Shown here: positions 1-10,930 of the stretch, in pieces
Position numbering within the stretch: the first letter of the stretch is position 1
How the letters are laid out: the number at the start of each line of letters is the position of its first letter
IMG/VR virus record: IMGVR_UViG_2684622580_000009
Reading direction: 5' to 3' (one strand)
DNA: 10,930 bases
Source: a virus
Lineage: Duplodnaviria; Heunggongvirae; Uroviricota; Caudoviricetes
Program-made: the position numbers and the translations under genes
Notes under the pieces: generated by a model
What the model was told of the DNA's origin: nothing
Databases searched by the model: none
Seen by the model: only the letters and a program-made list of their open reading frames with translations

Positions 1-316
1 TATAATAAACTTACTTTTTTATCATTTTTCCACTTTAACAACATTTTGCTCCACTTTTCCACGATCAAACAACTTGAAATCTGGTTAAAATAACACGCAA
101 CACTATTCTTCTTCCTTGAGTCCGCCCGGAACTCGAAAAACAAACCGAGTTAAAGCCATTTTTCACAAAATCGATTTTGGGTCTCACCAAAATTACGGGG
201 TTGCATACGCATTCGTTTATTTTCGAACGTGTACATACAAATATGCACAAAAATAATCAAAATTATTTTCTGAGATGCATTATGATATGAACACCAATTT
301 CGTATAGAGTCTCACT

Positions 317-907
317 ATGTCTCGAATTTTTGCTTACTGTCGGATATCAACGCTGGATCAGACCATCGAAAATCAACGCCGGGAAATCGAAAGTGCAGGT
401 TTTAAAATCAAACCTCAGCAAATAATCGAAGAACACATTAGCGGCTCAGCAGCAACCAGTGAGCGTCCTGGTTTTAACCGGTTGCTTGCTCGCCTGAAAT
501 GTGGTGATCAATTGATTGTGACAAAACTGGATCGCCTTGGTTGTAATGCAATGGATATCAGGAAAACAGTGGAACAACTGACCGAAACAGGTATCAGAGT
601 GCATTGCTTAGCATTGGGGGGCATTGACCTGACCAGTCCAACAGGAAAAATGATGATGCACGTAATTTCAGCAGTCGCTGAATTTGAACGAGACCTTTTA
701 CTTGAACGCACTCATTCCGGGATAGTAAGAGCCCGCGGCGCAGGGAAACGTTTTGGTCGACCACCTGTGTTAAATGAAGAACAGAAACAGGTGGTATTCG
801 AACGAATTAAGTCAGGTGTAAGTATAAGTGCCATTGCCCGGGAATTCAAAACCTCGCGGCAAACCATTTTAAGAGCCAAAGCAAAACTTCAGACACCTGA
901 CATATAA
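317..907 (+). CDS. pin: Serine recombinase (resolvase/invertase family), PinQ/PinR-like, 196 aa
   Basis: N-terminal catalytic motif YCRISTLDQ with active-site Ser, C-terminal HTH ([20 protein letters not shown]); length and sequence match my recollection of the 196-aa PinQ/PinR proteins of E. coli lambdoid prophages. GAG-rich sequence lies shortly upstream of the ATG at 317. Confidence 0.85.
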
Positions 908-1004
908 AAAATAATCTCGGTGTGAGATGCTTTACGTCTTCCAAGCCCCCTTCCTTGCCGTAAATGGAAAGATACATCTAATTATAGAATTTATATGTTT
1001 TACC

Positions 1005-1580
1005 CTACGGCAGTGCTGGCCATTCAATATCCTGTGCAGTTGACGTATCAACACGGTTCAGCAACACCCGATACTTTTTCCAGGCTTCCAGCAATGAGGT
1101 TTCTTCCTCCGTTGCGATTTCCAGATCTACAGCATCCTGAAGTGGCGCAATATGCTCACTGGCTACCTGCATCAGGCTGTTTTTTGTTTCTTCCGCCTCT
1201 CGGATCCGGAACAGTTTTTCTGCTTCTGCATCTTTCACCCAGGCTGTGCCGTTCCACTTCTGAAACTCCCCTTCCGGCGATAACCAGGTAACATTTTCCG
1301 GTAACGGACCGAGTTCAGAAATAAATAACGCGTCCCCTGACGCTACGTCATAAACCGTTTTACCCCGATGGTCTTCAACGAGATGCCACGATGCCTTATC
1401 ACTGTTGAAAACAGCCACAAAGCCAGCAGGAATATCTGGTGGTGCAATATCGGTACTGTTTGCTGGCAGACCTGTATGAGGCGGAATATATGCGTCACCT
1501 TCACCAATAAATTCATTAGTTCCGGCCAGCAGATTATAAATTTTTATGGTCCGTGGTTGTTCACTCATTCTGAATGCCAT
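1005..1580 (-). CDS. tfa: Tail fibre assembly protein (lambda Tfa-like), 191 aa
   Basis: Near-identical over its length to recalled lambda Tfa ([54 protein letters not shown]...); sits immediately downstream of the stf-derived ORF with a start/stop overlap at 1580. Confidence 0.9.
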
Positions 1581-2626
1581 TATGCAAGCCTCACAATATA
1601 GTTAAATGCGATGTTTTTGACGGTGTTTTCCGCGTTACCAGCAGCGTTAACGGTGATGGTGTGTCCATGTGAACCAATCGCAACGGAGTGCGTGTGTGCA
1701 CCAATACCGACAGTATGTGCGTGTGCACCTGCAGATGCTGCTGTGCCGGACAGTGAGTGGCTATGGTTACCATCTGTACTGGTATTAGCTAACGCCCCCG
1801 TAGACATACCTACTGAGCCTTGTACACCCCAGGTATTTTGACCTGAGCTTGTATAACCATATTGATAAGTATCTTTAAAAACACTGGGGTTAAATCGACG
1901 GCCATCTCTATGGCTGTGATTACCAGCTGCATTCGTGCTGCCACTTAAACTATGGGTATGCGCACCAGTGTTATTCGTGGATTTAGTGCCGTAATCAAAC
2001 GACGATGTGGTTTTCGTCCCCAAATCCGTACTGGATGCGCTGGCGCTGTGGGTATGCGATTTAATGCCGTCCTGTTCCTGAGACAATACGGCCCGACCAC
2101 TGGCAGGTTTGCCCTTAATCGTCCAGCCACGCATATCAGGGATCACGCCTGACGGATAAGCGGCTGCAAGTTTCGGGTATGCAGATTTGTCAAAAGTCTG
2201 CCCCTGCATCAGGGCATAGCCAGACGGAACGGTATCTGATGGCCACGGGATTGGTGCGCCAGGCGGATAAAACTGCTCTGATGGCGTATAGAGTGAATAA
2301 ACTGTACCGTCCGTTAACCCTTCCGGCTTATTAGCAGAATATGCTGGTGACGTATGAATCGTCACGTTGGCATTACTGGTATAACCGACACGGGCAGACT
2401 TCACCACATTCACCTCGCGGATGTAGTCGCTGCCCATCGCATTCATGATGGCCCGCTGAAAGGGCAGTGTTTCCCAGCGCCCTTCCTGGTATGCGGATTC
2501 TTTCGGGAGATAGTAATTAGCATCCGCCCATTCAACGGCGGTCTGTGGCTCCGGCCTGAACAGTGAGCGAAGCCCGGCGCGGACAAAATGCCGTAGCCTG
2601 TTAACCTGACTGTTCGATATATTCAC
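1580..2626 (-). CDS. Chimeric ORF: terminase large subunit A N-terminus (about 83 codons) fused in frame to the C-terminal region of side tail fibre Stf (about 265 codons)
   Basis: Residues 1-83 ([83 protein letters not shown]) match lambda gpA N-terminus; the remainder ([11 protein letters not shown]...GAHTHS...[29 protein letters not shown]) matches the lambda Stf C-terminus with its His-rich GxHxH repeats. Start overlaps the Nu1 3' end as in lambda. Junction near 2376-2379. Confidence 0.85.
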
Positions 2627-3146
2627 TCAGCAACCCCGGTATCAGTTCATCCAGCGCGGCTGCTTTGTTCATGGCTTTGATGATATCCCGTTTCAGGAAA
2701 TCAACATGTCGGTTTTCCAGTTCCGGAAAACGCCGCTGCACCGACAGGGGGATCCCGTCGAGAATACTGGCAATTTCACCTGCGATCCGCGACAGCACGA
2801 AAGTACAGAATGCGGTTTCCACCACTTCAGCGGAGTCTCTGGCATTTTTCAGCTCCTGTGCGTCGGCCTGCGCACGCGTAAGTCGATGGCGTTCGTACTC
2901 AATAGTCCCTGGCTGGAGATCTGTCTCGCTGGCCTGCCGCAGTTCTTCAACTTCCCGGCGCAGCTTTTCGTTCTCAATTTCAGCATCCCTTTCGGCATAC
3001 CATTTTATGACGGCGGCAGAATCATAAAGCACCTCATTACCCTTGCCACCGCCTCGCAGAACGGGCATTCCCTGCTCCTGCCAGTTCTGAATGGTACGGA
3101 TACTCGCACCGAAAATATCAGCCAGCTGCTTTTTGTTGACTTCCAT
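2601..3146 (-). CDS. nu1: Terminase small subunit Nu1 (lambda Nu1-like, NohD/NohQ-type), 181 aa
   Basis: Essentially identical to recalled lambda Nu1 ([71 protein letters not shown]...EYIEQSG); N-terminal winged HTH; correct spacing (about 190 bp) from cosN. Confidence 0.92.
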
Positions 3147-3480
3147 TGTTCATTCCACGGACAAAAACAGAGAAAGGAAACGACAGAGGCCAAAAAGCTC
3201 GCTTTCAGCACCTGTCGTTTCCTTTCTTTTCAGAGGGTATTTTAAATAAAAACATTAAGTTATGACGAAGAAGAACGGAAACGCCTTAAACCGGAAAATT
3301 TTCATAAATAGCGAAAACCCGCGAGGTCGCCGCCCCGTAACCTGTCGGATCGCCGGAAAGGACCCGCAAAATGATAATAATTATCATCTACATGTCACAA
3401 CGTGCATCTACGCCATCAAACCACGTCAAATAATCAATTATGACGCAGGTATCGTATTAATTGATCTGCATCAACTTAAC
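3147..3480. other. cos: Lambda-type cos site: cosB (3147-3323), cosN 12-nt cohesive-end sequence (3324-3335), cosQ side (3336 to about 3480)
   Basis: 3324-3335 AGGTCGCCGCCC is the reverse complement of the lambda left cohesive end GGGCGGCGACCT. Flanking DNA matches recalled lambda left-end sequence (to 3147) and lambda right-end sequence (CGTAACCTGTCGGATC...ATTATGACGCAGGTATCGTATTAATTGATCTGC, 3336 to about 3470) with a few substitutions. Confidence 0.85.
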
Positions 3481-3534
3481 GTAAAAAAAACTTCAGACAA
3501 TACAAATCAGCGACACTGAATACGGGGCAACCTC

Positions 3535-3729
3535 ATGTCAACGAAGAACAGAACCCGCAGAACAACAACCCGCAACATCCGCTTTCCTAACCAAATGATT
3601 GAACAAATTAACATCGCTCTTGAGCAAAAAGGGTCCGGGAATTTCTCAGCCTGGGTCATTGAAGCCTGCCGCCGGAGACTAACGTCAGAAAAGAGAGCAT
3701 ATACATCAATCCAAAGTGATGATGAATAA
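3535..3729 (+). CDS. ylcI: Small hypothetical protein, 64 aa, ribbon-helix-helix-like; tentatively YlcI/DUF3950-like
   Basis: Basic Arg/Thr-rich N-terminus followed by RNIRFPNQMIEQINIALEQKGSGNFSAWVIEACRRRL, which resembles an RHH (Arc/MetJ/CopG-type) fold. Length and position next to cos/Nu1 match what I recall for ylcI of DLP12. The symbol is tentative. Confidence 0.5.
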   Translation: MSTKNRTRRTTTRNIRFPNQMIEQINIALEQKGSGNFSAWVIEACRRRLTSEKRAYTSIQSDDE

Positions 3730-4088
3730 ACATCCCGGTTTCTTCCACCATCGCACCGGAAAAGCGACTATGAGGGTAACCCTGCGTCTGTCAGCACAGT
3801 AAAACCCGGTGTGCATCGTTTTTGATTATTCCCGCACACTCACGCAGAAGGAATTCCCCGTCGGGCTACGGTCATGGTTAATGCGGGAATACGGCGACGA
3901 TACAGCGCAGCTAAAAGGGTAATGGACAGAAAGAGCGGTTTATTTCATTCCACAGGATTCTGAGTGCCCCCCTCCTCCAATAGGCTGAGCATCCACCTAT
4001 ATAGTTTTAATTTTCATCAATCCATTTAACTATCGTTTAATTGTTGTCACATAGGATTCTGCCGTTTTTAACAATGCAGGATAATAAG

Positions 4089-4382
4089 ATGAAAAAAATG
4101 TTGTTTTCTGCCGCTCTGGCAATGCTTATTACAGGATGTGCTCAACAGACGTTTACTGTTGGAAACAAACCGACAGCAGTAACACCAAAGGAAACCATCA
4201 CCCATCACTTCTTCGTTTCGGGAATTGGACAGGAGAAAACTGTTGATGCAGCCAAAATTTGTGGCGGCGCAGAAAATGTTGTTAAAACAGAAACCCAGCA
4301 AACATTCGTAAATGGATTGCTCGGTTTTATTACTTTAGGCATTTATACTCCGCTGGAAGCGCGTGTGTATTGCTCACAATAA
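4089..4382 (+). CDS. bor: Bor lipoprotein (serum-resistance, lysogenic-conversion cargo), 97 aa
   Basis: MKKMLFSAALAMLITGCAQQ signal peptide with lipobox LITGC; matches recalled lambda Bor. RBS AGGATAA upstream of the ATG at 4089. The ORF-track start at 4041 is probably an upstream in-frame extension. Confidence 0.9.
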   Translation: MKKMLFSAALAMLITGCAQQTFTVGNKPTAVTPKETITHHFFVSGIGQEKTVDAAKICGGAENVVKTETQQTFVNGLLGFITLGIYTPLEARVYCSQ

Positions 4383-4413
4383 TTGCATGAGTTGCCCATC
4401 GATATGGGCAGCT

Positions 4414-4944
4414 CTATCTGCACTGCTCATTAATATACTTCTGGGTTCCTTCCAGTTGTTTTTGCATAGTGATCAGCCTCTCTCTGAGGGTGAAATAATC
4501 CCGTTCAGCGGTGTCTGCCAGTCGGGGGGAGGCTGCATTATCCACGCCGGAGGCGGTGGTGGCTTCACGCACTGACTGACAGACTGCTTTGATGTGCAAC
4601 CGACGACGACCAGCGGCAACATCATCACGCAGAGCATCATTTTCAGCTTTCGCATCAGCTAACTCCTTCGTGTATTTTGCATCGAGCGCAGCAACATCAC
4701 GCTGACGCATCTGCATGTCAGTAATTGCCGCGTTCGCCAGCTTCAGTTCTCTGGCATTTTTGTCGCGCTGGGCTTTGTAGGTAATGGCGTTATCACGGTA
4801 ATGATTAACAGCCCATGACAGGCCGACGATGATGCAGATAACCAGAGCGGAGATAATCGCGGTTATGCCCGTGACATACAGTCCATACACCAACAATATC
4901 TTTATATGGTATGTAGCTGACACCTTCCAGACCATCGTCACCAC
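4414..4944 (-). CDS. Rz: Rz-like i-spanin, 5' end replaced: lambda Rz homology runs from 4414 to about 4866; the ATG at 4944 is non-native
   Basis: From [14 protein letters not shown]... to ...KYINEQCR the product is near-identical to recalled lambda Rz from codon 5 onward. The first roughly 26 codons of this ORF are instead out-of-frame endolysin DNA. Native Rz start and RBS are absent. Confidence 0.8.
4473..4655 (-). CDS. Rz1: Rz1 o-spanin lipoprotein, 60 aa, embedded in the +1 frame of Rz
   Basis: [60 protein letters not shown]: lipobox VVGC and proline-rich segment, near-identical to recalled lambda Rz1. Confidence 0.85.
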
Positions 4945-5029
4945 TCGGACCAGTGATGAGCACAGACGCTATGGCAACAGCCCCACCACCAATAGCAGCT
5001 GCTACAGCCTTGCGTAATGATGGCGACAT
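4805..5029 (-). pseudogene. rrrD: Truncated SAR-endolysin (phage 21 R / RrrD-type lysozyme): only the first 55 codons are retained, followed by 19 out-of-frame codons
   Basis: [55 protein letters not shown] matches the SAR signal-anchor and start of the catalytic region of P21-type endolysins. The frame then runs into Rz DNA and stops at 74 aa, where a complete enzyme is about 165 aa. Start overlaps the holin stop (TAATG). Confidence 0.8.
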
Positions 5030-5244
5030 TATTCACCTCTCGCAGCCTTGCGCTTATCTTCTTTAATCTTGAAATAAAGGTTTGTCAGGTACGTCAGCAG
5101 GCCAAATACCAGGCTACCCAGCACTCCAATTGCCGCCCACTGTGAGGGCGTGACTTTATCTAGCAGCTGTAAAAACCAGTACCCGGCACTACCTGCTGAG
5201 GTGCCATAGGCGACACCCGTTGTTAACTTATCCATGGATTTCAT
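5029..5244 (-). CDS. essD: Class II holin / pinholin (phage 21 S-type, EssD-like), 71 aa, with dual-start motif
   Basis: [71 protein letters not shown]: two TMDs and a charged C-terminus; Met1-Lys2-Ser3-Met4 gives the antiholin/holin dual start typical of S21. Confidence 0.88.
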
Positions 5245-5357
5245 AACCCCACCTCGCAGACAAAGCGGGTGTAAATTGAGGGAATACTACGAAACGTAAC
5301 AGACTCGGAGTCAGTGAATAACTCAGGTATTGGGTTATCAGCTAATATCGAGACTCA

Positions 5358-5389
5358 AAAAATGGAAAAACCCGCTCGACGGCGGGTTT
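5358..5389 (-). terminator. Candidate rho-independent terminator on the minus strand, about 115 bp upstream of the holin start
   Basis: Minus-strand read: CCCGC-cgtcga-GCGGG stem-loop followed directly by TTTTTCCATTTTTT. The plus-strand read has only TTT after the stem. Confidence 0.55.
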
Positions 5390-5816
5390 AAGCTGTGTGA
5401 CGAAGTAACCACTCTTAACAGCATAACCAATTTTTTACGTACGTAAACCACTAAATGATATTTGCGAGAATGCTACCGAGTATTGAAAACACCACTACAA
5501 ATACATAAGCAAATCTCAACAAATAACCAACAAATTATTTCCAGTGTTATTTTTAGCTTATTTAAATTGAACCTTCAAATTATAGAGCGCTTATAAATAA
5601 CAGCCGTTAATATAAATTGGCTAATAGATTTATTTTTATTCAGCAAAGAGCTATGAATAGGATTCGATAGAAAAAAGTTCAGATAAAAATAGAGATCTAC
5701 TTCACAAATCAAACGAGAAACCAAAACTTACATCTTGAAATAATCACATTGATTAGATGAATATTTATCGCGCAGTGACATCATTTTTTAATAATAGTTC
5801 AAAAAAAGGGCTCACG

Positions 5817-6914
5817 ATGAAAAAATTAACAGTGGCAATTTCTGCTGTAGCTGCATCAGTACTGATGGCGATGTCTGCTCAGGCAGCTGAAATTTATAAT
5901 AAAGACAGTAACAAGCTGGATCTGTACGGGAAAGTTAATGCTAAGCACTACTTCTCCTCTAATGATGCAGATGATGGTGATACTACTTATGCCCGTCTTG
6001 GCTTCAAAGGTGAAACCCAAATCAACGATCAACTGACTGGTTTCGGTCAGTGGGAATATGAATTCAAAGGCAACCGCGCTGAATCTCAAGGTTCCTCCAA
6101 AGACAAAACCCGTCTTGCATTTGCAGGCCTGAAATTCGGTGACTACGGCTCAATCGATTACGGCCGTAACTACGGTGTAGCATACGACATCGGTGCGTGG
6201 ACTGACGTTCTGCCAGAATTCGGTGGCGATACCTGGACCCAAACAGATGTGTTCATGACTGGTCGCACCACTGGTGTTGCAACCTATCGTAACAACGACT
6301 TCTTTGGTCTGGTTGATGGTCTGAACTTTGCTGCTCAGTACCAAGGCAAAAACGATCGTAGCGATTTCGATAACTACACTGAAGGTAACGGTGATGGCTT
6401 CGGTTTCTCTGCTACCTATGAATACGAAGGATTCGGTATCGGTGCAACTTATGCGAAATCTGATCGTACCGACACTCAAGTTAATGCAGGGAAAGTTCTT
6501 CCTGAAGTATTTGCTTCCGGTAAAAATGCAGAAGTTTGGGCCGCAGGTCTGAAATATGACGCTAACAACATTTACCTGGCCACTACCTATTCTGAAACCC
6601 AGAATATGACTGTATTTGCTGATCACTTCGTTGCTAATAAAGCCCAAAACTTCGAAGCTGTTGCACAATATCAGTTCGATTTCGGTCTGCGTCCGTCCGT
6701 TGCTTACCTGCAATCTAAAGGTAAGGATCTTGGAGTATGGGGCGATCAGGACTTAGTCAAATATGTTGATGTAGGTGCAACCTATTACTTCAACAAAAAT
6801 ATGTCTACTTTCGTTGATTACAAAATCAACCTGCTTGACAAAAATGACTTCACTAAAGCACTCGGTGTAAGCACTGATGACATCGTTGCTGTAGGTCTGG
6901 TTTACCAGTTCTAA
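5817..6914 (+). CDS. nmpC: Outer-membrane general porin, NmpC/OmpD/Lc-type, intact, 365 aa precursor
   Basis: Signal peptide [23 protein letters not shown] then [17 protein letters not shown]..., C-terminal VGLVYQF beta-barrel terminal motif with terminal Phe; matches recalled NmpC. The ATG at 5817 is preferred to the upstream ATG at 5757 because it starts the signal peptide and has a purine-rich stretch upstream. It sits opposite to the late genes between Q and S, as in DLP12/PA-2. Confidence 0.9.
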
Positions 6915-6920
6915 TCTGAT

Positions 6921-6964
6921 TACGAAAAAGATATGTTGCGGGAGGCGTTGCCTCCCCAACATAT
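6921..6964 (-). terminator. Long imperfect palindrome (about 15-bp arms, one bulge) followed on the minus strand by CTTTTT; candidate tR'-like terminator of a short Q-proximal transcript
   Basis: ATATGTTGCGGGAGGC-GTT-GCCTCCCCAACATAT (6931-6964); the minus-strand read is followed by a T5 run (6925-6930). It lies about 180 nt downstream of the Q stop, similar in scale to the lambda pR'-tR' 6S unit. Confidence 0.45.
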
Positions 6965-7103
6965 AAGTGGCTCCCTCAAGCCACTTCCTTTAGAAGCACA
7001 ACCTTGCTTCTAACTATATAAACCTTCTGTTATATATTACCCTTTATTTTTGGGGGCGTCTCAACGCCCCATTTTTAATAATTTTTAGTAAACAATTGGC
7101 ATA
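6965..7103 (-). promoter_or_regulatory. Candidate late promoter (pR'-like) and Q-utilisation region immediately downstream of the Q gene
   Basis: Position only: in lambdoid phages pR' and qut lie directly downstream of Q. The segment is AT-rich and holds three further hairpins (6965-6986, 6992-7010, 7053-7070). No -10/-35 pair could be assigned confidently by eye. Confidence 0.3.
7053..7086 (+). terminator. Rho-independent terminator on the plus strand downstream of the porin gene
   Basis: GGGGCGT-ctca-ACGCCCC stem-loop (7053-7070) followed by ATTTTTAATAATTTTT. Confidence 0.6.
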
Positions 7104-7487
7104 TTAATTAGAGTTATTAACAACGATATCCATCTCTAACCGGATATCTAATGCCATTAACATCCCTTCAATTATGCCCTCAGCCTTCTGTAACCTTTTC
7201 CCGATATAACCATCAGAGCAGCAATGCTTACCTGCCAGTGACATGAATGTCATACCGACTACATAATAATCTACTAATAAATCGTGCAAATCGCTGTTGT
7301 TCTTTTTCAGACGGGCCATGCACCCGCAAATGATCATCGCGTCATCGTCACAACATTGCGGGCGAGATTTTACTTTTGAAGGAATTAATCCCTTAAAACC
7401 GGCGGCAATGGACGACCAGGTCACATCTTCATGATTATTAGCCGCCCACGCTCCCCAACGTTCAAGAACCATCTGAATATCACGCAT
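7104..7487 (-). CDS. quuD: Late-gene antiterminator Q (phage 82 / QuuD-type), 127 aa
   Basis: [60 protein letters not shown]... matches recalled QuuD/Q82, including the Cys-rich zinc-binding region. The ORF-track start at 7502 adds 5 upstream codons; the ATG at 7487 is preferred. Confidence 0.88.
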
Positions 7488-7654
7488 TAACTTTCTCCAC
7501 AAAATCAGGCCAGCACACCAATCGCCAGTGCGCGATCGATAAAACGAAATATCAGCTCCAGCTGGGAGCCATACTTCTCTTCAAATGCCACGGTACCCGT
7601 TATTCTAAAGATCTTGCAGATGAAGGCACCCGCTGCTTTATCGATGCCGATAAT

Positions 7655-8218
7655 ATGCGTGCCGTCAGTGTGCTTAACCTGGGTACTATTGATGAGCCAG
7701 GTCACGCAGATAACACTGCCACTCTCAAACTGAAAAAGACAGCACCGTTCTCTGCTCTGTTGTCTGTTAACGGCGAGCGTAACTCCCAGAAGTCACTGGC
7801 AGAATGGATCGAAGACTGGGCCGACTACCTTGTGGGCTTTGATGCTAATGGTGACGCCATTCAGGCAACAAAAGCGGCTGCGGCAGTCCGTAAAATCACG
7901 ATTGAAGCAAACCAGACCGCTGATTTTGAAGATAATGACTTCAGCGGCAAACGCTCCCTGATGGAGTCTGTCGAAGCGAAGACCAAAGACATTATGCCAG
8001 TGGCATTTGAATTTAAATGCGTTCCGTTTGAAGGTCTGAAAGAACGTCCGTTTAAATTACGCCTCAGCATTATCACTGGCGATCGTCCTGTACTGGTTCT
8101 GCGCATTATTCAGCTGGAAGCGGTGCAGGAAGAAATGGCTAACGAATTTCGTGATCTGCTTGTTGAGAAATTCAAAGACAGCAAAGTAGAAACCTTTATT
8201 GGTACTTTCACCGCCTGA
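7655..8218 (+). CDS. yfdQ: YfdQ-like (DUF2303) protein; possibly a 5'-truncated remnant
   Basis: Assigned mainly by synteny, directly upstream of an unmistakable yfdR-yfdS-yfdT run. The reading frame stays open about 58 codons upstream of the ATG at 7655 with no in-frame start, extending to within a few bp of the quuD start, which suggests a truncated longer gene. Confidence 0.5.
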
Positions 8219-8345
8219 TTTCATTACTGCAAATGCCCCTGCGGGGGCATTTATGGAAACGTAATTAACTCAATAATCGCCGGATGGTGAGGGCTTCCTT
8301 TTACCAGAATTCAGCGCGGTGCAGTGCATATACGTGGAGAACAAA

Positions 8346-8882
8346 ATGTCATTTATTAAAACTTTTTCCGGGAAGCATTTTTATTATGACAAGATAAATA
8401 AAGACGACATCGATATTAACGATATCGCGGTTTCCCTTTCAAATATCTGTCGCTTTGCCGGTCATCTTTCGCACTTCTACAGCGTCGCCCAACATGCGGT
8501 TCTTTGCAGCCAGCTGGTGCCGCAGGAATTTGCTTTTGAAGCGTTAATGCATGATGCAACAGAAGCGTATTGCCAGGACATTCCCGCACCACTGAAACGC
8601 CTTCTTCCTGACTATAAACGGATGGAAGAAAAAATAGACGCCGTAATCCGTGAGAAATACGGGTTACCCCCAGTTATGAGTACACCCGTGAAATATGCCG
8701 ATCTCATCATGCTGGCAACCGAACGCCGCGATCTCGGGCTTGATGATGGCTCTTTCTGGCCTGTACTGGAAGGCATCCCGGCAACAGAGATGTTCAACGT
8801 GATTCCACTGGCACCGGGTCATGCCTACGGGATGTTTATGGAACGTTTTAACGATTTATCGGAGTTACGCAAATGCGCATGA
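8346..8882 (+). CDS. yfdR: HD-domain 5'-deoxynucleotidase YfdR-like, 178 aa
   Basis: MSFIKTFSGKHFYYDKINKDD...CRFAGHLSHFYSVAQHAVLCS...LMHDATEAYCQDIP carries the HD-superfamily H...HD metal-binding motifs and matches recalled E. coli YfdR. RBS GGAGA 5 nt upstream of the ATG at 8346. Confidence 0.85.
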   Translation: MSFIKTFSGKHFYYDKINKDDIDINDIAVSLSNICRFAGHLSHFYSVAQHAVLCSQLVPQEFAFEALMHDATEAYCQDIPAPLKRLLPDYKRMEEKIDAVIREKYGLPPVMSTPVKYADLIMLATERRDLGLDDGSFWPVLEGIPATEMFNVIPLAPGHAYGMFMERFNDLSELRKCA

Positions 8883-9235
8883 ATGTTTTCGAAATGGAAG
8901 GGTTTCTTCGCGGGAAATGTGTACCGCGAGATCTGAAAGTGAACGAAACAAATGCTGAGTACCTGGTACGTAAATTCGACGCGCTTGAAGCTAAATGTGC
9001 GGCACTGGAAAACAAAATAATACCAGTGTCAGCTGAACTGCCACCAGCAAATGAAAGTGTTCTGTTATTTGATGCTAATGGAGAAGGCTGGCTGATTGGC
9101 TGGCGTTCTCTCTGGTACACCTGGGGACAAAAAGAAACCGGAGAATGGCAGTGGACATTTCAGGTCGGGGACCTTGAAAACGTCAATATCACTCACTGGG
9201 CAGTAATGCCAAAAGCACCGGAGGCTGGAGCATAA
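8873..9235 (+). CDS. yfdS: YfdS-like prophage protein of unknown function, 120 aa
   Basis: Matches recalled YfdS of CPS-53/KplE1. Start overlaps the yfdR stop (alternative ATG at 8879 forms an ATGA overlap), indicating translational coupling. Confidence 0.7.
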   Translation: MRMNVFEMEGFLRGKCVPRDLKVNETNAEYLVRKFDALEAKCAALENKIIPVSAELPPANESVLLFDANGEGWLIGWRSLWYTWGQKETGEWQWTFQVGDLENVNITHWAVMPKAPEAGA

Positions 9236-9540
9236 TGACCACATTTACCAATAAAGAACTGATTAAAGAAATCAAAGAACGAATCAGCAGCCTAGAGGTT
9301 CGAGACGATATTGAGCGCCGTGCTTATGAAATCGCACTCGTATCTCTGGAAGTAGAGCCAGTTGAACGCGAAGCCTATGAATTATTCATGGAAAAGCGTT
9401 TCGGTGACTTAGTAGATCGTCGGAGAGCAAAAAACGGCGATAACGAATACATGGCATGGGATATGACTCTCGGTTGGATCGTCTGGCAGCAACGAGCTGG
9501 TATCCATTTTTCAACAATGACACAGCAAGAGGTGAAATAA
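9235..9540 (+). CDS. yfdT: YfdT-like prophage protein of unknown function, 101 aa
   Basis: Matches recalled YfdT; TAATG stop/start overlaps at both ends (with yfdS at 9235 and with the next gene at 9540). Confidence 0.7.
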   Translation: MTTFTNKELIKEIKERISSLEVRDDIERRAYEIALVSLEVEPVEREAYELFMEKRFGDLVDRRRAKNGDNEYMAWDMTLGWIVWQQRAGIHFSTMTQQEVK

Positions 9541-9911
9541 TGGAGCCATACAGCCTCACACTCGATGAGGCCTGTCAGTTTCTTAAGATATCCAGACCAA
9601 CCGCCACCAACTGGATACGAACAGGCCGCCTACAGGCAACACGTAAAGATCCAACCAAGCCAAAATCTCCTTACCTCACAACACGGCAAGCTTGCATTGC
9701 GGCGCTTCAGTCTCCGCTGCATACTGTCCAGGTGAGCGCGGGTGATGGCATAACAGAGGAAAGAAAATGTCACTCTTCCGCAGAAATGAAATATGGTATG
9801 CCTCGTATTCGCTCCCGGGCGGGAAACGAATTAAGGAATCTCTTGGCACAAAGGACAAGCGGCAAGCTCAGGAGTTGCACGACAAGCGAAAAGCAGAACT
9901 CTGGCGAGTAG
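9540..9911 (+). CDS. Excisionase / AlpA-like HTH DNA-binding protein (putative Xis); 3' end uncertain, the open frame runs 145 nt into int
   Basis: N-terminal about 60 aa ([30 protein letters not shown]) has the excisionase/MerR-type HTH signature. RBS GAGGTG upstream of the ATG at 9540. Sits immediately 5' of the integrase. The C-terminal about 45 codons overlap int in another frame and are low-complexity, so the true stop may have been lost. Confidence 0.55.
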
Positions 9912-10930
9912 AAAAGCTAGGGGATTTACCTGATGTCACTTTTGAAGAGGCCTGCCTAAGATGGCTTGAGGAAAAAGCTGATAAAAAATCTCTCGATTCA
10001 GATAAAAGCCGGATTGAGTTCTGGCTTGAACATTTTGAGGGTATAAGGCTTAAAGATATCTCGGAGGCAAAGATTTACTCTGCTGTAAGCAGAATGCATA
10101 ACAGAAAGACGAAAGAAATATGGAAACAGAAAGTTCAGGCCGCCATCAGGAAAGGTAAAGAACCGCCTGTTTATGAACCAAAGCCAGTATCAACTCAGAC
10201 AAAGGCAAAGCATCTTGCCATGATAAAGGCCATTCTCCGTGCTGCAGAACGCGACTGGAAGTGGCTGGAAAAAGCGCCTGTCATCAAGATACCAGCGGTC
10301 AGAAACAAGCGAGTCAGATGGCTGGAAAAGGAGGAAGCAAAACGCCTTATTGATGAGTGCCCCGAACCACTGAAATCTGTCGTCAAGTTTGCGCTGGCAA
10401 CTGGTCTGAGAAAGTCGAACATCATAAATCTGGAATGGCAACAAATCGACATGCAGCGACGAGTTGCCTGGGTGAATCCAGAAGAGAGCAAATCAAACCG
10501 CGCCATTGGTGTGGCGCTGAACGATACCGCCTGTAAAGTGTTGCGTGATCAAATAGGCAAGCATCACAAATGGGTGTTTGTACATACCAAGGCGGCTAAG
10601 CGAGCAGATGGAACATCAACGCCTGCGGTCAGGAAGATGCGCATCGACAGCAAGACATCATGGCTATCAGCTTGTCGTCGTGCAGGAATTGAAGATTTCC
10701 GTTTCCATGACCTCAGACACACCTGGGCAAGCTGGCTGATCCAGTCAGGCGTCCCATTATCTGTGCTTCAGGAAATGGGCGGATGGGAGTCCATAGAAAT
10801 GGTTCGTAGGTATGCTCACCTTGCGCCTAATCATTTGACAGAGCATGCAAGGAAAATAGACGACATTTTTGGTGATAATGTCCCAAATATGTCCCACTGT
10901 GGAATTATGGAGGATATAAAGAAGGCGTAA
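9767..10930 (+). CDS. intD: Tyrosine site-specific integrase (lambda Int family, IntD-like), 387 aa
   Basis: Closely resembles recalled DLP12 IntD throughout. The C-terminal catalytic region carries R...HDLRHTWAS...[15 protein letters not shown] with the Tyr nucleophile in RRYAH. RBS GAGGAAAG upstream. Stop codon is the last triplet of the window. Confidence 0.93.

Follow-up and report, generated by a model that had tools for sequence, protein, structure and literature searches.

A cryptic lambdoid prophage of Escherichia coli carries, directly behind an intact Nu1 gene, an open reading frame (ORF) that starts as the large terminase subunit gpA of phage lambda and ends as the tip of a side tail fibre (Stf). 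This locus raises two questions: how did the two genes come to be joined in frame, and is the product a neutral scar or a retained function? An earlier note on this DNA had described the fusion as the mark of one clean deletion of the whole morphogenesis block and had left its function open. We addressed both questions by computational analysis of the window, by which we mean the whole stretch of DNA that was analysed (10,930 bp), and of related prophages. Our preferred reading, to which we give a probability of about 0.75, is that the ORF is a deletion scar of a decaying prophage, produced by stepwise short-homology deletions, and that the chimera is not selected as a protein.

A terminase-fibre chimera in a decaying DLP12-site prophage

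Over its 10,930 bp the window is collinear with a cryptic prophage of the DLP12 type that lies next to tRNA-Arg in E. coli KSC9; the two differ by 8 mismatches. The element is a DLP12-site lambdoid prophage in decay, and its right arm is Qin-like. On the minus strand, read from right to left, it carries intD, early-gene remnants, quuD, a porin gene (on the opposite strand), essD and a truncated lysozyme gene, and further leftward rzpD, iss/bor, ylcI, cos, nohD (encoding Nu1), the chimeric ORF and tfa; a PinQ-like invertase gene on the plus strand follows. The features around the chimera, and the moron genes, are:

317-907, plus strand: serine invertase gene, 98% identical to PinQ; orphan
1005-1580, minus strand: tfa, tail-fibre assembly chaperone, 97% identical to TfaQ and 95% to lambda Tfa, with a Caudo_TAP match; directly downstream of the chimera
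1580-2626, minus strand: chimeric ORF with a GTG start, 348 codons and no internal stop
1580-2380, minus strand: Stf-derived part, codons 83-348; equals residues 765-1035 of an intact 1035-aa prophage Stf
2381-2626, minus strand: gpA-derived part, GTG start and codons 1-82, equal to lambda gpA 1-82; bases 2381-2384 are common to stf
2601-3146, minus strand: nohD, an intact Nu1 homologue with 98.9% identity to lambda Nu1; 26 nt of its 3' end are shared with the chimera start
3147-3335, minus strand: cos region, with the 12-base cohesive-end sequence of cosN at 3324-3335
4089-4382, plus strand: bor-like gene, annotated as serum-survival lipoprotein Iss
5817-6914, plus strand: nmpC-like porin gene, intact here; the K-12 copy is interrupted by IS5

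Nucleotides 1-250 of the ORF matched lambda 711-960 at 98.8%. Residues 1-82 of lambda gpA are identical in the ORF while residue 83 is Thr here and Ser in gpA. Therefore the gpA part is 82 residues long; the earlier note had rightly recognized a gpA-like start but had given it 83. The remainder is the final 266 residues of a side tail fibre, in frame with the gpA part, and it consists of a 23-residue remnant of the preceding domain and a complete collar-needle-head tip. Pfam placed GpA_ATPase on residues 47-87 and then Collar and Phage_fiber, and PHROGs assigned residues 1-88 to the terminase large subunit and residues 80/90-348 to tail fiber. Residues 106-348 aligned end to end with the receptor-binding tip of T4 gp37 (2XGF, E=6e-86). 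These alignments and domain assignments, along with the lack of any stop, bear out an in-frame chimera of the gpA N-terminus and the Stf C-terminus behind an intact Nu1, and its late-operon orientation was also confirmed.

Measured against its two parents, the product is a partial copy of each. From gpA it has the N-terminal segment, whose coding sequence begins with GTG and shares 26 nt with the 3' end of Nu1, exactly as A does in lambda. The break at Tyr82 (KSARVGY/S) leaves the ATPase domain (PF05876) incomplete, and since the GpA_ATPase profile was matched only at positions 3-45 of 247, the ATPase is gone; the C-terminal nuclease/portal-binding region is lost as well, lambda 957-2636 being wholly absent. 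Like the T4 gp37 tip (2XGF) and the lambda Stf C-terminus, the chimera has the whole crystallised tip, the collar and all of the HxH metal-binding motifs (7/7), and a chaperone gene (tfa) lies next to it. Unlike gp37 and Stf, it has neither the long shaft nor the N-terminal tail-attachment domain, and its N-terminus is a terminase fragment. RefSeq calls it an ordinary "phage tail protein" though one quarter of it is terminase, which is mainly an annotation matter.

The 190 bases from cosN to the start of Nu1, where cosB is located in lambda, are 99.5% identical to lambda 1-190. With cos beside an intact Nu1, cleavage by the terminase of a lambdoid helper phage would be possible. The N-terminal 55 residues of Nu1 matched the PADLOC model "mad1" (E=1e-11), probably reflecting only a shared helix-turn-helix. 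The sole Rfam match was IS009 (RF02111, 226.7 bits) at 1039-1237 on the minus strand, within the tfa coding sequence. The moron genes (nmpC-like porin and bor-like) are kept while the phage genes decay.

The junction of gpA and stf

The two parts meet at GTCGG-TTAT-ACCAG, without filler DNA:

2381-2384, minus strand: deletion junction, where gpA (lambda 953-956) and intact stf (nt 2289-2292) share TTAT as microhomology
2367: private SNP, 14 nt from the junction, changing Ser to Asn relative to E14 and intact stf

The microhomology that the earlier note had anticipated at 2376-2379 does exist, about 5 nt away from that position. Alignment to lambda sized the deletion: the sequence from 957 to ~21,125, or ~20.2 kb, is missing, and with it, as had been claimed, the whole morphogenesis block. 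The intact A site (GGTTATtCC) and the stf site (GATTATaCC) match at 7/8 positions, which is in the top 0.06% of A x stf pairs. The strength of this microhomology was rejected as the sole cause of the junction, as ~3,400 A x stf pairs are equally good and the pair used in the sister prophage E14 is ordinary.

Substitutions tended to lie a few to 18 nt off deletion junctions, in the window (2367, 4861 and 7596) and in three other loci of our collection (L010, L016 and L031). Three of the four differences between the window and E14 outside the conversion patch described below adjoin junctions, although two of these are perhaps alignment-edge effects. At one junction, sequence differences on both sides set the L016 allele apart from that of P13-6.

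A sister prophage with an out-of-frame junction

The prophage of strain E14 has the same gpA end as the window, GTCGGTTA, joined to 130 bp more of stf (beginning CTGGTGC). This version is out of frame, and the gpA frame stops 21 codons past the junction. The difference between the two prophages is a 130-bp gap flanked by TTA, and the two stf junction sites are copies of a short repeat, AAnGGGATTA. Outside the conversion patch there were 4 differences in 7.6 kb. E14 is the less decayed of the two: its repressor, cro and replication genes remain, its DUF968 gene is full-length and its rrrD is intact. The window lineage has undergone two further deletions:

4861-4865, inside the lysozyme gene: rrrD deletion of ~338 bp relative to E14, with short TA/GT homology and a base change beside the junction
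7596-7600: early-region deletion junction, where a DUF968 gene remnant abuts a DUF2303 remnant

At the equivalent of 7596-7600, E14 holds ~6.5 kb of early genes (repressor, cro, replication, RusA, KilA-N). The rrrD deletion makes the lysis cassette defective in the window lineage, and the window prophage has neither tail genes nor a complete lysis cassette.

Since E14 has the same gpA end, extra stf and less decay, the window junction is most likely secondary, having arisen by a 130-bp deletion across the TTA repeat; the order of events is the one that parsimony favors. As 130 is 3n+1, such a deletion would have restored the frame, and the reading frame of the window is most likely the chance result of a second, small microhomology deletion. 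We therefore envisage at least two steps, in which short-homology (illegitimate) deletions would have removed everything from codon 82 of A to the last quarter of stf. The older junction would have been of the E14 type (GTCGGTTA followed by CTGGTGC) and out of frame, and the later loss of 130 bp between TTA repeats would have put the Stf tip in the gpA frame, a 1-in-3 chance. The predicted product consists of gpA(1-82), the 23-residue domain remnant and the complete gp37-like tip; its translation, from the native gpA start, would require that Q-dependent late transcription extend this far. Hairpin-stimulated slippage was rejected as the cause of the 130-bp loss because folding across this segment was no better than that of shuffled sequences (z = -0.23 and +0.59).

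Distribution of the junction and of other junction types

Among 5,426 complete E. coli genomes, 19 carry the exact window junction and 6 carry that of the E14 type. The exact 348-aa protein was found on 8 contigs of a large protein collection and a 1-residue variant on 480, all of them E. coli. The comparison across strains that the earlier note had called for thus found a junction that is rare, and variable at the same locus. Other junction types at the same or homologous loci were those of K-12 DLP12, K-12 Qin, RM10410, E24377A, P0011, P0012 and P0014; the DLP12 site by itself accommodates the window, E14, K-12, RM10410 and P0011 types. P0012 is a 293-aa chimera, seen in short-read assemblies only, in which the same gpA end is joined 165 bp further into stf; its background is ~0.5% diverged from the window. 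A preferential retention of Nu1 and stf/tfa was discounted because our DNA query demanded both.

Two junctions of K-12 are of the same type as that of the window, which combines a gpA start with a fibre module, after Nu1, in a defective prophage. StfQ (b1547) of the K-12 Qin prophage is likewise encoded behind a Nu1 gene (nohA), with the gpA GTG start, and runs in frame into an Stf C-terminal tip, and it is followed by tfaQ and then pinQ, to whose products those of the window tfa and pin genes are 97% and 98% identical. Unlike the window ORF, it has 3 gpA codons (VNI/TALT), a break at lambda 719, an altered Nu1 C-terminus and a different stf allele and position, while the window keeps 82 gpA codons and lies at the DLP12 site (tRNA-Arg). 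The aaaD/tfaD locus of K-12 DLP12 shares with the window its site, its backbone (intD, quuD, nmpC, essD, bor, ylcI, nohD) and the joining of a gpA N-terminal fragment to a fibre module by a short-homology deletion. There the gpA frame continues into Tfa (247 aa). It differs from the window in its break at lambda 1018 (codon 103), in its partner, which is tfa and not stf, and in being annotated as a pseudogene plus tfaD. The product names StfQ and TfaD carry no sign of gpA origin, so that the K-12 reference protein StfQ has the same hidden terminase origin as the window ORF.

A reused break point in gene A

We used exact-pattern scans of viral contigs and metagenomes for a gene A 21-mer ending at lambda 955 or 956 and followed by a base other than the next one of A. 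In prophages at the Qin site, at the DLP12 site and elsewhere, the gpA end at 955/956 was followed by no fewer than 11 distinct partner sequences, a total that includes the E14, window and P0012 types. Those that need a label here are:

L014: the window-type junction itself
L015: a J-like gene
L016: lambda L, at 13434
L017: sequence upstream of K, 14246
L019/L020 and L028: two positions in a Qin-type stf
L029/L030: AT-rich sequence of no assigned identity
strain 65COLEC: a further partner of the 955/956 end

Control scans of the same design at lambda 790, 830, 870, 910 and 985 gave no junctions, and the one match at these positions (L021) was a diverged but intact terminase gene. A second reused site lies at lambda 1018 (ending CCCTTAT), where the K-12 DLP12 junction (L006) and L022 (stf nt 2538) both break; the P0011 junction (L012) is at 1025, 7 nt from 1018. 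Both reused sites, 955/956 and 1018, end in TTAT, a sequence with 13 other occurrences in A. The 955/956 carriers comprise at least 3 Nu1/A' haplotypes.

In strains P13-6 and S3, the L016 and L019 types belong to a Qin prophage that occupies its usual place at ydfJ. K-12 Qin has the right end of S3 and a different left end (lambda 719). Between A' and tfaQ, the Qin of P13-6 (L031) retains 147 bp of L, 1,071 bp of J and 207 bp of stf, and it looks like an intermediate stage of erosion. That one gpA end is found beside many other partners, some of them remnants of L, K and J, argues for stepwise erosion.

What causes the reuse? TA or TAT microhomology was common to all of the junctions, and in S3 the match to the gpA terminus was 7/8 (GTCGGGTA versus GTCGGTTA). 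Such microhomology exceeds random expectation, yet many other pairs have as much. For a hairpin that would act as a replication "terminator" just ahead of the reused sites, the signal was weak: the intact A region folded only mildly better than its shuffles (z about -1.8 to -2.0), and among all A positions the energy of the upstream hairpin ranked in the top 21% at site 956 and in the top 7% at site 1018. A canonical AAG PAM defines a protospacer at lambda 954-985; CRISPR self-targeting was rejected as a repeat-spacer-repeat query found no matching spacer in 5,426 genomes, the best match (88%, in two pieces) covering repeats only. A terminase pseudo-cos site was also rejected, on a by-eye comparison in which only GGTTA was common to the cosN flank and its offset differed. 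Thus neither microhomology nor hairpins nor a CRISPR spacer explains the reuse of 955/956, and we found no description of a terminase-gene deletion hotspot in the literature searched.

We suggest tentatively, and with more doubt than belief, that 955/956 (codon 82, before Ser83 of KSARVGYS) is a specific reusable break point from which the morphogenesis genes are lost directionally. Two models could be envisaged. The retained left flank might determine a mutational hotspot, for example through a site-specific nick or a replication template switch. Alternatively, a single old junction, at which homology to other resident prophages stops, might trigger later deletions in which one side stays fixed, and gene conversion would then overwrite the arms. 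The Qin series with its fixed right end favors the old junction, and the number of backgrounds favors the hotspot. Either model makes the "clean deletion" one frame of a longer stepwise process.

Sequence exchange with other prophages

All 8 differences between the window and KSC9 are confined to one stretch of the distal stf part:

1694-1795: candidate conversion patch; 8 substitutions, of which 7 are synonymous, set it apart from the KSC9 and E14 loci, with which the surrounding sequence agrees

From its sequence, this patch looks like a gene conversion from another stf copy. Experiments have shown that lambda recombines with DLP12 near cos, nu1 and A and, within stf and tfa, with Qin and Rac, and that the nu1, R and Rz genes of DLP12 are functional in lambda (PMC3945230). 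Together with the patch, this recombination suggests that both arms of the scar are live recombination substrates, which continue to trade sequence with the stf and Nu1/A copies of other prophages.

One deletion, an independent break or stepwise erosion

The proposal of one clean deletion was not supported, given that the E14 junction is 130 bp off and that the same gpA end occurs with many other partners. A single ~20 kb deletion that joined codon 82/83 of A directly to distal stf would fit the lack of filler DNA at the junction and the high rank of its 7/8 match, but thousands of microhomology pairs are as good. It would also require two independent 20-kb deletions with exactly the same left end and with right ends no more than 130 bp apart, although only 4 differences in 7.6 kb separate the two lineages, and it leaves aside the relatives that share the gpA end and retain remnants of L, K and J. 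We therefore regard it as improbable. Somewhat less improbable, though still unlikely, is that the window junction arose independently of the E14 type, from a longer A or stf remnant, at a hotspot that the sequence at 955/956 determines. The number of partners and of Nu1/A' haplotypes, the different chromosomal sites and the five controls without junctions are consistent with such an origin, as is the SNP 14 nt to the right of the junction, which fits an error-prone polymerase extending a switched 3' end. On the other hand, the energy of the upstream hairpin is unexceptional, no CRISPR spacer was found among the genomes queried and the resemblance to cos is weak. Gene conversion of the arms, of which the window itself gives a direct example, could explain the haplotype differences, and the Qin series (K-12 versus S3) keeps its right end, as expected of deletions anchored at an existing junction. 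Stepwise loss through an E14-type intermediate is the reading that we prefer.

Scar or function

To judge the reading frame, we considered the A955/956 junction types that came from frame-agnostic DNA searches. Only one of eight (L015) was in frame; E14, 65COLEC, L016, L017, L019, L028 and L029 have the same gpA end and are out of frame. The E14, RM10410 and E24377A junctions, which were found by DNA similarity, were likewise out of frame. P0011, P0012 and P0014 were left out of this count because they came from a protein search, which by its design returns in-frame junctions. A proportion of one in eight does not exceed chance. There is therefore no enrichment for frame, and selection for in-frame fusions was rejected as an explanation.

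A function has been described for one comparable protein. StfE2, a chimeric Stf fragment of prophage e14, was reported by one laboratory to block phage adsorption (PMC12529663). Like the window ORF, it is a chimeric, truncated Stf of a cryptic prophage with a Pin invertase gene nearby. It differs in being formed by reversible PinQ/PinE inversion between 16-bp crossover sites, while the window chimera is a fixed deletion product. PinQ itself reportedly works in trans on the P segment of e14 (PMC12529663). At up to 3 mismatches, the whole window held no match to the e14 Pin crossover sequence, and a repeat scan gave no convincing inverted repeats flanking stf'/tfa. The locus thus does not have the inverted crossover sites of a Pin/Gin/Cin invertible segment, and an origin by Pin-mediated inversion or deletion was rejected.

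Several observations count against a scar. The Stf tip is structurally complete, tfa is intact right behind it and a genuine translation start has been inherited, so a folded product is possible. The window-type and P0012-type variants, which share a gpA end, both restore the frame, and, as that end is reused, chance alone does not govern the process. In lambda, the specificity of Nu1 binding resides in the N-terminal ~48 residues of gpA. It could be speculated from these points, from the intact Nu1 and cos and from the precedent of StfE2 that the protein is retained as a soluble tip that masks a receptor or as a Nu1-binding gpA fragment that hinders the terminase of a superinfecting lambdoid phage. 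We consider this very unlikely. The junction is rare and clonal, and sister lineages carry versions that are out of frame or stop at the junction. The absence of frame enrichment, of a Pin crossover site and of any PADLOC match to the chimera, which is thus outside the defence families of that collection, also speaks against it. Release has no route, given that the protein lacks a secretion signal and that lysozyme is encoded by a truncated gene, and the early region that drives Q has been deleted, which suggests that the chimera is not expressed. For aaaD, nohD or stfQ, the literature searched held nothing relevant to a function.

On the question that the earlier note had left open, the evidence thus favors a scar: the junction is rare and variable, in-frame fusions are not enriched, the lysozyme gene and early region are decayed and no defence match was obtained. 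The chimera is without ATPase, nuclease and tail-attachment domains and sits in a prophage without tail genes or a complete lysis cassette, which argues that it is not selected as a protein and is probably neutral.

Implications for prophage decay

The pattern of break-point reuse is a more useful result than the chimera itself. If the reuse of 955/956 and 1018 reflects a mechanism, cryptic prophages do not erode purely at random, and a defined sequence is available for experiments. Were 955/956 a specific break point, the decay of E. coli prophages would be partly channelled, with Nu1, gpA(1-82) and cos as a stable end product.

Follow-up and report, generated by a model that had tools for sequence, protein, structure and literature searches.

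Why should a prophage element without head genes, and with only a stub of its large terminase gene, still carry a complete lambda-type cos site beside an intact small terminase gene? The locus in question lies in a 10,930-nucleotide stretch of Caudoviricetes DNA (IMG/VR record IMGVR_UViG_2684622580_000009), referred to here as the window. An earlier note on this DNA had pointed to the cos site and proposed that a lambda-like phage supplying terminase could cut and package DNA from it, in the manner of cosmids and cos-type satellite islands, or alternatively that the locus might interfere with the packaging of such a helper. Below, the site itself is described, then the origin of the element that carries it, and finally what a helper terminase might be expected to do with it.

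The cos site and the terminase genes

The 12-nt cohesive end, GGGCGGCGACCT, has a single match in the window, at 3324–3335 on the minus strand, where 0.03 matches would be expected by chance. It lies within a 1,377-bp segment (window 3746..2370, minus strand) that matches the circularised lambda junction (lambda 48092..48502 followed by 1..~960, cos included) in one BLAST alignment at 97.7% identity. In this alignment lambda base 1 corresponds to window position 3335, lambda 48502 to 3336, and the ATG of Nu1 (lambda 191) to 3146. To the left of cosN, the cosQ heptamer, GGGTCCT, reportedly placed at lambda 48473–48479 by Wieczorek & Feiss 2001, occupies 3359..3365 on the minus strand and is the same in lambda, Turner, PhiR11_1 and the window, as is its distance from cosN in the window and in lambda. 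The left side of cosN differs from lambda by nine substitutions between 48427 and 48486, none of which falls in the heptamer.

The remaining subsites were defined according to Feiss et al. 2015 (PMC4669245) and Murialdo & Feiss 2022 (PMC9026076), the former also describing cosQ as the subsite for packaging termination. The nicking site cosN, defined as 16 bp (PMC9026076), comprises the cohesive end at 3324–3335 and 2 bp on either flank (3322..3337, minus strand) and is the same as in lambda. The subsites of cosB follow in the order R3-I1-R2-R1 (PMC4669245, PMC9026076), with the spacing between cosN and R3 preserved. The TerS binding site R3 (lambda 50–65, AGGCGTTTCCGTTCTT; coordinates from PMC9026076) is found at 3271..3286 on the minus strand. 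The spacer between R3 and R2 (3228..3270, minus strand) contains the IHF site I1, which is placed here only to the spacer as a whole. R2 (lambda 109–124) is inverted with respect to R3 and R1 and reads CTGTCGTTTCCTTTCT on the plus strand at 3212..3227, while R1 (lambda 151–166 in reference numbering) is located at 3171..3186 on the minus strand; R2 and R1 represent one and the same 16-mer (PMC9026076). R3, the spacer, R2 and R1 are all the same as in lambda.

Over lambda 1–190, which covers cosN, cosB and the sequence up to the Nu1 ATG, the window shows no substitution relative to laboratory lambda or DE3. The sole difference from the reference sequence NC_001416 in this segment is the missing G138, which is also missing from DE3 and from natural prophages, and the resulting 189-nt distance between cosN and Nu1 is likewise common to them. 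The earlier description of a cohesive end and flanking cosB and cosQ DNA almost unchanged from lambda is therefore borne out, and scoring the lambda alignment at R3, R2, R1 and I1 found every one of them present and free of substitutions relative to laboratory lambda. The interval first assigned to the site, 3147–3480, does contain cos, although the functional site extends only from 3171 to 3365. Moreover, window 3118–3487 is 100% identical to the corresponding DNA of the isolated phages PhiR11_1 and Turner, so that this exact cos variant serves phages deposited as isolates; their viability is taken from the GenBank records, in which both are isolates with named hosts, the host of PhiR11_1 being K-12 MG1655.

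Directly downstream in the packaging sense lies nohD (RefSeq), encoding Nu1, the small terminase subunit (2601..3146, minus strand). Its ATG is 189 nt from the first base of the cohesive end, and its product is an intact protein of 181 aa (Pfam Phage_Nu1, E=3.9e-101) that is 100% identical to the Nu1 of PhiR11_1, differs from lambda Nu1 at two positions (A75T, L132I) and from K-12 NohD at one amino acid. Nu1 is thus full length, as had been supposed. With cosN and its symmetric flanks, cosQ, the R3-I1-R2-R1 series with R2 inverted, and an adjacent TerS gene, the features of a complex cos of the lambda type are all found here, and judged by its sequence the region is a genuine lambda-specificity cos (cosQ-cosN-R3-I1-R2-R1) together with its cognate TerS gene.

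The large terminase subunit, in contrast to Nu1, is represented only by gpA′, the first 82 codons of the gene (2381..2626, minus strand). All 82 residues are identical to lambda gpA, and the sequence diverges from residue 83 onward; the Pfam GpA_ATPase match is weak and limited to residues 47–87. At this point the reading frame continues into a C-terminal fragment of the side tail fibre gene stf (1580..2380, minus strand; Pfam Collar and Phage_fiber), which matches the stf C-terminus of Turner (Turner 13243–13702). The fusion ORF gpA′::stf (1580–2626, 348 aa) overlaps the end of Nu1 and lies downstream of it in the late operon. The gpA gene had been described as reduced to 83 codons, which is essentially right: 82 lambda-identical residues are followed by an in-frame tail-fibre C-terminus. 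The statement that all structural genes are gone holds for the capsid, portal and tail genes and for the rest of TerL, but not for the tail fibre, since an intact tail-fibre assembly gene, tfa (1005–1580, RefSeq annotation), remains next to the stf C-terminal fragment.

Origin of the element and age of the cos site

At least 80% of the window's length is covered in 36 of 5,426 complete E. coli genomes, the best match being strain KSC9 (NZ_CP018323) at 99.9%. RefSeq annotation places the KSC9 locus at the DLP12 site, with the tRNA-Arg gene argU 16 bp past the right end of the window. The 47-bp att core that bounds DLP12 in K-12 occurs in exactly two copies in KSC9, at NZ_CP018323 positions 2928288 and 2945656, giving an element of 17,368 bp between the repeats. 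Starting from argU, the gene order in KSC9 is intD, an xis-like ORF, yfdT, a phage protein gene, yfdR, a truncated DUF2303 gene and a DUF968 fragment, then quuD, a porin gene, essD, a truncated lysozyme gene, rzpD, iss/bor and ylcI, and finally cos, nohD, the gene annotated as “phage tail protein,” tfa and a Pin-type recombinase gene. The rest of the element lies past the window's left end and carries ydfK, ynaM/ynfT, a gene for a methyltransferase, IS3, a fragment of tfa, a gene for an alpha/beta hydrolase and, last, ompT. On the cosQ side the immediate neighbour of cos is ylcI (3535..3729, plus strand; Pfam DUF3950, RefSeq).

The integration genes lie at the right end of the window. The tyrosine integrase gene intD (9767..10930, plus strand; 387 aa; Pfam Phage_integrase) adjoins argU and has 99.4% nucleotide identity to intD of K-12. 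The start of the gene is overlapped by the xis-like ORF (9540..9911, plus strand; 123 aa; Pfam HTH_17). PGAP annotates merely a 22-codon fragment at this position; the complete ORF matches ORFs of phages PhiR49_1, Kati and PhiR29 at 100% identity from end to end. The int/xis pair had been called intact, and this agrees with a whole int, an xis ORF identical to those of isolated phages and two exact 47-bp att cores.

On these grounds the element is, by its gene content and position, a DLP12-family cryptic prophage: it has the argU site with the 47-bp att repeat, intD, the order quuD-porin-essD-rzpD-bor-ylcI-nohD, and ompT at the distal end, and BLAST against the K-12 locus gives identities of 94–99%. 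Its closest known system is DLP12 (qsr′) of K-12 itself, with which it agrees on every family feature that can be assessed. K-12 DLP12 occupies the same site between argU and ompT with the same 47-bp repeat, and has the same order, intD ... quuD-nmpC-essD-rzpD-borD-ylcI-cos-nohD-gpA′. Over window 2370–3746, the K-12 cos-nohD(nohB)-aaaD segment is 98.0% identical in nucleotide sequence, with the one-residue difference in NohD given above. There are nonetheless several differences between the two. Gene gpA is joined to the stf C-terminus after codon 82 in the element but to tfaD after ~103 codons in K-12 DLP12; in the early region, yfdQRST-like genes stand in place of exoD...rusA; the element has a truncated lysozyme gene and an intact porin gene, the reverse of K-12; and the K-12 DLP12 cos variants C53T, A73G, T85A and T102C are missing from the element's cos. 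The left arm of the element (ydfK-pin-tfa-stf) resembles that of a second K-12 prophage, Qin, which breaks at the end of Nu1 and has no gpA′. Homology to both lambda and K-12 DLP12 ends at 2370, which could suggest a breakpoint shared among these loci; this was rejected, position 2370 being merely the window's own junction. K-12 aaaD extends past 2370, and the break in Qin falls where Nu1 ends, which makes three different junctions in the three loci.

A more complete relative is phage Turner (PP925837), which has 48,223 bp and a full gene set. Its order is int, xis, attP with a tRNA fragment, homologues of ompT and of the hydrolase, methyltransferase and pin genes, then tfa, stf, lom and J; the tail and head genes, portal, W, gpA, Nu1, cos, ylcI, bor, Rz, R, S, the porin gene and Q; and the nin region, an emrE-like gene, ren, P, O, cII, cro, cI and the red genes. 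Turner and PhiR11_1 (PV340547) share 99–99.6% identity with the element over att-ompT...pin-tfa, cos-Nu1-bor-Rz and xis-int, and their cos and Nu1 sequences are the same as the element's. Unlike the element, these 48–49-kb phages possess full-length gpA, head and tail genes, lysozyme, and the immunity, replication and recombination modules, and they are effectively “live DLP12” phages.

The KSC9 element is colinear with Turner at 96–99.6% identity except for a small number of defined losses. The first is a deletion of ~21 kb (Turner ~13.8–35.08 kb) from the stf N-terminus to gpA codon 83, which removed the large terminase, head and tail genes. The second, of 338 bp, lies within the lysozyme gene (Turner 37,580–37,917) and inactivated it. 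In addition, the early region (Turner 40.6–48.2 kb and 0–5.0 kb), which covers the immunity, replication and recombination modules, has been replaced by ~2 kb of yfdQRST-like DNA (window 7523–9539), and relative to Turner an IS3 has been inserted left of the window. This colinearity marks the element as a recently decayed Turner-like phage and a variant of DLP12. We therefore favour, with a probability of roughly 85%, the explanation that a 48-kb lambda-family phage resembling Turner and PhiR11_1 gave rise to the element through recent deletions, with cos left as a passive remnant. Every deletion would have spared cos and Nu1, and too little time would have passed for point mutations to accumulate in them. 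The intact state of cos would then reflect the recency of the decay, as suggested by the ~99% identity to isolated phages, with no detectable selection.

An alternative is that purifying selection, or else repeated gene conversion from incoming lambdoid phages, has kept cos and Nu1 intact in the defective prophage because they benefit the host or a phage, one such benefit being a landing pad for recombination. Orphan cos sites are indeed very frequent, and in K-12 DLP12 and Qin cosQ, cosN, the R3 core, R2 and R1 are invariant even though the spacers carry substitutions. De Paepe et al. 2014 found that the junctions of recombination between lambda and DLP12 cluster beside cos (10 of 19), and attributed this clustering to breaks made by terminase (PMC3945230). 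The window haplotype is itself mosaic, resembling K-12 DLP12 to the left of cosN and lambda to the right. The same mosaic haplotype, however, is present in the isolated phages Turner and PhiR11_1, and so was inherited by the element and not made in it.

To evaluate conservation, divergence was compared segment by segment (ylcI, non-coding DNA, cos, Nu1 and gpA′) against lambda, K-12 DLP12, K-12 Qin and 11 loci from other genomes, and cos was compared site by site with eight prophages that have an intact large terminase gene. Five of the “spread” loci had been sampled as a source of polymorphism in defective lineages; all five proved to have a full-length large terminase gene and were used as intact comparators. 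Relative to PhiR11_1 and Turner, the 2,497 bp aligned over window 2370–4865 contain 20–22 mismatches, none of them in the 195 bp of cos. About 1.7–1.9 changes would be expected in 195 bp, so that the absence of changes is no statistical excess of conservation over the flanks (Poisson P(0)≈0.16–0.18), in a comparison whose power to detect selection is very low at ~1% divergence. The cos sites of K-12 DLP12 and Qin diverge from the window by 2.1% and 3.1%, compared with 1.1% and 0.9% for Nu1, and this cos divergence equals or exceeds that of Nu1 or of the adjoining non-coding DNA. Conservation of cos beyond that of its non-coding neighbours is accordingly not seen in the K-12 defective loci, and for the window itself the comparison has too little power to show it. 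The K-12 variants C53T, A73G and T102C are also found in prophages with a full-length large terminase gene (from E. albertii, Shigella flexneri and locus L084), and by this comparison are best described as standing polymorphism in working cos sites. Finally, in a second Qin-type locus (L047) cosN, R2 and R1 show decay. Active maintenance of cos in the defective state is in our estimation very unlikely, and recent decay of a Turner-like phage accounts better for its preservation.

Cutting and packaging by a helper terminase

In lambda, TerS bound at R3, R2 and R1, together with IHF at I1, positions TerL for the nicking of cosN (PMC4669245, PMC9026076). Terminase then remains with the end that carries cosB; once docked on the portal, it translocates the DNA starting there, and termination requires a downstream cosQ and cosN (PMC4669245). 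Chromosomal prophage cos sites can be used by the terminase of a helper; in the helper assay of Feiss et al., prophage DNA was packaged only between an upstream and a downstream cos, with 1–4 particles produced per cell (PMC4669245). In lambda recombinants the cos and nu1 of K-12 DLP12 proved functional, and those with R, Rz or nu1 of DLP12 were viable (PMC3945230). This report by De Paepe et al. was the only one found in a literature search on nohA/nohB.

With a cos sequence shared with isolated phages, an intact Nu1 and int, a full-length xis ORF and two exact att cores, the element should be open to cutting by a lambda-specificity terminase supplied in trans. The sequence of events can be outlined from established lambda biology and the published experiments on K-12 DLP12. 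During growth of a helper with the packaging specificity of lambda, the helper's TerS and TerL, with IHF, would bind cosB and nick cosN. The end bearing cosB and Nu1 would enter the prohead, and translocation would proceed toward ompT and the chromosome past it. The realistic outcome would be a double-strand break stimulating homologous exchange with the infecting phage, and the element would then act as a gene reservoir for lambdoid phages, not as a satellite that mobilises itself.

The direction of packaging is unfavourable for mobilisation of the element. From the cosB end it runs through nohD, gpA′::stf, tfa and pin to ompT, away from int/xis, and beyond ompT it would reach envY, nfrA, cus and ent. 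No second exact cosN is found within ~56 kb in this direction in KSC9; the 37 loose matches to GGGCGG+6N beyond the element are within expectation for GC-rich DNA. Without a downstream cosQ-cosN within a head-length, termination would be improper, and mature transducing particles are not expected.

Packaging of the excised form meets a further difficulty. The circle measures 17,368 bp, and its dimer and trimer 34.7 kb (72% of lambda length) and 52.1 kb (107%). Lambda packages ~78–105% of its genome length, or ~38–51 kb, so that both multiples fall outside the range and are unsuited to lambda heads. The comparison with a cosmid was rejected for this reason and because no replicon is present. 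Excision itself may occur, as int, xis and both att cores look intact, and some low-frequency helper-mediated transfer may come with it.

The proposal that the element is excised by Int and Xis, cut at cos by a helper's terminase and carried in the helper's capsids, like a cosmid or a cos-type satellite island, can be set against phage-inducible chromosomal islands (PICIs). Cos-type PICIs are likewise small (10–17 kb) integrated elements with int and a lambda-like cosN but no large terminase or capsid genes, and lambda or phi80 can be packaging helpers of PICIs (PMC6092414, PMC6739421). A cos identical to that of isolated phages, an intact Nu1, int, a full-length xis ORF and exact 47-bp att repeats would all suit such a role. 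However, PICIs carry alpA, pri-rep with an origin, their own non-phage cosB and an Rpp that redirects TerS, and lack phage lysis and Q genes, whereas the element has a phage-type cosB, an ordinary Nu1, and phage genes that PICIs do not keep: Q, holin, Rz/Rz1, a lysozyme remnant, tfa and the stf fragment. The annotation of the entire 17.4 kb, together with Pfam scans, showed neither a pri-rep/origin module nor an AlpA-type activator, an Rpp with an island-specific cosB, or a gene for capsid-size remodelling. The only small helix-turn-helix ORF in the element is the P22-type xis beside int, and none is annotated as alpA. The absence of a replicon means that there is no source of concatemers. In the island EcCICFT073, loss of pri-rep lowered transfer ~100-fold and loss of alpA abolished it.

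A precedent for packaging in trans is found in O157 Sakai, where the terminase of Sp14 packages the defective prophage Sp4 (PMC2669165). Sp4 likewise has no working terminase of its own, and its cos is almost the same as the one in a phage resident in the same cell. The two cases differ in other respects. Sp4 is large and owes its amplification to regional replication that starts in a prophage next to it, whereas the 17.4-kb element has no replication source. Furthermore, unlike Sakai with Sp14, KSC9 has no co-resident lambda-type gpA: the lambda-type gpA N-terminus occurs at one place in the record, which indicates that a resident helper of that kind is missing. The distribution of the element also looks clonal and not like that of a spreading island, its exact gpA′::stf deletion junction (~2370–2384) being found in 25 of the 5,426 genomes and the whole window in 36. 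The satellite and cosmid analogy fails on anatomy, and we consider it improbable that the element travels in this way. Of the mobilisation route suggested earlier, cutting by a helper terminase is supported at the level of sequence, and only in this weakest form is the suggestion plausible; cosmid- or satellite-style packaging is poorly supported given the missing replicon, alpA and rpp, a packaging direction away from int/xis, the lack of a second cos and multiples of unsuitable length. Decay of a Turner-like phage remains the better explanation of why cos is present.

One configuration in which the orphan cos might still move DNA deserves mention. Turner-like phages use the same argU att site as the element. 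If such a phage were integrated in tandem on the argU side, the two cos sites would be co-oriented and, by arithmetic, ~37.3 kb apart (a helper cos-att arm of ~29.6 kb plus an element att-cos arm of ~7.7 kb), at the lower edge of the lambda range. In this case the helper terminase could package a hybrid chromosome carrying the int-xis-yfdQRST-Q-porin-bor/iss arm of the element. More generally, cos-initiated, one-directional transfer of chromosomal DNA might start from the thousands of orphan cos sites in E. coli, or these sites might be recombination hot spots shaping lambdoid mosaicism. We regard movement of DNA by these means, whether from a tandem helper or from orphan sites at large, as something of a long shot.

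Orphan cos sites in Escherichia coli

Orphan cos sites of the lambda type are widespread in E. coli and have already been studied. A 254-bp cos query matched 8,844 places in 4,590 of the 5,426 genomes, about twice the number found with an internal segment of lambda gpA (4,717 places in 3,337 genomes). As a rough estimate, then, the internal gpA segment is missing for about half of the lambda-type cos places, and at least ~1,250 genomes have cos while the segment is absent altogether. A species-wide search with Nu1 returned mostly lambda DNA contamination in unrelated assemblies, along with ~30 real enterobacterial prophages. K-12 itself has two orphan cos+noh loci, DLP12 and Qin.

These loci bear on the suggestion that the element interferes with helper packaging. 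Under that proposal the chromosomal cos, the resident Nu1 and the gpA(1–82)::Stf fusion would be decoys, titrating the terminase of the helper or poisoning it. The N-terminal segment of gpA reportedly binds Nu1, according to work by Frackman and Feiss, and this segment is kept in the fusion; gpA residues 1–82 are retained in frame, downstream of Nu1 and overlapping it. An in-frame junction is nevertheless expected one time in three, and the length of gpA′ varies by lineage, from ~103 codons in K-12 DLP12 and 82 in the element to none in Qin. Chromosomal copies of cos number 1–4 per cell, against many helper genomes (PMC4669245). Ten proteins of the window were scanned with PADLOC; the N-terminus of Nu1 resembles mad1 (E=1e-11), which is probably just general helix-turn-helix similarity, and there was no other match. 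A role as a defence system was rejected, this sole match being at the level of the helix-turn-helix. K-12, the standard and permissive host of lambda, carries its two orphan cos+noh loci, one of them with a gpA′ fragment. Interference is therefore unlikely in general, and that the element's cos, Nu1 and fusion serve as decoys strikes us as extremely unlikely, in comparison with their being what is left of a Turner-like phage.

Taken together, the observation of an intact cos and Nu1 in an element deprived of its large terminase is confirmed, and its first interpretation is partly supported; real as it is, the finding is an ordinary one, of a phenomenon known before. The trans-packaging of a terminase-less lambdoid prophage with a matching cos is likewise an idea already published, in the case of Sp4 and Sp14 (PMC2669165). 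Were efficient cos-initiated transfer from orphan sites to occur, it would add a route by which cos phages transfer chromosomal genes, although nothing suggests such efficiency. What the element documents is one more decay state of the well-known DLP12 prophage, in which an orphan cos is sequence-perfect only as a recent derivative of phages that still circulate. In E. coli, where cos places outnumber those of the gpA internal segment about twofold, orphan cos+Nu1 loci of this kind supply homologous DNA to infecting lambdoid phages, along with a break made by terminase that favours exchange, as the literature already describes.

Terminase remnant, tail-fibre genes and cos variants

The remnant of the large terminase gene gpA lies in a fusion ORF on the minus strand (1580-2626), in which gpA residues 1-82 are joined in frame to a 266-aa tail-fibre C-terminus containing Collar and fibre-repeat domains. 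RefSeq labels this ORF merely as "phage tail protein". Among 5,426 complete E. coli genomes, only 25 have this gpA::tail-fibre junction. Separately, a 121-bp stretch of tfa (1041-1161) recurs at 88% identity in a tfa fragment past an IS3 element, approximately 2.9-3.1 kb to the left of the window (positions 2934-3054 of L001). This repeat is probably a remnant of a Pin-invertible tail-fibre segment.

Orphan cos sites are also found in E. coli K-12, in the DLP12 (L005, 17581-17841) and Qin (L006, 6362-6622) prophages. In each, one base at the edge of R3, a TerS-binding subsite of cosB, is substituted: C53T in DLP12 and G54A in Qin (lambda numbering), both of which fall just beyond the TerS contact segment, bp 55-63. 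A73G and T102C are present in both K-12 sites as well. Of these changes, C53T, A73G and T102C are found too in prophages whose large terminase gene is intact. In the prophage of E. coli 09-00049 (L087, 2416-3310), cosB is interrupted by an IS66-family insertion that lies approximately 40 bp ahead of the Nu1 start codon; the large terminase gene of this prophage is full length, and no cos match was recovered at this locus.

Nu1 matches outside the lambda-like phages

Residues 1-55 of Nu1 (gene at 2601-3146, minus strand), which form a winged helix-turn-helix, match the PADLOC profile "mad1" of the MADS methylation-associated defence system (E=1e-11). The match probably reflects generic helix-turn-helix similarity. 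Nu1 at 96-100% identity to lambda was also obtained from assemblies of unrelated organisms, including Kitasatospora, Chromatium, Paenibacillus, Pseudomonas, Shewanella, Oceanobacillus, Limosilactobacillus and Amycolatopsis (loci L013-L021, L024, L027, L028, L031, L039, L041, L044, L045, L049, L051-L053, L055, L056, L059, L063 and L065). The contigs concerned are often of low coverage, and some are approximately 48.4 kb in length. Contamination of the public assemblies with lambda control or ladder DNA almost certainly accounts for these sequences.

Lysis cassette, porin gene and early region

Compared with the phages Turner and PhiR11_1, the lysozyme gene of the window (rrrD/R homologue; 4414-5029, minus strand) is missing 338 bp, leaving a 74-aa N-terminal stub that reads into Rz. 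Intact genes for the holin, Rz and Rz1 remain, and the element therefore retains a lysis cassette without a muralytic enzyme. Between Q and the holin gene, and on the strand opposite to both, is an NmpC/OmpD-type porin gene (5757-6914, plus strand; Pfam Porin_1, E=1e-156). This gene is intact, whereas its K-12 homologue nmpC is interrupted by IS5. PhiR11_1 and Turner have this porin gene as well.

The entire immunity, replication and recombination region of a Turner-like ancestor is replaced by an approximately 2-kb block of yfdQ/yfdR/yfdS/yfdT-like genes (7523-9539), in which the DUF2303 gene is N-terminally truncated. The block resembles genes of the K-12 CPS-53 prophage and has no counterpart in Turner or K-12 DLP12. 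It is followed by a xis-like ORF of 123 aa (9540-9911, plus strand; HTH_17) whose final 145 nt are shared with the start of intD. The NCBI pipeline, PGAP, annotates this ORF as a 22-codon pseudogene fragment; however, ORFs in the phages PhiR49_1, Kati and PhiR29 match it at 100% identity along its whole length, and RefSeq has probably under-annotated it.

Phage relatives and possible cargo genes

Turner and the PhiR series are isolated lambda-like phages whose genomes include homologues of ompT, ydfK, pin, an emrE/QacE-like gene and the genes for an alpha/beta hydrolase and a methyltransferase; in Turner (L083, PP925837) these homologues lie within 6389-13243 and 45271-45603. The att site of these phages is argU, and they resemble DLP12 in an intact form that still circulates. 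The comparison suggests that ompT and emrE of K-12 arrived as phage cargo genes.

Follow-up and report, generated by a model that had tools for sequence, protein, structure and literature searches.

Identity and Family of the ORF

A 64-aa open reading frame (ORF) beside the cos site of a lambdoid prophage, on the strand opposite to a Nu1-type terminase gene, raises the question of whether it is a real gene, what kind of protein it encodes and on what that protein might act. The window, i.e., the whole stretch of 10,930 nucleotides that was analyzed, contains 80 ORFs of at least 40 aa, and the size of the ORF alone is thus no evidence for a gene. The ORF at 3535..3729 (plus strand) starts with ATG and is translated into MSTKNRTRRTTTRNIRFPNQMIEQINIALEQKGSGNFSAWVIEACRRRLTSEKRAYTSIQSDDE. 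It is the RefSeq gene ylcI, an already annotated prophage gene, the label at this position being "ylcI: YlcI/YnfO family protein" (WP_001415975.1). The initial annotation had quoted the sequence correctly, and its interpretation was supported in part; the gene belongs to a named family, DUF3950.

Family membership was supported by profile scores, conserved core and lambdoid-prophage slot alike. YlcI scored 72.8 bits with the Pfam DUF3950 profile (PF13132; cut-off 25, E 2e-20) and 37.6 bits with the NCBIfam profile NF041551 (YlcI/YnfO; cut-off 30), and matched PHROG 949 (phrog_949, function unknown) with E ~1e-35 (1.2e-35). The protein fits the family core K-x-IRFP...I...NFSAWV-x-[ED]AC, and across 21 diverged DUF3950 members (alignment A1) residues I15, R16, F37 and V41 are invariant, while F17, I25, S38, W40, A44 and C45 are conserved at 90% or more. 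E. coli K-12 carries two members of the same family, YlcI (DLP12) and YnfO (Qin), in the same slot and on the opposite strand, between the lysis/bor genes and nohD/nohA as in the window. The window protein is nearly identical to both over residues 1 to 52-55; the two types, ylcI (64 aa) and ynfO (77 aa), differ in the C-terminal tail only.

Comparison of ylcI with the BP-4795-type copies and with the copy in the prophage at locus L084 returned dN/dS values of 0.04-0.14, with dN of 0.07-0.10 and dS of 0.7-1.7, i.e., with synonymous sites near saturation. Between lineages with unrelated upstream DNA the homology starts exactly at the ATG, thus fixing the start codon. On account of the DUF3950 and phrog_949 E-values, the low dN/dS and the homology starting at the ATG, ylcI is far beyond chance, and it is a genuine, conserved accessory gene of lambdoid phages. 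Our literature search returned no published functional study of DUF3950, ylcI or ynfO; resequencing papers name ylcI in incidental SNP calls only, and ynfO is counted among the uncharacterised y-genes (PMC11551758).

Position of ylcI in the Prophage

The window was 100% identical over the 851 bp tested to many E. coli chromosomes, e.g., KSC9, and is a decayed DLP12/Qin-like lambdoid prophage. The RefSeq gene order runs from a recombinase (Pin) through tail-fibre assembly, a tail-protein gene, nohD, ylcI, iss (bor-like), rzpD, a lysozyme pseudogene, essD, a porin, quuD and DUF968/DUF2303 fragments to yfdR, and the far end of the window is occupied by an IntD-like integrase ORF. The features surrounding ylcI are the following:

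2601..3146, minus strand: nohD, Nu1-type small terminase subunit, ATG at 3146
3324-3335, minus strand: cosN, 12-nt cohesive end, GGGCGGCGACCT on the minus strand
3359-3365, minus strand: cosQ, GGGTCCT on the minus strand (AGGACCC on the plus strand), annotated at the homologous site in phage 434
3535..3729, plus strand: ylcI coding sequence, 64 aa, YlcI/YnfO, DUF3950
3730..3910, no strand assigned: conserved unannotated segment downstream of ylcI, equivalent to the lambda bor-upstream region
4089..4382, plus strand: iss/bor lipoprotein gene, co-oriented with ylcI

The location beside cos and opposite to Nu1 was confirmed. On the plus strand cosN reads AGGTCGCCGCCC, which is the lambda cohesive end in reverse complement, and window position 3336 is homologous to the terminal base of the lambda and 434 records. 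The nohD and ylcI genes diverge across cos, with 388 bp between their coding sequences, and ylcI starts 200 bp from the cosN nick. It runs antisense to the late operon, and from nohD to essD no annotated gene other than ylcI and iss/bor does so. Synteny was counted in 80 close viral contigs carrying near-identical ylcI copies: cosN was found in all of them (80/80), Nu1 lay upstream on the opposite strand in 76 (modal measured spacing 389 bp), and bor was located downstream on the same strand in 53.

Further observations concern the state of the prophage. A 348-aa ORF at 1580-2626 (minus strand), labelled only "phage tail protein" in RefSeq, begins with the N-terminus of A, the large terminase subunit of lambda, and passes into the C-terminal region of a tail fibre (A'::stf fusion). 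This fusion looks like a deletion of all head and tail genes, and a prophage so deleted therefore cannot package. The Rfam element IS009 (RF02111) was matched at 1039-1237 (minus strand, 226.7 bits), inside the tail-fibre assembly gene region. In the lysozyme region (4805-5029 and 4414-4944, both on the minus strand) a truncated lysozyme gene abuts rzpD, and RefSeq marks the lysozyme as a pseudogene missing its C-terminus. The porin gene (5757-6914) is intact.

Predicted Fold of YlcI

The YlcI protein was divided into the following parts:

Residues 1-12: basic Arg/Thr arm
Residues 13-18 (RNIRFP): predicted beta-strand
Residues 19-32: helix A
Residues 37 to about 52 (to 60 in the AlphaFold2 model): helix B
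Residues 53-64: tail, varying by lineage

The very basic, Arg/Thr-rich N-terminal tail recorded in the initial annotation is present, as the first 14 residues (MSTKNRTRRTTTRN) include 5 basic residues and 5 threonines. An AlphaFold2 (AF2) monomer was built from the 21-sequence alignment and showed a mean pLDDT of 70.9 (70-82 in the core). In this model residues 13-18 are extended and are followed by helices 19-32 and 37-60, i.e., a strand-helix-helix topology in about 45 residues, and the two-helix part recurs in the AF2 model of a fusion relative described below. The top Foldseek matches of the YlcI model in the PDB were ribbon-helix-helix (RHH) proteins (probability 0.77-0.84, E ~1), namely StnY/CopG, NikR, Arc, ParD, CopA_SO, HicB and the MatP C-terminus.

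The likeness to RHH repressors claimed at the outset thus held for the modelled topology and the fold matches, whereas the sequence-profile links stayed below significance: E 0.21 and 0.02 with the Arc-like and HicB-like phrog families, E 0.61 with CopG 9kkd, and an RHH_6 match of E 0.09 in one of the 21 DUF3950 members. The hhalign comparison with Arc gave a probability of 2.7% and placed YlcI N14-I-R16-F-P over Arc N11-L-R13-W-P. These Arc residues form the DNA-contacting strand. A search of the PDB with the single YlcI sequence was discarded as it returned chance ribosomal L16 matches only, and PDB sequence searches revealed no similarity of YlcI to Rpp or to any solved packaging factor. 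YlcI probably folds as a ribbon-helix-helix protein, an assignment that is likely rather than proven.

YlcI resembles Arc and Mnt of phage P22 (RHH, immI) as a small phage protein with an N-x-R-aromatic-P strand and two helices, and Arc appears among its Foldseek matches, but no significant sequence relationship links them. Arc acts as a dimer on short palindromic operators, and by analogy the same may hold for YlcI. Unlike in the P22 immI module, no antirepressor (ant) gene adjoins ylcI in the window; in satellite elements AntA is sometimes found near the DUF3950 gene but on the opposite strand, and this arrangement is therefore not an arc-ant-type operon. A P22 immI-type Arc/Mnt-antirepressor module was thus found neither in the window nor at the satellite loci.

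Regulatory Sequences around ylcI

The DNA between nohD and ylcI contains the following elements:

3371..3398, minus strand: sigma-70-like GTGACA-16-TATCAT directed towards cos and nohD, a consensus match only
3372..3386, no strand assigned: Fur box TGATAATAATTATCA, a perfect 7-1-7 match between the divergent genes nohD and ylcI
3433..3465, no strand assigned: imperfect 13-nt inverted repeat ATCAATTATGACG / CGTATTAATTGAT, candidate operator
3461-3474, no strand assigned: 5+4+5 palindrome TTGATCTGCATCAA overlapping the previous repeat, candidate operator
3524..3527, plus strand: weak Shine-Dalgarno GGGG, 7 nt before the ylcI ATG

The GGGG position is annotated in phage 434 as the RBS of CPT_434_77, and no sigma-70 consensus match was found on the plus strand upstream of ylcI. 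The gene is transcribed, as overlapping ybcW-ylcI transcripts occur in K-12 RNA-seq data.

Inverted repeats, which the initial annotation had proposed to look for on both sides of the ORF, were detected as the two upstream candidates listed above and, within the downstream segment 3730-3910, as a 10-nt perfect inverted repeat (3827-3836 / 3882-3891). The imperfect repeat at 3433-3465 sits 70-100 bp 5' of the ylcI ATG and is kept in the lambda, Qin and E. albertii copies, which are too similar to be informative; it differs from the GTGT..ACAC and GGTA..TACC types of the satellites. An operator shared by the lambda-type and BP-4795-type genes was also considered and rejected, the upstream DNA being unrelated with no common motif; none can be traced because the BP-4795-type upstream DNA is HNH coding sequence.

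The Fur box was found once against 0.01 matches expected by chance. It is located 233 bp from the nohD ATG, about 150 bp upstream of ylcI and 7 bp from cosQ, and overlaps the promoter-like match on the minus strand (3398..3371). It corresponds exactly to the published "nohA -233" / "nohB" Fur site: "nohA -233" is a predicted strong Fur cluster confirmed by Fur gel shift, and the matching "nohB" cluster was listed in the same study and not gel-shifted (Chen et al. 2007, PMC2189734).

Distribution of the Family

DNA of ylcI was detected in 3785 of 5426 complete E. coli genomes, in up to 12 copies each, annotated as ylcI or ynfO, and tblastn detected the gene in 153 phage records. Conservation among related prophages, on which the initial annotation had made its proposal depend, is thus extensive. 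In all of the lambdoid records listed (39/39) the gene lies on the minus strand, antisense to the conventional late-gene orientation. Intact copies occur in functional phages, namely lambda, 434, HK630 and BP-4795. The lambda copy (complement 48109..48303; 2210-2404 in our extract L003) is identical to YlcI at 62 of 64 positions, and NC_001416 bears no feature there; phage 434, where the homologue is annotated as the DUF3950 hypothetical protein CPT_434_77, and some RefSeq lambdoid records do annotate it.

BP-4795-type phages, with HK97-like packaging, show the order S-R-ant-Rz (minus), DUF3950 (plus), HNH-TerS-TerL (minus), the start codons of DUF3950 and HNH lying only 41 bp apart. In two packaging modules that are unrelated to each other, the gene is therefore transcribed divergently from the first packaging gene. 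Prophages of the 933W type carry bor and the bor-upstream segment and lack ylcI, which is accordingly accessory and dispensable for packaging. In this respect ylcI resembles the lambda morons bor and lom, small accessory genes antisense to or independent of the late operon, likewise dispensable and variably present among lambdoid phages; both are expressed from the prophage according to a statement cited in PMC7067206. The bor and lom products are outer-membrane proteins, whereas YlcI is predicted to have a cytoplasmic DNA-binding-type fold.

An exhaustive HMMER search over 1.84 billion representatives returned 143 DUF3950 clusters only. All genuine members belong to the Enterobacterales, with the addition of one "Bisgaard Taxon 46" isolate, and throughout the Enterobacterales the motif persists at identities as low as 33%. 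The clade that is 33-57% identical to YlcI occurs mostly in PICI-like satellites, where AlpA, integrase, AntA/Rha, DUF4222 and D5/DUF927-Toprim primases are recurrent neighbours. All of them lie on the opposite strand, and the DUF3950 gene is therefore antisense to and divergent from the primase operon. Upstream of the gene, at -125..-15, 24 of 38 satellite-clade loci contained perfect palindromes (arms of at least 6 nt) against 17% of control windows, an enrichment whose p-value is inflated because the 38 loci are related. Palindromes and divergence together are the layout of a divergently transcribed repressor.

Some records call for separate comment. The many apparent homologues in unrelated taxa such as Algoriphagus, Streptomyces, Cohnella, Staphylococcus aureus and a "Campylobacter phage" (L088-L117, L123, L124, L127, L133; proteins P0001-P0030) are lambda DNA, which points to contamination of public assemblies; the contigs of about 3.5 kb resemble the nanopore lambda control amplicon. 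The DUF3950 protein-cluster counts are inflated by noisy reads. A 58-aa DUF3950 homologue was found in Salmonella enterica subsp. diarizonae and arizonae (L130 and L132, 4995-5171) among genes matching IpgD, Chaperone_III (type III chaperone) and Peptidase_C69, a locus that looks like the SPI-5 sopB-pipC-pipD neighbourhood, in which case one ORF of that island is a DUF3950 member. Pasteurella phage Pmp7 (L168, 4853-5011), a 10.7-kb satellite-like record, contains a DUF3950-like frame of 43% identity that runs antisense within a CDS labelled "transcriptional repressor", reflecting either a wrong-strand annotation or a fortuitous match.

Proposed Function and Alternative Explanations

Taken as a whole, the data are best explained by YlcI being an RHH protein made in the lysogen that represses itself and/or the cos-proximal divergent region, a model in which we place slightly better than even confidence. 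Its domain of about 50 residues would most likely be an RHH, in which the RNIRFP strands of two subunits would join as a beta-ribbon reading the DNA major groove. R16 is invariant, and N14 and R16 align with Arc N11 and R13. Further DNA contacts would come from the basic N-terminal arm; the last 10-25 residues vary by lineage. Since ylcI runs against the late operon, it can be made while the late genes are silent, in the lysogen, like bor, and its transcription would start from a weak promoter of its own. YlcI would most likely be a sequence-specific repressor acting on its own gene and/or on the divergent promoter region close to cos, which would read into the packaging genes, i.e., nohD here and HNH-TerS in BP-4795-type phages. 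We infer that YlcI dimerizes, binds DNA and is expressed in the lysogen, most likely acting as a dimeric repressor on the cos-proximal divergent region, a target assigned purely from gene position. Several observations speak against this repressor model: the profile links to RHH families are below significance, no consensus promoter match precedes ylcI on the plus strand, the upstream repeat in the window is imperfect and unlike those of the satellites, no operator common to the BP-4795-type copies can be traced, and 933W-type phages do without the gene. The enriched palindromes, seen at related loci, might be due to a different regulator.

YlcI might instead modulate packaging, by binding cos-adjacent DNA or, via its tail, TerS, and so tune or block terminase; the prophage cos could, for example, be shielded from stray cleavage, and fusions with TerS in satellites could be decoys against helper packaging. 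This explanation is unlikely in our view and draws its strength from the position beside the packaging genes, which holds across two unrelated terminase types, and from the fusions themselves. In eight clusters (P0193, P0251, P0260-P0265; 120-142 aa) DUF3950 or another RHH is joined to the N-terminal Terminase_2 HTH of about 50 residues, after which the protein ends. The AF2 model of such a fusion shows the HTH at pLDDT 93-95, with a disordered linker separating it from the two-helix part. In P0265 (142 aa, alignment A8) a different, canonical-looking RHH N-terminus, ALRVEPPLEQGIKIALEQD...SVSAWIKRIIRKEL, replaces DUF3950 and is followed by the same linker and TerS HTH as in the other fusions, a natural domain swap that supports DUF3950 as an RHH equivalent.

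One fusion, P0251, is encoded in a satellite and adjoins int-alpA. At this locus (L084 5590-6363, E. coli CP027459) one PICI-like satellite contains a DUF3950 gene of 60 aa together with a DUF3950-TerS(HTH) fusion gene of 120 aa; two TGGTACGTACCA palindromes, flanking a TTTATAAT box, precede the former and four GTT(T/A)AACAC-like repeats lie 5' of the latter. The fusion HTH shares 64% identity with a TerS fragment of the resident prophage alongside and 53% with the satellite's own TerS. This prophage is lambdoid, its terS fragment comprises 61 aa, and the satellite lies beside that fragment, which looks like the result of an insertion within or adjacent to the terS of the helper. The fusions suggest, for the distant relatives only, a functional tie between the RHH and packaging-site recognition. 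The Rpp protein of Gram-negative PICIs reportedly redirects the helper TerS, and both Rpp and the fusions are small satellite-encoded proteins linked to the terminase small subunit, an analogy that would apply to the distant DUF3950 relatives in PICI-like elements and not to the window gene. A role in packaging is at odds with the 933W-type phages, which do without ylcI, with the HNH gene lying between the DUF3950 gene and cos in BP-4795-type phages, with the position of most satellite copies near int-alpA and far from TerS, and with the lack of similarity to Rpp or solved packaging factors noted above.

A broader proposal, that DUF3950 proteins are dedicated packaging-site guardians in lambda-type lysogens with the satellite TerS fusions as decoys, appears distinctly doubtful. 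Here the RHH protein of the lysogen could bind the cos-proximal region and keep the terminase genes silent or cos uncut, possibly integrating a Fur/iron signal from the adjacent Fur box, and the satellite RHH fused to a helper-like TerS DNA-binding domain could be a decoy blocking helper packaging.

A moron-type transcription factor, controlling bor/iss as the next co-oriented gene or host genes, is improbable. The two genes are the only annotated antisense genes from nohD to essD, bor follows ylcI on the same strand in 53 of the 80 close contigs, the conserved bor-upstream segment lies directly 3' of ylcI and a Fur box is located in the shared upstream region. This segment of about 180 bp (3730-3910) was found in 3669 of the 5426 E. 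coli genomes, 80-100% conserved and in up to seven copies each; 933W-type prophages have it in the absence of ylcI, and BP-4795 has it in the absence of bor. It is the bor-upstream region and not a partner gene of ylcI. However, BP-4795-type phages and satellites carry ylcI relatives without bor, and prophages of the 933W type possess bor with the segment preceding it but no ylcI. As each occurs without the other, ylcI and bor are inherited independently. A missed RNA element at 3726-3925 was also considered and dismissed, the folding z-scores of -0.29 and -0.11 giving no structure signal, and Rfam searches downstream of ylcI (gathering threshold and E<=5) returned nothing relevant, with AgvB and AsxR (both Rfam) absent.

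YlcI could also be an orphan antitoxin whose toxin was lost or lies elsewhere, or an anti-defence protein neutralising a host defence protein through its tail, but both are very improbable. No toxin candidate is present downstream of ylcI, the ORF listing of 3700-4090 showing only frames of up to 37 aa in 3730-4040. Two neighbours per side were scanned with Pfam at 39 diverged DUF3950 loci from species-representative genomes, and no toxin family recurred among the 155 neighbours, SymE and HicB occurring once each; clustering of the neighbours revealed no toxin partner either, and the co-oriented small ORFs downstream of these loci are unrelated to each other. YlcI is therefore not the antitoxin of a toxin-antitoxin pair, and the type II antitoxin hypothesis was discarded, since no toxin gene adjoins it here or at the 39 diverged loci. 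The initial annotation had likewise seen no partner toxin downstream and had favoured a stand-alone regulator or a DNA-binding factor acting near cos. Compared with RHH antitoxins and CopG-type regulators (TacA, ParD, VapB12, CopA_SO, StnY, the NikR N-domain and the PutA RHH domain), YlcI lacks a cognate toxin gene and a ligand- or toxin-binding domain, its tail here comprising only about 12 residues. The PADLOC defence models gave no match for YlcI or two diverged members and one weak, partial HamA match for the fusion protein.

Finally, a chance ORF or a decaying relic without function, as the heavily decayed prophage (lysozyme pseudogene, A'::stf fusion, DUF968/DUF2303 fragments), the weak RBS and the lack of a consensus promoter might suggest, has a negligible probability and is refuted by the selection and conservation data, i.e., dN/dS of 0.04-0.14, intact copies in lambda, 434, HK630 and BP-4795 and a motif conserved to 33% identity across the Enterobacterales.

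Significance

As a finding, ylcI is ordinary: a member of a named family of unknown function, occurring in most E. coli genomes, whose gene and family were already annotated and to which the present analysis makes the modest additions of the RHH assignment and the context observations. Its residual value lies in a gene under purifying selection located 200 bp from cos in phage lambda and absent from the lambda reference annotation. Concrete and cheaply testable hypotheses follow from the predicted fold, from the divergent position antisense to the late operon, from the experimentally verified Fur site nearby and from the satellite fusions of an RHH with a TerS HTH. If DUF3950 proteins did guard the packaging site, phage lambda would possess, 200 bp from cos, a regulatory gene that had so far escaped study. 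If the proposed regulation by YlcI is true, it would add a small regulator to the biology of lambda and possibly a new mechanism of satellite interference.

Follow-up and report, generated by a model that had tools for sequence, protein, structure and literature searches.

The closest described relative of the locus analysed here is the lysis module of DLP12 in E. coli K-12 (essD, rrrD/ybcS and rzpD/rzoD), which occupies the same chromosomal site and whose genes carry the same RefSeq names. The K-12 operon is reported to be transcribed, to respond to Q, RpoE and Hha (PMC7918800; PMC2408971) and, when cloned and over-expressed, to bring about cell lysis (PMC7918800). A K-12 double mutant of ybcS and rzpD/rzoD that keeps the holin shows a 2.4-fold increase in vesiculation (PMC7918800). 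The other well-described relative is phage 21, in which the holin S21 and the endolysin R21, with lambda-type Rz/Rz1, provide the full lysis pathway. Pinholins assemble into heptameric channels of ~2 nm that collapse the PMF (PMC9636201), and cells in which the phage-21 pinholin is triggered die (PMC9239132); the small channels of S21 68 depolarise the membrane without release of cytoplasmic endolysin. The cassette of our locus is also found, intact, in the lambdoid phages PhiR30_1 (99.7%) and 434 (96.2%).

The window (the whole stretch of DNA that was analysed, 10,930 nucleotides) is a remnant of ~11 kb at the DLP12 site, and in matching genomes its intD gene adjoins tRNA-Arg and fimZ. The minus strand carries the late genes, those for lysis among them. 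Their order (Q, porin, S, R, Rz, bor, nohD) is of the DLP12 type, and the genome of KSC9 and six others match the window end to end at 99.9%. K-12 DLP12 has the same succession of quuD, an oppositely oriented porin gene, essD, rrrD, rzpD and bor. However, the prophage in the window is far more reduced: set beside fuller relatives, it retains hardly any head or tail genes and only a minor part of the early region. Whereas the four lysis genes of K-12 DLP12 are intact, the window carries an endolysin pseudogene and an Rz gene without its start, and 340 bp are missing between them. We consider it very probable that the locus bears the scar of a deletion, that the surrounding DLP12-type lambdoid remnant at tRNA-Arg/intD is a prophage in decay and that the cassette left behind is non-lytic, with neutral decay as the most likely cause. 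The features on which this reading is based are as follows.

7104..7487, minus strand: quuD (Q-type antiterminator), coding sequence intact, upstream early region deleted (RefSeq WP_001204780.1 in all copies; homology to fuller prophages ends at 7599).
5368..5389, minus strand: terminator-like hairpin and T-run upstream of essD (consensus scan only).
5029..5244, minus strand: essD, class II (phage-21 type) pinholin, 71 aa, dual start M1-K2-S3-M4, intact (Pfam, identity to intact EssD).
4865..5029, minus strand: 5' remnant of rrrD, native codons 1-55, with SAR anchor and E35-D44-T50 (identical to codons 1-55 of intact RrrD).
4864..4865, minus strand: deletion junction, 2-bp TA microhomology (prefix/suffix comparison with APEC E19025).
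4805..4864, minus strand: out-of-frame tail of the rrrD remnant, 19 codons and a TAA stop, a wrong-frame reading of Rz codons 5-24 (ORF list, sequence).
4414..4863, minus strand: Rz (i-spanin) codons 5-153 and stop, TMD and periplasmic domain intact, ATG, codons 1-4 and SD deleted (identity to intact Rz, Pfam).
4473..4655, minus strand: Rz1 (o-spanin lipoprotein), 60 aa, embedded in the +1 frame of Rz, intact (Pfam, lipobox, SD).

An earlier note, made from the sequence of the window alone, had proposed that a single deletion of roughly 340 bp joins endolysin codon 55 to Rz codon 5, and had suggested aligning the region to an intact S-R-Rz cassette. A megablast search of 5,426 complete E. coli genomes provided such a reference in the chromosome of APEC E19025 (NZ_CP126931), which matches both halves of positions 5300..4380 (minus strand) at 100% and is annotated with essD, a 165-aa rrrD and a 153-aa rzpD. 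The lysis interval of APEC E19025 is 1,261 bp long, and its counterpart in the window (5300..4380, minus strand) is 921 bp. Compared base by base, a prefix of 437 nt and a suffix of 486 nt are both 100% identical, and the reference is longer by exactly 340 bp, which fixes both end points and turns the proposed size into an exact one. Mapped onto APEC E19025, the sequence before the junction ends with rrrD codon 55 (CAT) and that directly after it begins with Rz codon 5 (ACC), so that in reference coordinates rrrD codon 56 is the first codon missing and Rz codon 4 the last. The deletion takes away 110 codons of the endolysin, the ATGA overlap of stop and start, the ATG of Rz and the SD that precedes it; the removal of the Rz start and ribosome-binding site had likewise been foreseen. 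The resulting ORF (5029..4805, minus strand) overlaps the essD stop by 1 base and encodes 74 aa, namely 55 native RrrD residues, from a Gly/Ala-rich anchor to ...GVWTVCHGH, followed by an unrelated out-of-frame tail of 19 residues. This is the departure from the lysozyme frame after ...VCHGH that the note had read from the translation.

The two flanks share 2 bp, TA, at window positions 4865-4864. In the intact APEC E19025 interval, a repeat search gave no repeats, direct or inverted, that line up with the end points. A repeat- or hairpin-mediated deletion was considered and rejected, as the nearest pair of repeats has a spacing of 359 nt instead of 340 nt and an offset of 10-30 nt. The comparison shows one deletion, and from the sequence of its flanks it looks like a single event of illegitimate recombination at minimal (2-bp TA) microhomology.

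We also examined how widely this junction is distributed, as the earlier note had proposed. A 40-mer probe able to seed only across the junction was found in 19 of the 5,426 complete E. coli genomes (0.35%), with one chromosomal copy in each. The junction always lies within the same ~11-kb remnant at the tRNA-Arg/intD site, and every one of the 19 complete genomes that carry this remnant has it; over the whole 10.9-kb window these genomes are 99.8-99.9% identical to our sequence. Seven copies were sampled, from pig, chicken, cat, human, river water and wastewater and from the USA, Thailand, Japan, South Korea and New Zealand. All seven have the same EssD and QuuD accessions, the 150-aa RzpD call, the lysozyme pseudogene and the other pseudogenes, and none differs from the window at any position in 4380-5300. 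The out-of-frame tail makes the 74-aa product a signature of this junction, and the exact product occurs on 489 contigs in a public protein collection, where it is labelled lysozyme and where every contig that carries a name is assigned to E. coli. An exact junction-spanning 32-mer had no match in one-per-species representative genomes and none in metagenome contigs, and the 25 phage matches listed are all of the intact, two-piece form, none with the deletion. A sequencing or assembly artefact, or several small independent lesions, would be a barely credible explanation of these data, given one clean 340-bp gap whose flanks both match an intact reference at 100% and an identical junction in 19 independent assemblies as well as on hundreds of contigs. 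The simplest reading of these sequences is a single origin followed by vertical inheritance in one E. coli lineage.

The endolysin remnant retains part of what defines a SAR endolysin. Its N-terminal signal-anchor-release segment (residues 8-26) is the same as in intact RrrD and, like R21, it has a Gly/Ala-rich SAR anchor followed by E-8X-D-5X-T. This Glu-8X-Asp/Cys-5X-Thr arrangement, kept as E35/D44/T50 in the remnant and the intact protein alike, is the catalytic motif of T4-lysozyme-type enzymes (PMC3556154, PMC9239132). The complete two-lobed lysozyme domain (GH24, T4-lysozyme family) is not present, as the C-terminal lobe is gone: the 74-aa ORF aligns to Pfam Phage_lysozyme over positions 3-26 of 125 (24 kept) with 22.2 bits against a cutoff of 22.3, whereas intact RrrD aligns over positions 3-125 with 153 bits. 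The intact protein is ~97% identical to the solved structures of RrrD and R21; the copy in the sister prophage matches 4ZPU (K-12 RrrD) at E=1.5e-109 and 3HDE (R21) at E=5.8e-109. Since the cleft of the lysozyme fold sits between its two lobes and the C-terminal lobe has been lost, the remnant can safely be taken to be inactive. The proposal that the catalytic body of R had been removed thus holds for the C-terminal lobe but not for the catalytic motif, which is still there. By its sequence, the rrrD remnant is a pseudogene and not a functional member of the SAR-endolysin family, and the RefSeq entry already treats it as such ('lysozyme, incomplete, missing C-terminus'). What is left of the protein amounts to a membrane anchor and an N-terminal lobe.

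Upstream of the lesion, the pinholin gene is unaltered. EssD matches Pfam Phage_holin_2_1 (PF04971), the 'Bacteriophage P21 holin S' family, over positions 1-63 of 64 (E=2e-35; 121 bits, cutoff 26), and it is the same sequence as EssD of the intact prophage, with WP_000839596.1 assigned in intact and deleted genomes. As in phage 21, there is a dual start (ATG AAA TCC ATG, M-K-S-M, at 5244-5233), and an SD duplex of -7.9 kcal/mol lies upstream. In such dual-start motifs the antiholin is made from Met1 (with Lys2) and the holin from Met4. In a hydropathy profile of EssD, residues 36-54 alone pass the threshold (1.72); the Gly/Ala/Ser-rich residues 8-28 fall below it, as expected of a SAR-like TMD1, and we read the protein as having two TMDs, the first weakly hydrophobic and releasable and the second strongly hydrophobic. 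The description of an undamaged dual-start pinholin upstream of the deletion is therefore borne out.

The spanin genes are affected unequally. Rz1 lies within the 486-nt flank that is 100% identical to APEC E19025 and, as the note had said, is undamaged: it matches Pfam Rz1 (PF06085) at E=2.9e-20, has its own SD (-8.3 kcal/mol) and shows a signal-peptide-like hydrophobic stretch with a lipobox Cys (...VVGC|TSK). Residues 5-153 of Rz are identical to the intact protein, in agreement with the claim that Rz homology resumes in another frame from its fifth codon, and the match to Pfam Phage_lysis (PF03245) covers the whole profile (E=4e-54), with the N-terminal TMD and the periplasmic coiled-coil domain kept. 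What the gene lacks is a start codon and a ribosome-binding site of its own. On the minus strand, the reading frame of Rz is uninterrupted between 4944 and 4414, and it contains two candidate starts upstream of the native sequence, GTG at 4944 and ATG at 4935. We found no good replacement among the candidate upstream starts, the best of which pairs with the anti-SD at -3.8 kcal/mol, compared to -5.4 (Rz) to -8.3 (Rz1) kcal/mol for native lysis-gene starts. In the junction-bearing genomes, RefSeq (PGAP) annotates rzpD as an unflagged 150-aa CDS (WP_052318784.1) from an ATA at 4866; this ATA (4864-4866, minus strand) was created by the deletion and shares bases with the His55 codon of the endolysin remnant. 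On 165 contigs, other pipelines have instead called a protein of 173 aa that begins with the ATG at 4935. Both forms are products of the deletion, called by homology or as ORFs.

These annotations raise the question of whether the endolysin alone has been lost, with Rz still made from the ATA at 4866 or the ATG at 4935 and the spanin pair functional. In the latter case, Rz would have 173 aa, a 24-aa N-terminal extension replacing native residues 1-4, and this extended form is predicted to keep one strong hydrophobic segment. The frame open from 4944 and the existing 150-aa and 173-aa calls speak for such a protein. However, those calls are no proof of translation, the best candidate SD is weak beside those of the native lysis genes, and ATA is a very poor initiator codon. 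In addition, under the three-step model of lysis, a spanin without an endolysin restores no lysis. We therefore regard a working Rz as unlikely, although some i-spanin might be made from the open frame. The sequence shows that the i-spanin gene is left without start codon or ribosome-binding site, with the pinholin essD and the o-spanin Rz1 untouched, and no observation speaks against this structural account. From it, we infer that the cassette can no longer lyse the cell, as muralytic activity is absent and Rz is probably made in small amounts or not at all. Phage 21 with its lambda-type Rz/Rz1 completes the full pathway; the copy in the window would not, since it lacks the muralytic step.

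Whether the remaining genes are ever strongly expressed is a separate question. Between quuD and Rz, the window is 99.9% identical to the intact prophage, and the late signals that follow Q have therefore presumably been preserved. The hairpin at 5389..5368 sits where a Q-antiterminated late terminator is expected, a role we infer from the organisation of lambdoid late operons. Upstream of quuD, however, there are just the final 96 nt of a DUF968 gene, followed by a divergent gene on the other strand, and a consensus scan of the minus strand found no sigma-70-like promoter upstream of quuD. At this early-region deletion joint (~7505-7600), the DUF968 fragment abuts an N-terminally truncated DUF2303 gene (7595-8218, other strand). 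With quuD deprived of its upstream early region and of a detectable promoter, Q-driven expression from the remnant alone is doubtful, and strong late transcription may never occur in it. Any Q would probably come from another prophage, or the operon may answer to host-controlled promoters as in K-12 DLP12. Should it be strongly transcribed, the pinholin would trigger and the PMF would collapse, killing the cell without lysis; by analogy with the pinholin literature, it is reasonable to expect strong expression to be toxic but non-lytic.

The K-12 double mutant (PMC7918800) is the nearest laboratory genotype, as the holin is kept and the functions of endolysin and i-spanin are removed. However, the mutant also lacks Rz1, while in the allele of the window Rz1 is present, the Rz frame is open and a SAR-anchored fragment of 74 aa remains, and the two differ in host background and prophage state as well. 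By this analogy, basal expression of the cassette is likely to give a phenotype similar to that of the engineered mutant, with endolysin-dependent wall turnover lost and more outer-membrane vesicles.

The lysis lesion is not the only deletion in this remnant. A sister remnant in strain E14 has suffered the large loss from terminase to tail fibre, yet its rrrD and rzpD are intact; the large loss therefore came first. Compared to E14, the lineage of the window has three extra deletions: the 340-bp deletion, one of ~130 bp at the terminase/tail-fibre joint and a large one in the early region ending at ~7599. As judged by this comparison, all three are shown to be later than the terminase-to-tail-fibre loss and specific to the lineage. 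On the simplest reading, the 340-bp allele arose once and is inherited in a single E. coli lineage whose remnant carries at least two other deletions of its own. Losses have continued among its members. WWCOL-315 and CUVET21-37 have a further deletion of ~420 bp that truncates yfdR (window positions 8434-8851 are absent), and an IS26-bounded segment replaces the yfdT-intD end of the remnant in L3Cip3. Taken with the other deletions, these further losses suggest that the lysis lesion is one step in an ordinary, continuing decay, and neutral decay rather than a selected change is the most likely origin of the 340-bp deletion.

A selective explanation deserves consideration because of what is known of the K-12 module, which is reported to be transcribed and to affect cell-wall maintenance and OMV output, and because loss of the DLP12 lysis module in Shigella has been described as pathoadaptive (PMC7918800). 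The deletion could have detoxified a domesticated lysis module: loss of endolysin and i-spanin would be advantageous, for instance if fewer peptidoglycan fragments were released, vesiculation changed or the cell was spared accidental lysis, and a host function would explain why the pinholin and Rz1 were retained. The presence of the allele in 19 of 19 complete genomes with this remnant, and the unchanged EssD and QuuD in the seven sampled copies, would fit such a history. However, the sampled copies show no differences at all in 4380-5300, and copies this near to identity make an unchanged essD uninformative on selection. The same remnant has other, plainly degradative deletions, its relatives are still losing yfdR and the int end, and the lineage accounts for a small share of complete genomes. 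We know of no benefit to a host from a lethal holin without its partner. Detoxification of this kind is quite unlikely in our view, and it is very unlikely that an endolysin-minus, i-spanin-minus allele was selected with the pinholin kept as a non-lytic, depolarising switch for death or dormancy. If the allele were a selected one, vesicle production or the release of peptidoglycan fragments would be altered in a lineage that is largely livestock-associated among complete genomes.

The significance of the locus beyond annotation is small: events of this type are well known, and the pseudogene status of the lysozyme is already recorded in RefSeq. It does offer a clean, dated case of the stepwise decay of a prophage in which a lethal holin outlasts its lytic partners, and the allele is a natural counterpart to the published K-12 mutant with a vesiculation phenotype. 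For annotators, the 150-aa rzpD and a terminase::tail-fibre 'phage tail protein' are better handled as deletion products. The latter (1580-2626, minus strand; WP_072020952.1, an ordinary 'phage tail protein' by its RefSeq name) is a 348-aa in-frame fusion in which ~81 residues from the N-terminus of a lambda-type large terminase subunit precede the C-terminal portion of a tail fibre. E14 has two pseudogenes here, one for each part, set ~130 bases further apart; the ~130-bp deletion in the window has 3-bp TAA microhomology at ~2382-2384 and restored the reading frame.

Several smaller observations concern the rest of the window. The two moron genes, which benefit the host and encode an NmpC-like porin (5817-6914, plus strand) and a Bor/Iss serum-resistance lipoprotein (4089-4382, plus strand), are intact and identical in all sampled copies, while the phage functions around both are decaying; the porin gene is antisense to the late operon, and Pfam assigns the oppositely oriented gene at 4089..4382 to Bor. 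In the His-rich tail-fibre repeat region at 1694-1795, the same 8 substitutions in 102 bp set the window apart from the seven sampled RefSeq copies and E14. Six of the eight are silent and two adjacent ones give A278W; elsewhere, the compared copies are identical to the window or have 1-6 further differences. By its sequence, this tract looks like a short gene conversion from another copy of the tail-fibre gene. Finally, a search of Rfam at the gathering threshold found no known RNA family in the lysis region, and its only match in the window was a full-length IS009 at 1039-1237 (minus strand, 226.7 bits), which lies inside the tail-fibre-assembly gene (1005-1580, minus strand).

Follow-up and report, generated by a model that had tools for sequence, protein, structure and literature searches.

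What does the short spacer between the convergent porin and Q antiterminator genes of a lambdoid prophage do: does it carry the late promoter and leader RNA of the phage, or does it keep the transcription of two opposed genes apart? The spacer (positions 6915-7103, here called the block) was analyzed within a window of 10,930 nucleotides, the whole stretch of caudoviricete DNA taken from an IMG/VR record. The original prediction recognized four consecutive hairpins in the block, and proposed both a late-leader unit resembling the one that yields the 6S RNA of lambda and a set of convergent terminators.

Hairpins of the porin-Q spacer

The window represents the late-control segment of a lambdoid prophage of the DLP12/PA-2 type, in reversed orientation. 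The essD holin gene is encoded on the minus strand (5244-5029) and an intact porin gene, nmpC/lc, on the plus strand (ORF 5757-6914; Pfam Porin_1, 1.2e-156). The porin ORF itself opens at 5757, and the lc start annotated in the PA-2 record (J02580) corresponds to window position 5817. A 127-aa Q antiterminator of the QuuD type is encoded on the minus strand (7487-7104). The convergent flanks that had been proposed for the block are confirmed by these two ORFs, which face each other across it.

All four predicted hairpins are present in 6915-7103, at or beside their expected positions. H1 (6931-6964) is an imperfect palindrome of 34 nt, with a stem of 8 + 7 bp, a one-base bulge and a 3-nt loop. 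H2 (6965-6986) has an 8-bp stem and a 6-nt loop, and H3 has a 9-bp stem and a 6-nt loop; a U-run is absent from both strands for each of these hairpins. While H3 itself stands as predicted, its extent is 6990-7013 and not 6992-7010. H4 (7053-7070) has a 7-bp stem with 6 G-C pairs and a 4-nt loop (GGGGCGU-CUCA-ACGCCCC). A fifth, AU-only hairpin (7015-7036) is weak (-1.3 kcal/mol), is matched by 7 of 200 shuffles that fold equally well, and is probably of no significance.

The block folds well past chance on both strands. Over its 189 nt, the plus strand reaches -65.1 kcal/mol (shuffles, -35.1 +/- 4.0; z -7.4), with none of 200 shuffles as good, and the minus strand reaches -65.5 kcal/mol (shuffles, about -42; z -5.9). 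Each of the four strong hairpins also beats its own shuffles (z -3.1 to -6.7), with energies on the plus and minus strands, respectively, of -22.2 and -20.8 kcal/mol for H1, -10.4 and -12.4 for H2, and -9.6 and -9.7 for H3; the energy of H4 is -12.5 kcal/mol.

The porin cassette and the late promoter

The Q protein of the window belongs to PF06530, the Q21/Q933W family (defined in bioRxiv 10.1101/651190). It shares 79-82% identity with the Q of Stx phages and has a distant match to the Q21 structures 6JNX and 6P18 (PDB Q21 match, E 7.6e-8). The original prediction had instead assumed a phage 82-type Q, with pR'/t82 of phage 82 as the sequence for comparison. This premise does not hold: phage 82 Q (X92588) is a protein of 229 aa in PF06323, and BLASTP against the window Q gave only E 8.6. 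The two Q families are unrelated, and the phage 82 pR'/t82 region is therefore not the right comparator.

We sought the late promoter with an nhmmer profile that drew on 17 pR' regions of 7 genera and left the window out (sources: E. coli/Shigella, Trabulsiella, Citrobacter, Pantoea, Xenorhabdus, Providencia, and Stx1 and Stx2 phages). The profile has a single match in the window, at 5449-5365 on the minus strand (E 7.8e-21), just upstream of essD; nothing in 6915-7103 is matched at E<=10 with filters off (--max). A match about 1.6 kb from the block on the Q strand is found in 130 of the 130 IMG/VR block loci with enough flanking sequence. The matched unit has 84% column identity to the pR' of Stx1/Stx2 phages, and its PWM score (9.43) is in the top 0.1% of window positions. 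It comprises a -35 element (TTTACG, 5447-5442), a 16-nt spacer, a -10 element (TATGCT, 5425-5420), an inferred start at about A5413, a small stem (5412-5397) and a terminator hairpin (5389-5367) with a U-run, all on the minus strand; the hairpin and U-run are also called by the terminator scan. Features conserved across the family are the TTTACG-NN-CGTAAA palindrome over the -35 element, the -10 element, the AAGAGTGG start region and the hairpin terminator.

The pR' start of Stx phage was mapped by dRNA-seq to 258 nt upstream of the 3' end of tR', with an RNase E cut at +173 (PMC7547250). When transferred to locus L004, both Stx distances put the start at A2957, which is 7 nt past a TATCAT -10 element and lies at the Q end. 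The late promoter, the Q-loading site and tR' of the window most likely reside at 5449-5365 (minus strand) and not in the block, with a predicted leader RNA of about 50 nt. The proposal that the block is a pR'-qut-tR' unit with a 6S-like RNA is contradicted by this distribution, as the family pR' is absent from the block and occurs once, beside essD.

A MAFFT alignment suggested homology of the block with the segment downstream of Q in phage ev087 and with the StxS region of Stx phages. Local alignment with 500 shuffles attributed this to chance; the block scored 19-22 against a null of 16.5-17.5 +/- 2.3, and 21-85 of the shuffles were as good. The ev087-Stx2 pair is genuinely similar by the same measure (score 43, null maximum 34).

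A survey of 30 Q relatives in reference genomes placed the beginning of the pR' motif at -1 to +30 nt from the Q stop codon in 15 loci; the only loci with a displaced motif were the nmpC carriers and two from Citrobacter that have other inserts. An empty site in E. coli/S. flexneri (L164) is collinear with the window to the RLEMD codons of Q (...GATGGA, 7129) and again from TTCTCGCAAATAT (5470). Q and pR' are 29 nt apart at this site, where about 36 nt correspond to about 1658 bp in the window. The comparison delimits a porin cassette at about 5471-7128 (~1658 bp), situated between Q and the late promoter and containing the porin promoter region, nmpC/lc, the block with its hairpins and a new Q tail of seven codons with its stop codon. 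The Q codons past RLEMD (about 7128-7104) are thus part of the inserted cassette, whose Q-side end is formed by the block. Genes inserted together with a promoter and a terminator of their own are termed morons (Juhala et al. 2000, cited in PMC4104026), and the cassette, being absent from the otherwise collinear L164, falls in this class. Because of this empty site and the Q-adjacent pR' in 15 other loci, sequence comparison shows the cassette to be an insertion, one that would have to coexist with transcription of the Q strand.

Of 5426 complete E. coli genomes, 2516 carry the block, each with 1-3 copies (median 1) that are nearly always full-length. The strains Nissle 1917, LF82 and O104:H4 are among the carriers. 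No dispersed partial copies were detected in E. coli genomes, even with a blastn word size of 11 and E<=0.01. A REP-type repeat, which the original prediction had named as the outcome that would speak against it, is not what we observe; the block is a single-locus sequence. It is 100% identical in phage PA-2 (J02580), the DLP12-derived part of 434B, phage Kati and E. coli K-12, and the hairpins are unannotated in these four records. The gene order essD-pR'-porin-block-Q is constant across 150 block-carrying IMG/VR loci, with exceptions only at contig ends or IS1/IS5 insertions. Natural alternative junctions, in which the block would be joined to another gene, were also sought; every partial match traced to a contig end or an IS1/IS5 insertion.

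Candidate terminators at the outer hairpins

The idea of convergent terminators fares better than that of a late leader, since the two outer hairpins, H4 (plus strand) and H1 (minus strand), appear to have opposed intrinsic-terminator anatomy. The tails described for them were verified, with ATTTTTAATAATTTTT after H4 (plus strand) and CTTTTTCG after H1 (minus strand). The sequence criteria applied for intrinsic terminators were a GC-rich stem, a loop of 3-8 nt and a U-run beginning 0-2 nt from the stem. H4 on the plus strand conforms to these, with 7 bp, a 4-nt loop and A+U5 followed by AAUAAUUUUU. Together with its tail (7053-7086, plus strand; stem-loop followed by AUUUUUAAUAAUUUUU), it is a canonical-looking candidate for an intrinsic terminator of the porin (nmpC/lc) transcript that ends 18-33 nt short of the Q stop codon, and it is the sole terminator-like site called inside the block by the terminator scan. 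H1 (6931-6964) is a candidate terminator of Q-strand transcripts. On the minus strand it forms a strong but bulged stem (-20.8 kcal) with a C+U5 tail at 6930-6925; read on the plus strand, it opens the series of stem-loops in the porin 3' UTR.

These two hairpins have the top terminator scores among those of the block, each on its own strand. By a d'Aubenton-Carafa-type score, H4 (plus strand) reaches -5.2 and H1 (minus strand) -14.9, compared to +24 for the Stx tR' control. Neither tail begins with U, and both U-runs are short. On the opposite strands, each hairpin is followed by U-poor sequence, which is A-rich for H4 (minus strand) and lacks a U-run for H1 (plus strand).

Conservation was assessed in 145 full-length copies of the block, representing 52 distinct sequences with 93-100% identity. 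Variable positions are less frequent in stems (8 of 92) than in unpaired sequence (21 of 97; Fisher p 0.016), and stem positions are also less variable than the flanking coding ends (p 0.007). Of the 145 copies, 141 share the same H4 stem; the loop varies at all four positions (CTCA, TTCC, TTCA, TGCA) with the energy constant at -12.5 kcal. H1 occurs in four major variants, all at -20.8 to -22.2 kcal, in which the loop and bulge vary and the outer arms are invariant; one change, C6956G, moves the bulge and leaves the stem unbroken. The H1 tail on the minus strand is CTTTTTCG (C+U5) in 98 of the 145 copies and CTTTTAGT (C+U4) in the remaining 47. In H2, the top two pairs are opened without compensation in 9 of the 52 variants, and H3 has one-sided changes only, with A6994G producing a G-U pair on the plus strand. 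A search for covariation in the hairpins found no two-sided compensatory changes, because divergence is low, and the one-sided changes do not consistently favor either strand. The pattern of substitution supports probable selection on the stems. The low variability of the stems may in part be due to the young age of the cassette.

From their anatomy we infer that H4 and H1 terminate transcription. The block forms the Q-side boundary of the nmpC/lc moron and probably functions as a two-way insulator that consists of two opposed, staggered intrinsic terminators. Porin transcripts (plus strand), initiated at the porin's own promoter, would proceed through H1-H3 and stop at H4 and its U-run, at about 7075-7080, preventing antisense porin transcription into Q. 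Q-strand transcripts (minus strand) would proceed through H4 and then H3-H2 and stop at H1 and its CUUUUU tail, at about 6925, preventing antisense transcription of the Q strand into the porin gene. Since each terminator adjoins the opposite gene, the porin and Q 3' UTRs would share an overlap of about 150 nt. The layout is unusual in that about 140 nt separate the porin stop codon from its putative terminator. H2 and H3, which a pure terminator model leaves unexplained, may be accessory 3'-UTR stem-loops, possibly stabilizing the mRNA, serving as processing sites, or simply passengers.

Previous work on IS5 in E. coli K-12 bears on transcription across the spacer. A strong terminator put in the nmpC/quuD spacer left ins5CB-dependent IS5 transposition unchanged, and a Ptet promoter put in the same spacer did change it (PMC11677980). 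The authors of that study inferred that quuD-side transcription stops short of crossing the spacer, probably through intrinsic terminators (PMC11677980). These results fit both termination within the spacer and a silent spacer, and do not separate the two models. The Term-seq supplement of PMC7815308 contains no quuD, nmpC or essD entries.

Competing readings and their meaning

The block might be a regulatory RNA locus and not a plain insulator, which we consider unlikely. This could take several forms: the porin and Q 3' UTRs might anneal and become a substrate of RNase III, which would tie porin expression in lysogens to the level of Q mRNA; an Hfq-type small RNA (U-rich stretch, H4, U-tail) might derive from the porin 3' UTR; or the block might encode an independent convergent pair of small RNAs, as other moron sites of lambdoid phages do. 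The staggered order of the terminators maximizes the sense/antisense overlap (about 150 nt), and the block is conserved at least as well as the flanking coding ends. The arrangement UUUAUUUUU-H4-AUUUUU also looks like an Hfq-binding module, a likeness for which the basis is reportedly the work of Ishikawa in 2012. Further support comes from precedents, since convergent small RNAs are known at moron sites (PMC4104026) and StxS is produced from pR'-tR' (PMC7547250). The block, however, is overlapped by no Rfam family even at E<=5, shows no likeness visible by eye, without alignment, to the AgvB/AsxR sequences in the literature, and contains no convincing conserved promoter. More specifically, it is rather improbable that the staggered order is itself functional, giving both mRNAs about 150 nt of highly structured 3' UTR with perfect complementarity and letting porin transcription in the lysogen lower residual Q mRNA (by RNase III or transcriptional interference), or that an Hfq-binding small RNA ending at H4 is released from the porin 3' UTR. 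In either regulatory scheme, H2 and H3 would serve in processing or stability.

There is likewise only a small chance that H4 alone is active, as the porin terminator, and that H1-H3 are functionless passengers, for example the terminator of a neighboring convergent gene and further 3'-flank hairpins, captured with the porin gene from a bacterial chromosome. The cassette is young and moves as a single unit, H2 and H3 are without U-runs and have pairs opened without compensation in some copies, and the U-run of H1 (minus strand) is weakened in one third of copies. Passengers would not be expected to have stems that are less variable than loops, spacers and neighboring coding sequence, or an H1 energy that is kept across the four major variants, including the one in which C6956G shifts the bulge.

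We judge it very unlikely that the block acts at the level of DNA, with the 34-bp palindrome of H1 as the site of a dimeric protein or the hairpins as dispersed REP-type repeats. H1 is long and nearly perfectly symmetrical, and its outer arms are invariant, but the GC-rich core, 3-nt loop, tolerated bulge and adjacent U-run are typical of an RNA hairpin; we know of no candidate binding protein for H1. The REP idea is refuted by the genomic distribution, in which all of the 1-3 places per genome are at this prophage locus.

Least likely of all, to the point of being nearly untenable, is that the block comprises pR', a Q-loading site and tR', and yields a Q-strand 6S-like leader of 100-190 nt that Q would extend antisense through the porin gene to the lysis genes. 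The block does lie directly downstream of Q with a size near that of the lambda unit, and it contains a promoter-like TTGAGA-19-TAATAT sequence (7064-7034, minus strand; PWM 8.66, near the 99.9th percentile of the window) with a -10-like TATAGT downstream; H1 and its U5 might then serve as the terminator. The candidate -35, however, is inside the H4 loop, is followed by a 19-bp spacer and becomes TGGAAA in 36 of the 145 copies; a consensus promoter scan found no sigma-70 promoter in the block, which thus lacks a conserved Q-strand promoter of this type. Sequence downstream of H1 (minus strand) and CUUUUU is the antisense of the 1.1-kb porin gene and not the lysis genes, and essD has its own promoter and terminator. 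In addition, Q is of the Q21/Q933W and not the Q82 family, the pR' that abuts the Q stop codon in 15 relatives is here separated from it by the inserted cassette, and the block resembles the Stx and ev087 leaders no more than expected by chance.

As a boundary with two putative terminators, the block can be placed among known systems. With the boundary terminators of lambdoid morons (lc/nmpC cassette, PA-2/DLP12) it shares an autonomous gene between normally adjacent genes and a putative factor-independent terminator at the 3' end of the cassette. It differs from other morons in that the cassette is located between Q and pR' instead of downstream of pR', runs antisense to transcripts of the phage and supplies Q with a different C-terminal tail, and in that its 3' end has two opposed, staggered candidate terminators with two extra stem-loops. 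Overlapping or bidirectional terminators occur between convergent bacterial genes, as seen by SEnd-seq. The block resembles these in having convergent genes with 3' ends in one short spacer and hairpins readable on both strands, but it would comprise two separate unidirectional terminators and not one shared hairpin. Like the lambda 6S and StxS units (PMC7547250), the block adjoins Q and ends on the Q strand in a hairpin with a U-run; unlike them, it has no match to the Q21/Q933W pR' profile, and its promoter-like site is not conserved. AgvB/AsxR and convergent small-RNA pairs (PMC4104026) are similarly found on the 3' side of a moron coding sequence, as convergent hairpin-terminated units, but the block has neither sequence likeness to them nor an Rfam match, and its junction is upstream and not downstream of pR'. 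Moron stop signals and convergent terminators are thus already known as kinds, and knowledge of the cassette itself dates back to the PA-2/DLP12 work. The putative terminator pair is unannotated in the records examined; its staggered layout is slightly unusual, and the feature is otherwise ordinary.

For annotation, the spacer between Q and nmpC in DLP12/PA-2-type prophages should not be annotated as the 6S region or late promoter. The likely site of Q response, a promoter with a predicted leader of about 50 nt, is beside essD, in prophages that are carried by nearly half of complete E. coli genomes. The porin cassette sits exactly at the Q/pR' junction, which suggests that Q can be separated from its target site by a convergent gene, given insulation. 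If the overlapping 3' UTRs were regulatory, a lysogenic-conversion gene would be linked to control of the lytic switch, and if porin transcription lowered residual Q mRNA, lysogeny would be tightened.

The late promoter unit beside essD

The real late promoter (pR') unit of the window lies beside the holin gene essD, at 5365-5449 on the minus strand. It has a -35 of TTTACG and a -10 of TATGCT with an inferred start at ~5413, and is followed by a terminator hairpin at 5389-5367 (minus strand) plus a U-run; the leader predicted for this unit is only ~50 nt long. In Stx phages, a second terminator (tR') lies 258 nt from the pR' start (PMC7547250), and transcription apparently passes the homologous first hairpin, which carries a U7 run, and continues to this second tR' (PMC7547250). 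Such read-through looks odd for so canonical a hairpin.

Within the predicted leader, a small stem (GUGG..UCAC) occupies positions +2 to +17 (window 5397-5412, minus strand; columns 44-59 of A4, our alignment of pR' regions). Comparison of Escherichia/Citrobacter with Xenorhabdus/Providencia shows covariation at one of its pairs, GC in one group and AU in the other; the stem also has a conserved U-G pair. This stem may be a nascent-RNA hairpin at a sigma-dependent pause site; the same stretch is annotated as a CRP site in the GenBank record of phage PA-2 (L002, 1067-1087).

A palindrome over the -35

A perfect 14-bp palindrome, TTTACG(TA/AT)CGTAAA, overlaps the -35 (window 5434-5447; A4 columns 9-22) and is invariant across 18 pR' regions from 7 genera. 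Its central dinucleotide flips between TA and AT (10 vs 8 sequences), always with the symmetry kept. For the Q933W/QuuD subgroup, the palindrome is a candidate for the element bound by Q, whereas the Q-binding element of Q21 has been described as a direct repeat.

Other features of the window

A 69-aa ORF antisense to the 3' end of the porin gene (6753-6962, minus strand) starts within the palindromic hairpin H1 (6931-6964). Labelled ORF1 in PA-2 (J02580) and a pseudo or hypothetical gene in 434B, it is without annotation in RefSeq K-12 and is probably spurious. The porin ORF itself opens with an ATG at 5757 and encodes 385 aa; the coding sequence of PA-2 lc starts at the equivalent of 5817, after window positions 5757-5816, and encodes 365 aa. 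The Pfam porin match starts at residue 49. On the minus strand, 1039-1237 is a full-length match to the Rfam family IS009 (RF02111; 226.7 bits, E 3e-56).

Q tails and the Q-pR' junction

Comparison of the window (7104-7128) with a relative lacking the porin cassette (L164), phage ev087 (L003) and a Stx phage locus (L004) places the mosaic joint of Q933W/QuuD-subgroup Q genes within the Q reading frame: the proteins share a common sequence through ...RLEMD, beyond which their tails, 5-24 residues long, are unrelated. In Stx phages, the -35 of pR' is inside the 3' end of Q. Directly after Q, ev087 has a segment (L003 2879-3010) that shares genuine homology with the tR'/StxS 3' region of a Stx2 phage (score 43, null maximum 34), followed by a convergent lipocalin gene (blc); a pR' profile search found no match within 2.5 kb downstream. 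Citrobacter braakii (L170 3390-5720) carries a different 2.3 kb cargo between Q and pR', wholly antisense to Q, in which one membrane-like ORF of 345 aa is accompanied by two small ones; this suggests that the Q-pR' junction is a recurrent insertion site.

Follow-up and report, generated by a model that had tools for sequence, protein, structure and literature searches.

The interval between the antiterminator gene quuD and the divergent yfdQ-like gene (positions 7488-7700) is interpreted as the scar of one 7,569-bp illegitimate-recombination deletion in a prophage of the SfIV/SfII/mEp460 type, by which the units on both sides were orphaned, and the probability of this reading is put at about 0.9. 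The window, that is, the whole 10,930-nucleotide stretch of DNA that was analysed, was originally predicted to lack the entire immunity and replication block between Q and the integrase side, and this absence is borne out by comparison with the E14 and GPEC617 prophages. The size of the deletion, its end points and the microhomology at the junction can be given to the exact base, since a near-identical pre-deletion state survives in E14.

A DLP12-type remnant at the argU locus

The quuD gene (7104-7487, minus strand; ORF list, Pfam PF06530 and RefSeq WP_001204780.1) matches the PF06530 (Phage_antitermQ) profile over positions 1-118 of 118 (E 8.5e-54, 181 bits against a cut-off of 26), and its protein WP_001204780.1 (RefSeq) is identical in the window and the intact relatives. 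The sequence and the ORF list place the first in-frame ATG of the yfdQ-like (DUF2303) frame at 7655 on the plus strand, 168 bp from the quuD start at 7487, in agreement with the divergent spacing of about 170 bp claimed originally. The same strand continues with yfdR (8346-8882), a yfdS-like DUF551 gene (8873-9235) and yfdT (9235-9540), all assigned from the RefSeq annotation of an identical sequence and from Pfam, then with a xis-like HTH ORF (9540-9911; ORF list and Pfam) and intD (9767-10930; RefSeq annotation), the integrase gene reaching the window end. The surviving quuD, yfdR, yfdS, yfdT and intD frames are all intact, which fits either a very recent deletion or ongoing selection. The xis-like ORF has 123 codons and overlaps the intD start, its HTH_17 match covers only the first ~36 residues, and PGAP annotates just 9540-9605 as a partial HTH gene, as it does in relatives labelled intact; SfIV carries an annotated 147-aa excisionase in a layout similar to that of this putative gene.

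The RefSeq context of an identical sequence in KSC9 has ompT/envY on one side and the argU tRNA-Arg and fimZ on the other, the tRNA-Arg lying 16 bp after intD with fimZ beyond. The window represents a cryptic prophage of DLP12 type in the argU locus of E. coli, with the argU site, the adjacent intD and the flanks from fimZ/sfm to ompT/envY found in KSC9 as in K-12, where DLP12 likewise lies between argU/fimZ and ompT/envY. The DLP12 late region (quuD, nmpC-like porin, essD, rrrD, rzpD, bor, nohD) is present, and blastn aligned 2370-3746 and 4035-7522 collinearly with K-12 DLP12 at 93.8-98.7 % identity, with 99.4 % for intD, 97-99 % for quuD, the porin and essD, and 98.7 % for the quuD DNA. Both elements share this late-region order, and cI, cro and replication genes are missing from each. 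They differ between int and quuD, where K-12 DLP12 carries xisD'-exoD'-peaD'-renD::IS3-emrE-ybcK-ybcL-ybcM-ylcH-ybcN-ninE-ybcO-rusA-ylcG and the window carries yfdT-yfdS-yfdR-yfdQ' and a DUF968 tail; homology to K-12 DLP12 stops at 7522 and resumes at 9672, and the K-12 early region (exoD', renD, emrE, ybcK-ybcM, ninE, rusA, ylcG) is absent. On this comparison, the window represents another allele of the element that occupies the argU locus in K-12.

When 6950-8400 was compared by megablast with 5,426 complete E. coli genomes, the whole query was recovered in 20 of them at 99.4-100 % identity, and at least 18 of these 20 carriers hold the full 10.9-kb window at 99.8-99.9 % identity. The isolates came from pigs, chickens, a cat, humans and water, and from the identical junction alone we infer that they share a single deletion origin. 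Many carriers align to the window as two pieces over 12,660 bp, against 10,930 bp, and enclose a SAM-dependent methyltransferase gene, which suggests that the end near 1-1600 exists in an alternative arrangement, through inversion or insertion. A Pin/Hin-like serine recombinase gene (317-907, plus strand) lies there beside tail-fibre assembly genes. The single Rfam match of the whole window, IS009 at 1039-1237 on the minus strand (226.7 bits, gathering score 117), falls inside the tail-fibre assembly gene at 1005-1580 and is unrelated to the junction.

Other decay is visible in the late region. An ORF at 1580-2626 (minus strand) joins ~85 codons of the terminase large subunit to the C-terminal region of a tail fibre and resembles aaaD'/tfaD of K-12 DLP12; GPEC617 homology stops within it, at 2370, and a large deletion took all head and tail genes. 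The E14 match spans 1-7599 with the same "phage tail protein" annotation, and this deletion appears to be common to E14 and is probably older than the immunity deletion. Comparison with E14 and GPEC617 also revealed a 338-bp deletion at 4864-4865 that fuses the 5' part of rrrD to rzpD (genes 4414-5029, minus strand); PGAP describes the rrrD lysozyme as "missing C-terminus", whereas rrrD is intact in E14 and in K-12 DLP12, and the lysis cassette downstream of quuD is defective because of this deletion. An OmpC/NmpC-like porin gene (5817-6914, plus), whose strand is opposite to that of its neighbours quuD and essD, is intact in the window but IS5-disrupted in K-12 DLP12, and a bor-family lipoprotein gene (4089-4382, plus strand), named iss (increased serum survival) in the carrier annotation, is a retained moron.

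The deletion junction and the genes lost with it

Base-by-base comparison of the window with both arms of E14 (L007) and GPEC617 (L002), the comparison with complete relatives that had been proposed for mapping the deletion, placed the junction at 7594-7599. The left-arm match to these genomes runs to 7595 and the right-arm match begins at 7594, and the exact microhomology is 2 bp, TA (7594-7595). An imperfect 6-mer also lies at the junction, TACCCG against TATCCG in the left parent, or TA(T/C)CCG with one mismatch. With a slash at the break, the parental sequences are ...CACGGTA/TCCGCATG on the left and ...GATTTTA/CCCGTTATT on the right, and the window reads CACGGTACCCGTTATT. The E14 prophage, which is also at argU, has 7,569 bp more between the arms than the window and is 99.93 % identical to it over 4864-7599 and 99.94 % over 7594-10930; 6900-7595 is free of mismatches, 7600-10930 has two, and the comparison with GPEC617 yields the same deletion. 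Such near-zero divergence from E14 shows, as far as the identity of the arms can date it, that the event was recent. The deletion itself had been anticipated, although its Q-side limit had been placed at Q and proved to fall within a DUF968 gene, 108 bp before quuD begins.

The junction consists of left-parent and right-parent bases only, with no inserted sequence, and comparison with the parent arms found no filler bases, no IS copy or end, no target-site duplication and no recombinase site there. Deletion mediated by an IS was ruled out because no IS sequence is present at the junction. Given the shared TA or TA(T/C)CCG and the lack of filler or IS, the pattern of bases fits microhomology-associated illegitimate recombination.

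Each gene that meets the junction is a fragment. The minus strand carries the 3' remnant of a DUF968/HNH-like gene (7505-7595; 7505-7600 in PGAP), comprising the last ~30 codons with the stop at 7505-7507, and the interval between quuD and yfdQ is not empty, being occupied on that strand by this tail. Its last 29 amino acids match residues 301-329 of the 329-aa GPEC617 protein at 100 % identity and cover Pfam profile positions 146-171 of 171; the gene is the predecessor of quuD in intact relatives, and PGAP lists the remnant as "incomplete, missing N-terminus". The plus strand carries codons 68-274 and the stop of yfdQ (7595-8218; BLASTP, Pfam and PGAP), identical at 207 of 207 residues to residues 68-274 of the 274-aa YfdQ and matching only positions 65-269 of 269 of the DUF2303 (PF10065) profile. 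The N-terminal 67 codons, the native ribosome-binding site and the promoter are missing, and PGAP again annotates the DUF2303 gene at 7595-8218 as "incomplete, missing N-terminus". An intact YfdQ/DUF2303 gene (PF10065, ~269 positions, ~274 aa, with its own start) is thus not present. The suspicion that the deletion end point cut into yfdQ was correct, with residues 68-274 of 274 remaining at 100 % identity, and full-length YfdQ is 274 aa in K-12 CPS-53, GPEC617, E14 and phage SfIV, not ~187 aa.

The ATG at 7655-7657 (plus strand) is indeed the first of the yfdQ frame, but it is the internal Met88 of YfdQ (numbered from the BLASTP alignment), and the yfdQ-derived sequence starts at 7595, at codon 68; no Shine-Dalgarno-like sequence was seen before this ATG (GATGCCGATAAT-ATG). 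Translation confirms that the frame is open upstream of 7655 as far as a stop at 7439-7441 inside quuD, which had been taken as a sign of truncation. This openness is coincidental. The 51 codons at 7442-7594 (plus strand) are antisense to the DUF968 tail and the 5' end of quuD, and by our own arithmetic 51 random codons would lack a stop with a chance of ~9 %, an unremarkable outcome. BLASTP of the extended frame found no YfdQ similarity before query residue 52, and the segment was rejected as a source of the missing YfdQ residues since similarity begins only at the junction. A chimeric 66-codon ORF at 7505-7705 (minus strand), with a GTG start in the yfdQ antisense and reading in frame into the DUF968 tail, is probably not meaningful; it was rejected as a real small gene because residues 38-66 alone are DUF968 and the rest is yfdQ antisense. 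For annotation, the ATG at 7655 is not the start of a 187-aa protein, and 7505-7705 on the minus strand is a junction chimera. Both gene fragments are already flagged as partial pseudogenes in RefSeq/PGAP; the allele is new and precisely mapped, and the decay is ordinary.

The content of the lost block can be read directly from GPEC617, where the Q strand carries quuD, DUF968 (990 bp), KilA-N, RusA, a LexA-family gene, PerC, an HTH replication gene, DUF4222, ymfL and cro, and the other strand carries a LexA-like cI, two hypothetical genes (one oppositely oriented), yfdP, yfdQ (825 bp, 274 aa), yfdR, yfdS, yfdT, a xis fragment and intD. The deletion took codons 1 to ~300 of DUF968, the KilA-N, RusA, PerC and replication genes, ymfL, cro, the cI-like repressor gene, yfdP and codons 1-67 of yfdQ. 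A 7.8-kb stretch of GPEC617 matches vB_EcoS-569R4, vB_EcoM-689R6, PhiR29, PhiR49, mEp460, SfIV and SfII at 95-98 % identity, and SfIV, SfII, mEp460 and PhiR29 are viable temperate lambdoid phages that carry the deleted block at this identity. The annotated order in SfIV is Q, HNH/DUF968 ... primosomal/replication ... cro-like and, across the divergence, UmuD-like repressor ..., DUF2303 (825 bp), yfdR-like, two small genes, excisionase and integrase. Phages of the SfIV/mEp460 type have a KilA-N-like gene after DUF968/HNH, a ymfL-like gene before cro and a UmuD/LexA-like cI. Block loss was predicted correctly, but the genes had been named after lambda as N, O, P and nin; their SfIV/mEp460-type equivalents were lost instead (LexA-like cI, cro, YmfL, an O-like replication protein, PerC, RusA, KilA-N, DUF968 and YfdP). 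Whereas SfIV, SfII, mEp460 and PhiR29 are complete and functional, the window has no immunity, replication, head or tail genes. Measured against a functional lambdoid prophage and compared with E14 and GPEC617, it lacks the immunity module (cI-like gene, cro, operators and promoters), its replication gene is deleted, and no capsid, portal or tail genes remain.

According to these comparisons, one deletion joined codon 68 of yfdQ to the 3' end of DUF968, the gene next to quuD on its upstream side. The same step removed the cI-like repressor, cro, the intergenic region of the predicted rightward early promoter and operators and the predicted leftward early promoter region, together with ymfL, the replication gene, PerC, RusA, KilA-N, most of DUF968, yfdP and the N-terminus of yfdQ. 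The surviving units, quuD with the late region and yfdQ'-yfdR-yfdS-yfdT-xis-int, now diverge without native promoters and would be at most weakly expressed, through fortuitous ones, leaving a remnant beyond repression, induction and replication and probably beyond excision too.

Expression of the flanking units and alternative readings

In intact relatives, the rightward early operon starts with cro and ends with quuD, and the leftward early operon includes yfdQ-int. A consensus scan of the intact GPEC617 block gave a single 9/12 sigma-70 match in the cro-cI intergenic region, directed toward cro (L002 17490-17462, minus strand, TTGACC-17-TAGCAT), and a plus-strand match just past cI (L002 18213-18241); both are pattern matches, hence candidate promoters, and both lie within the deleted segment. 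Promoter prediction, which had been suggested for the interval, found none on either strand of 7488-7700 in a standard scan of 6900-8400, which gave two matches elsewhere compared with 2.7±1.9 in shuffled sequences. A looser 8/12 scan with wider flanks gave seven matches per strand compared with 4.7±2.5 and 6.7±3.2 in shuffles, and these were not accepted as promoters because their frequency is that expected of shuffled sequence. Among the weak matches were 7629-7602 (minus strand, GTGCCT-16-TAGAAT), 8017-7991 (minus strand, extended -10), 7238-7267 (plus strand, 10/12, antisense within quuD) and 7580-7606 (plus strand, spanning the junction); the two beside the junction, 7629-7602 and 7580-7606, score 8/12 with poor spacing. 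The ribosome-binding site of quuD is kept (GGAG ~9 nt before the ATG), two terminator-like hairpins lie upstream of quuD on the minus strand (7571-7553 and 7528-7510), and an Rfam scan of the whole window found no RNA family at 7488-7700. Transcription entering from outside would be antisense to both units, as they point outward from the scar. With the candidate early promoters in the lost block and only chance-level matches in the interval, both quuD and yfdQ'RST-xis-int have most likely been left orphaned and silent. What drives the two units, a question raised when the arrangement was first described, is thus answered provisionally, in that there is most likely no dedicated driver.

Two reports on K-12 bear on the activity of the surviving genes. 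The lysis cassette of K-12 DLP12, an element likewise without an immunity region, is expressed, reportedly in dependence on a Q-type antiterminator, RpoE and Hha (PMC7918800, citing Microbiology 2013;159:691 and 2015;161:1683), and by this analogy some low-level expression of quuD from non-canonical promoters is possible. Extra copies of CPS-53 yfdQ-yfdR-yfdS-yfdT are reported to inhibit replication initiation in K-12, and yfdQ to be needed for that phenotype (PMC4776307); if the YfdQRST phenotype applies here, it has probably been lost, as the first 67 yfdQ codons, the start codon and the promoter are gone.

The same observations bear on the possibility that the deletion made or exposed a working divergent promoter and that quuD and/or yfdQ'RST-int have become constitutive or stress-regulated host genes by domestication. 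The weak matches next to the junction (7629-7602 minus and 7580-7606 plus) and the good ribosome-binding site of quuD would allow this, the Q-dependent lysis-cassette expression of K-12 DLP12 is associated with reported phenotypes (PMC7918800), and ~20 genomes, from animal, human and water isolates, carry the allele. We nevertheless regard domestication as very improbable, since promoter matches occur at the frequency of shuffled sequence, the rrrD-rzpD deletion has disrupted the downstream lysis cassette, the yfdQ gene required for the reported YfdQRST phenotype (PMC4776307) is truncated here, and an event so recent, with near-zero divergence from E14, could persist without selection. The bolder proposal, that the fusion is a new regulatory unit in which a fortuitous junction promoter drives quuD and/or a Met88-truncated YfdQ with YfdR, S and T in the absence of a repressor, is very improbable; if true, it would provide a Q-dependent envelope/biofilm or a DnaA-modulating host phenotype and would account for the presence of the allele in ~20 genomes of varied hosts.

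Viewed with K-12 as sole reference, the window looks like a chimera, its right arm being 98 % identical to K-12 CPS-53 yfdQRST and its left arm 97-99 % identical to K-12 DLP12 quuD-nmpC-essD, as if two resident prophages had recombined to join a DLP12-like late region to a CPS-53-like early-left operon. Such an exchange is hard to credit, because E14 and GPEC617 hold both arms and the intervening genes in one argU prophage and, with arms 99.93-99.94 % identical to those of E14, one deletion within a single prophage is enough to account for the junction. The mosaic relation to K-12 is, by the same comparison, older than the deletion. There is next to no chance that Q and yfdQ stood head to head from the outset, in a compact, non-lambdoid element from which an immunity and replication block was always absent, and nothing was found in favour of this. 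Both junction genes are fragments of longer genes, and the full block is present in the 99.93 %-identical E14 prophage at argU and in viable SfIV and other phages; given the 7,569 bp extra in E14 and the occurrence of the block in viable phages, the head-to-head layout is, on these alignments, derived and not ancestral. An assembly or scaffolding artefact joining two prophage fragments can be dismissed almost with certainty, as the identical junction recurs in 20 independently assembled complete genomes, at least 18 of which contain the whole window.

Recurrence and survivorship of immunity deletions

By the ranking of the junction search, only 22 of the 5,426 genomes (20 + 1 + 1) have Q and yfdQ sequences separated by no more than ~1.2 kb, and at least three further independent losses of the block were observed, with other end points and short arm overlaps. 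E300010 has lost ~8.08 kb at argU, where a truncated Q is fused, with a 3-bp arm overlap, to a yfdQ that is cut further in. ARS-C301 has lost ~7.28 kb at the icd (e14) site with a 5-bp overlap, leaving an intact Q and an intact yfdQ ~190 bp apart. The third is the yfdO-yfdP junction of K-12 CPS-53 (L008 7586-7587), where 3,285 bp are lost relative to GPEC617, with a 2-bp overlap. The argU element of E300010 carries two independent deletions (L003 6446-7118 and 7116-7118), one being the truncated Q-yfdQ fusion and the second having removed the 3' end of yfdR through yfdT (window 8581 to 9455). The immunity region of K-12 DLP12 is likewise missing.

The CPS-53 (KplE1) prophage, which reads yfdO and then yfdP-yfdQ-yfdR-yfdS-yfdT-torI, shares the early-left cluster with the window at 98.05 % DNA identity over 7594-9593, and its scar is also head-to-head, with the 5' end of the replication gene, ymfL, cro and cI missing between yfdO and yfdP. 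It differs from the window in being at argW rather than argU and in having a smaller deletion, by which yfdP and the full 274-aa yfdQ were kept; on the Q side a fragment of a replication gene takes the place of DUF968/quuD, and int is at the opposite end of the prophage. With prophage decay in general, the window shares stepwise deletions and the retention of the integrase, tail-fibre fragments and morons (porin, bor/iss). Cryptic prophages are enriched in integrase and tail-fibre genes (PMC7744054), and the degeneration of DLP12 and other K-12 prophages has been described (PMC6379469). The window does not differ in kind from these cases and is a further example, resolved to the base pair.

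The deletion may have been tolerated because the repressor was lost along with both promoters under its control, and the tolerance of this joint loss is proposed as the reason why the same type of deletion recurs independently. We infer a survivorship effect, in which loss of the repressor would be tolerated only when its promoters or the downstream lytic functions are lost as well, so that the scars that are observed span the whole immunity core. This view agrees with published accounts of prophage degeneration (PMC6379469, PMC7744054), and the four deletions, in the window, E300010, ARS-C301 and CPS-53, fit selection against derepressed lytic genes.

Follow-up and report, generated by a model that had tools for sequence, protein, structure and literature searches.

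Probable remnant of a deleted early-left operon with yfdR, yfdS, yfdT, xis and intD in a decayed Escherichia coli prophage at argU

The yfd cluster in K-12 and in related phages

The genes yfdQ, yfdR, yfdS and yfdT of Escherichia coli K-12 were reported to inhibit initiation at oriC in multicopy, and this inhibition needs yfdQ and yfdR together with yfdS or yfdT (Noguchi and Katayama, 2016; PMC4776307). In vivo, yfdQ was required even on pBR322, and the plasmid pSSPH, which carries an HpaI-BamHI deletion, does not suppress (PMC4776307). Purified YfdR alone binds domain I of DnaA in vitro; the binding is direct and dependent on Phe46, and inhibition of initiation was also seen in vitro (PMC4776307). 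Deletion of the chromosomal cluster of K-12 gave no phenotype, and the homologues in SfV were already pointed out by the same authors, whose paper also cites a sensitivity of yfdQ and yfdS deletions to H2O2 and MMS (PMC4776307). The earlier note on this DNA described this work, and the paper reads as it was described there.

In K-12, the cluster is found in CPS-53 (KplE1) in the order yfdP-yfdQ-yfdR-yfdS-yfdT-ypdJ-torI, where it leads into the excisionase gene torI. The integrase gene intS does not adjoin the cluster and was absent from the 10.5 kb examined; it lies at the opposite end of the CPS-53 prophage. The KplE1 intS paper was found to contain no mention of the yfd genes. The DNA studied here (the window; 10,930 nucleotides in full) was 97.9% identical to CPS-53 at positions 7594-9602, with 97-100% identity between the proteins; in contrast to the window, CPS-53 has an intact yfdQ and yfdP. 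Only the first 63 nt of xis are left in CPS-53, inside ypdJ and with the ATG changed to ATA, followed by the unrelated RDF gene torI. The DLP12 prophage of K-12 shares the argU site and intD with the window and was 99.4% identical to positions 9672-10930 (intD-xisD). In DLP12, unlike in the window, xis is reduced to its 3' part (xisD), and remnants of exoD, peaD and renD come next, without yfd genes. A P22-type xis is whole in the window, and K-12 has two halves of it, ypdJ and xisD. Because CPS-53 keeps a 5' piece of this xis, the K-12 arrangement is derived, and the value of the comparison is corrective: the so-called CPS-53 context is the rearranged version.

The early-left regions of SfV (orf32-orf31-orf30-orf29-orf28-xis-int) and PhiR49_1 have the gene order and orientation of the window, with the same overlaps of 10, 1 and 1 nt and a P22-type xis overlapping int. 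They differ from the window by a full yfdQ of 274 codons, preceded by yfdP and a cI/cro immunity region, and the integrase of SfV is not IntD and was just 73% identical. The viability of PhiR49_1 rests on the propagation hosts listed in its GenBank record; no paper describing it was found in the literature search. In cdtI, the yfd cluster leads into a different excisionase gene, orf34.

The order yfdP-yfdQ-yfdR-yfdS-yfdT-xis-int was found at 99.8% nucleotide identity in PhiR49_1 and at 95% in SfV and SfIV, and the yfdT-xis-int junction (at least 80% coverage) was present in 1174 of 5426 complete E. coli genomes (22%). The earlier note read the locus as a mosaic that would tie host-replication control to excision; as a novel mosaic, a replication-control module from CPS-53 would have moved beside IntD-type excision and integration genes and acquired a new functional coupling. 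Judged by K-12 alone, the left part does resemble CPS-53 and the right part DLP12. However, the contiguous order in a deposited phage genome and in SfV and SfIV, its frequency among complete E. coli genomes, the xis 5' end retained by CPS-53, and the truncated yfdQ and lost promoters of the window copy make such a mosaic extremely improbable; the cluster followed by xis-int is the normal order in PhiR49_1, SfV, SfIV and Kati. In the note, the identities of the genes and the published inhibition were supported; the mosaic and a live operon were not.

The window and its deletion junction

The features of the right part of the window are listed in Table 1. By blastn, window 7594-10930 was 99.82% identical to PhiR49_1 9000-12336 and window 7018-7599 was 97.3% identical to PhiR49_1 1-580, and the approximately 8.4 kb between both matches is missing from the window. 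The junction was placed from this blastn comparison, a comparison of the flanks and the gene table of PhiR49_1. The lost DNA comprised the remainder of the DUF968/YdfU gene together with a hypothetical gene, rusA, dam, yfdN, O, ymfM/L, cro, cI, three small ORFs, yfdP and codons 1-67 of yfdQ. An illegitimate deletion of about 8.4 kb with 2-nt microhomology fused the 3' end of the DUF968 gene to codon 68 of yfdQ. The DUF968 piece, which RefSeq annotates at the identical locus as a pseudogene "missing N-terminus", is collinear with PhiR49_1 1-580.

Table 1. Features around the deletion junction and in the yfd-xis-int region (window positions).
Feature	Positions	Strand	Description
quuD	7104..7487	-	late antiterminator Q gene; Pfam Phage_antitermQ E=1e-53; RefSeq quuD at identical locus
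DUF968/YdfU-family remnant	7505..7600	-	C-terminal remnant, left of deletion; Pfam DUF968 profile 146-171/171 only
deletion junction	7590..7599		…GCCACGGTA joined to CCCGTT…; fuses PhiR49_1-like ~577 to ~9000
yfdQ remnant (DUF2303)	7595..8218	+	codons 68-274 of 274; no start codon or promoter; RefSeq pseudogene
yfdQ-yfdR spacer	8219..8345	+	127 nt; hairpin AAATGCCCC-TGCG-GGGGCATTT at 8231-8252; second, weaker hairpin
yfdR	8346..8882	+	HD-domain protein, 178 aa, intact; PHROG 318 E=5e-110
yfdS	8873..9235	+	DUF551, 120 aa, intact; overlaps yfdR by 10 nt (ATGCGCATGA)
yfdT	9235..9540	+	101 aa, intact; PHROG 660 E=4e-31; TAATG overlap with yfdS
xis	9540..9911	+	P22-type excisionase, full-length gene of 123 codons; yfdT stop and xis start share TAATG
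intD	9767..10930	+	tyrosine integrase, 387 aa, intact; Pfam Phage_integrase PF00589 E=5.5e-47

The exact deletion junction was found in 20 of 5426 complete E. coli genomes, and the best 15 listed genomes were at least 99.9% identical over window 7400-10930, 14 of them exactly. KSC9 (NZ_CP018323) is among the carriers of this allele. The prophage integration site is argU, occupied by DLP12 in K-12, and the late region (nohD, ylcI, bor, rzpD, essD, nmpC and quuD) is collinear with DLP12 at 93-99% identity. The quuD product was 97% identical to PhiR49_1 Q, and quuD lies at the end of the prophage's second surviving arm. The Rfam scan of the whole window gave IS009 at 1039-1237 as the sole match and none in the yfd-xis-int region. 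Window 7595-10930 is read as the promoter-distal end of the operon for early-left (repressor-side) genes in a lambdoid prophage similar to PhiR49_1 and SfV. The best explanation, which we hold with high confidence, is a deleted early-left operon remnant in a decayed E. coli prophage at argU, with the cluster most likely inert.

The yfdQ ORF at 7655-8218, with which the module of the earlier note begins, runs from an internal ATG within the 5'-truncated remnant and is not a gene. The remnant was identical to residues 68-274 of K-12 YfdQ at 205 of 207 positions and to PhiR49_1 at all 207; it matched Pfam PF10065 (DUF2303; E=2e-61) at profile positions 84-269 only and PHROG 210 at positions 67-274. 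The window copy, which does not span the YfdQ/DUF2303 profile of about 270 residues, is a fragment of a true member. An AlphaFold2 single-sequence model of the remnant had a pLDDT of 34, too low for use. The PDB sequence search found a YfdQ homologue in 9o7m, an entry with 36 YfdQ chains for which no publication was found in the literature search.

The assignments to YfdQ, YfdR, YfdS and YfdT in the earlier note hold. YfdR was identical to the K-12 protein at 177 of 178 residues (the sole change being V23D) and to that of PhiR49_1 at 178 of 178. Its H...HD...D motif is kept, and H50, H69-D70 and D118 align with Atu1052 (PDB 2gz4), the only match in the PDB sequence search; near-identity to K-12 and the metal-binding residues identify it as a YfdR orthologue. 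It was rejected as an orthologue of YfbR on scores below the cut-offs, 19.9 bits against 122 for the YfbR equivalog (NCBIfam NF003009) and 24.3 against 25.9 for the Pfam YfbR-like family, and is a relative within the HD superfamily instead. YfdR has nucleotide affinities far below those of YfbR (PMC4776307). YfdS was identical to K-12 at 120 of 120 residues and is a member of DUF551 (Pfam PF04448; 22.2 bits against a cut-off of 22.0), a family also found in Ea22 variants. YfdT was identical at 98 of 101. No solved relatives of YfdS, YfdT, YfdP or Xis were found in PDB sequence searches, no PADLOC defence model matched YfdQ, YfdR, YfdS or YfdT, and NCBIfam gave no specific family for YfdQ, YfdS or YfdT.

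The excisionase and integrase that the earlier note had seen downstream were found to be a P22-type Xis and IntD. Xis matched the PHROG 2907 excisionase profile (E=1e-45) at positions 1-116 of 117 and Pfam HTH_17 (E=1e-8), and its identity to P22 Xis was 78% along the full 116 residues, to SfV Xis 80% and to the PhiR49_1 ORF 100%; the full-length alignment and the N-terminal HTH place it with the P22-type Xis proteins. RefSeq contains merely a 66-nt xis pseudogene at the identical locus and under-annotates the full-length gene of the window. The integrase was 100% identical to PhiR49_1 Int and 73% identical in amino acids to P22 Int and SfV Int. A tRNA-Arg gene (argU) is present 15 nt past the int stop at the identical locus, just outside the window, and the integrase, being full length and adjoining this tRNA gene, is of the IntD/P22 Int type.

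Gene overlaps and expression of the remnant

The earlier note described four genes joined by stop/start overlaps. Three overlaps were present: ATGA at 8879-8882 between yfdR and yfdS (the yfdR stop TGA occupying 8880-8882), TAATG at 9233-9237 with the yfdS stop and the yfdT start, and TAATG at 9538-9542 with the yfdT stop and the xis start (9540), the last two being overlaps of 1 nt. Annotation starts yfdS at 8873, an in-frame ATG; from the ATG at 8879 the overlap would be 4 nt. The link between yfdQ and yfdR did not hold, and because the 127-nt gap separates them, the overlap-linked set consists of three genes and xis only. The xis and int genes overlap by 145 nt. Shine-Dalgarno sequences of the GGAG/GAGG type were found 5-9 nt before each start (for yfdS, GGAG at 8 nt), and stop/start overlaps with an internal Shine-Dalgarno sequence were present at yfdR/S, yfdS/T and yfdT/xis and absent at yfdQ/R. 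The three overlaps are base-for-base alike in K-12, SfV, PhiR49_1 and cdtI. Same-strand neighbours overlapped in 14 of 22 pairs in the examined SfV stretch and in 8 of 17 in PhiR49_1, and the frequency of overlaps in the yfd genes is not above expectation for phage operons. Such tight overlaps with internal Shine-Dalgarno sequences are the usual compact packing of phage genes and may bring some translational coupling.

The spacer hairpin is a GC-rich inverted repeat of 9 bp, and the fold of the spacer had a z of -2.2. The spacer differed from K-12 at 5 of 127 nt and has the same length in SfV and PhiR49_1. Among direct and inverted repeats at 7400-10930, this hairpin alone stood out, the others being at chance level. 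As an intrinsic terminator the hairpin was dropped, as no T-run follows it and the scan made no such call. The promoter/terminator scan found no promoter-like site in the spacer.

The single operon feeding xis-int that the earlier note proposed fits the parent phage, whereas the element is without the upstream early-left DNA, cI, cro and yfdP. The consensus scan, which could miss weak or non-sigma-70 promoters, found no sigma-70-like site on the + strand at 7268-10100, and the count of promoter-like matches was not above the shuffled expectation. With cI, cro, the genes for replication, yfdP and the yfdQ 5' end deleted, every native early promoter is gone and the remnant operon is without its own promoter. 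It is not a functional lambdoid early-left operon, the operator/promoter next to the repressor gene being gone. A yfdQ pseudogene is left over, followed by intact and probably unexpressed yfdR, yfdS, yfdT, xis and intD. As a counterpoint to a silent remnant, antisense transcription across quuD could read through into these genes.

The five ORFs are intact with good Shine-Dalgarno sites, the spacer is conserved and modestly structured, and purified YfdR binds DnaA unaided in vitro (PMC4776307), which favours expression of yfdR-yfdS-yfdT-xis-intD from a promoter that escaped recognition, within the 127-nt spacer or made at the junction. Since YfdR alone binds DnaA, and the cryptic prophage could still be excised through xis and int, replication control and excision would then stay linked, if less strongly. 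We consider this unlikely: the + strand gave no promoter-like site in the spacer or close to it, inhibition in vivo also needs yfdQ even on pBR322, and the chromosomal deletion in K-12 is without phenotype. The intact yfdR, yfdS, yfdT, xis and int could reflect continuing use, but are equally explained by a recent deletion, given the near-complete identity among the best 15 listed genomes.

Function of the cluster and comparison with lambda and P22

Given its 99.4% identity to the tested K-12 protein, the window YfdR may be a DnaA-binding initiation inhibitor, with its required partner YfdQ truncated in the window. The HpaI site was mapped in the present analysis, and pSSPH was found to contain yfdQ codons 126-274 together with yfdRST. 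Since yfdQ is required and this plasmid with a 5'-truncated yfdQ and yfdRST is inactive, the window cluster is most likely inert for the inhibition of initiation at oriC. The inactivity of pSSPH could also come from polar loss of the promoter instead of loss of YfdQ, the two being unseparated in PMC4776307.

It is possible, though doubtful, that the natural role of the cluster is not DnaA inhibition and that the overexpression result is an artefact, as conceded by its authors; the window copy is truncated regardless. The HD phosphohydrolase may then manipulate nucleotide pools, or a large oligomer of YfdQ may perform a DNA transaction; the HD phosphohydrolase superfamily of YfdR, the 36 chains in 9o7m and the cited H2O2/MMS sensitivity of the yfdQ and yfdS deletions are consistent with such roles. 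The direct, Phe46-dependent binding of YfdR to DnaA, the inhibition of initiation in vitro and the absence of a PADLOC defence-family match argue against it, and Casjens and colleagues doubt that the cluster hides a function in recombination, since it is found alongside complete Rec modules. Such a recombination function, suggested by the position of the cassette, was on the same grounds not retained as the leading idea.

We give little credence to a further reading, in which yfdQRST is a dedicated host-replication-arrest module fused by a 1-nt stop/start overlap to whatever excisionase its lambdoid or SfV-like carrier phage has, and the residual YfdR-YfdS-YfdT-Xis unit might respond to an unrecognised promoter. 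If true, Xis synthesis would be linked to the cassette by translation, and excision would be coordinated with a block of oriC firing. The excisionases concerned are the P22-type Xis of the window and SfV, the Xis of cdtI and, formerly, that of CPS-53.

For the preferred reading as a deleted operon remnant, the discovery value is small; the gene order, the presence in SfV, the commonness in lambdoid early-left regions and the link to DnaA are published (PMC4776307, PMC12315714). A coupling of replication and excision is aptly tested in the intact phages SfV and PhiR49_1, and not in the deleted remnant. The order in the intact phage is cI, a few small ORFs, yfdP, yfdQ, yfdR, yfdS, yfdT, xis and int; judging from gene order and orientation, the cassette would be co-transcribed with xis upon induction, and it fills the slot of the lambda exo-xis and P22 "ea" genes.

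In the lambda exo-xis and P22 ea regions, accessory genes likewise occupy the early-left (pL) operon directly upstream of xis-int, lying between xis and the recombination genes. The pL promoter drives the lambda region, which, as cited in PMC10834534 from Sergueev et al. (2002), has been linked to inhibited replication of host DNA and to cell-cycle synchronisation. The xis/int overlap is 124 nt in P22 against 145 nt in the window. No sequence relationship was found between yfdQ, yfdR or yfdT and the lambda exo-xis genes, and YfdS and P22 EaE shared a 15-residue match and nothing more. The likeness of the yfd cassette to the lambda exo-xis and P22 ea regions is positional and possibly functional, rather than one of family membership.

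Gene layout and identities

The layout of window 7595-10930 was taken from the ORFs of all six frames together with the raw sequence, and the gene names were checked by Pfam, PHROGs and direct K-12 comparison. An earlier note had described a yfdQ-yfdR-yfdS-yfdT module joined by stop/start overlaps and leading into xis and int. The three motifs named there were found exactly in place, ATGA at 8879-8882 (yfdR stop at 8880-8882), TAATG at 9233-9237 and TAATG at 9538-9542 for the yfdR/yfdS, yfdS/yfdT and yfdT/xis junctions, respectively. yfdS is annotated from an in-frame ATG at 8873 and so overlaps yfdR by 10 nt (ATGCGCATGA). A GGAG/GAGG element was present 5-9 nt 5' of every downstream start (yfdS, yfdT and xis). 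The overlap chain into xis holds at three of the four junctions, but yfdQ is truncated and its end (8218) is separated from the yfdR start (8346) by a 127-nt gap. This gap contained a 9-bp GC-rich hairpin, with no T-run after it. Same-strand neighbouring pairs overlapped in SfV (14 of 22) and PhiR49_1 (8 of 17); the yfd-xis overlaps are typical of ordinary phage gene packing and may give putative translational coupling.

Features of the window and of the compared loci (window positions unless a locus is named)
Feature	Position	Strand	Basis or remark
Pin/Gin-type serine invertase gene	317-907	+	
Tail-fibre assembly gene	1005-1580	-	
IS009	1039-1237	-	Rfam, 226.7 bits, full length
Fusion ORF, 348 codons	1580-2626	-	RefSeq 'phage tail protein'
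Bor-family lipoprotein gene	4089-4382	+	RefSeq Iss (increased serum survival)
rrrD-type lysozyme remnant	4805-5029	-	165-nt N-terminal remnant
nmpC-type porin gene	5817-6914	+	Porin_1, E=1e-156
DUF968 remnant, 96 nt	7505-7600	-	abuts yfdQ remnant
Shared left deletion endpoint	7590-7599; L002 (strain 13TMH22) 12195-12202; L005 (PhiR49_1) ~577-582		
ORF (yfdQ remnant reading)	7655-8218	+	six-frame ORF list
Hairpin in yfdQ-yfdR gap	8231-8252		
yfdR	8346-8882	+	six-frame ORF list, K-12 comparison
yfdS	8873-9235	+	six-frame ORF list, K-12 comparison
yfdT	9235-9540	+	six-frame ORF list, K-12 comparison
xis, 123 codons	9540-9911	+	P22 Xis and PHROG 2907 match
intD, 387 codons	9767-10930	+	nucleotide match to K-12 DLP12
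ypdJ in K-12, holding the 5' half of xis	L003 (CPS-53) 8095-8241		first 63 nt (ATG to ATA) inside ypdJ
xis 3' part in K-12	L004 (DLP12) 2359-2580		xisD

Together these methods confirmed YfdR, YfdS and YfdT, which were identical to K-12 at 177/178 (sole change V23D), 120/120 and 98/101 residues, respectively; the HD motif of YfdR (H50, H69-D70, D118) was intact. For yfdQ the family was correctly named, but the ORF is an internal-ATG reading within a 5'-truncated gene. Its homology to K-12 starts at 7595 and spans residues 68-274 of 274 (205/207 identical), Pfam DUF2303 covers profile positions 84-269 only, and at the identical locus in strain KSC9 it is a RefSeq pseudogene. YfdR carries its 'dNMP 5'-nucleotidase' label as an annotation passed down from YfbR; the protein scores under the YfbR family cut-offs. 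Much lower nucleotide affinities of YfdR are cited by Noguchi and Katayama, 2016 (PMC4776307). PDB entry 9o7m ('YfdQ Protein') contains 36 chains of a 274-residue YfdQ homologue (E=3e-36, about 45% identity); a solved structure, apparently a large oligomer, thus exists for the DUF2303 family, and no paper on this entry was found.

The window xis encodes a full-length P22-type excisionase, 78% identical to P22 Xis across all 116 residues (PHROG 2907, E=1e-45). RefSeq/PGAP annotates only 66 nt of it, as 'HTH pseudogene', an under-call probably due to its 145-nt overlap with intD. The integrase is IntD, with 99.4% nucleotide identity to K-12 DLP12, and the argU tRNA gene lies just beyond the window end.

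Prophage setting and deletion

A decayed prophage that occupies the DLP12 site makes up the window, with the order pin-like invertase, tfa, terminase-N::tail-fibre fusion ORF, nohD, ylcI, bor/iss, rzpD, lysozyme remnant, essD, intact nmpC-like porin and quuD. Window 7018-7599 matches 1-580 of the Escherichia phage PhiR49_1 region (Q and the 3' end of the YdfU/DUF968 gene), and 7594 onward matches 9000 onward, the ~8.4 kb between being absent. The lost part held, besides the remainder of the DUF968/YdfU gene, one hypothetical gene, rusA, a LexA-like ORF, dam, yfdN, O, ymfM, ymfL, cro, cI, three small ORFs, yfdP and yfdQ codons 1-67. The junction reads GCCACGGTA/CCCGTT, with only TA as microhomology, and was found exactly in 20 complete E. 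coli genomes. Strain 13TMH22 carries a less deleted relative, which keeps yfdP and the whole yfdQ. The left endpoints of the two deletions lie within ~3 nt inside the DUF968/YdfU gene, whereas the right endpoints are far apart (phage position ~9000 for the window type, ~7367 for 13TMH22), a pattern that points to nested deletions or to a hot spot at this place.

Other deletions were also observed. The fusion ORF, which is in frame, begins with a lambda gpA-type large terminase N-terminus (Pfam GpA_ATPase, residues 47-87) and continues into repeats of the tail-collar and tail-fibre kind; it is the scar of a deletion that took out the entire head/tail morphogenesis region. The lysozyme remnant, between essD and rzpD, is a further internal deletion of the same prophage. 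The adjoining invertase and tail-fibre assembly genes are the leftover of an invertible tail-fibre host-range switch, and IS009, the sole Rfam match of the window, lies within the latter gene. The porin gene is intact, whereas nmpC of K-12 DLP12 is disrupted by IS5; the porin and Bor/Iss genes are cryptic prophage cargo that may still be expressed.

Expression and replication inhibition

With the ~8.4-kb deletion, the immunity region and the two early promoters were therefore lost. In a sigma-70 consensus scan, 7268-10100 had no + strand site, and the total hits of the scan equalled the shuffled expectation. A functional operon, as proposed earlier, is not supported, and yfd-xis-int in the window is most likely silent; the copy is the remnant of a recent deletion, and decay has not yet reached its downstream ORFs. 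An unrecognised promoter might still give some expression, with YfdR acting on DnaA by itself; this reading is unsupported, and we consider it unlikely.

The replication-inhibition report that the earlier note describes exists, and the note gives its content correctly (PMC4776307). In multicopy, either yfdQRT or yfdQRS inhibits initiation at oriC, the minimal set being yfdQ, yfdR and yfdS or yfdT; YfdR binds DnaA in a Phe46-dependent manner and is a moderate competitor of DiaA and DnaB (PMC4776307). The HpaI-BamHI deletion plasmid pSSPH was inactive (PMC4776307); yfdQ has one HpaI site, conserved at window 7766, and by our mapping of it the plasmid keeps yfdQ codons 126-274 and yfdRST. The window arrangement (5'-truncated yfdQ with yfdRST, single copy, promoterless) comes close to inactive pSSPH. 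Chromosomal deletion of the cluster was without phenotype, and the authors grant that the effect might be an artefact of overexpression (PMC4776307). The true role of the cassette may be other than DnaA inhibition; the 36 YfdQ chains of 9o7m hint at a large assembly.

Comparison with phages and E. coli genomes

In the parent phage, the yfd cassette fills the slot of the lambda exo-xis genes or the P22 ea genes. The lambda exo-xis region is described in PMC10834534 (citing Sergueev 2002) as pL-driven and long tied to host replication inhibition. Gene order suggests a host-replication modulator co-transcribed with xis/int after induction, which, because of this shared slot, would be a generic lambdoid design and not peculiar to this element.

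Megablast of 7595-9911 against phage genomes found ten records with at least 80% query coverage: PhiR49_1, its variant record PhiR49_1_star, PhiR29_1 and PhiR29_2 (99.7% match), Kati (98.7%), and SfIV (two records), the identical-length Shigella phage VIT_AJPSC and SfV (two records) (95.4%). Their annotated order is cI, small ORFs, yfdP, yfdQ, yfdR, yfdS, yfdT, xis, int, with the same overlaps and the same 127-nt spacer length as in the window. PhiR49_1 was 99.82% identical to window 7594-10930, and its Xis and Int proteins were 100% identical. An 801-nt yfdT-xis-int probe was at least 80% covered in 1174/5426 complete E. coli genomes. In agreement with this, SfV homologues of the cluster were already pointed out in PMC4776307. 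The claim of a new mosaic of the yfd module and an IntD-type element is refuted by these phages and genomes, which leaves it next to no probability.

The cluster also occurs in phage cdtI, where YfdT is fused to DUF551 and a stop/start overlap leads to an excisionase from a different family. K-12 CPS-53 has the same cluster followed by torI; it matches 7594-9602 (97.9%), 63 nt into xis (start ATA), and then diverges. K-12 keeps the two halves of a P22-type xis in separate cryptic prophages, whereas the window holds the entire gene. Because CPS-53 (in ypdJ) and DLP12 (xisD) each hold part of a P22-type xis, the K-12 contexts are the rearranged ones, and the junction in the window is ancestral.
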